Assembly (NCBI GenBank): GCA_030390025.1
Contig: CM059431.1
Coordinates: 104,534,001-104,598,000 of the forward strand
Length of the DNA stretch: 64,000 nt
DNA from: Squalus acanthias
Taxonomy: Eukaryota
Direction of reading: 5' to 3'
Below are positions 1 to 64,000 of this stretch, in pieces. A program made the position numbers and the translations under genes. Under the pieces are notes generated by a model. That model was not told the origin of the DNA, made no database searches, and worked only from the letters and a program-made list of their open reading frames with translations. Within the stretch, counting starts at the first letter, position 1. Every line of letters begins with the position of its first letter.

Positions 1-618
1 GATTTCTGGCGTCCAGCAGCAGTGATGTCATCAAGCAAGCTAAGCAGCCAATCACACTGAAGAATTCTCACAGACAGCAAACCAGGAAAGTAGGTTTTAT
101 CATTCACTTTTTCTAATTTTACAGAAAACAAAATAAAGATTGAGACACACTCATGGGATTAAGGTAGAAGCTGAAATATCAAAAACAAATTTTAAAAACT
201 TTTTTTTTTATTATTTTAAAAATCTATGGAATTTTTATCATGGAATGGAGAAAATCACATTCCACAAATATAAAATTAGGTTTTCAAGGCCAGAGAGGTT
301 ATTCAGCAGTAATTATGACTTATTACGCCATTAAAAATTCAGTTATACCTTTTCCAACAAGGTTTAATTTTTTCAAGGGTTTTTACAGCGAGAATAGAGC
401 ATAAAAAGTTGAAGTTCACGTCAATTCAGTGATTTTGAATCAATTTTCATCACCGAAGAATGCACCAGCACACCCTGTGGAGCAGCAGGGTATCACTGAC
501 AACAACTTTTCGCGTATATCTGTGCATGTGCGGCCGCCAGAAGTTGCTGTCAGCTTTACACCGTAACGACCGCGAACGCTGACAGTTTCGCCGTCATTAC
601 AACCACAAATTCTGGGCC
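1..618. mobile_element. Right part of a non-autonomous Harbinger-like element (AT-rich-centre type), cut by the window edge
   Basis: Ends in CAAATTCTGGGCC followed by AAT, like the termini of the other elements here. A related fragment lies at about 46870-47400. Confidence 0.5.
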
Positions 619-914
619 AATGCTTTTTCCCAATTAAACAGCTCATTAACTACTTCAGAAGTATGAACGAAAGCATTAGTGCAGGTGTACCCTGATAGGC
701 TGTTGTCTGCTATTTGAAGTTAGCAAACTCGTGCAACACTAAACTGGCAGAACAGAAGCTGAGATTATTCACCATTTTCACTAGTGGGTGCTAGACATAA
801 CCAAAAATATTATTTACTATTAATGTTTTAGAAAAATAGGAAAATATACCGCAATGAGTTTAATATGGAAAAATACACAGACTCCGATCTTTGATTCCCC
901 TCCCACTTGTTTGA

Positions 915-1360
915 AAAGAAAGAAAGACTTGCATTTCTACAGCGTCTTTCACAACCTTAGGATGACCCAAAGTGCTTTACAGCCAATGAAGTACTTTTGA
1001 AGCATAGTCACTGTTGTAATGTAGGAAACGCGACAACCAATTTGTGCAGAGCAAGCTCCCACAAAGAACAATGTGATAATGACCAGATAATCTGTTTTTA
1101 ATCATGTTAATTGAGAGATAAATATTGGCCCCAGGACATAACGTCCCCTGCTCTTCTTCGAAATAGTGGCCGTAGGGTCTTTTACGTCCACCTGAGAGGG
1201 CAGACGTAAAAGTTTAACGTCTCATCCGAGCAACTCCCACAGCACTATACTGGAATGTCAGCCTAGATTTTTGTGCTCAAGTCGCTGGAGTGGGACTTGA
1301 ACCCACGACCTTCTGACTCGAGATGAATAGCGCTATCCACTGAGGCACCCACAGCTGACA
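915..1360 (-). mobile_element. tRNA-derived DeuSINE (SacSINE1-like)
   Basis: Reverse complement shows the tRNA-like head (A/B boxes, GGTTCAAGTCCC), the central domain and the ...GCAAGTCTTTCTTT tail shared by more than 12 copies in the window. Confidence 0.85.
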
Positions 1361-2614
1361 CGGTTTGTGGGATTTTTATCAAGGACTCTGGGCATTTTCC
1401 TTTCTAATTGTGCAGATTCCAATATGGAGAGTCGAAGGTCAGTTTGTGTGTGTCTATGGCCTTTAAATACATAAAGAACATACCAGCTTGAATTTTGCTC
1501 CATTTGCAGTTACAGCGTGTTGGCATTCCACTTGCACAGGGGATCTGTACTTGCAGCACACAAATGAAATTCAGTCTTTAGCTCACTTTGACTAGTTACT
1601 GTTTTGCTGGAATAAAGAGCAGAACCAGTTAGTGCATCAGCCAGGTGTCAAGTGCGACAATAAGCTATGATTGTAGTTGGAAGCCCAATGATGACTGAAG
1701 CAAGAGTTCAAAGGTCCAAATAGGGGTTCCAACAATTCTTGGTGCTGAGAAAGGATACATTCAGACAACTATTACGTGAAATAAGAAATGTGTGAAAACC
1801 GCAAGAAAATCTAAATGGAAAAATAGAATGCATCATTGCCATGAACTAGCTGTCAATCTGTACAATTCGTTTCTATAAAGGGCATCTTAAATTTTTTCTA
1901 AAAGAAAAGCAATTCTTGGGGGTTTAAGTTTCTCTGTGCACTGTTCACATACGCTGTTTTAACAAATTCAATAACCCATTTATTTTAAAACCTTGTTAAA
2001 ATTTGAACAAATTAACCAATCCACAAATAAGAGTACTTGGAGAAATGTCATTGACGTAATTAAAATCACTCTTTCTACTGTTAAGAAACTGCGGAGCAAA
2101 GATGGACCAAGCCCCCTTATCTGTAAGCTAAGGTATAGATTGTACACCGTAGACTCGCCACGCTTATTTACACTTACTGAGCCCAATATGATATTTGGTA
2201 TAAAAGGGGTCATTACCCGACCACTTTTGAGCAGAACGATTGTGTTTTACAACATATTTCGTATGTCAAACTTTAGCTGATTCATGACATGCCGCTGGGG
2301 TACAATAACATGTACTATTAAAGCAATATAATACATTTTTCTTGCATTTTATGGATAAGCTATTAACTTACTCTGACACTTTTGTTGTGCGCTTACGGGT
2401 CATTCTTGGTGACTCATGACACAGGCTATGAACTGGACCAAATTATTCAAGGCCACTTTAAGGAAATAATGCAATGAAAGGAAAATCTGATTTCAAATCA
2501 ATTAGACAGTCTTAGCATAAATTCAGAAATATCTGAATGTGAATGGAAAGAGTAAAATGCATTCATTGAGCAAGCTTAATCAAAATATTCTCCTAACTTG
2601 CTGTTAAATTATTA

Positions 2615-3400
2615 TTTTTTATTCATTTATGGGATGTGGGCGTCTCTGGCAAGGCCTAATTGCCCTTGAGAAGGTGGTGGTGAGCCGCCTTCTTGAACCG
2701 CTGCAGTCCGTGTGATGAAGGTACTCCCACAGTGCTGTTAGGGAGGGAGTTCCAGGATTTTGACCCAGCGACGATGAAGGAACGGCGATATATTTCCAAG
2801 TCAGGATGGTGTGTGACTTGGAGGGAAACTTGGAGGTGATGGTGTTCCCATGCGCCTGCTGCTCTTGTCTTTCTAGGTTGAAGAGGTCGCGGGTTTGGGA
2901 GGAGCTGCCGAAGAAGCCTTGGCGAGTGGCTGCAGTGCATCTTGTAGATGCAACAAACTGCAGCCACAGTACGCCGGTGGTGGAGGGAGTGAATGTTTAA
3001 GGTGGTGGATGGGGTGCCTTTCAAGCGGGCTGCTTTGTCCTGGATGGTGTCGAGCTTCTTGAGTGTTGTTGCAGCTGCACTCATCCAGGCAAGTGGAGAG
3101 TATTCCATCATACACCTTTCTTGTGCCTTGTAGATGATGGAAAGGCTTTGGGGAGTCAGGAGGTGAGACACTCGCCACAGAATACTTAGCCTCTGACCTG
3201 CTCTTGTTGCCACAGTAATTATGTGGTTGGTCCAGTTAAGTTTCTGGTCAATGGTGACCCCAGGGATGTTGATGGTGGGGGATTTGGCGATGGTATAGCC
3301 GTTGAATGTCAAGGGGCGGTGGTTAGACTCTCGCTTGTTGGAGATAGTCATTGCCTGGCACTTGTTTGGCGCGAATGCTACCTGCCACTTATCAGTCCAA
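2615..3400 (-). mobile_element. 3' fragment of a CR1/L2-group LINE (RT C-terminal region)
   Basis: ORF 2656-3351 reads GVTIDQKLNWTNHI...IYKAQ...MEYSPLAW. Near-identical to the copy at 61884-62320. Confidence 0.8.
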
Positions 3401-3618
3401 CTATGACTCTATTTATGATAGAAAGAATTTTACTGGAGATTTTTTCTCCTAACACCAATCAATCTTGTTTCAAATTTAACTGGTTTAAATTCCCAGTAAT
3501 TACAATTAAATTCATTTCTCTGTATCTTTTAAAATGTCTATCATTTATTGATATGTGCTATGACTGAACTGACATTGTGACGTATAATTGAATTTCCCTG
3601 ACAATATCCACAGATGAT

Positions 3619-3886
3619 AAGAGTGATTTTAACCCTACTCGCTCAGCAGAAACCTGGCGGGCGAGCAGTTAAAATCACCCTGGCTCTTACCTGTCCGAAA
3701 GCCACTATGATCGCAACACCTGCAACTTTAACCTGCTCTCCTGAGCAGGCAGCAAGGACATGCGCCCGGAGCCAACAGGGTCCTTCATTACATCTGCGCG
3801 TTGCGGCCCGATGACCTCATTGAGACCCGACTGTAATTTTAACTCAGGCGTGAGTGGGGAATCCACCTGGAGTTAAAATTGGGGCC
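3619..3886. mobile_element. About 265-bp MITE (Harbinger-like ends GATTTTAAC...GTTAAAAT)
   Basis: Same sequence recurs at 9784-10056, 37276-37516, 40623-40890 and partly at 41254-41470. Confidence 0.75.
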
Positions 3887-4102
3887 GGAACCTGTCCTGA
3901 AATACTTCTCTCTCTTTCTCACCATATAATTATTTGTTTTCCTCTGTTTTCCTTCTGTTTGTGTTCTACTCTTCTTTTTCATTCTTACTCTGTGTGTGGC
4001 TCTCAAACAGTTTTCTCAATGCAGTTTTGGTATCTTGGTGTTCACTTCTGACTATCTTTCTCATTGTTTCTGCAGGTCTTTCCTTCCTCTTGACAACTTA
4101 AT

Positions 4103-4958
4103 GGGCTGGATTTTGAATCTGGGGTCGGGTTGGGGTCGGGAATCACACATTTTGGCTTGTGAACCCGCCTCCATTGAGATGTGGCCAACCCACTGTATTT
4201 TCCCTTGATTGACCTTGTTGAGCCCGCCCAGTGGGCTCAGCAGGCCAATTAATGGCCACCCAGCAACAGGTGACGTCGCAGACTGATATTTCATCTGTCA
4301 AGAGCTTTTGACAGATGAAATATCAACGTTTGACAGCTCTGTGAAGCTGTCAAACACTGACAATATGATTTCTAACTTCAGTCCTTCCTCTCAGACTGAG
4401 TTAGAAATCATTCCACCACAGAAAACAGAAGGCTGCAGTTTTTGACAGAACCACGGCTTTCCTGCTTTCTGTGCCGGTGAGATTTCTAACTCCCGAGAAC
4501 TGAAATGCTGACACCTGCAGGAGGAAGTTAAGGTAAGTAAAACTTTTTCCAACACTTAGCACTTACCTTACACACTTACCTCTGCACACATGCACCCATC
4601 ACTCACCTGCCCACCGGACATATCGACCCCTCCAACCCCTGCAGACCCACGGCCCGCCCTGATAACTTGGCGTGGTAGCCACCTGTCGGGAAGCCCACAC
4701 TTTTCTTTTTAAAATAGGGATTATGCAAAAAACTGCCTGTTAACTACCTGTTAACAGGCAGTTAATTGTCACTAATCCCTTCCCGCCTCGGGGAGTCGGG
4801 TCTCAGAACAGGTCGGGTACCCGCCGCCAGAGAAACTGGCATGGAGGCGGGTTGGAGGCGGGATGGGGTCGGGACCCCCGAATCTGCAACTTTAACACCC
4901 CCCCCCCCCCCCCCCCCGCCTCCAAACCTGACTCCACGGGTCATTGCAAATCCAGCCC
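4103..4958. mobile_element. About 850-bp non-autonomous Harbinger-like element
   Basis: TIRs GGGCTGGATTT/AAATCCAGCCC, flanks AAT/AAA. Inverted near-identical copy at 8786-9634. Confidence 0.85.
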
Positions 4959-5051
4959 AAATACTCTCTATGATCTCACAACTGCTCTTAACCTTTCTAA
5001 AGGTGTCGGGTAGAGAACAAAATTGCAGCCCACAGGGCTTGGGCCCTACAG

Positions 5052-5225
5052 GTGTCAGCCATGGCTCAGTGGGCAGCACCCTCGCCTCCGAGTCAGCAGG
5101 TTGTGGGTTCAAGTCCTACTCCAGAGAGACTTGAGCACAAAAATCCACGCTGACACTTCCAGTGCAGTACTGAGGGAGTGGCTGCGCTGTCAGAGGTGCT
5201 GCCTTTCTAGTGAGACATTAAACCA
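5052..5225 (+). mobile_element. DeuSINE 5' fragment
   Basis: tRNA-like head GGCTCAGTGG...GGTTCAAGTCC, truncated after the start of the body. Confidence 0.75.
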
Positions 5226-5554
5226 TTTTGAAGTTCTGCTTTAAAATAAACATTTTCAAAAAAGCATTACCTTAACAGTACGAGTGGGACTCCGACCATC
5301 TGACTAACGCCAAGACCCAGGTTTAACCAATCTATACCAGTCTATAAACAGTCTGGTCGGACTTTAGCCAGAGATGCGATGCCTGTCACTCCCCAGCAGA
5401 TTTTTTACTAAATAGTAATCAGATTTGAAACTTTTGATGAGCTGTAATGAAACTGAAGGTCATGTGCTGTCAAGAACAATCTGATGACAGTTAACTTCCC
5501 CCAAAAAGTGCAGTTTTCATACATCAGAAGCAAATCATGATGTATGAAAACTGA

Positions 5555-5846
5555 TATGGAAAGCTACCCAACGCCTGCCACAAAACCAACCAATTAACTC
5601 AGTCAAGAGGGGGAGGCGCGAGGGGGAAAAAAATTGCTGCAGAGGTTCGTAACTTTTGCTGACTTGTTTGCATGCTTGTTCTGTTTTAATTGTATACATT
5701 GGGGTTTGTGTTCATAGTTGGTCAAAATGCTTGGGGAAAAAAAATAGTGTGAATGGTCGGTTTCATGGTAGTTGCTAGTTTGTAAATGGTAGTCTTGACT
5801 GAGTTAATTGGTTGGTTTTGTGGCAGTTGTTGGGTAGCTTTCCATA
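5555..5846. repeat. About 54-bp inverted repeat pair, candidate TA-flanked MITE
   Basis: 5555-5608 is the near-perfect reverse complement of 5793-5846, with TA at both outer ends. Confidence 0.65.
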
Positions 5847-6156
5847 ACTCGCTTGTGAATGGAACTGATTAATGGGTTATTTTATCCGATCAGCATGGTC
5901 CCCATTTAGTTAATGAGACATTTGCGCCGATCAGCATGGTTAACCTAACAGATAGCGGTAATTTGAGCTAATCACAATATTGTTTTGTCCTGCTGACACT
6001 CTTAAAGTTTAATGCCCTTTGAATGTGACACACCAGACATGTGCTCGATGCAAGGGTTTTAATTATATAGTTAGATTCTTTTTTTTTACTCACAGGATGT
6101 GGGCAAGGCCAGCATTTATTGCCCTTGAGAAGTTGGTGGTGAGCCACCTTCTTGAA

Positions 6157-6488
6157 TACATAGAATTACATCAGATATAGGGCACAGAAACAGAGCATTC
6201 AGCCCAACCAGTCCATGCTGGTGTTTATGCTCCACTCGAGCCTCCTCCCGTCTTTCCTTATCTAACTCTATCAACATAACCCTCTATTCCCTTCTCCCTC
6301 ATATGCATGTGCCTAAAATGCATCCATACTATTCGCATCAACCACTCCCTGTGGTAGCGAGTTCCACATTCTCATCACTCTTTAGGTAAAGAAGTTTATT
6401 CTGAATTCCCTATTTGATTTCTTGGTGACTATCTTATATTGATGGCCTCTAGTTTTGCTCTTCCCCCACAAGTGGGGACACTCTCTGT
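6157..6488 (-). mobile_element. CR1 LINE 3' fragment, interrupted at 6489 and resuming at about 8236-8262
   Basis: Encodes ...TRGHQYKI...FFT and has a CATAGAAT-type tail. Confidence 0.75.
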
Positions 6489-8235
6489 GGGCTGGATTTT
6501 CCCTGCGGAGGCGGGATGGTGGCGGGAGAGCTGGTTGGCGGTTTCCGGTCCCGCTCCCGTCTGCAGCCGCTCTCTCCAAGAGATTTTCCGTAGATTGGCC
6601 TTGTTAAGCCCACCCTGCGGGGTTCCTGGCCAATTAACAGGAAGCAGGTCTGATGACGTCATTTGATGACGCGTCATCAGCCGGTTTCCTTAAAGGGACC
6701 ACGGCCACATTGATTTTGACAGTCGTGCTGTCAGTGTTCTACAGCATTGCAAACACTGACAAGCACTGCACAGAGGTGTACGGCTGCACCCAGGATCTCC
6801 CATGACTCCCTCCATATGCTTATGGAGGGAGTCATACCACGCAGGGAGATTCTCTTCTCTTCCCATGGGCGGAAGAGACCTCCCCAGGAGATCAACGCAG
6901 TCTGGTTGCACATTGCACAGGAGGACACAAGCAGGGATGCCATCAGGAGGACCAGGCTGCAGTGGCGCAAAACATTCAATGATCTCAGTAGATCACAAAA
7001 CGTTACTGCAAAACCACACTCAACCTCACCCTGCTGTGCCACTCATCACATCCCCATCACTCTGCCTTCCCTACCCTACTCCTGCACATCCTTACTCACA
7101 CCAACTCACCGTGGACCTCCACCCATCCCTCTCTATCTACATTATCACTTCCCCATCTCACTAGCCAGCTCTCACACTCACCCTCATCCTACTGCAATCA
7201 TACCAACTAACAACACACAAGGGTAGGCACTTGAGAAGTTTAGCCAATGTTCATGTGCAGTTTCTGGTAATGTGTTGTCATACAGTGAAATCTATATTTT
7301 CACCACTTCACCTTATTGGACAGATCTGTGCGTACATTGAGAAGTGTCTTACTGAGTTCCAGTGAATGTTGAGACATAACTTCCGCCCCCCGCTATAGTG
7401 ATGAGTGTGAATGGAATGGGTTGGACATTATAGGGATGCTTTACGGTACTGGTGTGGGATGGTGTTAACCTGGTGAATCATGTGGCAGCCAGGGTTTACA
7501 GCATCAAGTGAAGTAAATCTGGCCATGGTGATGCCATCGCTGGTCTCCTGGGCAGCAATGTTGTCAGGGGCTGATGCCCTGTGTCCTGTGCAGCATCAGG
7601 TGATGGCAGAGAAGGTTGGTGATGCTGGTGTGCCTGGTGAAGTTGGTATTGGGGCTGAGCGTGGAAGGATTCAGAGGACCAAGGTGTGATTTTTTCTAGG
7701 GCACCAATGTTGCTGGAATAGATGGCAGCTGCAGGTGAGATGACAGAAGCGATCTGTCAATGGTGAGAGAGGTTGTTCCATTGAGGTGGCACTGGACATA
7801 CAGTTGGATCTAAAAACTAGCTAAAGAAATGCAGTAACCAACAGTTTCTGCTCTCTGAAACTGACCATCTGCAACATGGCATCCTTTAATCCACTTCTGC
7901 AGCTGTCAGGTTATCAGATACATCAGAGCAGACTCAACTAATGCCAGGGTGAGCCGGCGTGTTCCCAGAGCAGCGGGTAACCCGTGGGGGAGCAGGTAAA
8001 ATTGCAATGTAGGCTCAAAGTAGCATTAAATTGGCTGTTCACAAGCCATTTAATGATATAAATTGTCTCCCCCGCCACTTGGTTTCGGGTCAGTTCTGCG
8101 CAGACAGACCCGACACCAGGGAGACTCGCGTGGAGGCAGGTTGACAGCGAGTTTCCTACCCGCTGTTAATCTTTGCTATTTTGACAGCGGACCTGCCTCC
8201 AAACCCAACCTCTGAGCGCTGGCAAAATCCAACCC
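6489..8235. mobile_element. About 1.75-kb non-autonomous Harbinger element with a Myb/SANT remnant
   Basis: TIRs GGGCTGGATTTT/AAAATCCAACCC. ORF 6747-7226 contains PRISHDSL...RREILF...W...QWRKTFNDL. Same family as 13898-15690. Confidence 0.85.
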
Positions 8236-8274
8236 TCGGTGTCTACTCCATCAAAACCTTTCATCCAACTGTGT

Positions 8275-8550
8275 GGCACAGGGCAGTTAAGAGTCAACCA
8301 CATTGCTGTGGGTCTGGAGTTACATTTAGACCAGGTAATGATGGCAGCATTTCCATCCCTAAAGGATACTAGTGAATACGACAATGGTCATCATTACTGA
8401 TACTAGCTTTTTATTCCAGATTTATTTAATTAACAGAATTTAAATTATCTAGCTGCCGTGGTGGGATTTGAACGCATTGTCACCAGATTATTAGTCCCGA
8501 TCTCTGCGATTACTAGTCTAGTAACGTAACGTAACCACTATGCTACCGCA
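8275..8550 (-). mobile_element. SINE sharing its 3' end with the 2615/61884 LINE family
   Basis: tRNA-like head on the minus strand. A related + copy lies at about 27345-27645 ending TAGGGATTGGCAATAAATG...CCCACATCCC. Confidence 0.55.
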
Positions 8551-8785
8551 AGTTCTGCAAGAACCCGGAATATATTGTAAAAGCATGATTCAAACCTTTA
8601 ACTAATTTTTTCCTAGTTAGCTTACCAGGATTGAAAAGCAGGAAAATACCTTAAACACAGTTATGCTCACATGTGTTTTCTCTATTACCTGTTCCTTGAA
8701 TATTTGGACTTGGTAAGTAAATCGATTTTGCCGAGATTGCATATTTTACGACAGTTGTGGCCCAAAGTGCGGTGTCAGACACAAT

Positions 8786-9634
8786 GGGCTGGATTTTCAA
8801 TGACCCGTGGAGCCGGGTTTGGAGTCGGGGGGGGTGGGGGGTTAAAGTTGCAGATTCGGGGGTCCCAACCCCATCCCGCCTCCAACCCGCCTCCATGCCA
8901 GTTTCTCTGGCAGCGGGTACCCGACCTGTGCTGAGACCCGACTCCCCGAGGCGGGAAGGGATTAGTGACAATTAACTGCCTGTTAACAGGTAGTTAACAG
9001 GCAGTTTTTTGCATAATCCCTATTTTAAAAGGTGAAATGTGGGCTTTCCGACAGGTGGCAACCATGCCAAGTTATCGGGGCGGGCCGTGGGTCTGCAGGG
9101 GCTGGAGGGGTCGATATGTCCGGTGGGCAGGTGAGTGATGGGTGCATATGTGCAGAGGTAAGTGTGTAAGGTAAGTGCTAAGTGTGGGAAAAAGTTTTAC
9201 TTACCTTAATTTCCTCCTGCAGGTGTCAGCCCTTCAGTTCTCGGGAGTCAGAAATCTCATCGGCACAGGAAGCAGAAAAGCCGTGGTCCTGTCAAAAACT
9301 GCAGCCTTCTGTTTTCTGTGGTGGAATGATTTCTAACTCAGCCTGAGAGGAAGGACTGAAGTTAGAAATCATATTGTCAGTGTTTGACAGCTTCACAGAG
9401 CTGTCAAACGCTGATATTTCATCAGTCAAAAGCTCTTGACAGATGAAATGTCAATCCGTGACGTCACCTGTTGCCGGGTGGCCCTTAATTGGCCTGCTGA
9501 GCCCACTGGGCAGGCTCAACAAGGTCAATCAAGGGAAAATACAATGGGTTGGCCACATCTCGATGGAGGCGGGTTTACAAGCCAAAATGTGGGATTCACG
9601 ACACCAACCCGACCCCAGTATCAAAATCCAGCCC
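8786..9634. mobile_element. About 850-bp non-autonomous Harbinger-like element
   Basis: Perfect TIRs GGGCTGGATTTT/AAAATCCAGCCC and exact AAT TSD. Confidence 0.9.
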
Positions 9635-9783
9635 AATGGGTGCAGTGACTGAAATAATAGGTGAGACAAATAATCAAATAAACGCCACTTTCATTTCATT
9701 ACATTACAGTACATTGGCTGAATATATGTATTTTGTTATAGCGATAATTTCTAAGTGAAACTTTTGATACAGTCAACGAATGC

Positions 9784-10056
9784 GGCTCTGATTTTAACTC
9801 CAGGTGGATTCCCCCGCTCAGGCCTGAGTTAAAATCACAGTCGGGTCTCAATGATGTCATCGGGCTGCATCATGCCGATGTAAAGAAGGACCCCGCCGGC
9901 TCCGGGTGCCTGTCCTTGCCGCCCGCTCGGGAGAGCAGGTTAAAATTACAGATGTTGCGATCATCACGGCGGCTTTCGGCAAAGTAAGAGCCAGGGGTGA
10001 TTTTAACTGCCCGCCCGCCAGGTTTCTGCTGAGCGAGTAGGGTTAAAATCACCCTA
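9784..10056. mobile_element. About 265-bp MITE, inverted relative to 3619-3886
   Basis: Reverse-complement match to the 3619 copy. Confidence 0.75.
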
Positions 10057-10821
10057 GAATGACAAATGACAAACACCAACAAACCACAGTTACAGGTAAA
10101 TTAAGCCCTGTCATTTCTGTCTTTTTGATTATGTATCTGGTAGGTTAATGCTTCGGGACGTCCTTAGGTCGTGAAATGTGTTACATAACGGCAAATGCAA
10201 GTTGTTCTCTCTGTCAGTAACTCCATTAGCAATTTTCTCAATACGACTGATGGAGAATTGTGGTCTAAATGAAAGGAATAAGACATTCCCACTGTGTGTG
10301 CATCTCTTGGACAGAACACTGCTCTAGGAGTTCTGTTCCAGCGACTCTGAACAGCTGGAACACTAAGCAGTAATTGAACGTCCGTTAAAATCCAATTTGT
10401 GTACTGAACAGATTTCTATCTGTGGTTTGTTTAAGGTCCACTGAATTGTAAAATGGTTGCTGCAGTCACACAGATGTTAATATCTCCAGGCACCTTCACT
10501 GGATTTACAGCTTCCACATTTACATATTTGCACGCAGTTTACTGCTCACCGAGTGAGACGGCGCAAGTTGTCATTTTCGTCACAGTGCCATTAACCATTC
10601 TCAATAAAAAAAATACTTTAGCACTACAATTACAGCTCATTAATGTTTGAGCAGAAAAATATGATAGGGGGTTATTGCTTACTTCATTGGGTGTCATTAA
10701 CTCTACTGCACAGATGCTTAAATGTAACACATACCTTTAAAGCTAGAGTTATAAATGTTTGATAGCACGCTATAAGGTGTTCATAGAATGATTGTTACCT
10801 TTCATTAATTCTATATCACAG

Positions 10822-11445
10822 TGTAAGACGTGTGGAATTACCCCTCGCCCCGTCCAACAGGTTATAGAGTTCGGACTTGAGACTTATGAGAAATTACACC
10901 AGACACACGGGTTCTGTCTTTAACCTTTTATTGTTCCTAAGACAGATTCAAAACCCCAACCACTATTCGAGCAGTCCACCAATAATGTTACAGGGAATCA
11001 TACATACAACCACCCGCCGATGATCGGGCCAGCGTTGATTGTAGGTCCTCGTAAGCGAAAAGACCGGCCAGGCCCCTCCTTCCTCCGACTGCAGCCTGAT
11101 CCTCATAGGCGAGATGACTGGCCAAACCACTTTCTTCAGCCTGCAGTGTCGATATTCTTATAGCCACTGTGTTTTATACAGCTTTCCTTGCATTTTGCAC
11201 TAAATCAATCATTCAGAGATGGTGAAATGTTCCTTTAATGTTGGTCTGAGCTGTTTGAGCAGTCAAACATTCACATTAACTCACACATCCTGTGTGGCTA
11301 TCCATTAGTTGTCCTTATCACAGCCCAAAATTGTTCACTCACTCCTAAAGTTTACAAAAGTGGCAGAAAACCACTGGTTAGGTTCATGAGTTACGTCGTA
11401 TTCTGCATTTCAAAACTTCAAAGGTTTGACTTCTCCCCTTTAGCC
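10822..11445 (-). mobile_element. Possible LTR of a retroelement
   Basis: Begins TGTAAG. Minus-strand AATAAA near 10927, TATA-like motif near 11173 and a purine tract (AAAGGGGAGAAG) at the far end. No TSD found. Confidence 0.35.
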
Positions 11446-11468
11446 TCCGAAAAGCCATCAGAGACACC

Positions 11469-12333
11469 GGCTGCGATTTTATTGATCGATGCGGCTTGGG
11501 CGCGGGTCAGCTGGTTTCCGGGTTCCAGTCCCGCCCCCAACTTCATCCACCCCACGGACGTGGTTTTACATCAATTGGCCTTGTTAAGCCCGCCCTGCAG
11601 GCTTGCCAGCCAATTAAGAAGAAGCCGGTCAGACGACGTCATTTGATGACGCGTCATCTGCCGGTTTTCTTAAAGGGAACATGCACAATTTTTCTTTGAC
11701 AGCTCATTTCTCAGTGTTTGACGGCATTGAGGTGCTGCAAACACTCACAATGACTGTTCACAGGTGAGTTCTTGCAGCCAGGCTCTCCAGTGACTCCCTC
11801 CTTAGGCTAGAACAGATGGCAGCTGCAGGTGAGGTTACAGAAGCGATCTGTCACTGGTGAGAGAGGTTCTCCCAATGAGGTGGGACCACACATACAATTC
11901 AAAACTTGTTACTTACAGAAAAGTCTAAATGCATTAAAAATGAATTTCCCAACATTTTCTCACCGCTGAAACTCACCAGTGCACCATTGGATCCTTCACA
12001 CCACTTCTGCAGCTGTCATCAATGCAGAAACATTACAGCAGACTCACAACACGCCACACTTACCTGGTGTGGTGTCTGGACGTTGGGAAACCCGAAGTAG
12101 AATTGTCAAAATTGCAAAAGAGCCTGTTAACTGCCTGTTAACAACCTTTAACAGGCAGTTAAGTGGCTATAATCCTCTTCCCGCCGCTAGGTGTCGGGTC
12201 CATGCGTAAATCGGGGACCCGACACTTGGGAAGATTGATTGGAGGTGGGTTTCCTGCTCGCTGTCAATCTTTGCGATTTTGACGGATGTCCCGCCTCCAA
12301 ACCTGCCCCCTGAGCGCCGACAAAATTCCGGCC
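11469..12333. mobile_element. About 865-bp non-autonomous Harbinger-like element
   Basis: Ends GGCTGCGATTTT/AAAATTCCGGCC with ACC on both flanks. Same family as 25081-25953 and a deletion relative of the 1.75-kb family. Confidence 0.8.
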
Positions 12334-13822
12334 ACCATGTCTGCAAAACTAAGGGGGTTTGTTTATCTCTGTTGTCTATCAAAGCAAATCCCATGTCCCT
12401 TATCAGTGAAACTTTATTTCACTTTGAAAAAAACCTTTTGGCCTGGCAAAGCATTTCAATATATATCGAAATTAAAAATTAAGTATTAAGGGTCTGTGTA
12501 TGCCTACAACAGGTAGTTTGTGACTTTGCCACACTGATCCCGAGCAATCCATACAGCATTACAGAATTAATTCATGTGCTTTGTAAACTAAATATGAACA
12601 TTGACCATGTTCTGATATTCGATAATACTGTCAAGATTTTTAACAATGCCTAATTGGCCCATGTATAATATTGTATTGGCTGAAATACAAATAATACTCT
12701 GAACAGTGGACTGAGCTAACGTTATTTTAAAATAATTTTTATGCTTAAATACACTCACAATGGATATACACTTTTATTTCAGGACCTCCAATCTATTTTT
12801 TGCAGCAAGGGGTATACACCCAGTCAAATAGCAATCAGTCTTCATTCGGGTACTGTTGTGTTTTTAAATCTATGTTTATCTTGTCATTCAAAAATGACTT
12901 TAACTTGATTTGTACAATTGCACAAACTACATTGTTGTGGCAGAATATCAATTATATCAAGTGTACTTATGAATATGCAATCAAGCTTGTATAAATGTGA
13001 CTCGAATCGAAAAAACAGCAAATGCTGGAAATACTCAGCAGGTCTTTCAGCAACTGAAAAGAGAAAAGACAGATTAAAAGGTGCGTGAAGCTTTGTCAGG
13101 ACTGTGCCAGTTATGATTTATTATTTATAAAGCTCTCATCACCACACCTGGCAATTGAGGTTCCCCAACGCCAGCTCATTGCCAGAACACTGCCCCACCG
13201 TGTTAATTGCAGGGGGCACCAGAGGTTGGAGGGACGACCTCCTCCAGACATGGAGCAGCCAGCAATAGAGTGATTTTGTGCCAGTTAAAATATCCTTGTT
13301 TATTACACTGCAGGATGCGTTATACAGCTCGGGCGGAGTTGTCAATGAGCTCCAAAGGAGTTTTCATCCATTAACTCCTGATATGTGCCCCTGATGCTTG
13401 AAGCTGGGAGTGTGAATTTGTAAAACATACCTTCCCAGGTCTGTCTCCTTAAAAATCCCGCAGCACTACAGCGGTAATATTGCTGGCTTCGTTTTTTTCT
13501 TTCACGATAACTAATTTTGATTTTTTTTCCCCCCTCAAAGATGACTCCTTCAGATCTGTACACTGAAGTATCCACCTTGAAATAGCCATACTGATGTCAA
13601 CGCTGGTAACATAAAAACATGATGCATGGAAAAGGCACAATTATAATCAATACCACAGATGCCAGTCTGATTCCAGCAGAGCTCATGAAGTGGGGCGAGA
13701 GAATAAATCATTTTAAAATAGGAGTGAATTAAAAATGATTTTCAAGGATTGTTGACTTCTGATGATGCCATCACCACTATGGATGCAGCTCAGGTGACTT
13801 TCCTTGATTTAGTTTCTCTAAG

Positions 13823-16090
13823 GTGTCAGCCGTGGCTCAGCGAGGCACACTCTTGCCTTCTGGGCCAGTAGGTTCTGGATTCACAATCCCACTCCAGGGG
13901 CTGGATTTTCTCAGTGGTGTCGGGATGGCGACGGGATAGCTGGTTACTGGGTTCCGGCCCTGTTCCTGGCTGCAGCCGCTCTGTCAAAGAGATTTTCCCT
14001 TGATTGGCCTTGTTAAGCCCGCCCTGTGGGCTTCCCGGCCAATTAACAAGCGGCGGGTCTGATGACGTCATTTGATGACGCGTCATCAGCCGGTTTCCTT
14101 AAAGGGACCATGGCCACATTGAGTTTGACAGTTGTTCGATCGGTGTTTGACAGCATTGAGGTGCTGCAAACATTGACAAGCACTGCACAAAGGTGGACGC
14201 TTTCACCCAAGCTCTCCAATGACTCCCTCCGTATGCTTAGGGAGGGAGTCACAGCACGCAGGGAGGTTCTCCTCCCTTCCAAGGACAGAAGAGACCTCCT
14301 CCAGGAAACCAACGCAGCCTGGTTGCACATTGCACAGGAGGGCAAAAGCAGGGATGTCGTCAGGGGTCCCTGGCTGCAGTGGCGCCAACCTTTCAATGAT
14401 CTCAGTGGATCACGAAACGTTACTGCAAAGCCACACTCAAACTCACCCTGCTGTGCCACTCAACACATCCCCATCATTCTGCTTTCCCTACCCTTCTACT
14501 GCACATCCTTACTCACACCAACTTACCTTGCACCTCCACCCATCCCTTTCTATCTACATTATCACATCCCCATCTCACTAGCCACCCCTCACACTCACCC
14601 TCATCCCAGTGCAATCATACCAACTAACAACACACAAGGGTAGGCACTTGAGAGGTTTAGCCAATGTCCATGTGCAGTTTCTGGTAATGTGTTGTCATAC
14701 AGTGAAATCTATATTTTCAACATAGCCCATTATTGGACAGATCTGTGCACACCTTGTCTTACTGAGTTCCAGTGAATGGTGAGACATAAATTCCGCCCCC
14801 CCCCCCCCCCCCCCCGCTATAGTGATGAGTGTGCATGGAATGGCTTGGACATTAAAGGGATGCTTCACGGTGCTGGTGTGGGATGGTGTCAACCTGGCGC
14901 ATCATGTGACAGCCAGGGTGTACCGCGTCAAGTGAAGTAAATCTGGCCATGGTGATGCCATCGCTGGCCTCCCGGGTAGCAATGTTGTCAGGGGCTGATG
15001 CCCTGTGTCCTGTGCAGAATCAGATGATGGCAGAGAAGGTTGGTGTTGTTCTTGGTGCTGCTGGTGTGCCTGGTGATGTTAGTGTTGGGGCTGAGCGTGG
15101 AAGGATTCAGAGGACCAAGGTGTGATTTTTCGAAGGGCACCGATGTTGCTGCAATAGATGGCAGCTGCAGGTGAGATGACAGAAGCGATCTGTCAATGGT
15201 GAGAGAGGTTGATCCAATGAGGTGGCACTGGACATACAGTTGGATCTAAAAACTAGCTAAAGAAATCTCTATTATGTCTTACAAATGCAGTAACCAACAG
15301 TTTCTGAGCTCTGAAACTGACCATCTGCAACATGGCATCCTTTTTACCACTTCTGCAGCTGTCAGCTTATCAGATATATAAGAGCAGACTCAACTCACGC
15401 CAGGGTGAGCTGGCGTGTTCCCTGAGCAGCCGGTAACCCATGGGGGAGCAGGTAAAATTGGAAGGAAGCCTCAAAATATCATTAAATTGGCTGTTAACAA
15501 GCCATTTAATGAGCTCAATCGTCTCCCCCGCCGCTTGGTGTCGGGTCAGTTCTCCGCTGACAGACCCGACACCTGGGAGACTCGCGTGGAGCTGGTTGAC
15601 AACGGGTTTCCTACCCGCTGTCAATCTTTGCTATTTTGACAGCGGACCTGCCTCCAAACCCAACCTCTGAGTGCCGGCAAAATCCAGCCCTAGACACTTG
15701 AGGACGTAATCCAGGCTGACAATCCCAGTGCAGTACCGAGGGAGCGCTGCACTGTCGGAGGTGCCGTCTTTTGGAATTAGACATTAAACCGTGGCCCCAT
15801 CTGCCCTCTCAGGTGGATGTAAAAGATCCCATGGCACTATTTTGAAGAAGAGCAGGGGAGTTATCCCCAGTGTCCTGGCCAATATTTATCCCTCAACCAA
15901 CATAACAAAAAACAGATTAATCGGTCATTATCTCATTGCTGTTTGTGGGAGCTTGCTGTGCACAAATTGGCTGCTGCATTTCCTACATTACAATGGTGCC
16001 CAAACTTCAAAAGTACTTCATTGGTTGTAAAGCACTTTGCCACGCCTTTGAGGTTGTGAAAGGCACTACACAAATTCAGGTCTGTCTTTC
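13823..16090 (+). mobile_element. DeuSINE split by the Harbinger insertion (13823-13897 plus 15691-16090)
   Basis: SINE sequence ...CCCACTCCAG resumes as AGACACTTGAG after the insertion. Confidence 0.8.
13898..15690. mobile_element. About 1.8-kb non-autonomous Harbinger element with a Myb/SANT remnant
   Basis: TIRs GGGCTGGATTTT/AAAATCCAGCCC, TSD CAG/TAG. ORF 14062-14643 contains PKLSNDSLRML.EGVTARREVL...AAWLHIAQE...QWRQPFNDL. Confidence 0.88.
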
Positions 16091-16492
16091 TTTAATCTGT
16101 CCCACTTGCTTTCCATTCAACTTGAGCTGCTCATCAGCACATACGTGCACTTAATGCTAAAGCATAATTTCAGTGACAAGCAAACTTTGGTTGGGGCCTA
16201 CACATTGGGTACTAATCAGTAGCCTTCCATCGCTGCAAGGAGAACACTGTGTGGTGGCTGATGTTAGTACAAAAGTGATTTTGGCCGCAGCATCAGTAAG
16301 AATGGAAATAGAACAGCTTAAAAAGTTGTCAGGAAGCTGAGCATCATTAAAGATTGCATGACTAACACTTCATCAAAGTTAGCGTTCGAATTTCTAGAGG
16401 CTAGTCATGGGGAATGCTTTACTCAGCACGGCAGTCCCAGTTCTGTATCTTATCTCCTTCCACACTGAACTACTCCCAGAGTTTCACGCTCT

Positions 16493-16744
16493 GGATTTGT
16501 TTTCATTAGAGGAAAGGAGGTTGAGGGGTGATTTGATAGAGGTGTACAAGATTATGACGGGTTTGGATAGGCTAGACAGGGAAAGGCTGTTCCCACTAGT
16601 TGATGGTACAAGGACTAGGGGACACAGATTTAAGGTTTTGGACAAGAGATACAGGGGGGGATGTGAGGAAAAAGTTTTTTACACAGCGAGTGGTGAGGAC
16701 CTGGAATTCGCTGCCAATGGAAGTGGTGGAAGCGGAGACACTCA
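16493..16744 (+). mobile_element. CR1 LINE 3' fragment
   Basis: Reads LFSLEERRLRGDLIEVYKI...TRGHRFKV...FFTQRVVRTWNSLP. Confidence 0.85.
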
Positions 16745-17052
16745 GGGCTGGATTTTTTCTTGGGGTCGGGTTGGGGTCGTGTAATCCGCATTTCGTGTTC
16801 CCCCCCCGACTCCAGATTAATGTGGATGCCTGATACAATTTTCACTTAATTGGGCAACTGAGTTGCAGCATGTGGGAACCCATGAACTAATTAGTGGTTT
16901 CAGTCTGAAACCCGCCTCTGATGATGTCATCATTGCTGACTGCCTGCTCTCAGAGATTGCCTGGCTACTGGTGAGAGACGACCTGTCTGCATTGCTTCTG
17001 ATGTGAGTAGACCTGGATGCAAATGAGAGAGACAGAGAATGAGAGAGAGAAT

Positions 17053-17083
<31 letters not shown>

Positions 17084-17706
17084 GCATCCAAGTCCTCTTA
17101 CACCAAATATCAGTAACGACTTTCACACCTAATACTACTACTACCTTCATCACATCTCCATTGTAATAGTGGACTTGCAGCCGATAGTCAGCTATCCATT
17201 TGTGCTCCCGCCAGGTTTCACTGGAGTGTTTCACACCAGGCGTGCTTCACGTCAAAAAAAGGTTAAACTAGCTACAACGTTTCAAAATAGCATTACAGAC
17301 CCAATTTAGGGCTTGTTAAGGGCTTTAATGGCCTCTCCCGCCTCTTGGAGGCGGGAGAGAGTCAGGAACCCCGCAACTGATTTTGTCAAAATTGCGTGGA
17401 GGTGGGATGGAGTCGGGATGGCGTCGGAAACCCCGACCCTGCAAATTTAACCCCCCACACGCCTCCAAACCCGACTCCATGGGTCATTCAAAATCTCTGA
17501 GAGCAGGCAGTCAGCAATGATGACATCATCAGAGGCGGGTTTCAAACTGAAACCACTAATTAGTTCATGGGTTCCCACATGCAGCAACTCAATTGCCCAA
17601 TTAAGTGAAAATTGCATCAGGCATCCACATTAATCTGGAGTCGGGGGGGGGAACACGAAATGCGGTTTACACGACCCCAACCCGACCCCAAGACAAAATC
17701 CAGCCC
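16745..17706. mobile_element. Fused pair of Harbinger-like MITEs forming about 214-bp inverted arms
   Basis: 16745-16958 is the reverse complement of 17492-17706. The body matches the 49655-50383 family. Confidence 0.8.
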
Positions 17707-18096
17707 TATGACTCTTGCAGAGCAAGAGATTGGCCCACCCACACAGTAGAGGGATTTATCTTTTCTTTCATTCCGCCTCACTGGTCTATAAGGATAGTTT
17801 CTTTTCTTCGAAGTCTCTGAAGGAGTAGAAACTAAAGTATCCACTTTTTCCAACAAAACAATACAAAGTTCGGAGTCGATGAAAAGAGGGGGGAAAGATC
17901 CCTCACTACCATGTGATGCAAACCTGCTGGAGAAAACCTGGCTGAGCTTTTTGCCTTCTATAACTTTTTTTGCTGGAAGTGCAATCAATTATTTTAGTGC
18001 AGTGGCTCAGAGATGGCAAAGAATAGAATTTACAAGCAGGCTGGGATCCCTCTGTGCATCAGGCAACCCACACAGCCAAAGCGTGTTTAGATGCCT

Positions 18097-18360
18097 GAGT
18101 GATACCCACCCTGCTGTATGCCTCAGAGACATAGACCATGTACAGCAGGCACCTCAAAGCACTGGAGAGGTACCACCAACGCTGCCTCCGCAAGATCCTG
18201 CAAATCCATTGGCAGGATAGGCGCACCAACGTCAGTGTTCTCGCGCAGGCCAACATCCCCAGCATCGAAGCTTTGAACACGCTCGATCAGCTCCGATGGA
18301 TGGGCCACATCGTCCGCATGTCTGATATGAGACTCCCAAAACAAGCGCTCTACTCGGACC
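18097..18360 (+). mobile_element. RTE-clade LINE fragment, 5' part of a split copy
   Basis: Reads YSRHLKALERYHQRCLRKILQIHWQDRRTN...QLRWMGHIVRM.D.RLPKQALYS. Confidence 0.8.
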
Positions 18361-18908
18361 TTTCCCCCCTCTTTTCATCGACTCCGAACTTTGTATCGTT
18401 TTGTTGGAAAAAGTGGATGCTTTAGTTTCTACTCCTTCGGAGACTTCGAAGAAAATAAACTATCCTTATAGACCAGTGAGGGGGAATGAAAGAAAAGATA
18501 AATCCCTCTACTGTGTGGGTGGGCCAATCTCTTGCTCTACAAGAATCATAGGGGGAAAAATTAGGTCGCGCACCGTTTGGGGCGCAAATATCGTCTGGAC
18601 GCAAAAATTAGCGCCTGGCGCTAATTATCGCCACTGACTGGAAACTTCACTTTTACCGCCCCGGGAGGTGAGTGGAGCGCTAAATCATGCGCTGCACACC
18701 TGTCTTAAGGCGCAAAGGCCGAGCAGTGAGGCGCTAACTCAGCGCGCGAGCGCAGCGCAGGTGCTGCCAGTTAGCGAGGGAACACAGACACACTGGCGCC
18801 AGCCAGTTCTTAAAGCGGGGGGGCCAACTTGCTCCCCAGCCACACCCTGCTCATTGCAGCCTTGAATCTCGGCCTGGAGAGACCTGTGAATCCATTTTGC
18901 TGCCAAGG

Positions 18909-20728
18909 ATGGAGAGGGTGAGAGAACGAGCTCAGCGCTTCATCGAGCGGGCCTTGGATGCTCTGGTTGGCGCGGTGGAGCGCAGAAGATCTATACTCTT
19001 CCCTGAGAGTGGCAGGAGGCCTTTGCCACGCGAGTACAGAAGAATGTGGAGGGAGGTGGCTCAGAGCGTCTCCTCCAGGAGCATGGTGCCCAGGACCCAT
19101 GTTCAATGCCGCAAAAAGTTCAACGACCTCACTCGGGTCGTCAGGGTGAGTGGCTTTTTCTCAATACCTCTCCATCCCTCCATCTCAACCTCACTCTAAG
19201 GCCAGAGGGTCTTAAAACCCCAATGCACAACACTCATCCAACACCTATGGCCCTTTCATGAAACACACACACACATTCCACACTTTGCATACAGTAAGGG
19301 CTATTCACCTATGGGAGGCACATCAGGCAAGACCATGGCTGCATACAGTAAGGGCTATTCACCTATGGGAGGCACATCAGGCAAGACCATGGCTGTATAT
19401 TTACTCAGATGCTGTCCTTTTTCTTGCAGGCCAAGCTGGCGCATAATAGGAGACAGCAACAACGGACAGGTGGAGGGCGGCTTCAGCTGCAACCCCTCAG
19501 CGATCTTGAGGAGCGCGTCCACAGGATTGTGGCAAGCCGGGTGATCGGTCCCGTCGCCACTGGAGATGCTGACCCCGTTCTGGACAGCAATGGTAAGGTC
19601 ATCACCTTTTTGTCCTCTGTCCTTCCACTTGTCCCTCACAACACCAGCCTTTGACACTTTCAATCCAACTTGCTAACTCGCTGCACTTATTCCTCCCTTA
19701 CTGCCACCCTGTCCTCACGCTAAAGCCACTCTTGTACCTCCCTGCTTTCAGATGGTGATTCACCAGCTGAGGAGACGGGCCCTGAAGCTGCCAGTGGGAG
19801 TGAAGCTGCAGCCGAGGAGGAAGAGGGAGCCGGAGCATCAGTGCCACCCTCTCCCGAGGAAGCCCATGCCCACACTGGGAATACGCCTTCCCTGGAGGGG
19901 AGCAGGGGGGAAGGGTCTGATGAGGGTGAAGCTCCAGGACCCAGCGGGCTGCAGCAACGCCATGGGGGTAGGGAAGAACGGGGGCCTTCTCCCCAGAGGG
20001 AGAATATGCCAGCGACTCCTACTGCAATGGACGCAGAGGAGGAGCGGCTGATCGCAGAAATGAACACCCAGGCGGTGGGCATGCACACTGAGCTCATGGG
20101 TGCAGTGGGAAGGGTGCCCGAATGCATTGAGTCACTGGCAAGGAGTGTGGAGCACTTCGATGTAACACAGGCGGATGCCACACTAAAGCTTAGTGCTGCA
20201 ATTCAGTCACTGACTGCCGTGATCCCATCTCTGACTGCTCTCATGCAGACTCAGATTGAGGCCACGCGAGCACTGACTGCTGCCAACCTCGATGGTTCGT
20301 TCACATGTCCCCGGGGCTCTCACCGCGCCGCAGCAGGCCAGCAATCTGTGCTCCAGCAGATTGCTCCGGATGCTGAAGTGCTGCCCCGTGGGAGTGCCAG
20401 TGTGTCGGTCGAGCAGGGAGTTGCTGTCCTCTCTCACGATGACAGCATTCCTGCTGCCAACACTGTCACTTCTCCACTGCACTTGCCACCGCCTGTAGGA
20501 CAGACTGCTGCCGCCCATGCAGAGTTGGTGCAGTCTGCAGCCGGGCCCTCCAGGCCCAGAACTGGTCGAGGCCGTCCTTCAGGGGCAGCTGCAGTGTCAG
20601 GGTCTGACAATCAGCAGCCTTCCACCAGCCTTGCTGCAGCCACTGAGGTCCCATTATGGAGGAGCAGTAGGGTTAGAAGGGGGGAAGTGCGCAAGGGAAG
20701 GAGATCACCCTCGAAGGGAAAAAAGTAG
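18909..20728 (+). CDS. Harbinger Myb/SANT-like DNA-binding protein; join(18909-19145,19430-19592,19752-20728), 458 aa
   Basis: Exon 1 has RAQRF...L.ALV.AVERRRSILF...MWREVAQSV...RTHVQCRKKFNDL. Exon 2 starts AKLAHNRRQQQRTGGG. Canonical sites GTGAGT/TTGCAG and GTAAGG/TTTCAG keep one open frame (237+163+977 nt). AATAAA near 20906. Confidence 0.88.
19286..19395 (+). repeat. Perfect 54-bp tandem duplication in Myb intron 1
   Basis: TGCATACAGTAAGGGCTATTCACCTATGGGAGGCACATCAGGCAAGACCATGGC occurs twice. Confidence 0.9.
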
Positions 20729-21040
20729 GAGGTGTGACAAAATGCTGGTCATTTTTTTATTAAAGGCCGAGGTTCGTGGTCCAACTTTTGTTTAGTGTTT
20801 TGGACATTATCTCCAGGTTGTGAGAACCAGTTATGTTAATGACTGTTTTTTTGTGTTTATTTCTATGAGTTTGTCATGAGGAAATGACACACACAGAGTT
20901 TGTAAAATAAATAAGTTTTTGTATTCAAAATATACATGTTTGGTGTTTGGAATCATTGGTGCCTTGGCCGGCTTAGGGGTTGCGTGCTGGGTTCATTGAT
21001 GTTGTTAGCAATGGCAGAAGCCATTTCCACAGCAGGGGCC

Positions 21041-22201
21041 CTAGAAGCAGCTTGCTATCAGCCGTTGACGGACGGCCCTTGCAGTTTCACCATTGTGGGC
21101 CGCCCTCCCGCCTTGGTGCTGCTGATGATCATCCTCCTCGTCCTCTTCCTCCTCTTCCTCCTCCTCCTCTGGTGGTGCTCCAAGGCCTGGTGGCATTGGC
21201 TGGGTCCTGAGGATTGCCATGTTATGCAACATGCAGCACACAACTACGAAGTTGGATACTCGCTCAGGCGAGTACTGCAGGGCTCCTCCAGAATGGTCGA
21301 GACAGCGGAACCGTTGCTTCAGCACGCCGATTGTGCGCTCAATGATGTTCCTGGTAGCTTGATGGCTCTCGTTGTACCGCAGCTCAGCAGGGGTGTTGGG
21401 CGTACGGAGCGGTGTCATCAGCCAGGTGCTCAATGGATACCCCTTGTCCCCGAGAAGCCAACCAACTGGCTGATGCGGTGCCTCGAAAAGTTCTGCCACA
21501 GTAGTCTGGCGCAGGATGAAAGCATCGTGGCAGCTGCCAGGATAGTGGGCATTGACAGCGAGTATCAGCTGTCTGTGGTCACAGACCAACTGAACATTCA
21601 AGGAATGGAACCCCTTTCTGTTCCGGAAATCCTCGGCATTGTCATGTGGAGCACGCAAAGCCACATGCGTGCAGTCAATGGCGCCCTGCACCATGGGGAA
21701 GCCCGCTATCCTCACAAAGCCCAGAGCGCGGTCACGCTGCTTTTCTAGGGTCATGGGGAAAGAGATGAACTCTCGTCTCCTTTTAAATAGGGCATTTGTG
21801 GCCTGCCGGATGCAGCAATGCACCGCGAACTGGGAGATATTGGCGAGGTCCCCAGCAGCAGCTTGAAATGAGCCAGTAGCATAGAAGTTGAGAGCCACTG
21901 TGACCTTCACTGCCACCGACAGAGACGTCCTGGACTTCAGTTGAGGCTGCAGATCTGGCTGCAGCAGGTGGCAGAGCTCAGTGACCACCTCCTTGCTGAA
22001 TCGCAGCCTTCGCAAACACAGCTCCTCAGACATATGAATGTAGGAGAGCTGTTCACGATATACCCTGGGAGGGTAAGCTCTCCTGTACAGACGCCTGTTG
22101 GCCCTCCTCCGTCTGGCCATCATTGCCACTCTCTCTCTGCGTCTCTGTGTCCTCCGATTCAGCTGGAGCAGGACGACGCCCCAATTCAGTGCAGCCCCCA
22201 T
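21041..22201 (-). CDS. Harbinger DDE transposase (HARBI1-like family), 386 aa from the first ATG
   Basis: Uninterrupted ORF with LRFSKE, ALNFYATGS, GAIDCTHV (D), FRNRKG.HSLNVQLVCD, PGSCHDA, LLGDKGY (D), RNIIERTIGVLKQRFRCL (E), CCMLHN. Confidence 0.95.
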   Translation of the reverse strand: MGAALNWGVVLLQLNRRTQRRRERVAMMARRRRANRRLYRRAYPPRVYREQLSYIHMSEELCLRRLRFSKEVVTELCHLLQPDLQPQLKSRTSLSVAVKVTVALNFYATGSFQAAAGDLANISQFAVHCCIRQATNALFKRRREFISFPMTLEKQRDRALGFVRIAGFPMVQGAIDCTHVALRAPHDNAEDFRNRKGFHSLNVQLVCDHRQLILAVNAHYPGSCHDAFILRQTTVAELFEAPHQPVGWLLGDKGYPLSTWLMTPLRTPNTPAELRYNESHQATRNIIERTIGVLKQRFRCLDHSGGALQYSPERVSNFVVVCCMLHNMAILRTQPMPPGLGAPPEEEEEEEEEDEEDDHQQHQGGRAAHNGETARAVRQRLIASCF

Positions 22202-22389
22202 AGTCTCTTTGCAAGCAAAGTTATGAAGGACAGCAACCAAAGTACCAGCGAAGTTAGGATCAGTAGGCAACACTACCTCACAAAGCGTTGACTTAATGCA
22301 GAAGTCTCTCTTTCTCTCTCTCCGAATCTCTCTCTCTCTCTCAGAACGAGTGGTGCAAAAATGTCAACCACAGAAAAAGACAGGAAGAG

Positions 22390-22545
22390 GCCCCCTTTAA
22401 ATAGCGCCCCCCCCAGCCCCACAGCGATTGATAGCGTTCCAGTCTTCCGGTCGTTGGATGCGCCAGGCGGTAAGGCAGGGGGCGCCACTCAATTTCCGCT
22501 CCGGGGCGCCACAAGGGCGTTGCACCATGGAATGACGTCACAATC
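22390..22545 (-). promoter_or_regulatory. Putative transposase promoter
   Basis: Minus-strand TATTTAAA near 22395-22402 and a TGACGTCA palindrome at 22533-22540. Both are retained in the derivatives at 22724 and 59211. Confidence 0.45.
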
Positions 22546-22723
22546 TGCGCGCGCAGGTGGTCGCGGCGGTAAAGTTTAGCGCCGCCGCACAATGTCTAGT
22601 AAAGTTCCCGAGCGGCGCAAACATCGCTGCGCCCGGGCGCTAGCAGCTTTGCGCCCCATTAGCGCCCTCTTAAGGCGCTAACGGGAGGCGCAACCAACTG
22701 AATTTTTCCCCCATAGAGTCATA

Positions 22724-23618
22724 GGGGGAGAAATTCAGTATCACCCCATTTGGGGCGCAATTATCGGCCGGGCGCAAAGATTAGCGCCTGGCGCTAATTA
22801 TCGCCACCGACTGCAAACTTGACTTTTATCGCCCCTGGAGGTGATTGCAGCGCTAAATCAGGCGCTTCACACCTGTCTTAAGGCGCAAAGGCCGAGGAGC
22901 GAGGCGCTACCTCAGAGCGCTGGCGAAGCTCATGTAATGTCAGTCAGCAATGGAACACACACACAATGGCACGGGTCAGTTCTTAAAGGGGATGGTTGAT
23001 CTTGCTTTCCATCCACATCCTGCTCATTGCAGCCTTGAATCTCGGCCTGGAGAGACCTGCACATCAAATCTGCTAGAAAGAACAATGGAGAGTACCAGGC
23101 AAAGAGCTCAGAGTGCAGCCCCCACAATCTCTTCTAAATCGATGCAAGGAATGGCAAATCAAAATGAACCTGCAAAGTGCTGCTCAGCACCCAAAACTCC
23201 TTCTCACAACGTTGAATCTCTCCAGAAGTCTCTCTCTCTCTCTCTCTCAGAATGCGTAGCTCAAAAATGGCACCAACAATAAAAGGCAGGAGGCGGTCAC
23301 CTTTAAATAGCGCTCCCCCTTTCCCTTCATGACTGCAGAACGCTCCCCTCAACCTGTCGTTGCTAGCATCAGGCGGTAAGGCAGGGGGCGCCACTCAATA
23401 TCCGCTCCGGGGCGATACCGGGTTGTTGCGCACTCGACTGACGTCACGATCTGCCGGCGCAGGAGATCGTGGCGGTAGTGTTTAGCGCTGCCGCAAAATG
23501 TCTAGTTAATTTCGCAAGCGGCGCAAACTTCGCCGCGTCTGGGCGCTAGATGCTTTGCGTCCCATTAGCGCCCTCTTAAGGCGCTAACGGGAGGCGCAAC
23601 CAACTGAATTTTTCCCCC
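22724..23618. mobile_element. Non-autonomous internal-deletion relative of the autonomous Harbinger (895 bp)
   Basis: TIRs GGGGGAGAAATTCAGT/ACTGAATTTTTCCCCC, TSD ATA. Both ends align with the ends of 18551-22712. Confidence 0.92.
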
Positions 23619-23930
23619 ATAGAATCATAACGGCACAGAAAGAGGCCATTCGGCCCATCGAGTCCGTGCTGGCTCTCTGTAGAGCAATCCAGTCAGTTCC
23701 ATTCCCCCGCTCTATCCCCGTAGCCCTGCAAGTTTATTTCCCTCAAGTGCCTATCCAGTCTCCCCTTGCAAACATTGAGTGTCTCCGCTTCCACCACTTC
23801 CGTCAGCAGCGAATTCCAGGTCCTCAGCACTCGCTGCGTAAAAAAGTTTTTCCTCACATCCCCCCTGTATCTCTTGCCCAAAACCTTAAATCTGTGTCCC
23901 CTAGTCCTTGTACCATCAACTAGTGGGAAC
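23619..23930 (-). mobile_element. CR1 LINE 3' end whose tail hosts the two Harbinger elements
   Basis: Reads LFPLVDGTRTRGHRFKVLGKRYRGDVRKNFFTQRV, followed by 3' UTR and an (ATAGAATC)-type tail. Confidence 0.88.
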
Positions 23931-24262
23931 AAGGACACCCTCAAAGCCTCCTTGAAAAAGTGCAACATCCCCACTGACACCTGGGAATCCCTGGCCCAAG
24001 ACCGCAGAAAGTGGAGGAGAAGCATCCAGGAAGGCGCCGAACACCTCGAGTCTCTTCACCGGGAGCAAGCGGAAGCCTAGCGCGAACAGCGCAAGGAGCG
24101 CACGTCAACCCAAGCACCCCACCCACCCACCCCTTCAACCACCGTCTGCCCCACCTGTGACAGAGACTGTAGGTCCCGCTTGGACTCATCAGTCACCTGA
24201 GAACTCATTTTTAATGTGGAAGCAAGTCATCCTCAGTTCCGAGGGACTGCCTAAGAAGAAGG
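23931..24262 (+). mobile_element. RTE-clade LINE 3' end, continuation of 18097-18360
   Basis: Reads KDTLKASLKKCNIPTDTWESLAQDRRKWRRSIQEG, then a C2H2-like remnant and a TAAGAAGAAG tail. Confidence 0.8.
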
Positions 24263-24387
24263 AGGTGCCTGAAGCAGACTCTGCACTTAATTAAGACTAA
24301 TCAATGATAAAACCTGCGGGACATTGATTGCATGCACTTTTGAACTGAAGGAATAGGAGATAAAAGCTTGATTAATTAGCTGTAAAT

Positions 24388-24855
24388 AAGTGGGTAGCAC
24401 TCTCGTCTCTGAGTCAGAAGGTTGTGGGTTCGAGTTCCCCTCCAGAGATTTGAGCATAAAATCCAGGCTGACACTCCAGTGCAGTACTGAGGGAGTGCTG
24501 CACTGTCAGAGTTGACGTCTTTTGGATGAGACCTTAAATCGAGGCCCCGTCTGCTCTCTCAGGTGGACGTGATAGATCACACAGCCACTATTTCAAAGAA
24601 GAGCAGGGATGTTCTCCATGGTGTCCTGGCCAATATTCATCCCTCAACCAATGCCACAAAAAAACAGATTATCTGGTCATTATGTCATTGCTGTTTGTGA
24701 GAGCTTGCTATGAACAAATTGGCTGCTGCGTTTCCTACATTACAACAGTGACTACACTTCTAAAGTACTTCATTGGCTGTAAAGCACTTTGGGATGTCCG
24801 GAGGTTGTGAAATGCGCTATAGAAATGCAAGTTTTTCTTTCTTTCTTTCTTTCTT
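24388..24855 (+). mobile_element. DeuSINE
   Basis: Near full-length match to the other copies, with a (CTTT)n tail. Confidence 0.85.
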
Positions 24856-25080
24856 TAATGAGCTGCTTGATACAGGAGAGGTTCATTGTAACCCTCATCT
24901 CATCTCAGGCTGAACTCAGTCTCCTGCTGTATTTTCTAATCTGCTTTATCCACCAGTTTCCCTCCTTTTTTTATTCCCTTATTCTTTTGAAGGCTCTGAC
25001 TCACTCTGGGGTACCGTTCCATGTGTATAAATGATACCTCACACAAGAGGCCCATTCTTGATGTCTGAAGTTTGACAGTA

Positions 25081-25953
25081 CGGCTGCGATTTTGCGTTCG
25101 GTGTCGGGATGGGTGCTGGACGGCTGGTTTCCGGGTTCCAGTCCTGCCCCCAGCTGCCTCCGCTCCACAGACGTGATTTTCCCTTAATTGACCTTGTTGA
25201 GCGCGCCCTGCGGGCTTACCGGCCAATTAACAGGAAGCGGGTCTGATGACGTCATTTGATGACGCATCATCTGCTGGTTTCCTTAAAGGGACCATGCACA
25301 ATTTTGTTTTGACAGCTGGTTTCTCAGTGTTTGACAGCATTGAGGTGCTGAAAACACTGACAATCACTGCACAAGGGTGAACTCTTGAACCCAGGTTCTC
25401 CAATGACTCCCTCAATATGCTGGAATAGATGGCAGCTGCAGGTCAGATGACAGAAGTGATCTGTCACTGGTGAGAGAGGTTCTCCCGATGAGGTGGCACT
25501 GGACATATAGTTGGATTTAAAAACTTGTAAGCTAAAGAAATCTGTATATGTTTTAAAAATGCAGTAACCAACATTTTCTTTGCTCTGAAACTCACCATGT
25601 GCAACATGGCATCCTTCACACCACTTCTGCACCTGTCATCTTTTCACAAACATTACAGCAGACTCACAACAAGCCACACTTACCTGGCGTGGTGTCCGGA
25701 CGTCGGGAAACCCGACCCAGAAGCGGCAAAATCAACAAACAGGCTGAAAACTACTGGCAAGTACCTGTTAATAGGCAGGTAATTGCCTTTAATCCGTTTC
25801 CTGCCGCTAGGTGTCGGGTCCATTCACAAATCGGGGACCCGACACTTGGGAAGACTGTTTGGAGGCGGGTTGACGGCGGGTTTGGGACCCGCTGTCAATC
25901 AAAAGGACTTTAACCTCTGACCCGCCTCTCTGAGTGCCGGCAAAATCGCGGTC
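25081..25953. mobile_element. About 870-bp non-autonomous Harbinger-like element
   Basis: Ends GGCTGCGATTTT/AAAATCGCGGTC. Absent from the paralogous site near 29085. Confidence 0.85.
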
Positions 25954-27019
25954 TTATGTCAGCAGGCTATTCGGGGCTTCACAACTGGTCCTATCTTCAC
26001 AAGATGCCCCCACACATATATCCCCTTTCTGAGGGATGAGGGGGGTGGGTTCAATGTGCAGCAGTCAGGAGTGAGACGTTTGGTTGATATTTCTCACAAT
26101 ATAGCTCGCAATATTGAGTCCAACTGTAGTTGACTGCGATAGATGAACATAGCCCAAAAAACCGAAAATTGCCTTGGTCTGTGTGCCTGACCATGGTGCA
26201 TTTATGTGCTAAGTCACAATCCAGATTATTCAAGTTAGTAAGGGAGCACTAGAGCAGGCTGGGCTCTTGTTCCAGCTCCTGGCAAGGTTGACCATTATCA
26301 ACTTATACAGTCATTTCTTTGGATCTCCTGTAGATGATAATGCAGTTCAACTCCAACACATACTCCCTTGAGATGACATGTTTAATGCATCCTGCATGTC
26401 TTTACAAACAGACACAAGCATTCAACTGACCCACTTACATCTAACTTCTCTTTAGGCAATTTTCTACAGTTAAAAGACATCATAACTAAAGAGTCGCAGA
26501 CGGAATATTTTGGATCTGCTTTCATTCGAATGACAGGCTGGGAAAAAAGATATCAAACACTGATTTGTACTGATCACTGCAACCCTCCGCTCAGGTGGAC
26601 ACCAGTGAGTGTGGCACAGACTGCACTGCATCCTGGGGGAGTCAACAAATCCGGACCAATCAGACGGACAATTCTGCCCAGTCAACTCACCCTATCATCT
26701 AGATTCTGGTTCAGGTTCTCTTCTATGTTATTATTTTTCTACCCTAAACCATAGCTCCATACAGCATGCTGAATCAGGAATTGATCAAATCCCCTTTTGA
26801 ATGGTTAGAATGAGTCAGTATTTACTACACTAGGTGGCAGCCTATTCCATTAGTTACTAATTCTAAATATGAAGAAGTTATTCCCGAAGAAAGAAAGACT
26901 TGCGTTTCTATAGCGCCTTTCATGACCTCAGGGCGTCCCAAAGCGCTTTACAGCCAGCGAAGTACTTTGGAAGTGTAGTCACTGTTGTGATGTAGGAAGC
27001 GCGGCAGCCAATTTGTGCA

Positions 27020-27345
27020 CGGCAAGGAGGCGGGGAGGTTTAAGGAGGGAATTCCAGAGCTCGGGGCCATGGCAGCTGGAGGCACGGCCGCCAATGGTGG
27101 AGCGATGAAAATCGGGGATGCGCAAGAGGCCAGAATTGGAGGAGCGAAGCGATCTCGGCGGGTTGTAGAGGCGGAAGAGGTTACAGAGATAGGGAGGGGG
27201 AGGGGGAGGGGGAGGGGGGCGAGGCCTTGGGGGGAATTGTGAACAAGGATGAGAATTTTAAAATCGAGGCGTTGCCGGACCGGGAACCAATGTAGGTCAG
27301 CGAGCACAGGGGGTGATGGGTGACCAGGCCTTGGTGCGAGTTGGC
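27020..27345 (-). mobile_element. L2 LINE 3' fragment, preceded by a SINE tail at 26888-27020
   Basis: Reads LADLHWFPVRQRLDFKILILV. Confidence 0.75.
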
Positions 27346-28416
27346 AGAGATCATGAGTTCAAATCCGACCACGGCAACTTTGAGAAGTTAAATTCAATAA
27401 TTCTGGTCATCTTTGGGCTAACACCAGAAAATGAAAGCTGCTGGAATATTCTAAACAGTCACCTGCTTCATTTAATGTCCACCAGGGTAGGAAGCTTGCC
27501 AGCCCTACCTGCCATGTGATATATGTAACTCCAGCCCACATTATGCGGTTGACTCTTAATGACCTCTGAAGTGACCTAGAAACCAATCAGTTTAGGGATT
27601 GGCAATAAATGTGGCTCTGCCATTATTACCCACATCCCAAGAAAGATGGGGAAAAAAACAATTCCTTCACTTCCAGTGTATCTGCTGATACAAAAAGCAT
27701 TTTATTTGCCTTTCCAACTTGCATTTATATAGCACCTATTAAAAAAAAGAAAGACTTGCATTTATATAGCGCCTTTCATGACCTCAGGACGTCCCAAAAT
27801 GCTTTACAGCCAATGAAGTACTTTTGAAGTGTAGTCACTGTTGTAATGTAGTAAAACGTCCCAAAGCGCTTCACAGGAGCGATTATCAAACAAAGTTTAT
27901 CACCGAGCCATATAAGGAGCTATTAGGATAAGTGACCAAAAGCTTGGTCAAAGAGGTAAGATTTAAGGAGCATCTTAAAGGAGGAGAGAGAGGTAGCGAG
28001 GCGGAGAGATTCAGGGAAGGAATTCAAAGAGTTGGGTTTTAAGGACTTGTGACAGATAGGCTGCGGCTCCGTCAGTATTTCTGGTTGAAGTAAACTGATG
28101 ATATTATTTTCTGCCGAGTCAATCATGCCATTCCCCAACACTGATCAGACAAAGCACGCATGCTGTTTTGGGTGGGAGAATGTTGAATGAAGAGGAATCA
28201 GGAGGCAGCATGTTTAATCATGAGTTCATTTCTCCCCAGCTTCAGAACAAAGTACTCACCACCTGCTGATTGAAGGAAAAAAGACATTAGACGAACAAAG
28301 AGAAGGAACTGCAAGCTACAATAAGAACACAAAGCCAATGAGCAAATTTGCTACAAATTCTATAATGGCTGCATCAACACCTCTCGAAGGCTTTAATTCC
28401 TGCATGGTTGTTGCTT

Positions 28417-28862
28417 TTGTCAGCTGTGGCTCAGTGGGTAGCACTCTCTTGCCTCTGAGTTATGAAGGTTGTGGGTTCAATTCCCACTTCAGAGACTTGT
28501 ACACATCAATCCAGGCTGACACTGTACTGAGAGCGTACTGCACCGTCAGAGGTGTTACAACCATCTGTCCTCGCATGTGGCTGTAAAAGATTCCTCGGCA
28601 TTATTTTGAAGAAGAGCAGGGGAGTTCTCCACAGTGTTCTGGCCAATATTTGTCCCTCAACCCACATCACTTAAAAAAAACCAGATTATCCGATCATTAT
28701 CACATTGCTGTTTGTGGGAGCTTGCTGTGCACAAACTGTCTGCCGCGTTTCCTACATTACAACAGTGACTACACTTCAAAAAGTACATAAATGACTGCAA
28801 AGCACTTTGGGACGTCCGGAGGTTGTGAAAGGCGCTATAGAAATGCAAGTCTTTCTTTCTTT
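28417..28862 (+). mobile_element. DeuSINE
   Basis: Head, body and tail match the other copies. Confidence 0.8.
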
Positions 28863-30110
28863 AATGAGCTGCTTGATATAGGAGAGGTTCATGGTAACCC
28901 TCATCTCATCTCAGGCTGAACCCAATCTCCAGCTGTATTTTCTAATCTGCTTTTTCCACCAGTTTCCCTCCTCTTTTTTTTATTCCCTTATTCATTTGAA
29001 GGCTCTGACTCACTCTGGGGTACCGTTCCATGTGTATAAATGATACCTCACCCAAGTGCCCATTTTTGATGTGTGAAGTTTGACAGTTATATGTGAGCAG
29101 GCTATTCGGGGCTTCACAACTGGTTGTATCTTCACAAGATGCCCCCACACATATCCCCTTTCTGAGGGGCGAGGGATGGGGGTGGTGGGGGGGGCGCGGT
29201 TAGTGGGGGTGTCACCGTGTAGCAATTGGGAGTGGGAACTTTGTTGAGATTTCTCTCCATAGCTTTGAATATTGAGTCCAACTCTAGTTGGCTGAGATAG
29301 ATTTATCCCTCAACCAACGTCACGAAAGCAGATTATCTGATCATTATCACATTGTTGTTGGTGGGAGCTTGTTGTGCGCAATTTTATTGCTGTGTTTCCT
29401 ACATTACAACAGTGACTACACTTCAAAAAGTACTTCATTGTCTGTAAAGTGCATTGGGACGCTGTGAGGTCGTGAAAGGCGCTATATAAATGCAAGTCTT
29501 TCTTTCTGTCTTTTAGCAGATATTGTAGCTTGGCATCTGGTTCTCTGCTGACCCAGGTTGGAACTTGAGAGAGGTGGCAAGGGATGGTGAAATGGGTGAA
29601 CATGTCCCCCATGGAGGGTTCGTTGTTCTCATTTCACATGTGTGAGGTTCCGATGGATGGTATTGAAAGCATGTAAACATTCTTGGAGTGAGTGGCAACT
29701 CCAGAGCTCTCTGCTGCACAGGTCCACACAGCTGAGCCCTGTTGGGTAGTCTTAAGACTCAATTTTAACCGAGGGCGGGAGCCTGCGGGGGTGAAGCGGG
29801 CAGCAAACCTCAAGGGAGCAGTCCCTGGAGACGTAAGTAGGAAACAGGGTGGGGGAATCGGGAAGGTCCCACAAGTTCAATATTGATGCCTCGTTCAACA
29901 ATTTCCTACACTGGAGGCTCCAGTAGACAGTAATCAGAACCTGAACCTTCATTTCACTTTCGGGTTTGATTCATGGTGTGGAGCACAGATTGGGCGGGAT
30001 GGGGGTCGGCCATCTACCCGATGACGTCAGTGAGGGGGTGGAGATGGTGTGGCGAGGGGAGGGGGGCGCGGTGGCGGCAGATCGATTTTGGTTCCGAGGC
30101 CTCAGTTAAA

Positions 30111-30282
30111 GGTGTGATAAAGGGCAGTTAGAAAGATTAACTGTAGTCATCTGGCATTGTTCTCTGACTATTTATGCTGTGCCCATATGTATTTCTTCAC
30201 TTCACCTGACGAAGGAGCAGCGCTCCGAAAGCTTGTGATTTCAAATAAAGCTGTTGGACTATAACCTGGTGTTGTGCGACTT
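30111..30282 (+). mobile_element. Short Penelope-like (pLTR) insertion
   Basis: Flanked by direct repeat CTCAGTTAAA (30101-30110, 30283-30292). Carries a hammerhead motif, AATAAA and the same 3' sequence as 53388-53470. Confidence 0.75.
30202..30238 (+). ncRNA. Minimal type I hammerhead ribozyme motif (family 1)
   Basis: TCAC-CTGACGA-A-GGAGC(AGC)GCTCC-GAAA-GC-TT-GTGA: intact core, stems I and II, loopless palindromic stem III. Confidence 0.8.
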
Positions 30283-30959
30283 CTCAGTTAAACTGAACAG
30301 ATGAGCTGTCCGCACGAATTGTGCTGCTTGCAGGCAGCTCGCCGTTTGGGAGGGCAAGAGATCTGGCAGGCTAGGCGTTCGCCACGGGGGAGGGGTGGAA
30401 GTCCGAGGCCTTAAACAGAGCAGCAGGAACATTTTATGAGCAAAGTGATGGGAACCAAGCTTTTGGTCACCTGTCCTAACATCTCCTTATGTGGCTCGGC
30501 GCCAAATTGTGTTTGATAATCGCTCCTGGGGACGTTTTACGACGTTGAAGGCGCTATATAAATGCAAGTTGTTGTTGTTGAAATAATGAAAGCACTTAGG
30601 GCTCAAAATACTGGGCTGAAGATTTTTTTTTAAGTGGTCCTTAGCTGCTGTCAGCTTTCTCTTTAAATAGTGCTCAAATGGTTGCCTTCGACTTGCACTT
30701 CCCGTGGCTTGTGGGCGGGTCGAGGAGGTAACGGCAGCAGCAATGCTGGGCATGTCAGCTGACCCCCATTAGCCTATATTTAGGTGGCCCCTGCCTATTT
30801 CTGGTGTTTGTGCAGGCCGCCTATACTGAGGCCTGCTTGAAAATCGCAACAGACGGGCCTGCAGCAGCGAGTCAGCACTTGATGTTCCTGATTTTCGTCC
30901 CGCTAAGGCTCCGGTTTTAGGCTGCAAACTGAACAGGAGCGAGACAGAAATAGTTCCCA

Positions 30960-31666
30960 GCATCAGCCGTGGTTCAGTGGGTAGCACGCTCTTGCCTCTG
31001 AGTCCGAAGGTTGTGGGTTCAAGTCCCATTCCAGGGACTTGAGCGCAAAAATCTAGGCTGACACTCCAGTGCAGTGCTGAGGGAGTGCTGCACTGTCGGA
31101 GGTACCGTCTTTCAGATAAGATGTTAAACTGAGGCCCCGTCTGCTCTCTCAGGTGGACGTAAAAGATCCCATGGCCACTATTTTGAAGAAGAGCAGGGGA
31201 GTTATCCCTGGTGTCCTGGCCAATATTTATCCCTCAATCAACATAACAAAAACAGATACGATAGCAAAATACTGCGGGTGCTGGAAATCCGAAATAACAA
31301 CAGAAAACGCTGGAAAAACTCAGCAGGCCAGACAGCATCCGTGGAGAGAGAAACAGAGTTAACGTTTCAGGTCGAAGACCTTTCGTCAGAACTGGAAAAA
31401 AGCAGGAAATGAAATAGATTTAAAGCAAGTATAAAGCTGGGAAAAGGGGGAGGGGATGAAAGAACAAAAGGGAAGGTCAGTGGTGGGTTATCTGGTCATT
31501 ATCACATTGCTGTTTATGGGAGCTTGCTGTGCGCATATTGGCTGCTGCGTTTCTTACATTACAACAGTGACTACACTCCAAAAATAAGTACTTCATTGGC
31601 TGAAAAGCGCTTTGAGATGTCCAGTGCTCGTGAAAGGCGCTATATAAGTGTAAGTCTTTCTTTTTT
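30960..31666 (+). mobile_element. DeuSINE with a nested Penelope-like fragment (about 31257-31480, minus)
   Basis: SINE breaks at AAAACAGAT and resumes at TTATCTGGTCATT. Confidence 0.8.
31357..31393 (-). ncRNA. Minimal type I hammerhead ribozyme motif (family 2)
   Basis: Reverse complement reads AGTT-CTGACGA-A-AGGTC(TTC)GACCT-GAAA-CG-TT-AACT. Confidence 0.8.
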
Positions 31667-32280
31667 ACGGTGTATCTGAGCCAGCCAGTCAGTACAAGAG
31701 GATAGGAATTATAACGGTTCAATTTTCAATTTACTGTTATTATGTAAAATTAGACTCTAGTCCTAGGAGAATGTAGAGGAAATGAAGAGACTTATTTAAA
31801 TTGAGAAGAGTGTAAATTTATCTTACAGCTTTACGAGGGTCAATTCTTAATGCAGATGGTGAACAGCACAAACTGGGAATATTATAAATTTGAGAAGATC
31901 TAGTAGATTTACACTGTCATTAACTGCAGTTCATTAAAACACTGGTATCATCTTCCACCTTTCCTTCATTTCCACGGTGCTCTGTACTTTGAAAGCGATT
32001 CGAAAAAATATATTAAAAAAAAATAAAACCAGTTGAGAGAGGGGGGAGGGTGGTAGTGCACCTGATTTGAACAGAAATATTCCTGAAGCTTTGAAACAGC
32101 GACGTGCATTTGTTTGTCACAGAACTTGGAACATAACACATTTCTTAGATTGAAAATAAAATAGATCTTAAAATAAGCATAGTACATCTGACATTTGGAC
32201 CAGAAAGACACTTCACAAACATATTTGCGCAATTATAAAATGTTTGAAAATTGGCCCCAAGTGTGTGAGTGTGTAAGATT

Positions 32281-32420
32281 TTTTCTGACAAAAGGTCATC
32301 GACCTGAAACGTTAACTCTGTTTCTCTCTCCACATTTGCTGCCTGACCTGCTGAGTATTTCCAGCATTTTCTGTTTTTTACTTCAGATTTCCAGCATCCG
32401 CAGTATTTTGCTTTCGTCTT
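32281..32420 (+). mobile_element. Penelope-like pLTR fragment with a mutated hammerhead core
   Basis: CTGACAA replaces CTGACGA. Downstream sequence matches 40083-40222. Confidence 0.7.
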
Positions 32421-33384
32421 CGGATTTTTAAAATCTCTTTCTCCCCCTTTCCTGCTAATCATTTTAAACATCACAGCGTAAAGTCTGCACTTTGGGCGCA
32501 ATGGAGAATCTGGGCGCAAATGGCGCTCGAAATTGCGCTGTTTTTCCAAAGTGAAGTTAAGGCTCAAGTTCCCGCTCAAACTCATCTGCATAATCACAAA
32601 CGTAAAATCTTCCACGAACCAGCGCCATTGGACAGTGCGATGGAACGTAATTGTTTATTGTTTATTTTCTCCTTGCATTAAAAATATTCCTTGATGTATT
32701 TAAGAGTGGTAACCTGGTGCAGTTTTATTAATACAGCTGAAACTGGATTTACCACAACATATTAGCATTTTTAGTCAGAGTGTCTAGTCCACCACCTGTG
32801 AGTAACCCGATTTTAAATCACTGAAAATGACTTCAAAAAGCTATACAGAACCATTTACTAGTTTAACTGCGCAAATTGGCTGCCGCGTTTCCCAGATTAC
32901 AACAGTGACTACACTTCAAAAAAGTACTTCATTGGCTGTAAAGCGCTTTGAGACATCCGGTGGTCATGAAAGGTGCTCTAGAAATTTAAGTCTTTCTTTC
33001 TTTTTACAGTACTCAGTTTCTTAGTAAATTAATTATTTTTTAATTTAAATTTTTTTTTTTTAAAAGCTGTCTGTGCGCCTAAATAAAAATGAGCTTAATT
33101 TTAAGAGCCTCCTCGAAGGTCCGCAAACAGGCGCAAACTGGCCGTGGTGATTAATTTGATTGGGGGGGTGTGGCCAGTTTTGTGGGCTGGGCCGGCGCCC
33201 AGCACGATGGTTTTTTAAACTAGTGCAAGAGATCGCGGAAACTCGAGTTGCGCCGGACGTAACTTGCGCTTGAATTTCCACAATCTTCGACACTGGTTTG
33301 GCCGAAAATCAGCACAACCAAGCGGAAACTCTACCCCCCCCACCACTAGTTTTTATTTATATTTATATATCAGGTTACATCTTA

Positions 33385-34010
33385 TGCAGCTCATCCGCTG
33401 GTGAAACCCTCACCCATGCCTTTGTTACCTCTAGACTAGACTGTTCCAATGCACTCCTGGCTGGCCTCCCACGTTCTACCCTACGTAAACTTGAGGTCAT
33501 CTAAAACTCGGCTGCCCGTGTCCTAACTCGCACCAAGTCCCGTTCACCCATCACCCCTGTGCTCGCTGACCTACATTGGCTCCCGGTTAAGCAACGCCTC
33601 AATTTCAAAATTCTCATCTTTGTTTTCAAATCCCTCCATGGCCTCGACCCTCCCTAACTCTGTAATCTCCTTCAGCCCCACAACCCCCCGAGATATCTGC
33701 GCTCCTCTAATTCTGCCCTCTTGAGCATCACTGATTATAATCGCTCCACCATTGCTGGCCGTGCCTTCTGTTGCCTGGGCCCTAAGCTCTGGAATTCCCT
33801 CGCTAAACCTCTCCGCCTCTCTACCTCTCTTTCTTCCTTTAAGACGCTCCTTAAAACCTACCTCTTTGACCAAGCTTTTGGTCATCTACCCTAATTTCTC
33901 CTTATGTGACTCGGTGTCAAATTTTTTGTCTTATAATACTCCTGTGAAACACCTTGGGACGTTTTACTACATTAATGTGGCTATATAAATACAAGTTGTT
34001 GTTGTTGTTG
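33385..34010 (+). mobile_element. L2 LINE 3' end
   Basis: Reads ETLTHAFVTSRLDCSNALLAGLP...LHWLPV, with a (GTT)n tail. Further L2 3' pieces at about 27855-28030, 30455-30580, 49310-49520, 56705-57890 and 60885-61250. Confidence 0.85.
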
Positions 34011-35732
34011 TGAGACAGCAAACATGAAGGAGACATTATGCAATGAAACTTGCAACCACGTCACCATCCCAATCTATTCTGATTCTAAGCTATAACACAG
34101 CAGCGGTCAATATAATCAATAACCATGTATAAACTTCTACCTCCAGTTTCTCTCCCTCTCCCTGCCCTCTCACCCCTCCTCTCTATCTACTGATTACACA
34201 CAAATCACAGAAAAATATATCGCCAAGAATTAGAACAATGTTTGGATAACCTCTAACAGTTATTCATGTTAGATCTGCTGAGGGTAAACAGCAAAAAAAA
34301 TGGCTTATGTGCTAATAAACAGCTCTGTCTGTAGTTTTACCATTTATTCAGCACAAGGGTCATTTATTGCCTAGGAGACTCAGCGTATCTGACGCATATC
34401 ACTTCGATAAAAGGGAACAATTGAGTAATTGGGCAGGTACTGGAATCACTGAAAGGCAATGAAAACTAATTATATATGTCTGAAACAAGCGAACTAATAA
34501 ACATTATTCAGCTGTGGGGAATAATTTCTGTTAAATGCTTGTGCCGTCTCGTACAAAAATAAAACCCAAAAAGATTGCCTCATCAGCAACCACGATTTTT
34601 GTGAGCTGAGTTTCTGTGTTAAGATTGCTGCATCCCATTTCAAAGCGGCTTCATGTTATTAACAACGGCTCTGAGCCAATTAACCAGCGGCTGGGGCAAT
34701 CATTACAAACACTGCTTACTTCCAATTTTACCACCGACGCACAGCAACAGATGGCTGTCCCGGAAGACAATGGGGCAACTGCCAAACTTAATCAAAATGG
34801 CATAAACAGTGTAAATTATGTTACGATAAAAAAAAAACAAAAGATAAGAAAGACACGCATTTATACCGCGCCTCCCGCGACCTCCAGACGTCCCAAAGCG
34901 CTTTGCAGCCGATGAAGTACTTTTTTCAAGTGCGGCCACTGTTGTGACGTAGGAAAGGCGCCAGCCAATTTGCGCACAGCAAGCTCCCACAAACAGCAAT
35001 GTGATAATGACCAGACAATTTGATTTAGTGATGTTGGTTGAACTGTGACCAGGGGAAATGGAAGAAACCTGATTGGATCCTGCAATGACATCCCTTCAGC
35101 TTCTGTTAAATAAAATTCGAATCGGAGTGCCTGCCTCAAGCACAGTGTAGCAGCCCTCAGCCTGACCCACAAGCGCAAGTGCCCTTGACGCACAAACTGC
35201 GGCAAGGACAGGCGCTTTGTAGTCTCTACCCATTTTTTCGCCTGTATTGTGCCCAGAAAACAAATGCGCTGTGGGCCCAATAAGGAGGAAAATGGGCCCC
35301 ATTACTTAAAAAAAACTTAATGTTCTACCGCTGAGAAGTAGCTCGACTATCGCCGTTGATAGATTAGTTTTACTTTTTGCTGAGAGGTGAGGACATTATA
35401 GCGAATATTGAAATTTTCAATTTCACAGGTTTTTTAATCTAAGAAGTGAGCTGCTGCCAGTCAATCCTGAGAAGCAAAAAGGCCTTCCTTTAATACTGTG
35501 ATGAGATTAAGCCACTGTTTTAAATTGCCACTGCCCAGCTCAATCAAACAGCAGACATTCCTGTGTTTCCAGAGAGCTTATTTCTTGACCCAATGTGTAT
35601 CTATTGTTACAGTCAGCTGTAAACACAATTTTTCTTCAAGTCTGGACACGACAGTTTCCGATTTGTCTAAATTCATGCATTACTTTATGTGTGTTGGCTG
35701 CATTCATAGAATCATAGAAATTTACAACACAG

Positions 35733-36806
35733 AAGTAGGAGTAAATGGGTACTTTTCAGAATGGCAGGCAGTGACCAGCGGGGTACCGCAGGGTTCGGTG
35801 CTGGGACCCCAGCTGTTTACATTATATATTAATGATTTGGACGAAGGGATTAAATGTAATATCTCCAAATTTGCGGATGACACTAAATTGGGAGGCAGTG
35901 TGAACAATGAGGAGGATGCTAGGAGGCTACAGAGTGACTTGGACAGGTTGGGTGAATGGGCAAATATATGGCAGATGAAGTACAATGTGGATAAATGTGA
36001 GGTTATCCACTTTGGTGGTAAAAATAGAGAGGCGGACTATTACCTGAATGGTGGCAAATTAGGGAAAGGGGAGGTGCAACGAGACCGGGGCGTCATGGTA
36101 CATCAGTCACTGAAGGTGGGAATGCAAGTGCAGCAGGCAGTCAAGAAAGCAAACGGAATGATGGCCTTCATAGTAAGGGGATTTGAGTACAGGAGTAGGG
36201 AGGTGATGCTGCAGTTGTACAGGGCCTTGGTGAGGCCACACCTGGAGTATTGTGCGCAGTTTTGGTCTCCTAACTTAAGGAAGGACATTCTTGCTATTGA
36301 GGGAGTGCAGCGAAGGTTCACTAGATTGATTCCTGGGATGGCCGGACTGACATATCAAGAAAGATTGGGTCAACTGAACTTGTATCCTCTGGAGTTCAGA
36401 AGAATGAGGGGGGATCTTATAGAGACATTTAAAATCCTGACTGGTTTAGACAAATTAGATGCGGGCAGAATGTTCCCAATGTTAGGGAAAACTAGAACCA
36501 GGGGTCACAGTCTACGGATTAAGGGGAAGCCATTTAAGACTGAGCTGAGGAGGAACTTCTTCACCCAGAGAGTGGTGAATCTATGGAATTCTCTTCCACA
36601 GAAGGTTGTTGAGGCCAGTTCGCTAAATATATTCAAAAGGGAGTTAGATATAACACTCACAACTAGGGGGATCAAGGGGTATGGTGAGAAAGCAGGAATG
36701 GGGTACTGAGGTAGCATGTTCAGCCATGAACGCATTGAATGGCAGTGCAGGCTCGAAGGACCGAATGGTCTACTCCTGTACCTATTTTCTATGTTTCTAT
36801 GTTTCT
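35733..36806 (+). mobile_element. 5'-truncated CR1 LINE with an open RT C-terminal frame (to 36709)
   Basis: Reads VTSGVPQGSVLGP, KFADDTK, LYRALVRPHLEYC; tail TTCTATGTTTCTATG. Inserted in a minus-strand CR1 with AGAAG(T/G)AGG on both flanks. Confidence 0.92.
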
Positions 36807-37240
36807 AGAAGGAGGCCATTCGGCCCATCGTGTCCGTGCCGGCCGACAAAGAGCTATCCACCCTAATCCCACTTTCCAGCTCTTGGTCCGTAGCCCTGTA
36901 GGTTACAGCACTTCAAGTGCATATCCAAGTACTTTTTAAATGTGATGAGGGTTTCTGCCTCTACCACCCTTTCAGGCAGTGAGTTCCAGACCCCCACCAC
37001 CCTCTGAGTGAAAAAATCTCTCCTCAAATCCCCTCAAAACATTCTACCAATTACTTTAAATCTATGCCCCCTGGTTATTGACCCCTCTGCTAAGGGAAAA
37101 AGGTCCTTCCTATCCAGTCTATCTAGGCCCCTCATAATTTTATACACCTCAATTAGGTCTCCCCTCAGCCTCCTCTGTTCCAAAGAAAACAACCCCAGCC
37201 TATCCAATCTTTCCTCATAGCTAAAATTCCCCAGCCCAGC
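36807..37240 (-). mobile_element. CR1 3' fragment, its tail lying at about 35704-35732
   Basis: GGCCATTCGGCCC 3' UTR motif and CR1 C-terminal coding sequence. Confidence 0.8.
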
Positions 37241-37629
37241 ATTGTTACATTGTGAAAGAAAGGATTAGAAGCAATAGGGGTGATTTTAATCCTACTCGCT
37301 CAGCAGAAACCTGGCGGGTGGGCAGTTAAAATCGCCCGGGCTCTTCCCTGTCCGAAAGCCGCCATGATCGCAACATCTGCAATTTTAACCTGCTCTCCTG
37401 AGCAGGCAGCAAGGACACATGCCCGGAGCCAACAGGGTCCTTCTTTACATTGATACCCGACTGTAATTTTAACTTAGGCCTGAGCGGGGAATCCACCTGG
37501 AGTTAAAATCGGGGTTACACAGTGAGTTGTTACGATATGGAAAGCCCTTTCGGAAACAGAATTGGATCAACACTTGATCAAGAATTTTTTTTTAAAGGTA
37601 TGGGCAAATTGCAGGAGTACTGATTATTA

Positions 37630-38772
37630 AGAACACAAGAACATAAGAATTAGGAGCAGGATTAGGCCATTCGGTCCTTCGAGCCTGCTCCGCCATTCAA
37701 TAAGATCATGTCTGATCTTCAACCTCAACTCCACTTTCCTGCCCGATCCCCATATCCCTCGATTCCATTACAGTCTAAAAATCTATCGATCTCAGCCTTG
37801 AATACACTCAATGACTGAGCACCCACAGCCTTTTCAGGTAGAGAATTCCAAAGATTCACAACCCTCTGAGTGAAGAAATTTCTCCTCATCTCAGTCCTAA
37901 ATAGCCGACCTCTTATCCTGAGACTGTGACCCCTGGTTCTAGACTCTCCAGCCAGGGGAAACAGAATAAGAACATAAGAACAAAAGAAATAGGAGCGGGA
38001 GTAGGCCATTCGGCCCCTCGAGCCTGCTCTGCCATTCAATAAGATCATGGCTGATATGATCTTGGCCGCAACTCCACTTCCCTGCCCGCGCCACATAACC
38101 ATTGATTCAAAGATCTGTCTATCTCTGCCTTGATTATATTCAATGACTGAGTCTCCACAGCTCTCTGGGGTAGAGAATTCCAAAAATTCACGACCCTCTG
38201 AGAGAAGAAATTCCTCCTCATCTCCGTTTTAAATGGGCGACCCCTTATTCTGAAACTATGCCCCCTAGTTCTAGATTCCCCCACGAGGGGAAACATTCTC
38301 TCAGCATCTACCCTGTCAAGCCCCCTCAGAATCTTATATGTTTCAATAAGATTACCTCTCATTCTTCTAAACTCCAATGAGTATATGCCCAACCTGCTCA
38401 ACCTTTCCACATAAGACAACCCCTTCAACTCAGGAATCAACCTAGTGACCCTTCTCTGAACTGCCTTCAATGCAAGTATATCCTTCCCTAAATAAGGAGA
38501 CCAAAACTGTATGTAGTACTCCAGGTGTGGTCTCACTAACGCCCTGTACAGTTGTAGCAAGACTTCTCTACTTTTATACTCCATCCCCCTTGCAATAAAG
38601 GCCAATATTCCATTTGCCTTCCTAATTACTTGCTGTACTTGCATGTTAACTCTCTGTGATTCGTGTACAAGGACACCCAAGTCCCTCTGAACACCAACAT
38701 TTAATAGTTTCTCACCAGTTAAAAAATATTCTGTTTCTCTAATCTTCCTACCAAAGTGAATAACCTCACATT
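37630..38772 (-). mobile_element. Two tandem CR1 3' fragments
   Basis: ORFs 37725-38183 and 38045-38680, with (AAGAACAT)n tails near 37630 and 37967. Confidence 0.88.
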
Positions 38773-38936
38773 ATTGATAGGGTTAGATGAAGAGGGGTGG
38801 GAGGAGGCTTGTGTGGAGCATAAACACCTGTTTCTGTGCTGTACATTCTATGTAATTGGAAAGCTGGTCTGACTTTGATGTTCAAAGAGAATAGTACTGT
38901 GGCGTGAGGCTGCAGTTAACCCACTATGCAGATTCA

Positions 38937-39390
38937 GTGTCAGCTGTGGCTCAGTGAGTAGCACTCTCGCCTCTGAGTCAGAAGGTTGTGGGTTCATAGT
39001 CCCACTCCAGGGACTTGAGCACATTCCAGTGCAATGCTGAGGGAGCGCTGCACTGTCACAGGTGTCGTCTTTCAGATGAGACGTTAAATCGAGGCTCCGT
39101 CTGCCCTCTCAGGTGGACAGAAAAGATCCCACGGCACTATTTCGAAGAAGAGAAGGGGGAGTTATCCCCGGTGTCCTGGCCAATATTTATCCCTCAATCA
39201 GCATAACAAAAAACAGATTATCTGCTCATTATCTCATTGATGTTTGTGGGAGCTTGCTGTGCGCAAATTGGCTGTCGTGTTTCCTACATTACAACAGTGA
39301 CTCCACTTCAAAAAGTACTTCATTGGCTGTAAAGCGCTTTGGGACACCTTGCGGTCATTAAAGGCGCTGTAGAAATGCAAGTCTTTCTTT
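38937..39390 (+). mobile_element. DeuSINE
   Basis: Full head, body and tail. Confidence 0.85.
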
Positions 39391-40082
39391 ACTCACATCC
39401 ACTTTTTGCACACAGTTTAAAAAGTTTCTCGGGCTCTTTTGTTTGACTGTAATGACAGAAGAAGACTGATAGGAGGTGCGAGGCGTACAGTTTTGAATAT
39501 TGCTGCGAGGATTATATTAGAGATGTCTGCTAGGATTAGATTTATGAATTTAATTGAACTTTCATTCATGGAGCTATCTGCCAGAAGAACAGCGAACACC
39601 CATTGAAATGGCAGACAGCGACATGAATAAAACTTTTAGACAGCTTCACAGAATTGATCATGGAACCATTCTGTGTTCTCACAAGCTCACTATTATCAAA
39701 TTATACTATTCATAGATCTTCAACAGAGAAAAAAAAACAATTGATTGTGCCGGTATTCATACTTTCCCCATCTCCCGCTAACATTTCGGAAATATCTTAT
39801 GTCGGAATTTAGGTTTGACTTGACTCAGTCTAAAGTATAGGTTATTTCAGCAGTTAGATGAAGTGCTGCTCCGAGGTTTGAACACCGCGACTCGGACGTA
39901 GCTGTAATATTTGTACGATATCACAAAAAAATGATGCCATTCCAAAATGTGAGTGCTTTAAATGTTATTTATATTTTATAGGATCTTGAAGTTGTGACTT
40001 TCTAGATTTGCAGAGTTCGATGCCCTCCTCCTTTCCCTGCCTCTGTACTTGCTTAAAAGCTGTTAAATCTCCAACTTCTACC

Positions 40083-40120
40083 AGTTCTGACGAAAGGTCA
40101 TTGACCTGAAACGTTTAACT
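40083..40120 (+). ncRNA. Hammerhead motif (family 2) within a Penelope-like fragment (about 40025-40222)
   Basis: AGTT-CTGACGA-A-AGGTC(ATT)GACCT-GAAA-CGTTT-AACT, with one extra T near the cleavage site. Confidence 0.7.
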
Positions 40121-41253
40121 CTGTTTCTCTCTCCACAGATGCTGCCTGACCTGCTGCGTGGTTCCAGCACTTTCTGTTTTTATTTCAGATTTCCAGCATC
40201 CGCAGTATTTGGCTTTTGTATTAGATCAGAAGTGCAAGGTCAATTCAGAGAGAAGGAATTCAGGGAAAGGGAAGTGGGACTAATTGGACAGTTCTTTCAA
40301 AGAGCCGGCACAGGCACGATGGGCCAAATGGCCTCCATCTGTGCTGTATCATTCTATGATTCTATGATTAAGGCACTCATGAGCGCAGGTATTTTGCAAG
40401 AAGGAATGCCAAAGAGAGGTAACCATGCCTACTCTCATATATCTCCTGGGAGCTATTTACAGCCTGGCATTGACAACAACCTGGGAATAAATTGTTCACC
40501 AACCTATCTAAGGTGGATGGTGTGGTTCGGAGAATGATGTTGGTGTGGTAGCTGAAGATGCAAACACTATCAAGACTGGCTAGATGCAATACTTGCCAGA
40601 GACTCTCTGCAGTATAGGCTGAGACCCCGATTTTAACTCCAGGTGAATTCCCCGCTTGGGCCTGAGTTAAAATTACAATCGGGTCCCAATGATGTCATCG
40701 GGCTGCAACATGCCGATGTAAAGAAGGACCCTGTTGGCTCCGGGCGCCTGTCCTTGCTGCCTGCTCGGGAGAGCAGGTTAAAATTGCAGATGTTGCGACC
40801 ATGGCGGCTTTCGGACAGGTAAGAGCCAGGGTGATTTTAACTGCCCGCCCGCCAGGTTTCTGCTGAGCGAGCAGGGTTAAAATCTCCCCCTAAATGTGGT
40901 GCATCAGTAGTTTGAGGGCAGAGACAGACTATGGGGAAGTCTTATGGAATGGGTTGGGAGCAGGTTGAGAAAGGGTTACAAGAAGAAGTTGCATCAAGGT
41001 TTCTGTTAGTGTGTTGGAGATATTCTTTAACCTTGGGATCATTGTTGACAAGGAATATAAACGTGTATCATGCATTGTCTCATTGCTATAATACCCATAC
41101 CAAAGATTGATGCTAAACATGCAGCTGGTATCAATTCATGGTTAAAAAGTAATGCATCAACTACCCAACAGTAAAACTACTATCAATATTTTGTTGACGG
41201 AAACATTGTGACGGACTTTTCCACTCCTCTATTTCTGCAATGTGAGGAAAGAT

Positions 41254-41825
41254 GGGAATGATTTTAACCCTGCTCGTTCAGTAGAAACCTGGCGGGTGGG
41301 CAGTTAAAATCGCCCTGGCTCTCCCCTGTCCGAAAGCCGCCATGATCGCAACATCTGCATTTTTAACCTGCTCTCCTGAGCGGGCAGCAAGGACATGCGC
41401 CCGGAGCCAACGGGGTCCTTCTTTACACCTGCATGTTGCGGCCTGATGACATCATTGAGACCCGACCGTGACTCTGCTGGAGTGCATGGGGCTGATCGAG
41501 CCGGATTGCGACTACCGTCTGGGACCAGCTGACTGGTCCCAATGCAGAGCCTGCCGTGATGGCCCTTCGCTTTAAGAGAGGGAAGGAGCCTCGGAACACA
41601 GCAGCGCTGCACGGCCCATTGTCCAGCGCTGCACACCCACCGCCCCGCCCACATCCTTTAGCGCTCAGGATGGAAGGGGAGCGCTTGATTTAGCGTTCCA
41701 CTTCCTTCCTGGAGTGCAAACACTGAATTTAGAAAAAGCCGGGAATCATTAGCGCCCTGGCACTAAGTTTCCCAGCTTTCAACCATTACCGCCCTCAAAC
41801 GGGGCGATACCGAATTTCTCCCCCC
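41254..41825. mobile_element. Chimeric Harbinger-like element
   Basis: Left about 215 bp match the 265-bp MITE. Right end is the reverse complement of the 22724-type left end (GAATTTCTCCCCC). Confidence 0.65.
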
Positions 41826-42337
41826 ATGTGCTATCTGTACATTTCAGTCCCATAACTCTGAATTGTAATTTTTTTAATTCATACATGTGAATATCAGATA
41901 ATAAAAATAGCTTTTAATCACTGTTATTAAAAGCAAATTAAATCTGTCAGCAAACAAAAGGTTAAGGACCAGGGAATGTAATTCCTTTGCAAATACTTTG
42001 TCATGCAGATTATAATTTAATTTGAAGAAAGGAATTTATATGATTACTCATAACATGCTTTAACTTACTCATACACTTTATATGCCATGCTGTGTGATAA
42101 ACACTTTATATGCCATGCTGTGTGATAATGCAGCTATTTGAGTCTTTATTATAATTGTATTGTGTGTGTAGGAACCAACCCTATATTAACTGTCTCACCA
42201 TTTTCATGCTCTTGCTGTAATTTATATGATTAAATTGTTTTAGACTTCTTTACCCTTTGGATGAATAAACACTTAGAACGTTAGTTTTATTCAATAGTTT
42301 CCTAAAGGAAATAACCACTGATGTTGCTTATGATAAT

Positions 42338-42864
42338 TCATAAGAAGATAAGAAATCGGAGCAGGAGTCGGCCACTCGGCCCTTCGAACCTACTCCGCCA
42401 TTCAATAAGATCATGGCTGATCTTCTACCTCAACTCCACCTTCCTGCACTATCCCCATATCCCTTGAGGAGTATGTTCGAGTACTATGCACAGCTCTGGT
42501 CTCCTGGAGAAGGTGCAACAAAGATTCACAAGGATGAGTCCAGAATTGAGAGGATATACTTATCAGGAAAGGCTGGAGCAGGCTGGGACTCTTTTCTTTA
42601 TAGAGGTCTTTAAAATTATGACAGGGTTCGATAGGGTAGACGGAGAGAGGATGTTTCCACTTGTGGGGGGAGACCAAAACTAGCGTGCCATAAATATAAG
42701 ATAGTCACTAATAAATCCAATAGGGAATTCAGGAGAAGCGCATAAGGATGAAAGATATGCTGTTAGGGTCAGATGGAGAGGGATGGGAGGAGGTTTGTGT
42801 GGAGCATAAACGCTGGCATAAAGCAGTTTGGTCGAATGCCCTCTTTCTGTGCTGTAGACTCGAT
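42338..42864. mobile_element. CR1 fragments (minus 42338-42468, plus 42470-42864)
   Basis: CR1 3' UTR and tail motifs; LEKVQQRFTRM...IEVFKIM. Confidence 0.7.
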
Positions 42865-43575
42865 GGGCTGGAATTTTCTCAATGGGGGCGCGTTGGGGGC
42901 GGGACTGCTGTTTGTCGGGTTTCAGTCCCACCCCTAATGATGTCCGGCCAACCCACGCTATTTTCCCGTGGCTGACCTTGTTAAGCCCGCCCAGCGGGCT
43001 TAGCCGGCCAAATAAGGGAAAGCCGGTGACAGAGGACGTCAGAGTATGACGTTTCATCTGTTAAACATTTTTGCCAGATGAATTGTCAGCGTTTCACAGC
43101 TTTGAGACACTGACAATCTCTGTTCTATGGTGAGCCCTTGCACAAAGACTCACCAAAATCTCTTTCCTCTGCAGAAATCAGATGGTTGTTGCATCGGAGA
43201 ATGCAGCAGCCATTCTGTCATCTCTGCCGTTGAGATGAGGCACCTCCGGATCCCCAAGGGTTGAAGCCTGCAGAAAGAAGCAAAGGTAAGTAAACTTTTT
43301 CCAACATTTTACACTCACCTCCCATACTTACCTCTCCACACTTGCACCCATCACTCACCTCCACAATTAACTACCTGTTAACAGGCAGTTAATTGGCTCT
43401 AATCCCCTTCCCGCCTCGAAGAGGCGGGTCCCTGCGCGAGTCAGGGACCCGCCTCCCGTGAAGATGACACAGAGGCGGGTTGGGAATGGGTTCGGTACCC
43501 GCTCCCAGTTTCTGCCATTTTCCCAGCAGTCCCGCCTCCATACCCACCTCCTGAGGGCTGGGAAAATTTACCCCC
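42865..43575. mobile_element. Non-autonomous Harbinger-like element inserted in a CR1 tail
   Basis: Ends GGGCTGGAATTTT/AAAATTTACCCCC, TSD GAT. Tail resumes as GTAATTCTATGA. Confidence 0.8.
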
Positions 43576-43866
43576 GATGTAATTCTATGAAATATGTAAT
43601 GTTATTCTCTGTATTGTAAAACACATTATTCTGATGCTAAAGTGAGATTCAGACCCTTTCCAGCCAGGAAGCATAATTACTGTTAAGTAAATACTAGGAG
43701 AGGCTTAAGATCACAGCTTTGTCTTTCTTTCTAAGTGCAATTCCTGAAGCCACTCAGGTTACAGGCACTCTGGCTCCTGGATCGAACGACTGTCTTTATT
43801 TTTTAAGTGTGTTTGGGTATTTTCACTGAATGGTCAGAGATATTAGGCCGGAATTCACGGTGGGTA

Positions 43867-46800
43867 ATCATAGAATGGTTACAGCACAGAAGAAGGCCAT
43901 TCGGCCCGTTGAGCCCGTGCCGGCTCTCTGCAAGAGCACTTCAGCTAGTCCCACTCCCCCGCCCTTTCCCCGTAGCCCTGTGGATTTATTTCCTTCAGGT
44001 ACTTATCCAATTCCCTTTTGAAAGCTGTGATTGAATCTGCCTCCACCACCCTTTCAGGCAGTGCATCCCAGATCCTAACTACTCGCTGTGTAAAAAAGTT
44101 TTTCCTCATGTCGCCTTTGGTTCTTTTGCCAATCACCTTAAATCTGTGTCCTCTGGTTCTCGACCCTTCCGCCAATGGGAACAGTCTCTCTCTATCTACT
44201 CTGTCCAGACCCCTCATGATTTTGAACACCTCGATCAAATCTCCTCTCAATCTTCTCTGCTCCAAGGAGAACAACCCCAGCTTCTCCAGTCTATCAATGT
44301 AACTGAAGTCCCTCATTCCTGGAATCATTCTCGTAAATCTTTTCTGCACCCTCTCTAAGGCCTTCACATTGTGGGATCGCAAAATAGGCCTGTGAAACAA
44401 AACCTGAATCCACTAGTCTTTAAATATATATTAACCAAGGCTGTAGGGCGGTAATATTAGAAATCATGTTTAAAGGATGGTTAATTCACTTATAGAGATA
44501 TATTAAAGGCGTACATATAGCCTTTAGATAGTTGCAAAGCATGATGGACTACTTGTCCATTATATATATTAACCCTTTTCTTTAACTAGTACTATAAGAA
44601 TAGCTGCTTACAACCAGACTATTGGTGCCATTATACTGATTTCCAGGCATTTCAGAATGTCGTTATCAGTGCTACAGAAGCAGTGTTAATATGTAGTTGG
44701 CCTTCTGAAGAGATAAGGGAAACTGAATTGTACAGGGAGTCGACCATTTCTCTCTCGGCCTCAGACACCTTATCTCCCTTTGGAGCTGACATTGTTTATC
44801 ATAATAAGCTTTTCTCGAGAATTAACAAAGTGTTGGTCAGGTACAACCGCATGGGAAAGGAAAGATAAGCGTGGTACGACCTTGTTTAAGAGACAAGATG
44901 GAGTCTAGTAGACCTCGCTCCCAAAGACTAGATGAAGGCCCCATGTATAACAATTATGTGTTATGTTTAATGTCACAGAACATTTCAGGGCAGCTCCCAA
45001 CAACGAGTGACTGATCATTAACCAATAAGGGAGCAATGGTAGCGACGCTGTTTGTATGTGTACGCCCACTTTTGTAGCCGGTGGGTGTTGCCTATCGAAA
45101 GGTATATCAATGCTTGTATGTAGGTTTTCCTTTGAGAGTTAGGTGCGGGTCTGAGGAGACCAACCTCTCTCCCTTTGTGCACAAGGCCTTCTGGCTGGTT
45201 TCTAATAAACTTTTACTTTGTCTTCAGTTCCGTCTCTGTTTGGTTTTGCTCCAATAATTCGAATCTAACAACATCCTTCCTAAAGTGTGGTGCCCAGAAT
45301 TGGACACAGTACTCCAGTTGGGGCCGAGCCAGTGTTTTATACAGGTTCATCATAATTTCCACACTTTTGTATTCTATACCTCTATTTATGAAGCCCAGGA
45401 TCCCGTAAGCCTTTTTAACTGCTTTCTCAACCTGCCCTGCCACCTTCAATGATTTGTGCACACATACCCCCAGGTCTCTCTGTTCGTGCACCCCCTTCAG
45501 GATTGTACCATTTAGTTTATATGTCCTCTCCTCATTCTTTCTACCAAAATGTATCACTTCGCACTTTTCTGTGTTAAATTTCATCTGCCACGTGTCTGCC
45601 CATTTCACCAGCCTGTCTATGTCTTCTTGAAGTCTATCACTCTCTTCCTCACTGTTCACTGTACTTCCAAGTTTTGTGTCATCTGCAAATTTTGAAATTG
45701 TGCCCTGTACACCCATGTCCAAGTCATTAATATATATCAAGAAAAGCAGTGGTCCTAGAACTGACCCCTGGGAACACCACTGTATACCTTCCTCCAGTCC
45801 GAAAAACAACCGTTCACCACTACTCTCTGTTTCCTGTCACTTAGCCAATTCCATATCCATGCTGCCACTGTCCCTTTTATTCTATGGGCTTCAACTTTGC
45901 TAGAAAGCCTATTATGTGGCACTTTGTCGAACGCCTTTTTGAAATCCATGTACACTACGTCAAGAAAAGCAGTGGTCCTAGAACTGACCCCTGGGAACAC
46001 CACTGTATACCTTCCTCAATCCTCATCAACCCTCTCTGTTACCTCATCAAAGAACTCAATCAAGTTAGTTAAACAGGATATGCCATTAACAAATCCGTGC
46101 TGGCTTTCCTTAATTACTCCACACTTGTCCAAGTGACTGTTAATTTTGTCCCTGATTACTGTTTCTAAAAGCTTCCCCACTACCAAGGTCAAACTGACTG
46201 GCCTGTAGTTGCTGGGTTTATCTTTACACCCTTTCTAACAATGGTGTAACATTTTCAATTCTCCAGTCCCCTGGCACCACCCCTGTATTTAAGTAGGATT
46301 GGAATATTATGGCCAGTACCTCCGCGATTTCCTCCCTCAATTCCCTCAGCATCCTAAGATGCCTCCCATCCGCTCCTTTTATATTGGCTGCCATTCTATT
46401 CTCATACCCTCTCTTTGCCCCTCTTATTTTCTTTTTCACTTCTCCTCTGACTTTTCTATATATAGCCTGATTCTCAGATGTATTTGCAACCTGAAATCTG
46501 TCATACGCACTCTTTTTCTGCTTCATCATATTGTCTATCTCTTTTGTCATCCAGGGAGCCCTGACTTTAGTTGCCCTGCCTTTCCCCCTAGTGGGAATGT
46601 ACCTCAACTGTACCTGAACTATTTCCTCTTTAAAGGCAGCCCATTGTTCCATTACAATTTTGCCTGCCAATCTTTGATTCCAGTATACCCGGGCCAGATC
46701 CGTTCTCGTCCCACTGAAATTGGCCTTCCCCCAGTTAAACATTTTTACTCTAGATTGCTCCCTGTCCTTTTCCATATCTAATCTAAACCTTATGATACCA

Positions 46801-46870
46801 TGATCACTGTTCCCTAAATGTTCACCTACTGACACTTGCTCCACTTGACCTACCTCATTTCCCAGAACCA
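43867..46870 (-). mobile_element. Longer degraded CR1 ORF2 fragment interrupted by a solo LTR
   Basis: GEHLGNSDH (endonuclease end), DFKKAFDKVPH, QGSVLGP, KFADDTK and the C-terminus, spread over several frames. Confidence 0.88.
44370..45270 (+). mobile_element. Solo LTR (901 bp)
   Basis: TGT...ACA termini and exact 4-bp TSD ACAT. CR1 reads through once the insert is removed. TATA-like motif near 45102, AATAAA near 45204. Confidence 0.85.
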
Positions 46871-48213
46871 GCGTTCACTGTTATTACCACTTTGAAACTG
46901 ACCGCAACTTCAGGATTTAGCACATGCGCATCTAAACGCAGAAATCCCGAAGTTGCGGTCAGTCATTCACTGGTCCAATACTTGCTGTGCTGTTGACCGC
47001 ACCCCCCCCCCCCAGAGCCGCCAATCAATGTAATCAGTGAAACTGATGAAAACCTGGGCTTTTCTGCGGTAATATCGCTGTTAAACACCCCATTAATTAT
47101 TAAGCCTTGTTGGATTAGGTCTAACTGGGGTTTTAACAGAGTAGTGACTGCTAAAGAAACATTGGCCCTGAAAAACTAATATTAATTTTGTGGGGTGTCA
47201 AATTTCTCCATTATGATAAAAATTACAATTTTTTAGAAAACTTTTTAAAAAGTTTTTTTTAATGTTTTTTAAAAGTTTGTTCATGATTATTTCAGCTTAT
47301 ACCTTAGCCCCATGTGAGAGCCCCAATCTTTGTTTTGCTCTCTGTAACATTTTGAAAAAGTCAGGATAAAAGCAGGTTCTCATTTCCTGCTTCCCTGTCT
47401 GTGGCAACTCTGCTTCCACATTCTCACTACACTCTGACAAAGAAGATTCTCCTGAATTCCTTAGTGACTATCTTACATTGATTGCATCCAATTTTGGTCT
47501 CCCCCACAAGTGGAAACATCTTCGCTACGTCTACCCTATCCAAAACTCCTTCTTAATTTTAAAGACCTCTATCGGGTCATCTCTCAGCCTTCTCTGTGCT
47601 AGAGAAAAGAACCTCAGCCTGTTCAATCTTCGCTGATCGTCTTTCCCATTATTTGGTTCATTGATACGAGACTGATGACACTTTCGAATATTTCAGAATG
47701 AGCAATGCCACAGGAGCTTCTTGCGGTAGATAGGTAGGTCGGTCGGTCGGTCGGCGGAGGCAGTGACGTTGCAGCGAATGGATTTTTCATTACTTAGTTT
47801 CATCCTTTCAAGCCTTCTGGGTTTATTTTGCATTCCTTCTTTGTTCGCCGTGATTGATTTCAGCTTCCTTTTGAAAGGAGTGACATTTTGTGAAGGAGAG
47901 CCAAAGGAAAAAAAGCTATTTACCAACCGCCAGACGATGATAATATCATTCACACATCTAACAGATGCAATAATCTGTCATATTAATATCACCACCAGTC
48001 GTTCAATATCAATTGACTGTGTATCAAGCATTGGACTTGCACCAGCTTCATCTCCTAACAGAACTGACAATTTATTTTGACTATGAGTATCAGCTGTATA
48101 TTTAGTTTGCGGTGCAATGGCAATTATTGCTGCCGTGACTTCGGGAAAAGGGACATTGTCCTTTTCTTTGTCAACTGTGACAGCTCACGTGACAAGGTTA
48201 TGAATAAACTTGC

Positions 48214-48938
48214 ATGTCAGCTGCGGCTCAGTGGGCTGCACTTCTCGCCTGTGAATCCAAAGGTTTTGGGTTTACAGTCCTCACTCCAGAGACTTCAGCA
48301 CTAAAATCTAGGCTGACACTCCAGTGCAGTACTGAGGGAAGTGCTGCACGCTCAGAGGTGCCGTCTTTTCAGATGAGATGTTAAACCGAGACCCCGTCTG
48401 CTCTCTCAGGTGGATGTAAAAGATCCCGTGGTGCTATTTTTCAAGAAGAGCAGGGGAGTTATCCCCGGTGTCCTGGACAATTTTCATCCCTCGAACTGCG
48501 TCACTAAAAAACAGATTATCTGTTCATTTATCACATTGCTGTTTGAACATAAGAACATAAGACGTAGGAGCAGGAGTAGGTCATTTGGCCCCTCAAGCCT
48601 GCCCCGACATTCGATAAGATCATGGCTGATCTGATCTTGGCCTCAACTCCACTTCCCTGCCCGCTCCCCATAACCCTTGACTCCCTTATCGTTCAAAAAT
48701 CTGTCTATCTCCACCTTAAATATATTCAATGACCCAGCCTCCACAGCTCTCTGGGGTAGAGAATTCCAAAGACTCACGACCCTCTGAGAGAGGGAGCTTG
48801 CTGTGCGCAATTTGACTGCTGCATTTCCTACATTACAACAGTGACTGCACTTTAAAAGTACTTCATTGGCTGTAAAGCACTTTGGGACATCCGGTGATCG
48901 TGAAAGGCGCGATATAAAGACAAAGCTGTCTTTCTTTT
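48214..48938 (+). mobile_element. DeuSINE with a nested minus-strand CR1 3' end (48546-48790)
   Basis: SINE breaks at TTGCTGTTTG and resumes at GGGAGCTTGCTG. Confidence 0.82.
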
Positions 48939-49654
48939 CACTCAAAATGAGCCATATGCTTGATAACTTGTGTTATCAATGTTTTGAATTCTTTATGTAG
49001 AAAAAAACATAAGTTGCCTCTGTGACAGAAATCATGGATTGGACAGGAGCGAGTTATGTATAAAGTGAACTCACAGTAAGTCCCAGTTGTACATGTTAGT
49101 TTTGAGGCAATGGACACATTTCTATTATGTTTGCTTAGAGGCTAAAACATGCTGATATCTCACCACATTTTATTATTTCAGAAAGCAAAGCTTTCCATGT
49201 GATTACTTGGAGATTTTAACACCGTCAGTCAAATGTGGTGATCGCTTTCCTCCCACGGAATTTTCGCATATTCAATGTTGGTAACATCAGAAAGCCAACA
49301 ATTTCGCAATAATAACAACAACTTCTATTTATACAGTGCCTTTAACGTAATAAAATATCCCAAGGTGCTTCACAGGAGTGTTAGGGAAAAAAGAAAATTG
49401 ACACCGAGCCACATAAGGAGATATTGGGGCAGGTGACCAACAGCTTGGTCAAAGAGGTAGGTTTTAAGGAGCATCTTAAAGGAGGAGAGAGAAGTGGCGA
49501 TGCAGAGAGATTGAGGGAGGGTGAATAAATGATGCTGGTTTTACACTTCTCAAACACCTAAATTGACACCTAACCTTGAAAACTGATGAAGGTGCCTTTA
49601 ACCCAGCTCTGGGGTGAGCAAAACCACGTCGAAATGTCCGAGCGGAGACTTTTT

Positions 49655-50383
49655 GGGCTGGATTTTCAATGACCCGTGGAGTCGGGTTTGGAGGCGTGTG
49701 GGGGGTTAAAGTTGCAGATTCGGGGTCCTGACCCCATCCCGACTCCATTCCGCCTCCACGCAATTTTGACAAAATCGGTCGCGGGGTTCCCGACTCCGTC
49801 CCGCCTCCAAGAGGTGGGAGAGGCCATTAACGCCCTTAGCAAGGCCTAAATTGGCTCTGTAATGCCATTTTGAAACGTTTTAGCTAGTTTAATCCTTTTC
49901 CGACGTGAAGTACGCCTGATGTGAAACACACCAGTGAAACCTGGCAGGAGCACAAGTGGATAGCTGACTATCAGCTGCAGGTCCACTATTACAACGGAGA
50001 TGTGATGAAGGTAGTAGTAGTATTGTGATGAAGGTAGTAGTAGTATTAGGTCTGAAAGTCGCCTCTGATGCTGCTGCATTGAATGTCTTCAGAGACTGTC
50101 TCTCTCTCTCTCTCTTGCTCTCTCTCTCTCAGATGCTGCTCATTTTGCATCCAAGTCCTCTCACAGCAAAGGCCATGCAATCTCTGGACCCAGGCAGTCT
50201 CTGACCTGCAATGATGACATCATCAGAGGCGACTTTCAGACTGAAACCACTAATTGGTTCATGGGTTCCCACATGCTGGAACTCAATTGCCCAATTAGGT
50301 GAAAATTGCATCAATCTCCCACATCCAATTGCAGGCGGGTGGATAACACGACCCCAACCCGCTCCAGTATCAAAATCCAGCCC
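49655..50383. mobile_element. About 730-bp non-autonomous Harbinger-like element
   Basis: Perfect TIRs GGGCTGGATTTT/AAAATCCAGCCC, TSD TTT. Confidence 0.88.
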
Positions 50384-50827
50384 TTTGAATCTGTAACCTG
50401 ATCCAAGCTCTGACGTGAGGACTCTTGACTCAGCGTGACTGTTTAGTAGAGGATCTTAACCAACCATGTCTGGCAGGAATACGCCGGGGTGGGGGAGCAC
50501 AGTTAAAATAGCTGGGTAACAAGTTAGTGCCCCGTTCGGGCTCGATTCCCACCCACCACCATCGTAATTGGGCCCATTTCTTTCAAGGCAGCAGAGGGGC
50601 CTGCTTGATTCAGGCGGGAGCTCATTAATACATGAAAATTGGGGCCCTGTGATGCCTTTGTGCAGGTTAGAAGTGCGAGGCCCCGGGGCCGCCGACAGGA
50701 GCAAGGTAAAACCTGGGGGAGGGGGAGGAGGTTGGGCCATTTATGGGCTGGAAGAGGGGCAGCCCAGGGCAGCTGAGGCCAAATTCTTCCCCTCAATTAT
50801 CCTGTCGTGACCCTCCTGCTGTTATAA

Positions 50828-51190
50828 TACATAGAATTACATAGAATGTACAGAACAGAAACAGGCCATTCGGCCCAACAGGTCTATGCCGGTGTTCATG
50901 CTCCACACGGCCCTCCTCCCACCTTAATTCATTTCACTCGATCAGCATAACCTTCTCTTCACTCATGTACTTATTTAGATTCCCCTTAAATACATCTTAA
51001 ACACATCTATGCGATTCACCACAACCACTCCATGTGGTAGCGAGTTCCACATTCTAACCACTCTCTGGGCAAAGAAGTTTCTCCTGAATTCCCTATTGGA
51101 TTTATTAGTGACAATCTTACATTGATGGCCCCTAGTTTTAGTCTTCCCCATAAGTGGAAACATCTTCTCTGTGTCTACCCGATTGAACCC
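50828..51190 (-). mobile_element. CR1 3' fragment
   Basis: Reads MFPLMGKTKTRGH...FFAQRVVRMWNSLP, CATAGAAT tail. Similar pieces at about 47410-47640 and 53775-54400. Confidence 0.8.
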
Positions 51191-51327
51191 TAATACTTGA
51201 AGAATTGCTTTACTGCTAGAGGTTAACCATGTTTTTGAGAAATCTATTGCACCATATTTCCTATTGCCACAACAGCTTTGATTTCAGTCAACTTGTTACA
51301 AATACATCTGGCATTTGAGTACACATT

Positions 51328-52093
51328 GGCCCTGAATTTCCGATCGGAGGCTTCCTGCGGGCGGATGCCTCCGATCGGAAAAAATCTACGCACTTACCCG
51401 CTGGCTCCGAAGGTCCCGAGACTTGCGATCCTGGGCCTCTCCTGTTGGAAATGCGCAGAGGCCCAGGTATCCCAGGGGCGCAGGCGGTTCGCTAGAGTCC
51501 CTGGGATCACGTGGGCCATGGGGAACCAATCAAAGAAGGGAATCCCCCTTCACACTTTTGACAGGTCTCTATGCACGGAACTGCCAAAAGTATGAATGGG
51601 GATCACTTAAAAAAAGTTAAAAATTAAATAAATAAATTAAAAAATCACATATTTAAAATTAGTTAAAATTACATTAAATTAAATATTTTAAACAAAAATT
51701 TAATTTTTTGAAAAAAATAATTAAAGTTTTTTACGGGGCTAAAAATGAACATACCTTTTTTAAAGTATTTTAAAATTATAAATGAGTGAAAATTTTTATT
51801 TTTTTTATTTTTTTAAACTCTTATGCTGGTAAAAGCAGACCTTACGCTGGCTTTTACCAGGCATAAGATTTTTAAAGGTTTTCAGCGGGCGGAGGTTGTG
51901 CAGAAAGCCAAACTCTCCCCCCGCGGAGGCCCTTCTCCAGGGCAGGTGGATGATCTGTCAAGAGGATTCTTCACAGATCGCAAGTGCCGGGTTTTAGCGC
52001 GTGCGCTTCGCGTACCTGAAACCGGCACTTGCGCCGCCCCTACGGGCGCGCACACACTTCGTACGCACCCGTGGGCGTCGGAAAATCCGGCCC
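51328..52093. mobile_element. About 765-bp Harbinger-like element with an AT-rich centre
   Basis: Ends GGCCCTGAATTTCC/GGAAAATCCGGCCC, flanks ATT/ATG. Inverted sibling at 62656-63420. Confidence 0.8.
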
Positions 52094-52096
52094 ATG

Positions 52097-52548
52097 GTGT
52101 CAGCCATGAATCAGTGGGTAGCAGAAGGCTGCGAGTTTGAGTCAGATTCCGGAGACTTGAGCACATAATCTCGGCTGACACTCCAGTGCCATTTCTGGGG
52201 GGAGTGCGGCATTAGTTGGAGGAGCCGTCTTTCGAATGAGACGTTAAACTGAGGCCCCCGTCTGCCCTCACAGGTGGACATAAAAAATTCCATGGCATTA
52301 TTTTGAAGAAGAGCAGGGGAGTTCTCCCAGAGTGTCCTGGCCAATAATTATCCTTCAACCAACATCACTAAAAAAGATTATCTGGTCATTATCACATTGC
52401 TGTTTGTGGGAGCTTGCTGTGCACAAATTGGCTGCCACGTTTCCGACATTACAACAGTGACTCCACTTCAAAATACTTCAGTGGCTGTAAAGCGCTTTGG
52501 GATGTCTTGAGGTTGTGAAAAGGTTATATATAAATGCAAGTCTTTCTC
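52097..52548 (+). mobile_element. DeuSINE
   Basis: Matches the other copies. Confidence 0.8.
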
Positions 52549-53297
52549 TATCTAAACATTAATAGATTAAGCCTATATGTTCCTAAACATTGTTTGATCC
52601 TTCTGCTAATGATGGAATTAATGCACCTAAAAGGGGTTTCTGCTGCATTTTCAGTGAAGTAACGCTGGCAGAGAGGGAGCAGCTCCAAGGAATTTCCTGG
52701 CCATAGTTTTATAATGGCATATGAATAAAGGTGTACATTTTGAATAGACAGAAAGAAAGAAAGACTTGCATTTATATAGCACCTTTCATGACCTCAGGAC
52801 ATCCCAAAGCGCTTTACAGCCAATGAAGTACGTTTGAAATGTAGTCACTGCTGTAATTTAGAGGCAGCCAATCTGTGCACAGCAAGCTCCCACAGACAGC
52901 AATGCCATAATGACCAGATAATCTTTTTTAGTGATGTTGTTTGAGGGATAAATATTGACCAGGATAAAAGATGGAACTTTGCAACAGCGTTTGGTGGTTT
53001 GGCAATAAAAAGCACCATGGCCCTCCCCAACAGAACTCCGATGCAGCTGATGTTGACATTAAGCAGCCCTGTGCTACTGAAGTCAATCATTTTCTGGAAC
53101 ACTGTTGGCGGTTAATGAGTCTTCTCCATTATGTCTGGACAGGGATCCTCTCAATTTTTTCCCCCACATGATACTTGTGCACACTCAGGTTTGCTTTGCA
53201 TTTAGAAACAACTCGCAACACATCACTGCACTTCCAACCAATTCATTGTACGTGAAGCGCTTTTGAGAGATGTGATAGGGTTACCATATGAATTCAA

Positions 53298-53511
53298 ATG
53301 TGAGAAGTCGCACAACACCAGGTTATAGTCCAACAGTTTTATTTGAAATCACAAGCTTTCGGAGCGCTGCTCCTTCGTCAGGTGACTTCACCTGACGAAG
53401 GAGCAGCGCTCCGAAAGCTTGTGATTTTAAATAAAAGCTGTTGGACTATAACCTGGTGTTGTGCGACTTCTCACATTTGTCCACCCCAGTCCAACACCGG
53501 CATCTCCACAT
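53298..53511. mobile_element. Palindromic Penelope-like insertion with two opposed hammerhead motifs
   Basis: About 91-bp arms around a CT spacer (53386-53387), a 32-nt 3' extension, and 13-bp TSD CATATGAATTCAA. Confidence 0.85.
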
Positions 53512-54906
53512 CATATGAATTCAAGTTCATTTGGCGGTTGTTGCTTTCGGTTACTTTGTACAAGCACCTTGACCTATGTTTACAAATGAAAATTGGACAT
53601 TCTAGTGCTAAAAGGGTTGACCTACTCAGCTCTTGAATGAAAATCCCTTCCCTCCAAATCTATAATGTTAGATCTCCAGTATTGTTACCACTCGGCAGCT
53701 GAAAATAGAACGATAACTGCAGTAAAGTTGAGGAAAGCTACTCGGAGCAAACCAACTAACTACTAGTATTACCTGGAATTTACAGCATAGAAACAGGCCA
53801 TTCGGCCCAACTGGTCAGTGCTGGTGTTTATGCTCCACACAAGCCTCCTCTCACCCCCTCTTTATCTCACCCTATCAGCCTATCCTATTCCTTTCTCCCT
53901 CAGACACTTATCTAGCTCCCCCTTTCCCTGTGCTATTCACCTCAACCACTCCCTGTGGTAGCGAGTTCCACATTCTAACCACTCTCTTGGTAAAGAAGTT
54001 TCTCCTGAATTCCCCATTGGATTTATTAGTGACTATCTTATATTTATGGCCCCTAGTTTTGGTCTCCCCACAAGTGGAAACATCTTCTCTAAGTCTACCC
54101 TACTGAACCCATTTCATAATTTAAAGACCTCTCAAACTTCAATTTTTGGGAGTAAAGAGCCCCAGCCTGTTCAGTCTTTTCTGATAGTTAGAAGCTCTCA
54201 GTTCTGGTATCATCCTTGTAAACCTTTTTTGGCACCTTCTCCAGTGCCTCTATATCTTTTTTTTATCATATGGAGACCAGAACTGTGCACAGTGCTCCAA
54301 GTGTGGTCTAACCAAGGTTCTGTATAGGTTTACCATATCTTTTCTGCTTTTTCAATTCTATTCCTCTCGAAATGAACCCCAGTGCTTTGTTTGCATTGTT
54401 AACTAGAAATAAGTGGACAAGTGAAAATGGCTGTGGAAAGTCACGTTCCACTTCAGTCCAGTGCCAGGTTAGGCTCGGACTCCAGATTCAGGCAGCATTT
54501 ACACTATAATGTAACATTTGCAAGGCCCCACGCTGCCTGCAATTTTGCGGGTTGTGCTCTCCCTCCTCTGAGTGATACTTGTGTGCATTGCATTGCAGTA
54601 TCTTAAAGCACTTTACACACAATGAATGACCACTGTAATTAGTTGTTAATTTACTTAACTGTTGTTACGTCGCAACTGTGTCAGCTATTCTGCACCAATA
54701 AATATCCCACAAATAGCAGTGAGTGGAATTAACTTTTCAGTGATATTGGTTGAGGGAGGAATGTTGGCCAAGACATCAGGAGAATTTTCCTTCAAATAGT
54801 GCCACGGGATCTTCGAGGTCCACTTGAACCACTGCAACAGCTGGAGCGGATCCACAGTATGACACCTCCAACAGAGCAGCACTCCCTTAGCACTGCAGAC
54901 TACAAT

Positions 54907-55656
54907 GGCCTGGAAATTGCGGTTGGAGCTTTGCCTGCCCGCATACGACTCCGAACCGCAAGAAAGCTACCTGGAGTCTCCAGAGCTTTGGACCCTCACG
55001 GTCCTGGGCCTGCGGGCGTAGGCCTGCGTAAAGGCCCACGGAGCCCGGGGGGCGCAGGCGCTTCGCAAGCGTCCCTGGAGTCACGTGGACCAGGCCAACC
55101 AATGACAAAGGGGGATTCCCATCATGCTTATGGGGATTCCATTTACCTACGGAATCCCCCATGAGCATAATAGGAATCACCTCATAAATAAAAGTTCACA
55201 ACACTGAAATAAAAATAAATGATCGCAGGTTCAAAATTAATTATAAGACCCTTTAATTAAACAGTTAAAATAAAAATTTAATTTTTTGAAAAATAAATTT
55301 AAACATTTTTAAATGGGACAAAAATAACCTGAACTAATTTTAAATGTAAGTGAATGTTTAAACATTTTATTTTAACCTTTATTTTAACCCTCACGCCTGG
55401 TAAAAGAAGGCCCTTCTGCCTGCTTTTACCAGGCGTGAGGGTTGGTGGGCATTCGCTGGGCAGCAGTTGGGGCTAAATAGCCCAACCCTGTGCCGGAGAA
55501 CGTGAATTTACAGCGGATGCATACGATCTGTCAAGGAGAAACTTGACAGCTCGCAAGTTCCGGGTTTTCACGCATCGCACGCGGAGACCCGGAACTTGCG
55601 TGGCCATTCGCGGCACTAGCGACGCACGCTGTCACAGGTCCCTTAAGCTCCGGGCC
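54907..55656. mobile_element. About 750-bp Harbinger-like element with an AT-rich centre
   Basis: Ends GGCCTGGA/TCCGGGCC, TSD AAT, same layout as 51328. Confidence 0.75.
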
Positions 55657-56818
55657 AATGCGTTCGTGAGGAAGAGCGATGCCACTTTTTTGCTGTCCGT
55701 CAGCAACACCGTTTGACGAGCTATTAACTCGTGCCAAAGTTGCGTTTTCTCACCTCACCAACAATATGTCCTTCCACCCCAATAAAAAGAGGGGGGAAAA
55801 AAAGCTGCAAATGTTGGAAATCTGAATTTAAAACAAAAAAGCCGCGAATGCAAGTGACTCAACATCTGTAATCGGGAAAGATGGATTAGTGTTTGGGGCA
55901 TTATTGGATTCTGATGGACCTGTTGTGTATTTCTAACATTTTGTATTTTTATTTTCACCGCCTTTTGTTACATTTTCACTCTCCAATAGTGCCACTCATC
56001 TTCGTCTATCTCTAATGTTCCACACCAGATAGGCTAGCAGAATGGGCAGACAAGTGGCAGATGCAATTTAATACAACGAAGTGTGAGGTGATGCATTTTG
56101 GCAGAAGGAACAGGGAGAGGCAATATACACTTAATGGCACAGTTTTAAAGAGTGCGCAGGGACAGAGGGACCTGGGAGTCATAGAGTCATAGGGTTATAA
56201 TGGCACAGAAGGAGGCCATTCGGCCCATCGAGTCCGTGCCGGCTCTTTGTAGAGCAATCCAGTCAGTCCCATTCCCCCGAGTTAATGTGCATAGGTCCCT
56301 GAAGGTGGCGGGACATATTGAGAGAGAGGTTAACAAAGCATATGGGATCTTGGGCTTCATAAATAGAGGTATTTTGTCTAATTATGTTCTGCAAAACGCC
56401 TTGGGATGTTTCTGTTACTGTGTAAGGGCAAGTTGCTGTTGATGTATTCCAATCAGAACTCTGAAAGAGAAATTCCGACCCTACCTCTGGGTTAGCAGCT
56501 GACCCCCTTGCCTGCCCAACACACCTTTACACAGCCACAAACCACTACACATTGCAGTGAAGTAACTGAACAGTTCAAAGAAATGTCACTAAAAAGGAGG
56601 ACCAGAAACACGCAGATGTTTCAACTTCAAACAGCCATTCGCAGATACTTCAAACTCTGCGCTTACATAATAACAGTGACTGCTCTCAAAAAACAATCCA
56701 TTGTAACAACAACAACTTGCATTTATATAGCGCCTGTAACATAGTAAAATGATTCCAAGGCGCTTCACAGGAGCGATTATCAAACAACATTTGTCACCAA
56801 GCCACATAAAGAGATATT

Positions 56819-57764
56819 GGGCCAAAAATTCGGCCCTTCCCGGGTGAGTACGGACTGTGTACTCACCCGTAAGGCGTCCCGAAGTGCCGGTTTCCTGCAT
56901 GCACTGCGCATGCGCGGGAAACCGGAACTTCCGGTCTGGTGAAGGGGGCGGTTCCTAGGTGAACCGCGTGCGCGGTAGAGGCTGCGCGCACGCAGCAAAC
57001 TTAGGTTTTTTTTCAGGTTTCTCCGGGAGGGTAAGTATTGAAGAACCTGCACATTTAAAAAGGACATGATGTGGAGATGCCGGCGTTGGACTGGGGTGGA
57101 CAAAAATGAGAAGTCGCACAACACCAGGTTATAGTCCAACAGATTTATTTAAAATTACAAAATTACAAAATCCGAAAGCTTGTAATTTTAAATAAATCTG
57201 TTGGACTATAACCTGGTGTTGTGCGACTTCTCATTTAAAAAGGAGGCGCAGGACCCGTTTTCAAAAAGGTAAGTGGTTAATTAAGTATAATTTAAAACTT
57301 TTTCAACAGGTTTATCTTTTTTAGATACTTTAAAGAAAGGTAAGTTTATTTTTAGCACTGTTAAAAAGTATTTTAATTTTTCAAAAATTTAAATTTTTGT
57401 TTAAAGTGGTTAATTTATTTAACTATAGTAATTTTATAAATGTGATGGGTTTTTAAAAACAATATTTTAAGTTTAGCTGTTCTTTTGGGGCCGATTTCAA
57501 TTCACAGATTTGACAGGTCTCCTGTCAAATCTATGAATGAAAGATGGTCTGCTGCCATTGGCTCTCCATGGCTCACGTGATCCCAGGGGACGCATCGCAC
57601 TAACTACGCCCCTAAGACACGCAAGCACTGCGCGCCGGCACTTGGAGCAGGCCCAGGAACTGAAGTTCCCGTGGGCCCAAAACACAACGGCAGGCGCGGT
57701 AGGTAAGTGCGCGCGCGATCGATCCTTACCCCCGCGGCAAGCCGGAGAGGCGAATTTCAGGGCC
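56819..57764. mobile_element. Harbinger-like element with an AT-rich centre, inserted in an L2 fragment
   Basis: Ends GGGCCAAAAATTCG/CGAATTTCAGGGCC, TSD ATT. Confidence 0.78.
57065..57231. mobile_element. Palindromic Penelope-like insertion with a deleted centre
   Basis: Inverted relative of 53298-53511, with 13-bp TSD CATTTAAAAAGGA. Confidence 0.82.
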
Positions 57765-58195
57765 ATTAGAACAAGTGCCCAAAGGTTTGGTCAAAGAGAT
57801 TAGTTTTAAGCAGCGTCTTAAAGGAGAAGAGAGAGGTAGAGAGGCGGAGAGGTTTAGGGAGGGTGCTCCAGAGCTTAGGACCTAGGCAGCTACAGTTTTC
57901 CTGCCACGTGCCAAATTCATATATCTAGTTTGGGCTGAAAATCATGATATAATAGGCATAACACACTCCAACCCCATACTGCCATCATCACAAGCACTCA
58001 AACCTCACGTTGTGATTGCAACACACTCAGTTGGCTACAGTGATCAGTGCTTTGATCCATATTTGAATAAATAATGCATTTATCTCTTCATGTTTTATTG
58101 CTTCAACCTTGAAGTTCGCTGTATATGTCTACTTATTAATGTTTTATTGAAATTCTGGTAGAGCAAAGTCGATGCAAAAATATCAGACATATATA

Positions 58196-58623
58196 AAGAA
58201 AGTCTTGCCTTTATATAGCACCTTTCACAACGACCGGACGTCCCAAAGCACTTTACAACCAATGAAGTACTTTGCTGATGTGTAGTCACTGTTGGAATGT
58301 AGGAAACGCGGCAGCCAAAATTGTGCACAGCAAGCTCCCGCAAACAGCAATGTGATAATGACCAGATAATCTGTTTTAGTGATGTTGATTGAGGGATAAA
58401 TATTGGCCAGGACACCGGGGATAACTCCCCTGCTCTTCTTCAAAATAGTGCCATGGGATCTTTTACATCCACCTGAGAGGGCAGACGGTGCCTCGGTTTA
58501 ACATCTCGTCCAAAAGTCAGCACCTCCAACAAAGCCAGCACGCCCTCAGTACTGCACTGGAGTTTCAGCCTAGATTTTTATGCTTAAGTCTCTGGAGTAG
58601 GACTTGAACCTCACAACCTTCTA

Positions 58624-58657
<34 letters not shown>

Positions 58658-58665
58658 GCTAACTG
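58196..58665 (-). mobile_element. DeuSINE
   Basis: Full-length reverse-complement copy. Confidence 0.85.
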
Positions 58666-59210
58666 GTCAGAAAATAAAGCAATGAGTATATTGTTGCAGC
58701 AATATATAGAAACTACCTACATTTGCAATGAACTACTGCAGCAATATATATAAAATATCTTAATCTGTATATAATAAAAAACAAATTTTTGAATTGTTCT
58801 TTTGAAACTGCTATTTTGTTTCAAAAATAATCTAAAATACAAGTTTAGAACATTTGCTTCGGTTCAACAACCTAAAATGTTGTTGCATTTCCAGTTCTAA
58901 TTATGTGCTGCTTTCTTTTTCCCATAACTTACATCCTTGTAATTTATTTCTTCTGATGTGATGAGTAGGAAACTATCTTTCCGTAATTTTTCATTTCCAA
59001 CATCGTGGGTTAGATTTTTTAATTTTAGATTATGTGTCACGAAATGGGTCTAACTGATGGAAGAAGAAAGAATGGAGATCCATAATGCTGGAGCTTGGCC
59101 CATTTAGCACATTACCCATATTTCTATTTCTGGTTTTGACAGCTCAAGAAGCTCTTACCTGCAACTTAATGTTAATGTGCTGATGGTGTCATTTAAAAAG
59201 AAAGATTTTG

Positions 59211-60042
59211 GGGGAAATATTGGGTAACGTTACTTTTTGGGGCGCTAATATCGTCCGGGAGCAAAGTTTAGCGCCCAGCGCTAATTATAGCCTCCAACTG
59301 CAAAATTCGCCTCTATCGCCCCCCTGGAGGTGATTGGAGCGCTAAATCAGGCGCTACACACCTCTCTTAAGGCACTAGCGTCGTGGAGCAAGGCGCTACC
59401 TCAGAGCGCTACCGAAGCTCAGGCGATGACAGTTACCATGGAAGCCAGACAGACTGGCGTCGTCCAGTTCTTAAAGAGGAGGGGCCATATTGCAGCCTTG
59501 AATCTCGGCCTGGAGAGAATTCTAAAGCAATTGTGTTGGAACCACTAATGGATAGGCCCAGGGAAAGAGCTCGGCACGTAAGAACCTCTAAAGTGGTGCT
59601 GAGGACCAAAACTCCTTAGGACAGCGTTAAATCTCCCCAGACGTCTCTCTTCCTCCCAACCTGCGTGTACCAAAAATTTTGCCGACAAGAAAAGGCAGGA
59701 AGTGGCCGCCTTTAAATAGCGCTCCCCCAGCACCTTCCCAACTTGAAAACGTTCCCCTCTACCTGTCGTTCCTAACGACAGGCGCTAAGGCAGGGGGCGC
59801 GACTCAATATCCAGTCCGGGGCGCTACCGGGGCATTGCATGCTCGACTGACGTCAGGATCTGCGGGCGCAGGAGATCGTGGTGGTACTGTTTTGCGCCGC
59901 CGCAAAACGACAGGTCAAATTCGCGAGCGGCGCTAAAATTGCTGCGCTCAGGCGCTAAGTTTCTAGCGCCCCATTAGCGCCTCCACCCTCCCCCCCCCCA
60001 AGGCACTAATGGGAGGCGCTAACCAAACTAATTTTCCCCCCC
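59211..60042. mobile_element. Non-autonomous relative of the autonomous Harbinger, inserted in a SINE tail
   Basis: Ends GGGG(G)AAATATT/AATTTTCCCCC, TSD TTG. Aligns along its length with 22724-23618. SINE continues at 60043-60390. Confidence 0.82.
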
Positions 60043-61883
60043 TTGTATTTATTCAGCACCTTTCATGACCTCAAGACATCCCATAGTCACTGCTGTAATG
60101 TAGAAAACGCGGCAGCCAATTTGCGCACAGCAAGCTCCCACAAACATCAATGTGATAATTACCAGAGTGTTACATCAGTGACGTTGGTTGAGGGATAAAT
60201 ATTGGCCCAGGACACCGGGGATTACTCCCCTGCTCTTCTTCGAAATGGTGCCGTGGGATCTTTTACATCCACCTGAGAGAGCAGACGGGGCCTCGGTTTA
60301 GGCTCGGTTTAAAGTCTCATCTGAATGATGGCACCTCCGACAGTGCAGCACTCCCTCTTGGGGTCTTGGTTTAATGTCTCATCTGAAAGGCATCCATGCT
60401 GTTTCCCACCGTCCCCACCCACATATTATTGGGCTGAAATTTGCTGGGAACCTGCGCCATCGCAATGGCGTACGCCGTAGATTTTCCATCGCTCTGGGGC
60501 AGGTTTCCATCACAGATTATCCAGGAAACTGCGGCGTTGCTGACTCAAGCCATCACTTACGCCCCACCATCATTTCCTGGGACTTGCTGAGCCACTCGTC
60601 CGTGACTCTCAACGAAACAGTGTGAATCCCAGTTTCATACCTCCGGCCCCCTATACAATCAATGGCCATGTCCAATTTGCTCCATTAACGATGCTTTGAT
60701 CGCTGCTGCTATTTAGACTGAACCCAGAATGACACTGGTGATCTGCGTCAATCTGACGTGTGCTGAAGGAAGAGGAATTCAAAATTTCATTGGAGAATTT
60801 CAACAAGCTGGAAAATGCACTGACTTAGTAAACGTTAAACTAACATAACGGCAAGTATATTTAGTAAAATAAACACAAATTAACAATAACAACACCAACA
60901 ACCTGTATTCATGTAGCGCCTTTCACATAGTAAAATGTCCCAAGGCGCTTCACAGGAGTGTTATAAGACAAAAAAATTTGACACCGAGCCACATAAGGAG
61001 CTATTAGGGCAGGTGACCAAAAGCTTGGTCAAAGTGCAGGGTTTTAAGGAGCGTCTTAAAGGAGAGAGAGGTAGAGAAGCGGAGAGGTTTCAGCAGGGAA
61101 TTCCGGAGTTTAGGACTGAGGCAACAGAAGGCACGGCCGCCAATGGTTGAGCGATTATAATCGGCGATGCTCAAGAGGCCAGAATTAGAGGAGCGCAGAT
61201 ATCTCGGGGGTTGTGGGGCTGGAGGAGATTACAGAGATAGGAGATTACAGAAATTGAGACATGCATATGCAGCGAGCACAGCTGGTCAAACACCCTGCAG
61301 TAACCACTCTGGCTGGTCCAAAGCAGAATTTTTATCCTTTGCAAATATCAAAGCCTTTTGACAATAACTTTTTTTAAAGGACAGCTATAGTTGTTTCAGC
61401 GTTAATGGTTCATTCAACTTATCTGGGAACATATGAGTTGGCAATAGGTCTCCAGATATTTTCCTGGCCACTCTTTCTGGCCGGACTCTTGCAGTTTACA
61501 GCAGATCCTTGATCGTCCAGCTCTCTTTAATCAATTGTGCTTTAGCATTAAACTTTGGATAAGCACCCAAATAATTTATTGAATACAGCATGGGGGTATC
61601 CCAGCTGGAGATTGCAGCATTTTCTTAACTTTTTAGCCGTTAATGTTAAGGGATCAATACATTGGCCGTCGGCTGCAATACTTGCAAATCGCCACTGTTC
61701 TCGCTGTGGCATATTCTAATGAGATGGCCAGCAAATTTTGGTGGAAATTCGCCACTGGAGGATCAGGGCATACAACGGTCTAACTTATGGTGCTCGTGGA
61801 CCAATGGACCATTCTTGCAAATTCCGGGCCAATGATTCATGTTCCTGCCCTATACAAAGTGGGCATCCTTGAATGTTAGGCAT

Positions 61884-62320
61884 GGAACTGGATATGGAAA
61901 TGGACAAAGCAGTCCGCTTGATTGGCACCCCATCCACCACCTTAAACATTCACTCCCTCCACCACTGGCGCACCGTGGCTGCAGTGTGTACCATCTACAA
62001 GATGCACTGCAGCAACTCGCCAAGGCTTCTTCGGCAGCACCTCCCAAACCCGCGACCTCTTCCACCTAGAAGGACAAGGGCAGCAGGTGCATGGGAACAC
62101 CACCACCTCCAAGTTCCCCTCCAAGTCACACACCATCCTGACTTAGAAGTATATCGCCGATCCTTCATCGTCACTGGGTCAAAATCCTGGAACTCCCTCC
62201 CTAACAGCACTGTGGGAGCACCTTCACAACACGGACTGCAGCGGTTCAAGAAGGCGGCTCACCACCACCTTCTCAAGGGCAACTAGGGATGGGCACATCC
62301 CATGAGCGAATAAAAAAAAT
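61884..62320 (+). mobile_element. 3' fragment of a CR1/L2-group LINE
   Basis: Same family as 2615-3400, ending in an AATAAAAAAAA tail. Confidence 0.8.
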
Positions 62321-62655
62321 AATTTCAGGAGCCCTATCTGAAGATACCTAGGAGCATTTCTCATTTGAGTGGTTGGAAGCCATTGTGGTGGTGAAGCTAT
62401 TTATTGCTATCAGCAACAACAATGGGTTCCCCCATGCGAATTCCCCTGTACATTTTTGGAGGGGGGAAAAGAGGAGCCCCAATGAAAGACTTGAACCCAC
62501 AACCTTCACGACTCAGAGGCGAGAATGCCACCACCGAGCCACCACTGACACGGTATAGCCTAACATTACTATCCATCGCTATCGAGTAAAGAGGTGGTCA
62601 AAGCAGGGTTGTTGCATCTCAACTGGATCTCAGCTGACAGCAGTCTAAAGGCAAT

Positions 62656-63420
62656 GGGCTGGATATTCCGATCCCTATGGGTGTGTATGCGCTGTGTACC
62701 CAACCGTAAGGACATCAGAAGTGCTGGTTTCAGGCGTGCACAGCGCATGCGCTGAAAACCGGCATTTCCGATCTGTCAAGACTGCTCTTGACAGATTGGA
62801 CGCCTGCCCTGGAGAAGGGCCTCTGCGGGCGGATAGTTCCGCTTTCTGGAGACCCTCCGCCCGCAGAAAACCCTTAGAAATCTTACGCCTGGTAGAAGCA
62901 GGCGTAAGGCCTGCTTTTACCAGCATAAGATTTGAAAACAGTAAAAAAAAAAAAATTTTTTCACTCATTTATCATTTAAAAATACTTTAAAAAAAGGTAA
63001 GTTTATTTTTAGCTCCGTAAAATAACGTTAATTATTTTTTTCAAAAAATTAAATTTTTGTTTAAAATATTTATTAATTTATTGTAATTTAAACTAATTTT
63101 TTAAATGTCGTTTTTATTTATTTATTTAATGTTTTACTGTGTTTTTGGGGTGATCTCCATTCATATATTTGACAGGTCTATCTGTCAAGTGTATGAAGGG
63201 AGCTTACCTTCTTTGATTGGCTCCCCAAGGCCCATGTGATCCCAGGGACGCTTGTGAACCGCCTGCGCCTCTGGGATACGTGGGCCTCTGCGCATTTCGA
63301 GTGTGGAGAGGCCCAGGAGCGGAAGTGTCCGGACCTGGGGAGCCCTCAGGTTAGTCCGTAGATTTTTTCCAGATTGGAGGCCTCCGCACGCGGGAAGCCT
63401 GCGATCGGACATTATGGCCC
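62656..63420. mobile_element. About 765-bp Harbinger-like element with an AT-rich centre
   Basis: GGGCTGGAT...ATGGCCC ends and exact AAT TSD. Confidence 0.82.
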
Positions 63421-63900
63421 AATAGCTGCTTTAATATTTTAGTAGTAGTGTAATGGGCATACTTTGGGCCTCAGCGATTGACTCTGTGAGACGATCTGGA
63501 ATCCTATTTATGGTTCAGATCGTGGGTTGAACACAATTGGATACAAGAAAAATATGTAGTTTAGACACACACAGCCAGCTATTGATCAGTACACCAGGCT
63601 AAATGCCATGCTGGAATCAAATTCAACAATCCAGATAATTTGGCCTGTTACAGCAGACCACCCTCTGCATACAGATCAGCAGGCGTTGACTAACACTGTG
63701 CAGTCTCTCATCAAACTACATAAATGATGAAGGTTTACCGCATCTTGACAAACTTCAAAGGCAGCAGAATGCACTGATTAACACTTATATATAGGATAGG
63801 CTATGTTGGCTTGGATGCATTGATCGTATGTATTTGGATGGTTTGTTTGGTTGCTCTATCTGTTCTGACTTCCAAGACTAGGGTCTGAAGAGATCAGTAA

Positions 63901-64000
63901 TGCGATCTGCTCTACATGGCGGAGACCAAACGCAGATTGGGTGATCACTTTGCGGAACACCTTCATTCAGTCCGCAAGCGTGAGCCCTGAGCTTCTGGCC
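63901..64000 (+). pseudogene. Penelope-like GIY-YIG endonuclease fragment
   Basis: Translates CDLLYMAETKRRLGDHFAEHLHSVRK, a degenerate YIGET.R.L..R..EH motif. Confidence 0.7.

Follow-up and report, generated by a model that had tools for sequence, protein, structure and literature searches.

Harbinger Insertions Pile Up in One CR1 Tail Variant of Squalus acanthias, Probably through a Chance Match to a Known Target Preference

The pile-up of Harbinger transposons in one variant of the CR1 tail, described here from a 64,000-nucleotide stretch of the Squalus acanthias genome (the window; assembly GCA_030390025.1, contig CM059431.1, positions 104,534,001 to 104,598,000 of the forward strand) and from genome-wide counts, is real. 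We consider it probable that this GAGTC tail is a chance match to a known Harbinger target preference, rather than a repeat sought out as a safe site. In such a mechanism, Harbinger families would read a palindrome of about 15 bp, composed of A-R-A-S-W-C, a duplicated 3-bp A/T-rich core and G-W-S-T-Y-T, with the target presumably read out directly by the element proteins. Each ATA of the tail is flanked by GAGTC on both sides because the CR1 tail period of 8 equals 5 + 3, and a GAGTC-flanked ATA would offer a good half-site in either direction, ATA/TAT being the preferred core of the family to which the two elements described below (A and B) belong. Every GAGTC tail would then provide two or three adjoining targets, in thousands of tails, and the next unit would stay usable after an insertion, such that independent insertions by different families and at different times could stack 11 bp apart.

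Two Elements in a Single CR1 Tail

The first-pass annotation of the window had placed two elements in adjacent units of one tail, in the same phase and orientation and 11 bp apart, and this is the arrangement that we find. Element A (18551..22712) is an autonomous two-gene Harbinger (PHIS) transposon of 4,162 bp, ending in 12-bp perfect terminal inverted repeats, and its relative, element B (22724..23618), is non-autonomous, 895 bp long and shares its 3′ terminus. Both point in a common direction and carry ATA on each side as their target duplication, and the 11-bp spacer between them (ATA GAGTC ATA, 22713..22723, minus strand) consists of a CR1 tail unit and a single target duplication. Excising A and B with one ATA each restores AAGAATC ATA GAGTC ATA GAATCATA, followed on the minus strand by the CR1 3′ end; this fragment of the host reaches, with the inner tail unit, over 23619..23931 (minus strand), and the outer tail unit with its flank occupies 18356..18550. 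The host tail unit is the reverse complement of ATTCTATG and the middle unit is the variant ACTCTATG, these units forming the microsatellite of a CR1 3′ end; in tandem form, the tail target is written (GAGTCATA)n. From its 8-bp tail and an ORF2 C-terminal motif we take the host, represented here by a 3′ fragment, to be CR1. The host units also fit the CR1 tail consensus ATTCTRTG as it appears in the relevant part of PMC8665684. When four public runs were compared with the locus, contigs of other copies swamped it, leaving the runs uninformative about empty alleles.

Element A combines a DDE_Tnp_4-type transposase and a Myb/SANT-like second gene with terminal inverted repeats and a 3-bp duplication, which together are the hallmarks of PHIS elements. 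The transposase (21041..22201, minus strand) is an open frame of 386 aa (Pfam DDE_Tnp_4, E 7.7e-41), with acidic motifs starting at residues 173, 224, 250 and 286, which we take to be the putative catalytic ones; a search by sequence found no solved structure matching it. The partner gene (18909..20728, plus strand; Pfam Myb_DNA-bind_5, E 4.6e-09) has predicted exons at 18909–19145, 19430–19592 and 19752–20728, giving a predicted spliced frame of 458 aa that is open over GT-AG junctions picked by eye. Compared with A by the best aligned piece of each, 29 of 29 other sampled copies are 97.7–99.0% identical to it. B is 94–97% identical to 29 copies chosen as closest and 82–84% identical to both ends of A. 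The two elements differ in age.

An Inverted Duplicate of the Tail and Further Insertions in the Window

The same tail is indeed present in duplicate, as the annotation had proposed, with 17704–17901 matching 18356–18553 at 96% and 16588–16744 matching 23776–23931 at 95%, both in inverted orientation; the outer tail unit of the host site thus belongs to the right-hand copy. The left-hand copy of the CR1 3′ region (16588..16744, plus strand) lacks ~160 bp between an internal site and the tail. At that CR1-internal motif site (GACAC TCA), also occupied in sampled loci L012 and L038, lies a ~750-bp MITE of the GGGCTGGATTTT-ended family (16745..17495), which is short of its last few bases and is 82% identical over 722 bp to 49655–50383. 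It adjoins what is left of one end of a second, oppositely oriented copy (17492..17706, 215 bp; a 96.7% inverted match to 16745–16958), with AATC common to both at the junction, and the remnant stops at 17706 before TATGACTC, the tail position homologous to the site of A. The 3 bp on either side of 16745–17706 do not match (TCA on the left, TAT on the right). Read from its sequence, 16745–17706 is two inverted copies (16745–17495 and 17492–17706) joined over 4 bp of microhomology, an alternative being that the left end was copied by a template switch; a single element with an adjacent deletion was set aside in favor of two inverted copies with a microhomology deletion. The end of a different family that the annotation had seen at 17706 keeps its position, homologous to that of A, but has no matching duplication and belongs to a composite. 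The fourth element of the annotation, an older Harbinger-type MITE (42865..43575), does lie in another CR1 tail, with a GAT duplication in its first, degenerate unit.

Genome-Wide Enrichment at Tails

The enrichment at CR1 tails expected from the window extends to the whole genome, where the strict tail 8-mer directly follows 1,158 of 10,392 exact element 3′ ends (11.1%), in a fixed phase, compared to a background frequency of 8.7e-5 (38 matches in 220 kb), or ~1,300-fold enrichment. A lack of enrichment at tails, which the annotation had named as grounds for rejecting its reading, is thus not what the counts give. In all, the genome carries roughly 10,000 copies of the A/B family and 36,000 of family C, to which the MITE at 16745..17495 belongs. 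By eye, 26 of 88 sampled sites are tail insertions (95% interval 20–40%) and 62 lie outside tails, in a sample that excludes five duplicate or window loci (L001, L032, L033, L035 and L074); a perfect 3-bp duplication is present in 50 of the 55 sampled copies with both flanks. Both orientations are used (638 vs 520 tail-adjacent ends genome-wide), and among 169 distinct junctions 16 join tail to tail, which rules out the same orientation of A and B as a general trait of these insertions. Spread of a single tail-borne element through CR1 3′ transduction was likewise set aside, as the sampled tail sites comprise three element types in both orientations and more than one kind of CR1 3′ end. Among the papers listed in our literature search, none reported Harbinger insertion into CR1 tails; Repbase reports, which lay outside that search, may describe these families.

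The Target Motif Outside Tails

The 62 non-tail insertions, from which 101 half-sites were taken, share the palindromic target A-R-A-S-W-C / 3 bp / G-W-S-T-Y-T. Among these half-sites, A is found at −6 in 75, A/G at −5 in 88, A at −4 in 81, C/G at −3 in 66, A/T at −2 in 84 and C at −1 in 66, with 0.4–0.9 bit of information at −6, −5, −4, −2 and −1, that is, a preference of the 9–15 bp kind. The core is ATA/TAT at 15 of the 62 sites (3.1% in the background), in a spectrum of ATA, CAA, AAA, TAA and ATG. The GAGTC tail unit fits the motif on both sides; however, its second half-site scores 2.2 of 7.2 bits, so that the tail is not the motif optimum. Another site, aggaac-CAA, is used in 4 of 88 sampled insertions and in ~47 of 10,392 by exact 8-mers.

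These observations bear on the preference for a safe landing site put forward in the annotation. In an adaptive form of it, selection would have fitted the A/B lineage to the CR1 tail, with its core shifted to ATA/TAT and T accepted at −2, or the lineage would recognize the tandem repeat itself. The scale of the enrichment, the filling of G doublets by both families summed (28–36%, see below) and a core of ATA/TAT in place of the CWG given for Harbinger3_DR in the sections consulted are all in favor of such targeting. Against this, 62 of 88 sampled insertions lie outside tails, at sites with the palindromic motif, whose optimum differs from the tail, and the flanking motif matches that of a zebrafish element described, in the relevant part of PMC3016246, with no reference to CR1. 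Taken together with the fill of individual sites, this makes an adaptive safe harbor improbable.

Fill of Tail Variants and Control Sites

The annotation had named GAATC as the repeat unit, whereas the hot unit is GAGTC. The canonical GAATC tail is ~5 times commoner than the GAGTC variant, and GAGTC doublets account for 3,957 of the 25,556 empty doublets; nevertheless, ~80 of the first 100 tail-adjacent ends listed in one set, and 86 of the first 100 in another, carry the G variant. The A/B family fills 11–16% of GAGTC doublets vs 0.89% of GAATC or mixed doublets, which is like the 0.86% measured at the CR1-internal control site (0.65% at a second repeat-internal site), and there is a 12- to 18-fold gap in fill between two sites ~157 bp apart in one CR1 family. 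This low fill of the abundant GAATC tail again argues against a safe harbor. For the A/B family, none of the tested non-tail sites equals the fill of the G tail. A second family, however, fills a non-tail site in CR1 ORF2 as heavily as the tail, with 786 adjoining ends (a count based on one flank) and 1,911–4,226 empty copies, or 16–29% filled, compared to 17–22% for the G tail; both families summed fill 28–36% of G-variant doublets.

We note that the position matrix, built from 88 sites against 220 kb of background, failed as a full quantitative model: alone, it predicts 1.0–1.7% of insertions beside the strict tail 8-mer (bootstrap 0.7–3.2%), vs 11.1% observed, and it failed equally at the control sites. 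Observed fill exceeds the simple matrix 23-fold at the GAGTC doublet, 11-fold at GAATC or mixed doublets, 13-fold at the CR1-internal site and 41-fold at the second repeat-internal site, and as all four sites exceed it, the tail does not stand out. When half-site weights taken from the whole genome are used, the excess falls to 4.6–6.9-fold at the tail and 3.5-fold at the internal control, the control prediction being loose (core weight 0.89, interval 0.11–3.09). Only with such weights does the model agree with the data, and they may be inflated, in that 31 of 100 flanks were classed as “non-tail” and many of these are one mismatch off a tail unit and may be decayed tails. There may thus be a small tail-specific excess, a residual that would count toward a safe harbor.

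Part of the excess at all CR1-derived sites could also be regional or temporal, if young copies of CR1 occupy regions that tolerate insertion, are accessible in the germ line and are likewise reached by Harbingers. The 11- to 41-fold excess at all four CR1- or repeat-derived sites is in line with such a contribution, as is the higher density of G doublets early in contig C1, where they make up 25 of the first 100 (vs the genome-wide proportion given above). It accounts, however, for neither the fixed phase nor the gap between sites ~157 bp apart, and a flat matrix from 93–101 half-sites under-predicts strong sites anyway; we therefore regard it as unlikely, and as an addition to the motif rather than its replacement.

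Adjacent Pairs 11 bp Apart

At 185 ends genome-wide, a second element lies exactly 11 bp away, the spacer in the window being one of 92 such junctions in one of two pair searches, and the spacer is of the G variant in 183 of the 185 pairs. Tallied by eye, the neighbors start with GGGGG in 109 pairs and with GGGCT in 43, and at four places two 11-bp junctions ~900 bp apart mark three elements in a row. The exact spacing, these rows and the GGGGG neighbors could all be taken as signs of local hopping, which the annotation had offered for A and B, or of recombination between tail units. However, A and B are only 82–84% alike and of different age, at least 43 of the 185 neighbors come from another family, some junctions are tail-to-tail, and the pair rate (185 vs 1,158, or 16%, with slightly different end patterns) falls inside the 28–36% summed fill per site. 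Both orientations occur and neighbors are unlike in subfamily and age, so that neither this pair nor pairs in general require local hopping; to this reading, or to recombination between tail units, we give very little credence. Neighboring insertions would then be independent, although the tallies show a lean to like families that this may not fully explain.

Implications

If the GAGTC tail is a chance match, a known sequence preference can give the appearance of a safe-harbor strategy when one LINE tail variant fits it, which calls for caution in claims of repeat-specific targeting. A single base (GAGTC vs GAATC) changes fill ~12-fold or more, and the genome, with over 10,000 copies that are young, nearly identical and readable in their targets, is a natural resource for working out the Harbinger target code. 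Where hot spots are paired, stacked and inverted insertions also seed deletions, 16745–17706 being an example. Were the tail residual real, it would be a rare instance of adaptation to a LINE tail by a DNA transposon. It is similarly improbable that the A/B lineage shifted its core to ATA/TAT under selection, or takes overlapping targets cooperatively, and is thereby a specialist on the GAGTC tail found in a single young family of CR1. In that event, with about one-third of these GAGTC sites filled, a DNA transposon would be parasitizing a 3′ end that is presumably required for the LINE to retrotranspose, and could select against the GAGTC variant, placing two mobile elements in conflict over 8 bases.

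Comparison with Known Systems

The PHIS groups, as defined in the sections consulted of Han et al. 2015 (PMC4482050), are PIF/Harbinger with a TWA duplication, NuwaI with CWG, NuwaII with C/TNA/G and Pangu with ANT. The present elements resemble them in their two genes (DDE and Myb/SANT), length of ~4.1 kb, G-starting termini and 3-bp duplication; however, their core spectrum fits no group cleanly, in a comparison made by group definitions. At the 62 non-tail sites, neither the TWA of PIF/Harbinger in the narrow sense (TAA/TTA, 8 sites) nor the CWG of NuwaI (CAG/CTG, 1 site) is matched. NuwaII is similar in having C before and G after the core, C standing beside the core in 66 of 101 half-sites here, with TNA at 12 of 62 cores (TAA/TTA 8, TCA/TGA 4).

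Dada, Pokey and microsatellite-targeting CryptonV, target-specific DNA transposons of multicopy sequences according to the part of PMC8869645 drawn on, resemble the present families in inserting again and again at a given position in an abundant repeat, whose primary sequence they read. They are described there as repeat-specific, whereas here most copies are not at one site of one repeat (26 of 88 sampled and 1,158 of 10,392 by the strict count are): ~70% of sampled sites fall outside the repeat, and other sequences match the motif too. Plant PIF and mPing show an extended insertion preference, as here, and 9–15 bp beyond the duplication is stated for all characterized members in the portion consulted of PMC2836001; their motif is another, with no coincidence with a LINE tail described in that portion.

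A close likeness is to zebrafish Harbinger3_DR and Harbinger3N_DR, for which a 15-bp palindromic target with a CWG core and half-sites AAACAC and GTCTTT is given (Sinzelle et al. 2008, as relayed in parts of PMC3016246 and PMC2836001); no longer form of this consensus was found in our literature search. These elements likewise have a DDE transposase with a Myb-like partner and a 3-bp duplication, and both of their half-sites fit the present motif, in which AAACAC scores 6.4 bits against a maximum of 7.2. The likeness is drawn from targets and gene content, and the core differs, being loose and A/T-rich here (ATA/TAT at 15 of 62 non-tail sites) instead of CWG. The further difference, judged against the relevant part of PMC3016246, is that a variant LINE tail happens to fit the present motif, resulting in thousands of hot spots and in stacked insertions.

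Elements A and B in a CR1 Tail

The autonomous Harbinger element A (18551–22712) has 12-bp perfect terminal repeats and carries two genes: on its minus strand one for a DDE_Tnp_4 transposase (386 aa; E 7.7e-41), on its plus strand one of the Myb/SANT-like type (E 4.6e-09; 458 aa open over three predicted exons). The first intron of the latter contains a 54-bp tandem duplication (19286–19399), and several relatives align as two pieces thereabouts. Its non-autonomous relative B (22724–23618, 895 bp) matches both ends of A at 82–84% identity. The first-pass annotation placed both in adjacent units of the 8-bp microsatellite at a CR1 3′ end (the tail), and this is borne out: ATA bounds each element on both sides, and the reconstructed empty site, AAGAATC ATA GAGTC ATA GAATCATA followed by the minus-strand CR1 3′ end, restores the tail, whose unit agrees with the CR1 tail consensus ATTCTRTG in the accessible part of PMC8665684.

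Genome-Wide Enrichment at CR1 Tails

Harbinger enrichment at CR1 tails is general, and the hot spot is a genuine and strong one. In the 3.71-Gb host genome, which by its repeats is probably that of a cartilaginous fish, the 25-base 3′ end common to A and B has 10,392 exact occurrences, directly followed by TATGAYTC in 638 and by ATAGARTC in 520, for a tail-adjacent share of 11.1%, or ~1,300 times the background frequency (derived from 38 matches in 220 kb); the enrichment anticipated for element flanks genome-wide is thus found. At 185 ends, including the A/B pair, a second element lies 11 bp away. Among 93 loci chosen by internal sequence only, which after removal of five duplicates or window copies gave 88 distinct sites, 26 were located in tails by eye (9/30 for A, 10/29 for B and 7/29 for the 3′-end set), and the 3-bp duplication was perfect in 50 of 55 sampled copies having both flanks. 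A second family, MITEs ending in GGGCTGGATTTT, has 72,543 exact ends, of which ~3.4% adjoin a strict tail unit (46 in the first 100 of 5,318).

Sampled loci also contain family members nested inside or adjoining other members (L022, second match at 1944; L065:75), and in L022 an A-type element has its Myb-like exon interrupted by a copy at an ATA.

Target Motif and Tail Variants

A target motif could be built from the flanks, as had been proposed: 62 non-tail sites yield the half-site A-R-A-S-W-C flanking an A/T-rich core, most frequently ATA/TAT (15/62; weight 7.9, interval 4.6–12). As the tail period of 8 equals 5 + 3, a GAGTC unit (the G variant; the canonical A variant is GAATC) provides both half-sites around ATA, a core favored outside tails too. 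We consider it probable that the hot spot arises where a LINE tail variant happens to match a target preference that is already known. In the window, an empty GAGTC doublet (two adjoining units) at 56176–56192, GAGTCATAGAGTCATA, is an unused predicted target.

The annotation had the system favoring the CR1 tail repeat itself as a safe landing site; the enrichment stands, but four results favor recognition of the motif. First, G doublets make up 3,957 of 25,556 empty doublets, and the G variant is found at ~83% of tail-adjacent ends (first 100 of each orientation set) and in 183/185 pair spacers. The fill by the A/B family (the share of copies of a site occupied by an element) is 11–16% at the G variant and 0.89% at the remaining doublets, taking an estimated 50–80% of G-adjacent ends to lie in full doublets; several fill values derive from proportions among the first 100 matches, mostly on contig C1, and small contigs may repeat chromosome sequence. 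Second, a control site within the same CR1 family, at a distance of ~157 bp from its tail, is empty in 10,243 copies and occupied in ~89 (70 in the first 100 of 127), a fill of 0.86% that equals that of the canonical tail. Third, one CR1 ORF2 site (context from loci L064 and L065) adjoins 786 second-family ends and, with 1,911 (narrow pattern) or 4,226 (wide pattern) empty copies, is filled at 16–29%, as compared to 17–22% for the G tail. This ORF2 hot spot (L064:1526 and genome-wide) has an AAA core; the two families seem alike in flanking motif and unlike in preferred core (ATA/TAT vs AAA).

There may nevertheless be a modest tail-specific effect beyond the motif, as the matrix alone predicts 1.0–1.7% tail-adjacent ends (bootstrap 0.7–3.2%) against 11.1% observed, and for the A/B family none of the non-tail sites tested equals the G-tail fill. 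The fourth result in favor of the motif is that the simple matrix falls short at every repeat-borne site tested, 23-fold and 11-fold at the G and A tails and 13- and 41-fold at two non-tail sites. With genome-wide half-site weights, which may contain decayed tails and thus mask a real tail excess, the excess drops to 4.6–6.9-fold at the G tail, yet is also 3.5-fold at the control, whose core weight is loosely fixed (0.11–3.09). That one Harbinger lineage has adapted to the tail, in conflict with its LINE, we regard as unlikely.

Origin of Adjacent Pairs

Local hopping, the alternative raised for the adjacent pair, may account for some pairs but does not fit this one: A shares 97.7–99.0% identity with 29 sampled relatives, against 94–97% for B and its 29 closest, so that B probably predates A and did not arise from it by hopping. 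Pairs account for ~16% of tail-adjacent ends, within the 28–36% summed fill of G doublets, and independent insertion suffices as an explanation. Neighbor starts, tallied by eye (n = 185), were GGGGG (109), GGGCT (43), GGGGT (32) and GGGCG (1), with tail-to-tail orientation in 16/169 distinct junctions. At four places (C12:73751844–73752783, C6:39356528–39357463, C12:83935254–83936193 and C3267:40879–41816, contigs of the same assembly), three Harbinger-type elements stand in a row in one tail, with two 11-bp tail junctions ~900 bp apart.

Inverted Duplication and Neighboring Elements

The CR1 end and ~195 bp of flank are present in two inverted copies (16588–17901 and 18356–23931; 95–96% identity, 454-bp spacer). 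The right-hand copy splits the frame of a LINE that we take to be RTE-like: the frame breaks off near 18359 and picks up again near 23932, consistent with the loose ends at 23930–23931; it also deletes a short piece of this LINE, resembling a templated repair insertion.

In the left copy, a different family had been read as ending at 17706. The tail position holds, but 16745–17706 is not a single element: a ~750-bp MITE occupies a CR1-internal site, and the tail holds a 215-bp terminal piece of another copy in inverted orientation; the two meet over AATC, with ~160 bp of CR1 missing. These appear to be inverted copies of one MITE at two hot spots that lie ~160 bp from each other in a single CR1, fused by deletion via 4-bp microhomology; the product resembles a new element whose inverted termini measure 215 bp. 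Given this composite structure and the tail insertions of A and B, the duplicated tail most likely received three insertions and the internal site one after the duplication.

The element at 42865–43575 does lie in another CR1 tail, as noted in the first pass, with a GAT duplication within the degenerate first unit. Elsewhere, GGGCTGGATTTT-family MITEs compose inverted arms of 809 bp (4102–4910 and 8827–9635; 95% identity, 3.9 kb apart); AAT flanks both outermost ends (4103, 9634), so that the whole 5.5 kb may form one composite unit.

Comparison with Known Systems

All four features tested for PHIS/Harbinger membership were found: a DDE_Tnp_4 transposase, a Myb/SANT-like second gene, TIRs with a 3-bp duplication, and a 9–15 bp insertion preference, as described for the superfamily in the accessible part of PMC2836001. 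Our literature search, with subscription journals and Repbase outside its coverage, returned no paper on the coincidence of a Harbinger target with the CR1 tail. Compared by core only, none of the PHIS group cores TWA, CWG and TNA, as they appear in the available portion of PMC4482050, is cleanly fitted here. Dada, Pokey and CryptonV are repeat-specific transposons according to the text available of PMC8869645, and the A/B family differs from them in this respect. The Harbinger3_DR target AAACACCWGGTCTTT, as published in the accessible section of PMC3016246, agrees with our motif, in which its half-site reaches 6.4 of 7.2 bits.

Follow-up and report, generated by a model that had tools for sequence, protein, structure and literature searches.

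This locus raises the question of whether a transposon that looks whole is also young and still able to move. The element, E1, lies in a window of 64,000 nucleotides from Squalus acanthias and is a structurally complete two-gene Harbinger (Table 1). The earlier note read it as possibly young or still competent, and set it against a window in which almost everything else is decayed. Combining its anatomy with copy, transcript and homologue data, we suggest instead that E1, a complete autonomous-type PHIS Harbinger, likely stems from an old burst of a many-copy shark family, has likely been decaying neutrally since its insertion and has frames that are probably open by chance.

Table 1. Features of E1 and of neighbouring elements (positions in the window)
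Feature	Position	Strand	Remarks
E1, full-length two-gene Harbinger-type DNA transposon	18551..22712		4162 bp
ATA target-site duplications (TSD)	left 18548..18550, right 22713..22715
Terminal inverted repeats (TIRs)	left 18551..18562, right 22701..22712	left +, right -	12 bp each
Left subterminal region	18563..18800		rich in GCGC words
TATA-like box, 5' of Myb gene	18807..18815	+	counterpart in E2 and E3
Myb/SANT gene, exon 1	18909..19145	+	PF13873
Intron 1	19146..19429	+	GT-AG; splicing backed by homologue alignment only
Myb gene, exon 2	19430..19592	+
Intron 2	19593..19751	+	GT-AG; 159 nt; spliced form in run X9
Myb gene, exon 3, coding part up to stop codon	19752..20728	+
3' region common to both convergent genes	20729..21040
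Transposase ORF	21041..22201	-	386 aa; D176, D252, E288
TATA-like box, 5' of transposase gene	22395..22403	-	counterpart in E2 and E3
Right subterminal region	22460..22700		GCGC-rich
E2, non-autonomous sister family member	22724..23618		895 bp; own ATA duplication
3' end of CR1-type LINE	23619..23931	-	E1 and E2 landed in its 8-bp tail repeat
E3, more distant non-autonomous relative	59210..60040		imperfect TIRs, no clean TSD

Most of the anatomy claimed in the earlier note held up. The ATA target-site duplication is exact, and the transposase ORF is unbroken, carries the D-D-E triad and matches PF13359 (DDE_Tnp_4, E 9.8e-41) and PF04827 (E 9.5e-11); the TIRs described as perfect are so over 12 bp only, and the two ends diverge further in. 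The transposase start at 22201 is supported because the 387-aa homologue P0002 (61% identity) spans 100% of the query. The closest protein, P0001, is 71% identical over 79% of the transposase length, and the exact E1 protein was not found in the protein collection searched. The closest relatives are models from Pristiophorus japonicus and other elasmobranchs labelled, by automatic annotation only, 'putative nuclease HARBI1', and these models often lack the triad: E1 has all three residues, but only 30 of 67 aligned homologues retain them.

The Myb/SANT gene was likewise confirmed as three exons with GT-AG introns that join into a single 458-aa frame (with exon 3 taken as 19752-20731, the stop codon ending at 20728). 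Its product matches PF13873 (E 4.6e-9) and 13 homologues, and exon 3 encodes an acidic linker, a helical middle and a basic C-terminal tail. The proposed splice model as a whole stands on two kinds of data. The joint 19592/19752 (GT..AG) is spliced exactly as predicted in two contigs of X9, a probable RNA assembly, and in neither DNA run. The joint 19145/19430, which is absent from the 15 joints listed out of 155, is backed by homologue alignment: in 12 of 14 homologues the protein alignment runs across it without a gap, and of the remaining pair, one carries an insertion exactly there and one ends just after it. The same 15 joints include none that skips E1, to which we give no weight because contigs are unable to demonstrate absence. 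An alternative intron-1 acceptor at 19409, giving a 465-aa product, was rejected for its poorer fit to the homologues than 19430. The drop in X9 depth to 349 over the intron-1 bin, from 2153 and 1290 in the adjoining bins, was discounted as a sign of splicing because two bins at the 3' end of the transposase gene are also low (488 and 623) and because one X9 contig crosses the intron-1 donor unspliced at a depth of 298. Intron 1 also contains a perfect 54-bp tandem duplication (19286-19395). X9 coverage extends over both genes, and the E1 family appears to be transcribed and spliced; the raw RNA run X21 (organism I), which yielded no more than 115 partial reads over a CT microsatellite, is uninformative either way.

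GCGC words reach 52 per kb over 18551-18800 and 55 per kb over 22460-22712, against 3.2 per kb within the E1 interior and within the window, and by analogy the left region likely contains putative binding sites for the Myb protein. The two TATA-like boxes are putative promoters. AATAAA is present on the plus strand at 20906 and on the minus strand at 20856 and 20756, and the 3' UTRs of the two genes would therefore overlap. Taking the reconstructed zebrafish element as a model, we suggest a mechanism in which (i) two inward-facing end promoters would drive transposase expression as well as that of the spliced Myb gene, (ii) the Myb protein would bind the GCGC-rich ends and bring the transposase there, and (iii) the D-D-E transposase would excise the element and reinsert it with a 3-bp duplication.

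The target would likely be chosen by flanks of the form A-N-N-Y-[3 bp]-R-N-N-T rather than by the triplet; of 23 Harbinger-like ends, 16 carry this motif, where the background is 0.134. At both E1 and E2, two insertions from two families only, C precedes and G follows the ATA duplication. The E2 insertion lies one 8-bp unit away from E1 in the tail repeat of a LINE that we take to be CR1 from its RT C-terminus and tail, and site choice set by the flanks would account for two insertions 8 bp apart in this repeat. The elements at 22724 and 59211, previously regarded as derivatives of E1, belong rather to sister families (76-81% identity to the E1 ends for E2 and 72-73% for E3), and the start of the latter is corrected to 59210. 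The last 66 nt of E1 and E2 are identical at 65 positions; local gene conversion is not needed here, as a difference of 1/66 is in keeping with two families that share this end.

In the broad sense E1 falls within PHIS, with a Harbinger/IS5-type DDE transposase, a Myb/SANT second ORF, TIRs starting with G/A and a 3-bp TSD. Narrow-sense PIF/Harbinger elements duplicate TWA (Han et al. 2015), unlike the ATA of E1 and E2. NuwaI elements, as described in the accessible part of PMC4482050, duplicate CWG and have TIRs of 12-61 bp starting with GGG, two ORFs and a length of about 4.5 kb; E1 agrees with them in TIRs, ORFs and size but duplicates ATA. NuwaII elements, in the same text, target C|TNA|G, and E1 and E2 share the flanking C and G but not the TNA triplet. 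With both groups E1 has in common DDE and Myb/SANT ORFs, TIRs from 12-13 bp starting with GG(G) and a length of about 4.5 kb, a likeness of structure. Zebrafish Harbinger3_DR was rebuilt from a consensus (Sinzelle et al. 2008) and transposes into AAACACCWGGTCTTT (as cited in the accessible parts of PMC2836001 and PMC3016246), and both proteins are required for transposition in Harbinger3_DR and in Ping/Pong (PMC2836001, same part). Likened by description, Harbinger3_DR and E1 both have a DDE transposase with a Myb-like protein, a 3-bp duplication within a longer preferred site and non-autonomous partners; E1 differs in being a natural copy, in its ATA duplication and in its looser flank motif.

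The evidence on age comes from the other copies. The E1 family has many of them: in run X1, contig depths summed over E1 come to 3.3e5-1.8e6, against 30.7 for a flank contig, although such depth is not a copy number. The share of E1 31-mers found in small assemblies (0.53-0.62) corresponds to a divergence of 1.5-2.0% from the family majority, as estimated from word shares and not from aligned copies; the share is 0.83 in X1. Word share is the sole basis for organisms C-G, and the shares in runs X19 and X20 (0.07 and 0.05) and X22 and X23 (0.00) do not enter our conclusions. Private changes were counted in the 40 of 297 variant rows listed, 18 of which fall inside E1. At 15 of these 18 the E1 letter stands against the majority letter of X1, X9 and X7, and it makes up less than 3% of X1 depth at 13 of the 15, the two exceptions being CpG sites. 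The majority letters of all 15 sites recur in organism B, a second organism label, which indicates an old shared burst; organism B also has the neighbouring MITE, RTE, CR1 and E2 families.

Eight of the 12 listed private coding changes are non-synonymous, with a neutral expectation of 0.68-0.75; the probability of eight or more is 0.009-0.036 at dN/dS 0.2 and 0.05-0.14 at dN/dS 0.3. This 8:4 count is small because only 40 of 297 variant rows are listed, and the private coding changes would fit neutral decay. Decay is further suggested by transposase residue A134, at whose position V is present in 57 of 65 homologues and A in none; S95, suspected of being damaging in an 18-row alignment, was cleared by S in 18 of 67 sequences of the wider set. 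In simulations of neutral decay, the share of copies with both frames still open is 0.3-7.6% at 1.6% divergence and 0.1-4.9% at 2%, and some intact copies are therefore expected. The arms of the neighbouring MITE are identical at 207/215 positions and the duplicated flanks at 187/195 and 149/157, which would place them in about the same age class as E1. Thus, the contrast drawn with decayed surroundings was overstated, and with its divergence, its neutral-like changes and the absence of its own letters from X9, a reading of E1 as young or as standing out is not supported. Counting against decay, E1 keeps its two frames, four splice sites, two TIRs and catalytic triad undamaged, a state that neutral decay would leave in a few percent of copies only. 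The apparent transcription of the family over both genes counts against it as well, so some copies may work.

Such copies are at the centre of the best-surviving rival, in which E1 is old yet biochemically competent or a few transcribed source copies still mobilise ends of the E1 and E2 types at low frequency. We regard this as unlikely. It gains from the intact triad and frames, from the spliced family transcript covering both genes, from the near-identical right end of E2 and from the transposase itself, which shows a single invariant-type departure over the 94 columns that are at least 80% conserved. Against it, transcription does not equal transposition, X9 has the family letter and never the E1-specific letter at the 15 sites, E1 carries at least eight amino-acid changes relative to the family majority, and the agreement of two organism labels in their majority letters suggests an old burst. 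It is doubtful that this is a working shark Harbinger family, spliced and expressed, with sites chosen by the flanks and a free central triplet; if true, its target rule would lie outside the TSD-defined PHIS groups, and E1 would offer a template, ready to use, for a two-protein transposon native to vertebrates and kept by the slow shark clock.

Alternatively, E1 could belong to a small, recently active subfamily, its differences being lineage changes and not decay. Open frames would be likelier in that case, X1 contains 0.83 of the words, and the E1 letter reaches 1.6% (19044) and 2.5% (21747) of X1 depth; X1 is covered to about 55%, and a small young subfamily with E1's letters could escape. 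We nevertheless consider this very improbable: the E1 letter has no X1 depth at six of the 15 sites and 0.6% or less at five more, the non-synonymous share suits neutrality better than selection, and the flanking duplicates and the MITE are similar in age. A domesticated HARBI1/NAIF1-like gene pair retained by the host is a scarcely credible reading of the locus, despite the HARBI1 labels of the top matches and the domesticated Myb-like genes of sharks (uniform orthologue-like matches P0121-P0133), as E1 has TIRs, a TSD and many copies where such genes are single-copy, lack TIRs and TSDs and are under purifying selection, landed within a LINE tail, shows no sign of such selection, is only 65-71% identical to its best homologue and lacks a set of one-to-one orthologues in the tree. 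Horizontal transfer, reported for Harbinger-Snek of sea kraits in the accessible part of PMC8437027, was rejected for E1 on its nesting among shark and ray proteins (quick tree, 30 rows), with which vertical descent fits, and on the repeat landscape common to organism B.

We therefore favor the neutral decay of an old burst, in which the age, neutrality and present inactivity of E1 are inferred. Intact natural vertebrate Harbingers have already been published from sea kraits and bony fish, and the rarity of intact copies implied in the earlier note does not hold: the accessible parts of PMC8437027 and PMC4482050 give 269 intact two-gene Harbinger-Snek copies in one species and 1 in the other, and 11 NuwaI and 22 NuwaII families with both ORFs intact. 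Harbinger-Snek and E1 are alike as natural vertebrate elements with intact copies, RNA over both genes and slowed expansion (PMC8437027, same part). The Nuwa host lists in the accessible part of PMC4482050 contain no cartilaginous fish, one survey found no Harbinger in the elephant shark (PMC9179366), in a shark genome paper Tourist and Harbinger are mentioned only as the most frequent DNA transposons (PMC12498223), and no description of E1's shark family was found in the literature searched, Repbase and Dfam lying outside that search. The Harbingers of elasmobranchs have thus been barely described, and E1 lays out in full how the autonomous element that stands behind abundant shark MITEs is built, while its two near-consensus proteins could serve to test how Harbingers recognise their target. 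As a sign of present activity it is weak. E1 also illustrates that in slowly mutating genomes intactness is a poor indicator of youth.

E1, a two-gene Harbinger element, is bounded by perfect 12-bp inverted repeats flanked by ATA on either side and carries two convergent genes, with poly(A) signals located between the two stop codons and, for each gene, a TATA-like box towards its own element end. The transposase gene is an unbroken ORF of 386 aa that matches the DDE_Tnp_4 profile (E 9.8e-41) and contains D176, D252 and E288; the full D/D/E triad is kept in 30 of 67 aligned homologues (those 300-450 aa long among 120 matches listed). The Myb/SANT gene has three exons and two GT-AG introns and encodes 458 aa. 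In total, the complete structure described in the earlier note (TIRs, ATA target site duplication, D-D-E ORF and spliced Myb/SANT gene) was re-found. GCGC words reach 52-55 per kb in the terminal 250 bp of the ends vs 3.2 in the interior. Intron 1 contains a perfect 54-bp tandem duplication. In a short segment with poly(A) signals on both strands, the 3' ends of the convergent transcripts would overlap, a possible source of double-stranded RNA.

Coordinates of the features discussed (positions in the window)
Feature	Position	Strand
E1	18551-22712	
Myb/SANT exons	18909-19145, 19430-19592, 19752-20728	+
Intron 1; intron 2	19146-19429; 19593-19751	+
Tandem duplication, intron 1	19286-19395	
Poly(A) signals, both strands	20756-20911	
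Depth dip, transposase 3' end	20645-21382	
Transposase ORF start	22201	-
E2	22724-23618	
E1 and E2 jointly	18551-23618	
Inverted duplicate arms	16588-17901, 18356-23931	
Harbinger-type MITE	16745-17706	
E3	59210-60040	
Second-family relics	6489-7226, 13898-14643	
Paired 809-bp arms	4103-9634	

The searched stretch is present in 20 of 23 listed runs (labels A to G), with at least half of its words in 18. Summed contig depth across E1 in the DNA run X1 is 3.3e5-1.8e6 vs 30.7 for one flank contig, a measure that differs from copy number and is read only as "many copies". That the small assemblies contain 0.53-0.62 of the 31-mers implies a divergence of 1.5-2.0% from the family majority, assuming evenly spread changes. 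Among 40 listed of 297 variant rows, 18 lie inside E1; three were dropped as subfamily polymorphisms, and at all 15 kept sites the E1 letter is the minority in X1, in a second DNA run, X7, and in X9, a run from organism A taken as RNA by software guess (below 3% of X1 depth at 13 sites, the remaining two being CpG sites). At 7e-10 changes per base and generation, the epaulette-shark rate (PMC10587355), 1.5-2% would correspond to 1-3e7 generations, and this rate may not transfer to this host. The E1 copy is not recent. Organism B has the identical majority letter at 15/15 sites and also the neighbouring repeat families, in keeping with a possible family burst before organisms A and B (coded labels) separated. 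The samples under label G disagree, one with 0.54 of the words and two with 0.00, a sign that material may have been mixed or mislabelled. In each of the three assemblies depth dips across the 3' end of the transposase, and 100 X1 records depart from the sequence at 20645, a hint of an abundant form with an internal deletion.

Of the two RNA junctions proposed for checking, 19592/19752 was seen in two X9 contigs (depth 164.5) that skip intron 2 exactly, GT..AG, and this joint has zero depth in X1 and X7. Junction 19145/19430 is backed by homologue alignment only: the spliced Myb protein aligns ungapped across it in 12 of 14 homologues, and one homologous isoform has an insertion precisely at this point. 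The joint is not among the 15 listed of 155, and one X9 contig reads through the donor. X9 coverage extends over both genes; at 15/15 sites of private E1 letters it has the family letter alone, and the transcripts therefore derive from other copies.

Twelve of the 15 private sites are coding, eight of them non-synonymous (M46, G159, N218, T272 and W436 in the Myb protein; K89, L152 and E153 in the transposase) and four synonymous, with a non-synonymous share of 0.68-0.75 expected under neutrality. The probability of at least eight is 0.009-0.036 at dN/dS 0.2 and 0.05-0.14 at dN/dS 0.3. A further transposase departure is A134, a position at which 57 of 65 homologues have V. The earlier proposal that E1 may be young is not supported, given its distance from the majority, the private letters missing from X9 and this neutral pattern. 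At 1.6% divergence, 0.3-7.6% of copies kept both frames, the starts and the splice sites in a simulation of neutral decay with assumed indel-to-substitution ratios of 0.03-0.12; at 2%, the share was 0.1-4.9%. Since the family has many copies and a few percent stay intact, some intact copies are expected, and our main inference is that the E1 frames are probably open through neutral chance, the scan having singled out intact copies. These low percentages also leave room for less likely readings, namely that E1 or its family is still competent, that, much less probably, a small subfamily was recently active, or that the two genes are a domesticated host pair, a reading that the data largely refute. 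Current activity of the E1 copy is unlikely.

The non-autonomous relatives E2 and E3 are 76-81% and 72-73% identical to the E1 ends, respectively, which assigns them to sister subfamilies instead of making them E1 derivatives, as had been supposed. Both join the Myb-start region to the transposase gene at its 5' side and are therefore deletion forms of these subfamilies. Cross-mobilisation of E2 by the E1 family is plausible because E2 has a separate ATA duplication and its right end matches E1 at 65/66 positions. E3 has imperfect ends and lacks a clean duplication. One 8-bp unit separates E1 from E2 within the tail repeat of a LINE that we take to be CR1-type. With a TIR at its left and right ends and ATA beyond each, the pair could, in principle, move as a single composite unit.

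The region around E1 and E2 is an inverted duplicate (187/195 and 149/157, 95-96%) inside a presumably RTE-type LINE, and the other arm hosts a different Harbinger-type MITE (arms 207/215) at the homologous triplet. Insertion of E1 after the duplication is most parsimonious; E1 would therefore be younger than this 4.5% pairwise event, in agreement with 1.5-2%. By the same MITE arms and flanks the neighbouring repeats are about as old as E1, and the earlier impression that almost everything else is decayed exaggerates the contrast. Two second-family Harbinger relics have ends starting GGGCTGG and Myb-like remnants (PF13873, E 8.9e-5, in the first). Elsewhere, two 809-bp arms that are 95% complementary and have an AAT duplication surround 3.9 kb including a Myb remnant, and represent either two MITEs in inverted orientation or a Harbinger-type element with long TIRs.

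Target choice was scored with the flank motif A-N-N-Y-[TSD]-R-N-N-T. A at -7 with a pyrimidine at -4 occurs in 16 of 23 Harbinger-like ends of the window (background 0.134). The nominal significance (P 1e-9) is too strong, since the ends were found by a pattern set in this analysis, 4 of 27 matches were excluded (two within a G run, one duplicate register and one inner palindrome end) and the ends of a single insertion are non-independent. E1 and E2 fit the motif at all four of their ends. About 157 bp of CR1 tail are missing from the MITE-bearing copy beside the MITE left end, and the junction created by this loss matches the motif, as expected of a transposase-made adjacent deletion.

The top transposase matches are shark and ray models named "putative nuclease HARBI1", with identities of up to 71% (120 listed of 405), and the exact protein is absent from the collection searched. 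In a 30-row tree made by a quick method, with the careful search not completed, the transposase falls within a supported 8-row elasmobranch group with sawshark and ray proteins; for this reason the host is likely an elasmobranch, and vertical inheritance of the family is likely.

The reconstructed zebrafish element requires both proteins, the Myb-like protein binding the ends and importing the transposase (PMC2836001), and its target site is given in PMC3016246. Families with two intact ORFs number 88 in PIF/Harbinger, 11 in NuwaI and 22 in NuwaII (Han et al., PMC4482050); 269 intact copies are reported from one sea krait, and the second krait species has RNA across both genes (PMC8437027); teleost gonads express Harbingers, with none detected in elephant shark (PMC9179366); and the grey reef shark paper mentions Harbingers in a single sentence (PMC12498223). 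No description of an autonomous shark Harbinger family was found in the mostly open-access literature searched. E1 fits the broad Harbinger definition and matches no triplet-defined group exactly; judged from anatomy alone, it looks closest to the Nuwa groups. E1 is a real and complete element of an established transposon type, previously undescribed as far as searched.

Follow-up and report, generated by a model that had tools for sequence, protein, structure and literature searches.

The palindrome in the window, that is, the whole 64-kb stretch of DNA analysed here, which is part of a 3.7-Gb vertebrate assembly, is a genuine 214-bp insertion flanked by a 13-bp target site duplication (TSD). 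It is best explained as the 5' untranslated leader of a Penelope-like element (PLE), inserted de novo and dead on arrival. Short insertions of this kind number in the thousands, and the present one is a usual product of a known element; the junction pattern of the family provides a modest clue to the unsettled mechanism by which PLEs insert. With a probability of about 0.7, each hairpin of this family was built anew from two cDNAs, primed approximately 35 nt apart on a sense, probably capped RNA, which ran off the template and were joined at their ends.

Structure of the insert and its parent element

When aligned globally, the reverse complement of 53295-53385 and the segment 53388-53479 gave 90 matches, one substitution and one 1-nt indel, with a palindrome centre of 2 nt and an extension of 32 nt at 53480-53511. 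The 13-mer at 53285-53297 is identical to that at 53512-53524. These features had been described in an earlier, sequence-only reading of this DNA, and they were confirmed by the alignment and by an empty orthologous site in run X20, a related genome with approximately 94 to 97% identity over the flanks. The X20 contig follows the window over 52937-53281, shows two differing letters and continues with 53512-53803. Because this empty site carries a single 13-mer, all 13 bases belong to the target, and the insert corresponds to 53298-53511, with a unique tail of 35 nt. The insertion and the TSD of the earlier reading stood, and its size of about 210 bp was refined to 214 bp; the boundaries are ambiguous by 3 nt, because the first 3 nt and the last 3 nt of the duplication match the element as well. 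Element positions are numbered from the A at window position 53385, the predicted transcription start (+1), with the ATG at +128. The parts of the insert are as follows.

53285-53297, no strand: left copy of the TSD; the 3 nt at its right end are complementary to element +92 to +94 as well (priming overlap)
53298-53385, minus strand: inverted arm without tail, an antisense copy of element +4 to +91
53384-53387, no strand: inversion junction; the right arm has its +1, the initiator A, at 53385
53385-53476, plus strand: sense arm, the pLTR part of the 5' leader, +1 to +91, with a private substitution and a 1-nt insertion
53477-53511, plus strand: tail, on one side only, element +92 to +126; it stops just short of the ORF start codon at +128
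53512-53524, no strand: right copy of the TSD; it opens with 3 nt identical to those with which the element runs on into the ATG

The base at 53384 can be read as an extra G, giving a 2-nt overlap with the left arm, and this reading is ambiguous in the present copy because the left arm supplies a G as well. The 240-nt RNA was predicted to fold into one long stem (-175.6 kcal/mol, z -26.5), and none of 200 shuffles was equally stable. An origin as a MITE or foldback DNA transposon was rejected, since the insert has a unique tail at one end instead of TIRs reaching both TSDs, its ends vary by several nt instead of being constant, and its parent is an RT element. The window is also rich in other multi-copy interspersed repeats, for example at 52746-52964 and 53764-54110; contigs of X1 and X5 (which we guess to be RNA) and of X19 match repeats, not the unique flanks, and have no bearing on transcription of the locus.

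By its sequence relationships, the insert appears to be the 5' leader of an abundant autonomous Neptune-type PLE, with the putative clade assignment based on motif alone. Exact matches to the tail (29 nt) number 9,124, there are 2,922 hairpins with both hammerhead cores no more than 30 nt apart, and two further family members lie within the window. Three loci (L007, L077 and L078) extend upstream into the 3' end of an ORF encoding RT-thumb, CxxxxCxxC and GIY-YIG motifs. The sense arm is contiguous with the TATA/Inr and the ORF 3' end in L007 and L078, and with the ORF start in L093 and L094. The ORF end shares 90% identity with a shark protein that carries an RVT_1 domain, and the nearest protein homologues are annotated from sharks. 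At the other end, the tail runs on into a constant ATG-GCT-ACT in 49 of the 100 matches listed (of 216; counted by eye), and the downstream reading frame aligns with residues 1-205 of a homologue 881 aa long (53% identity, E 1e-67). The parent ORF, approximately 880 aa by homology, carries RVT_1, a CxxxxCxxC linker (CHGNLCKTC in the L077 translation; CxxxxCxxC in P0001, P0004 and P0005) and YIGET/H..H/NRD endonuclease motifs, so that a Zn-finger-like motif lies between the RT and the C-terminal endonuclease, as expected of the Neptune clade. Pfam returned no family for the 310-aa C-terminal ORF piece alone, no long ORF was found in L091 (upstream of L077), and no intact full-length element was recovered.

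A TATATAT lies at -30 relative to +1, and +1 itself is in an initiator-like context that fits YYANWYY, which we take to be the initiator consensus. Because the right arm and the tail span the distance from TATA/initiator to the ORF ATG, they represent the complete predicted 5' leader. The identification of an RT and GIY-YIG parent ORF bears out the Penelope-like origin, with an inverted pLTR and a short tail, that had been proposed from the letters of this DNA; parent, inverted 5'-truncated copy, one-sided tail (32-35 nt here, within the 30-40 bp of the PLE form) and TSD are features of EN+ PLE insertions.

Two observations concern the surroundings of family members and of the ORF. CR1/L2-type RT fragments are common in flanking loci. 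Moreover, ORF-end pieces with 72-85% identity are found in the annotated shark host proteins P0006, P0008, P0009 and P0010 (NOXP20-like, septin 5a, XRCC5 and PPP1R12A-like isoforms), which reflects either exonisation or gene-model artefacts.

Putative hammerhead motifs on both strands

The proposal of a hammerhead on each strand, with a predicted cut after CUU at 53420, agrees with the motifs found in both arms.

53388-53424, plus strand: putative minimal type I hammerhead; predicted cut 53420/53421
53349-53385, minus strand: putative minimal type I hammerhead, mirror of the plus-strand motif; predicted cut between 53353 and 53352
Plus-strand motif, first parts: stem I 53388-53391/53421-53424; core 53392-53398; extra A 53399
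Plus-strand motif, further parts: stem II 53400-53404/53408-53412; GAAA 53413-53416; predicted cut after 53420

The layout consists of a 4-bp stem I, the core, the extra A, stem II and GAAA-GC-UU, with a palindromic AGCU in place of helix III. The core, an extra base after A9, a G-C first pair of stem II, a helix III remnant and an NUH triplet are all present. This fits the description of minimal hammerheads in PMC4209133 (no helix III, palindromic remnant, extra base after A9, G-C closing pair) and is consistent with the minimal, dimer-type call made earlier; in that paper, monomers are described as not cleaving and dimers as cleaving weakly. A search against Rfam gave no hammerhead at gathering score, the best being HH10 with 15.3 bits and E 7.6, and the Rfam miRNA matches merely reflect the long stem of the palindrome. 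Palindromes of this kind score high against miRNA models, and an annotation might mistake them for MITEs, pre-miRNAs or retrozymes.

Among 12 hand-picked family variants, 97.2% of cells were paired, the length of loop II was variable, and one stem pair was changed on both sides (CG in 7, UA in 5; probably one or two events), which is suggestive of stem pairing being kept. The family-wide motif list was pulled with a pattern that requires the core, and conservation of the core is not inferable from it. The predicted pair probabilities of stems I and II were 0.63-0.81 in the single arm or leader and 0.0 in the full hairpin; in these models, the suggestion that a long hairpin would mask the ribozymes holds, and a read-through transcript of the locus would lock both hammerheads in a 90-bp stem. 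The motif of PAc is described in PMC11167929 as protein-assisted and dispensable for insertion. In the mechanism proposed below, the hammerheads would be passengers of the leader.

Junctions, ends and the proposed insertion mechanism

Copies with the same inversion point and distinct TSDs, as sought in the sequence-only reading, were found in number: the exact 26-nt junction of the present insert occurs in 415 copies, most with their own TSDs. It is the commonest junction, with a share of about one in seven among both-core hairpins (415 against 2,922; the anchors of the two counts differ slightly). An unbiased sample of 30 tail-anchored loci in coordinate order, 29 of them independent, comprised 22 simple hairpins, 3 solo loci and 4 complex ones. 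In this sample, the present junction was seen in only 1 of the 22 simple hairpins; 12 had both cores and 11 had an arm end at -2 to +2.

The outer ends are much more uniform. Rows with ends and TSDs were obtained from 53 of 87 loci, the others being solo, complex or without detectable duplication. The arm without tail ends at +85 to +91 in 47 of these 53 hairpins (mode +90), the tail ends at +125 to +131 in 41 (mode +128), and the TSD measures 12-14 bp in 43; the TSDs are 70.5% AT. Junctions are variable yet non-random. The option of a stereotyped product, raised at the outset, agrees with these fixed outer ends and with the pile-up of arm ends at +1 described below.

As for descent, the 33 same-junction loci resolved into 14 haplotype strings, with both alleles of site +52 mirrored in both arms; therefore, the identical junction arises repeatedly on different source backgrounds. 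Sites +89/+90 were left out because they overlap the TSD, and discordance at site +44 (17 of 69) was discounted as ascertainment by the query sequence. These counts bear on the possibility that the insert is a non-autonomous, retrozyme- or SINE-like unit, in which a transcript of the entire hairpin would be inserted anew by the PLE enzyme. The 415 exact copies, most with their own TSDs, could be taken as progeny of such a unit, retrozymes are reported to be pLTR-derived (bioRxiv 10.64898/2026.07.22.740005), and one unusual junction is common to two loci 550 kb apart with different TSDs and is found elsewhere only as a duplicate. Nevertheless, the haplotype strings, the single occurrence among the 22 unbiased hairpins, the lack of tandem arrangement and the lack of a promoter in the insert (the TATA at -30 is missing) all speak against it. 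The present junction is also the one favoured by the 2-nt overlap with an extra G, which would explain why it is the commonest. We consider such a unit highly improbable, and the earlier suggestion of a retrozyme-like mobile unit was abandoned, since junctions differ among copies and the same junction sits on many haplotypes.

The unusual junction belongs to L068 and L070/L071 (C1, within 550 kb), which have an identical 290-bp asymmetric hairpin junction, at two target sites with different TSDs and in one duplicate; it occurs nowhere else in the genome. The arms are discordant in L070, and these data suggest ectopic gene conversion, the alternative being occasional or local re-copying of a hairpin. 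Several further loci deserve mention. The window insert (L001) and L002, 5.7 Mb apart on the same contig, have the same private substitution and insertion, in the tail arm only; their junctions and TSDs differ, and the shared variants may reflect query selection. L087/L088 and L024/L073 are independent insertions into the same or nearly the same 12-bp target inside other repeats, a hint at preferred target sites. Within the window, 57066-57233 (minus strand) is a sister-subfamily hairpin with tail and 13-bp TSD and no hammerhead core, whose tail arm begins two bases before the predicted ribozyme cut, and 30150-30286 (plus strand) is an arm without tail that extends across the TATA region on its upstream side, ends near +88 and has no inverted partner in the vicinity.

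To locate the inner ends, arms with +1 to +22 intact were followed upstream. The match was lost at -1 in 4,136 of 18,703 arms (22%) and, among the remaining arms, at -2 in 639 of 14,567 (4.4%), against a per-site background loss of 41 in 2,924 (1.4%). Random inversion points, expected for ordinary truncation, are not compatible with this edge. Plain truncation was likewise dropped, and what remains of that proposal is that one arm usually ends at the predicted transcription start, as a complete leader copy. Arm ends were also counted by eye in 100 matches listed of 6,824, rows preselected for ends in the start-site region: 28 at +1, 21 at +2, 2 at +3, 18 at +4, 5 at +5, 2 at +6, 4 at +7, 4 at +8, 3 at -1, 4 at -2, and 9 in other subfamilies. 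Most arms with +1 to +22 (14,567 of 18,703) continue upstream; presumably these approximately four fifths come from the downstream (3') pLTR of read-through transcripts, and the run-off class makes up about one fifth.

The base found at the edge was G in excess. Among the 100 matches listed of arms breaking at -1, the base there was G in 58, T in 28 and A in 14. In four junction contexts, an extra base templated by neither arm was G in 31, 6, 4 and 9 loci and another base in none, so that the untemplated base was G in 50 of 50 cases; the templated rest in these contexts, in the same order, was 21 C plus 6 T loci, 5, 7 and 1. Forty of the 50 come from the two contexts (31 and 9) where templated insertion from the opposite arm could also yield G, and the contexts without this alternative (6 and 4) gave G in 10 against 0. 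The extra G follows a G in two contexts (31 and 6). A second-subfamily control of the edge consisted mostly of intact copies, with only 2 rows having a G before the shifted initiator. In full-length L1 insertions, an extra G is described as a mark of cap copying (PMC11702581); terminal transfer at the template end would look the same.

The +1 edge might instead mark a site of processing or stalling that is connected with the hammerhead, such as a splice site, an RT pause or a nuclease cut, with the hairpins as ordinary truncations. The proximity of +1 to stem I, only 3 nt ahead of it, would suit this view, as would the intron of the D. virilis Penelope, which ends at helix I (PMC4209133), and a smaller surplus of ends where the ribozyme is predicted to cut, with 22-23 ends counted there among 100 matches listed (of 1,424), compared with 5-13 per neighbouring position. 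However, a 3-nt overlap with the opposite arm accounts for 8 of these 22-23 ends, and the excess is a weak hint, without a matched control window, of genomic ends at the predicted cut. An RT moving 3' to 5' would pause at the 3' side of the stem, and the TATA at -30 and the initiator suit a start at +1. A splice-site origin was rejected, as there is no AG ahead of +1 and no constant upstream exon was seen. Overall, we hold a processing or stalling point to be quite unlikely.

We favour the mechanism of twin priming and run-off introduced above, which would proceed as follows. The RT-GIY-YIG protein would make staggered nicks approximately 13 bp apart in AT-rich DNA, and the 3' end of each nick would prime a cDNA on sense RNA, one near +128 (the tail side) and the other near +90. 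With priming on the leader at the mRNA 5' end, the cDNAs would run off after approximately 90 to 130 nt, and a C would be added at run-off, either by copying of the cap or by terminal transfer. After trimming, microhomology would allow the antisense 3' ends of both cDNAs to be joined, and the product would be a head-to-head palindrome with its centre close to the start site. In vitro, the PAc protein was reported to nick and extend both strands, with reverse transcription initiated at two internal positions, one at each boundary of the tail (PMC11167929). A partial tandem at L095:1-551 consists of a hairpin, its tail, approximately 72 nt of ORF and a second leader that begins at +1 after a G, an arrangement which suggests a template jump after run-off.

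The arms themselves indicate how many priming events and templates were involved. Among the 22 unbiased hairpins, 6 have an arm without tail that extends upstream beyond the tail arm by at least 5 nt, and the reverse is seen in 11; because either arm can outreach the other while the tail stays one-sided, both arms were likely primed separately. In 55 hairpins with both loop II regions read (two mis-paired rows were dropped), a 1-nt loop II insertion was present in both arms of 8 hairpins and in one arm of 6, compared with approximately 2 and 18 expected if the arms were independent. From these counts, most arm pairs share a source, and the minority may represent two RNA molecules or later conversion.

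Sharing of a source is also what a single-molecule route would give, in which the same element inserts de novo and the inversion arises when the 3' end of a cDNA folds on itself or by self-priming of antisense RNA. The latter is the route proposed for palindromes in PMC3846280, where a sense template was left open; the mechanism behind the inverted pLTR and tail is likewise left open there and is described as undefined in PMC8557442. The arms do mostly agree, with site +52 concordant in 64 of 69 hairpins against 31.7 expected, microhomologies of 1-6 nt are present at many junctions, and among 30 loci of the same-junction set, 24 have the tail on the +1 arm, 4 have it on the opposite arm and 2 have no tail. 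Such a fold-back is unlikely in our view, since each arm can carry sequence absent from the other, in both directions, the arm without tail has a fixed end of its own, variants at the source level differ between the arms of 6 of 14 carriers, and the +1 edge with its extra G indicates the end of a sense template. Judged from sequence, the counts favour a sense template over antisense self-priming.

It is conceivable, if rather doubtful, that the hairpins are a fossil readout of the PLE reaction in vivo, recording the capped start to the base and twin priming at two fixed sites of the sense leader, with some insertions from two RNAs possibly held by the dimer-dependent hammerhead and a minor class with ribozyme-cut 5' ends. 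If true, the choice between sense twin priming and antisense self-priming would be settled, and the minimal hammerhead would pair templates rather than only cut. For the mechanism of separate priming and run-off, a base-resolution junction census in a shark genome complements the in vitro results of PMC11167929 in vivo, cheaply, and yields direct predictions on the start site, the extra G, the two templates and the cut-site ends. The start-site edge, the extra G and the two-way arm asymmetry were not found in the literature searched, which comprised main texts, with Repbase/Dfam and most subscription papers outside.

Comparison with known systems

The insert resembles the EN+ PLE insertions described in PMC8557442 (its fig. 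2) and PMC3846280 (Pen2a_Av), which have the form of an inverted, 5'-truncated pLTR with a one-sided tail of 30-40 bp and a TSD. A TATA and a TCACT-type initiator in the pLTR, a palindrome at the inverted junction and a tail that reaches the ORF start are likewise shared with the element of PMC3846280. Unlike those insertions, the shark arms enclose no ORF, the whole 214-bp insert being leader, the TSD is 12-14 bp instead of 8-10, and the position of the junction is quantified here and tied to +1. The C-terminal GIY-YIG with its Zn-finger-like linker is as described for the Neptune clade in PMC8557442.

With PAc, the Poseidon element of Anolis (PMC11167929), the family would have in common the nicking and extension of both strands, two internal RT starts that bound the tail and a hammerhead not needed for insertion, and it shares the AT-rich targets. 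The PAc ORF begins within the hammerhead, and its RT starts lie 111-118 nt into the ORF, whereas in the shark family the hammerhead and the two inferred priming sites are located no further downstream than the ATG. PAc belongs to the Poseidon clade and the present parent is Neptune-type; run-off at the RNA 5' end is not part of the main text of PMC11167929.

The putative hammerheads resemble the minimal PLE motifs of PMC4209133 in lacking helix III, in the palindromic positions 15.2-16.2, in the short helix I, in the extra base between 9 and 10.1 and in G10.1-C11.1, but helix II has 5 bp instead of 7-8. Schistosoma is described in that paper as having paired motifs on opposite strands, 100-700 bp apart; the shark motifs are approximately 6 nt apart and mutually antisense, and therefore the usual tandem dimer is impossible.

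Animal non-LTR retrozymes (PMC7229834; bioRxiv 10.64898/2026.07.22.740005) are, like the insert, short, non-coding and PLE-related, with a type I hammerhead and a long TSD. They are described as tandems in head-to-tail orientation, of 150-450 bp, whose canonical motifs set circular RNA free, whereas the shark insert is a single head-to-head palindrome. Tandems were rare among the loci examined (L077, L095), and variable junctions, with the same junction on many haplotypes, do not indicate descent from a fixed unit.

Finally, as in L1 twin priming (PMC11702581), the second strand would prime a second cDNA, joining would use microhomology, and complete 5' ends carry an extra G. L1 differs in that its second primer has no set internal annealing site and its arms have no overlap; in the shark family, both inferred priming sites are fixed and the two arms copy the same sequence.
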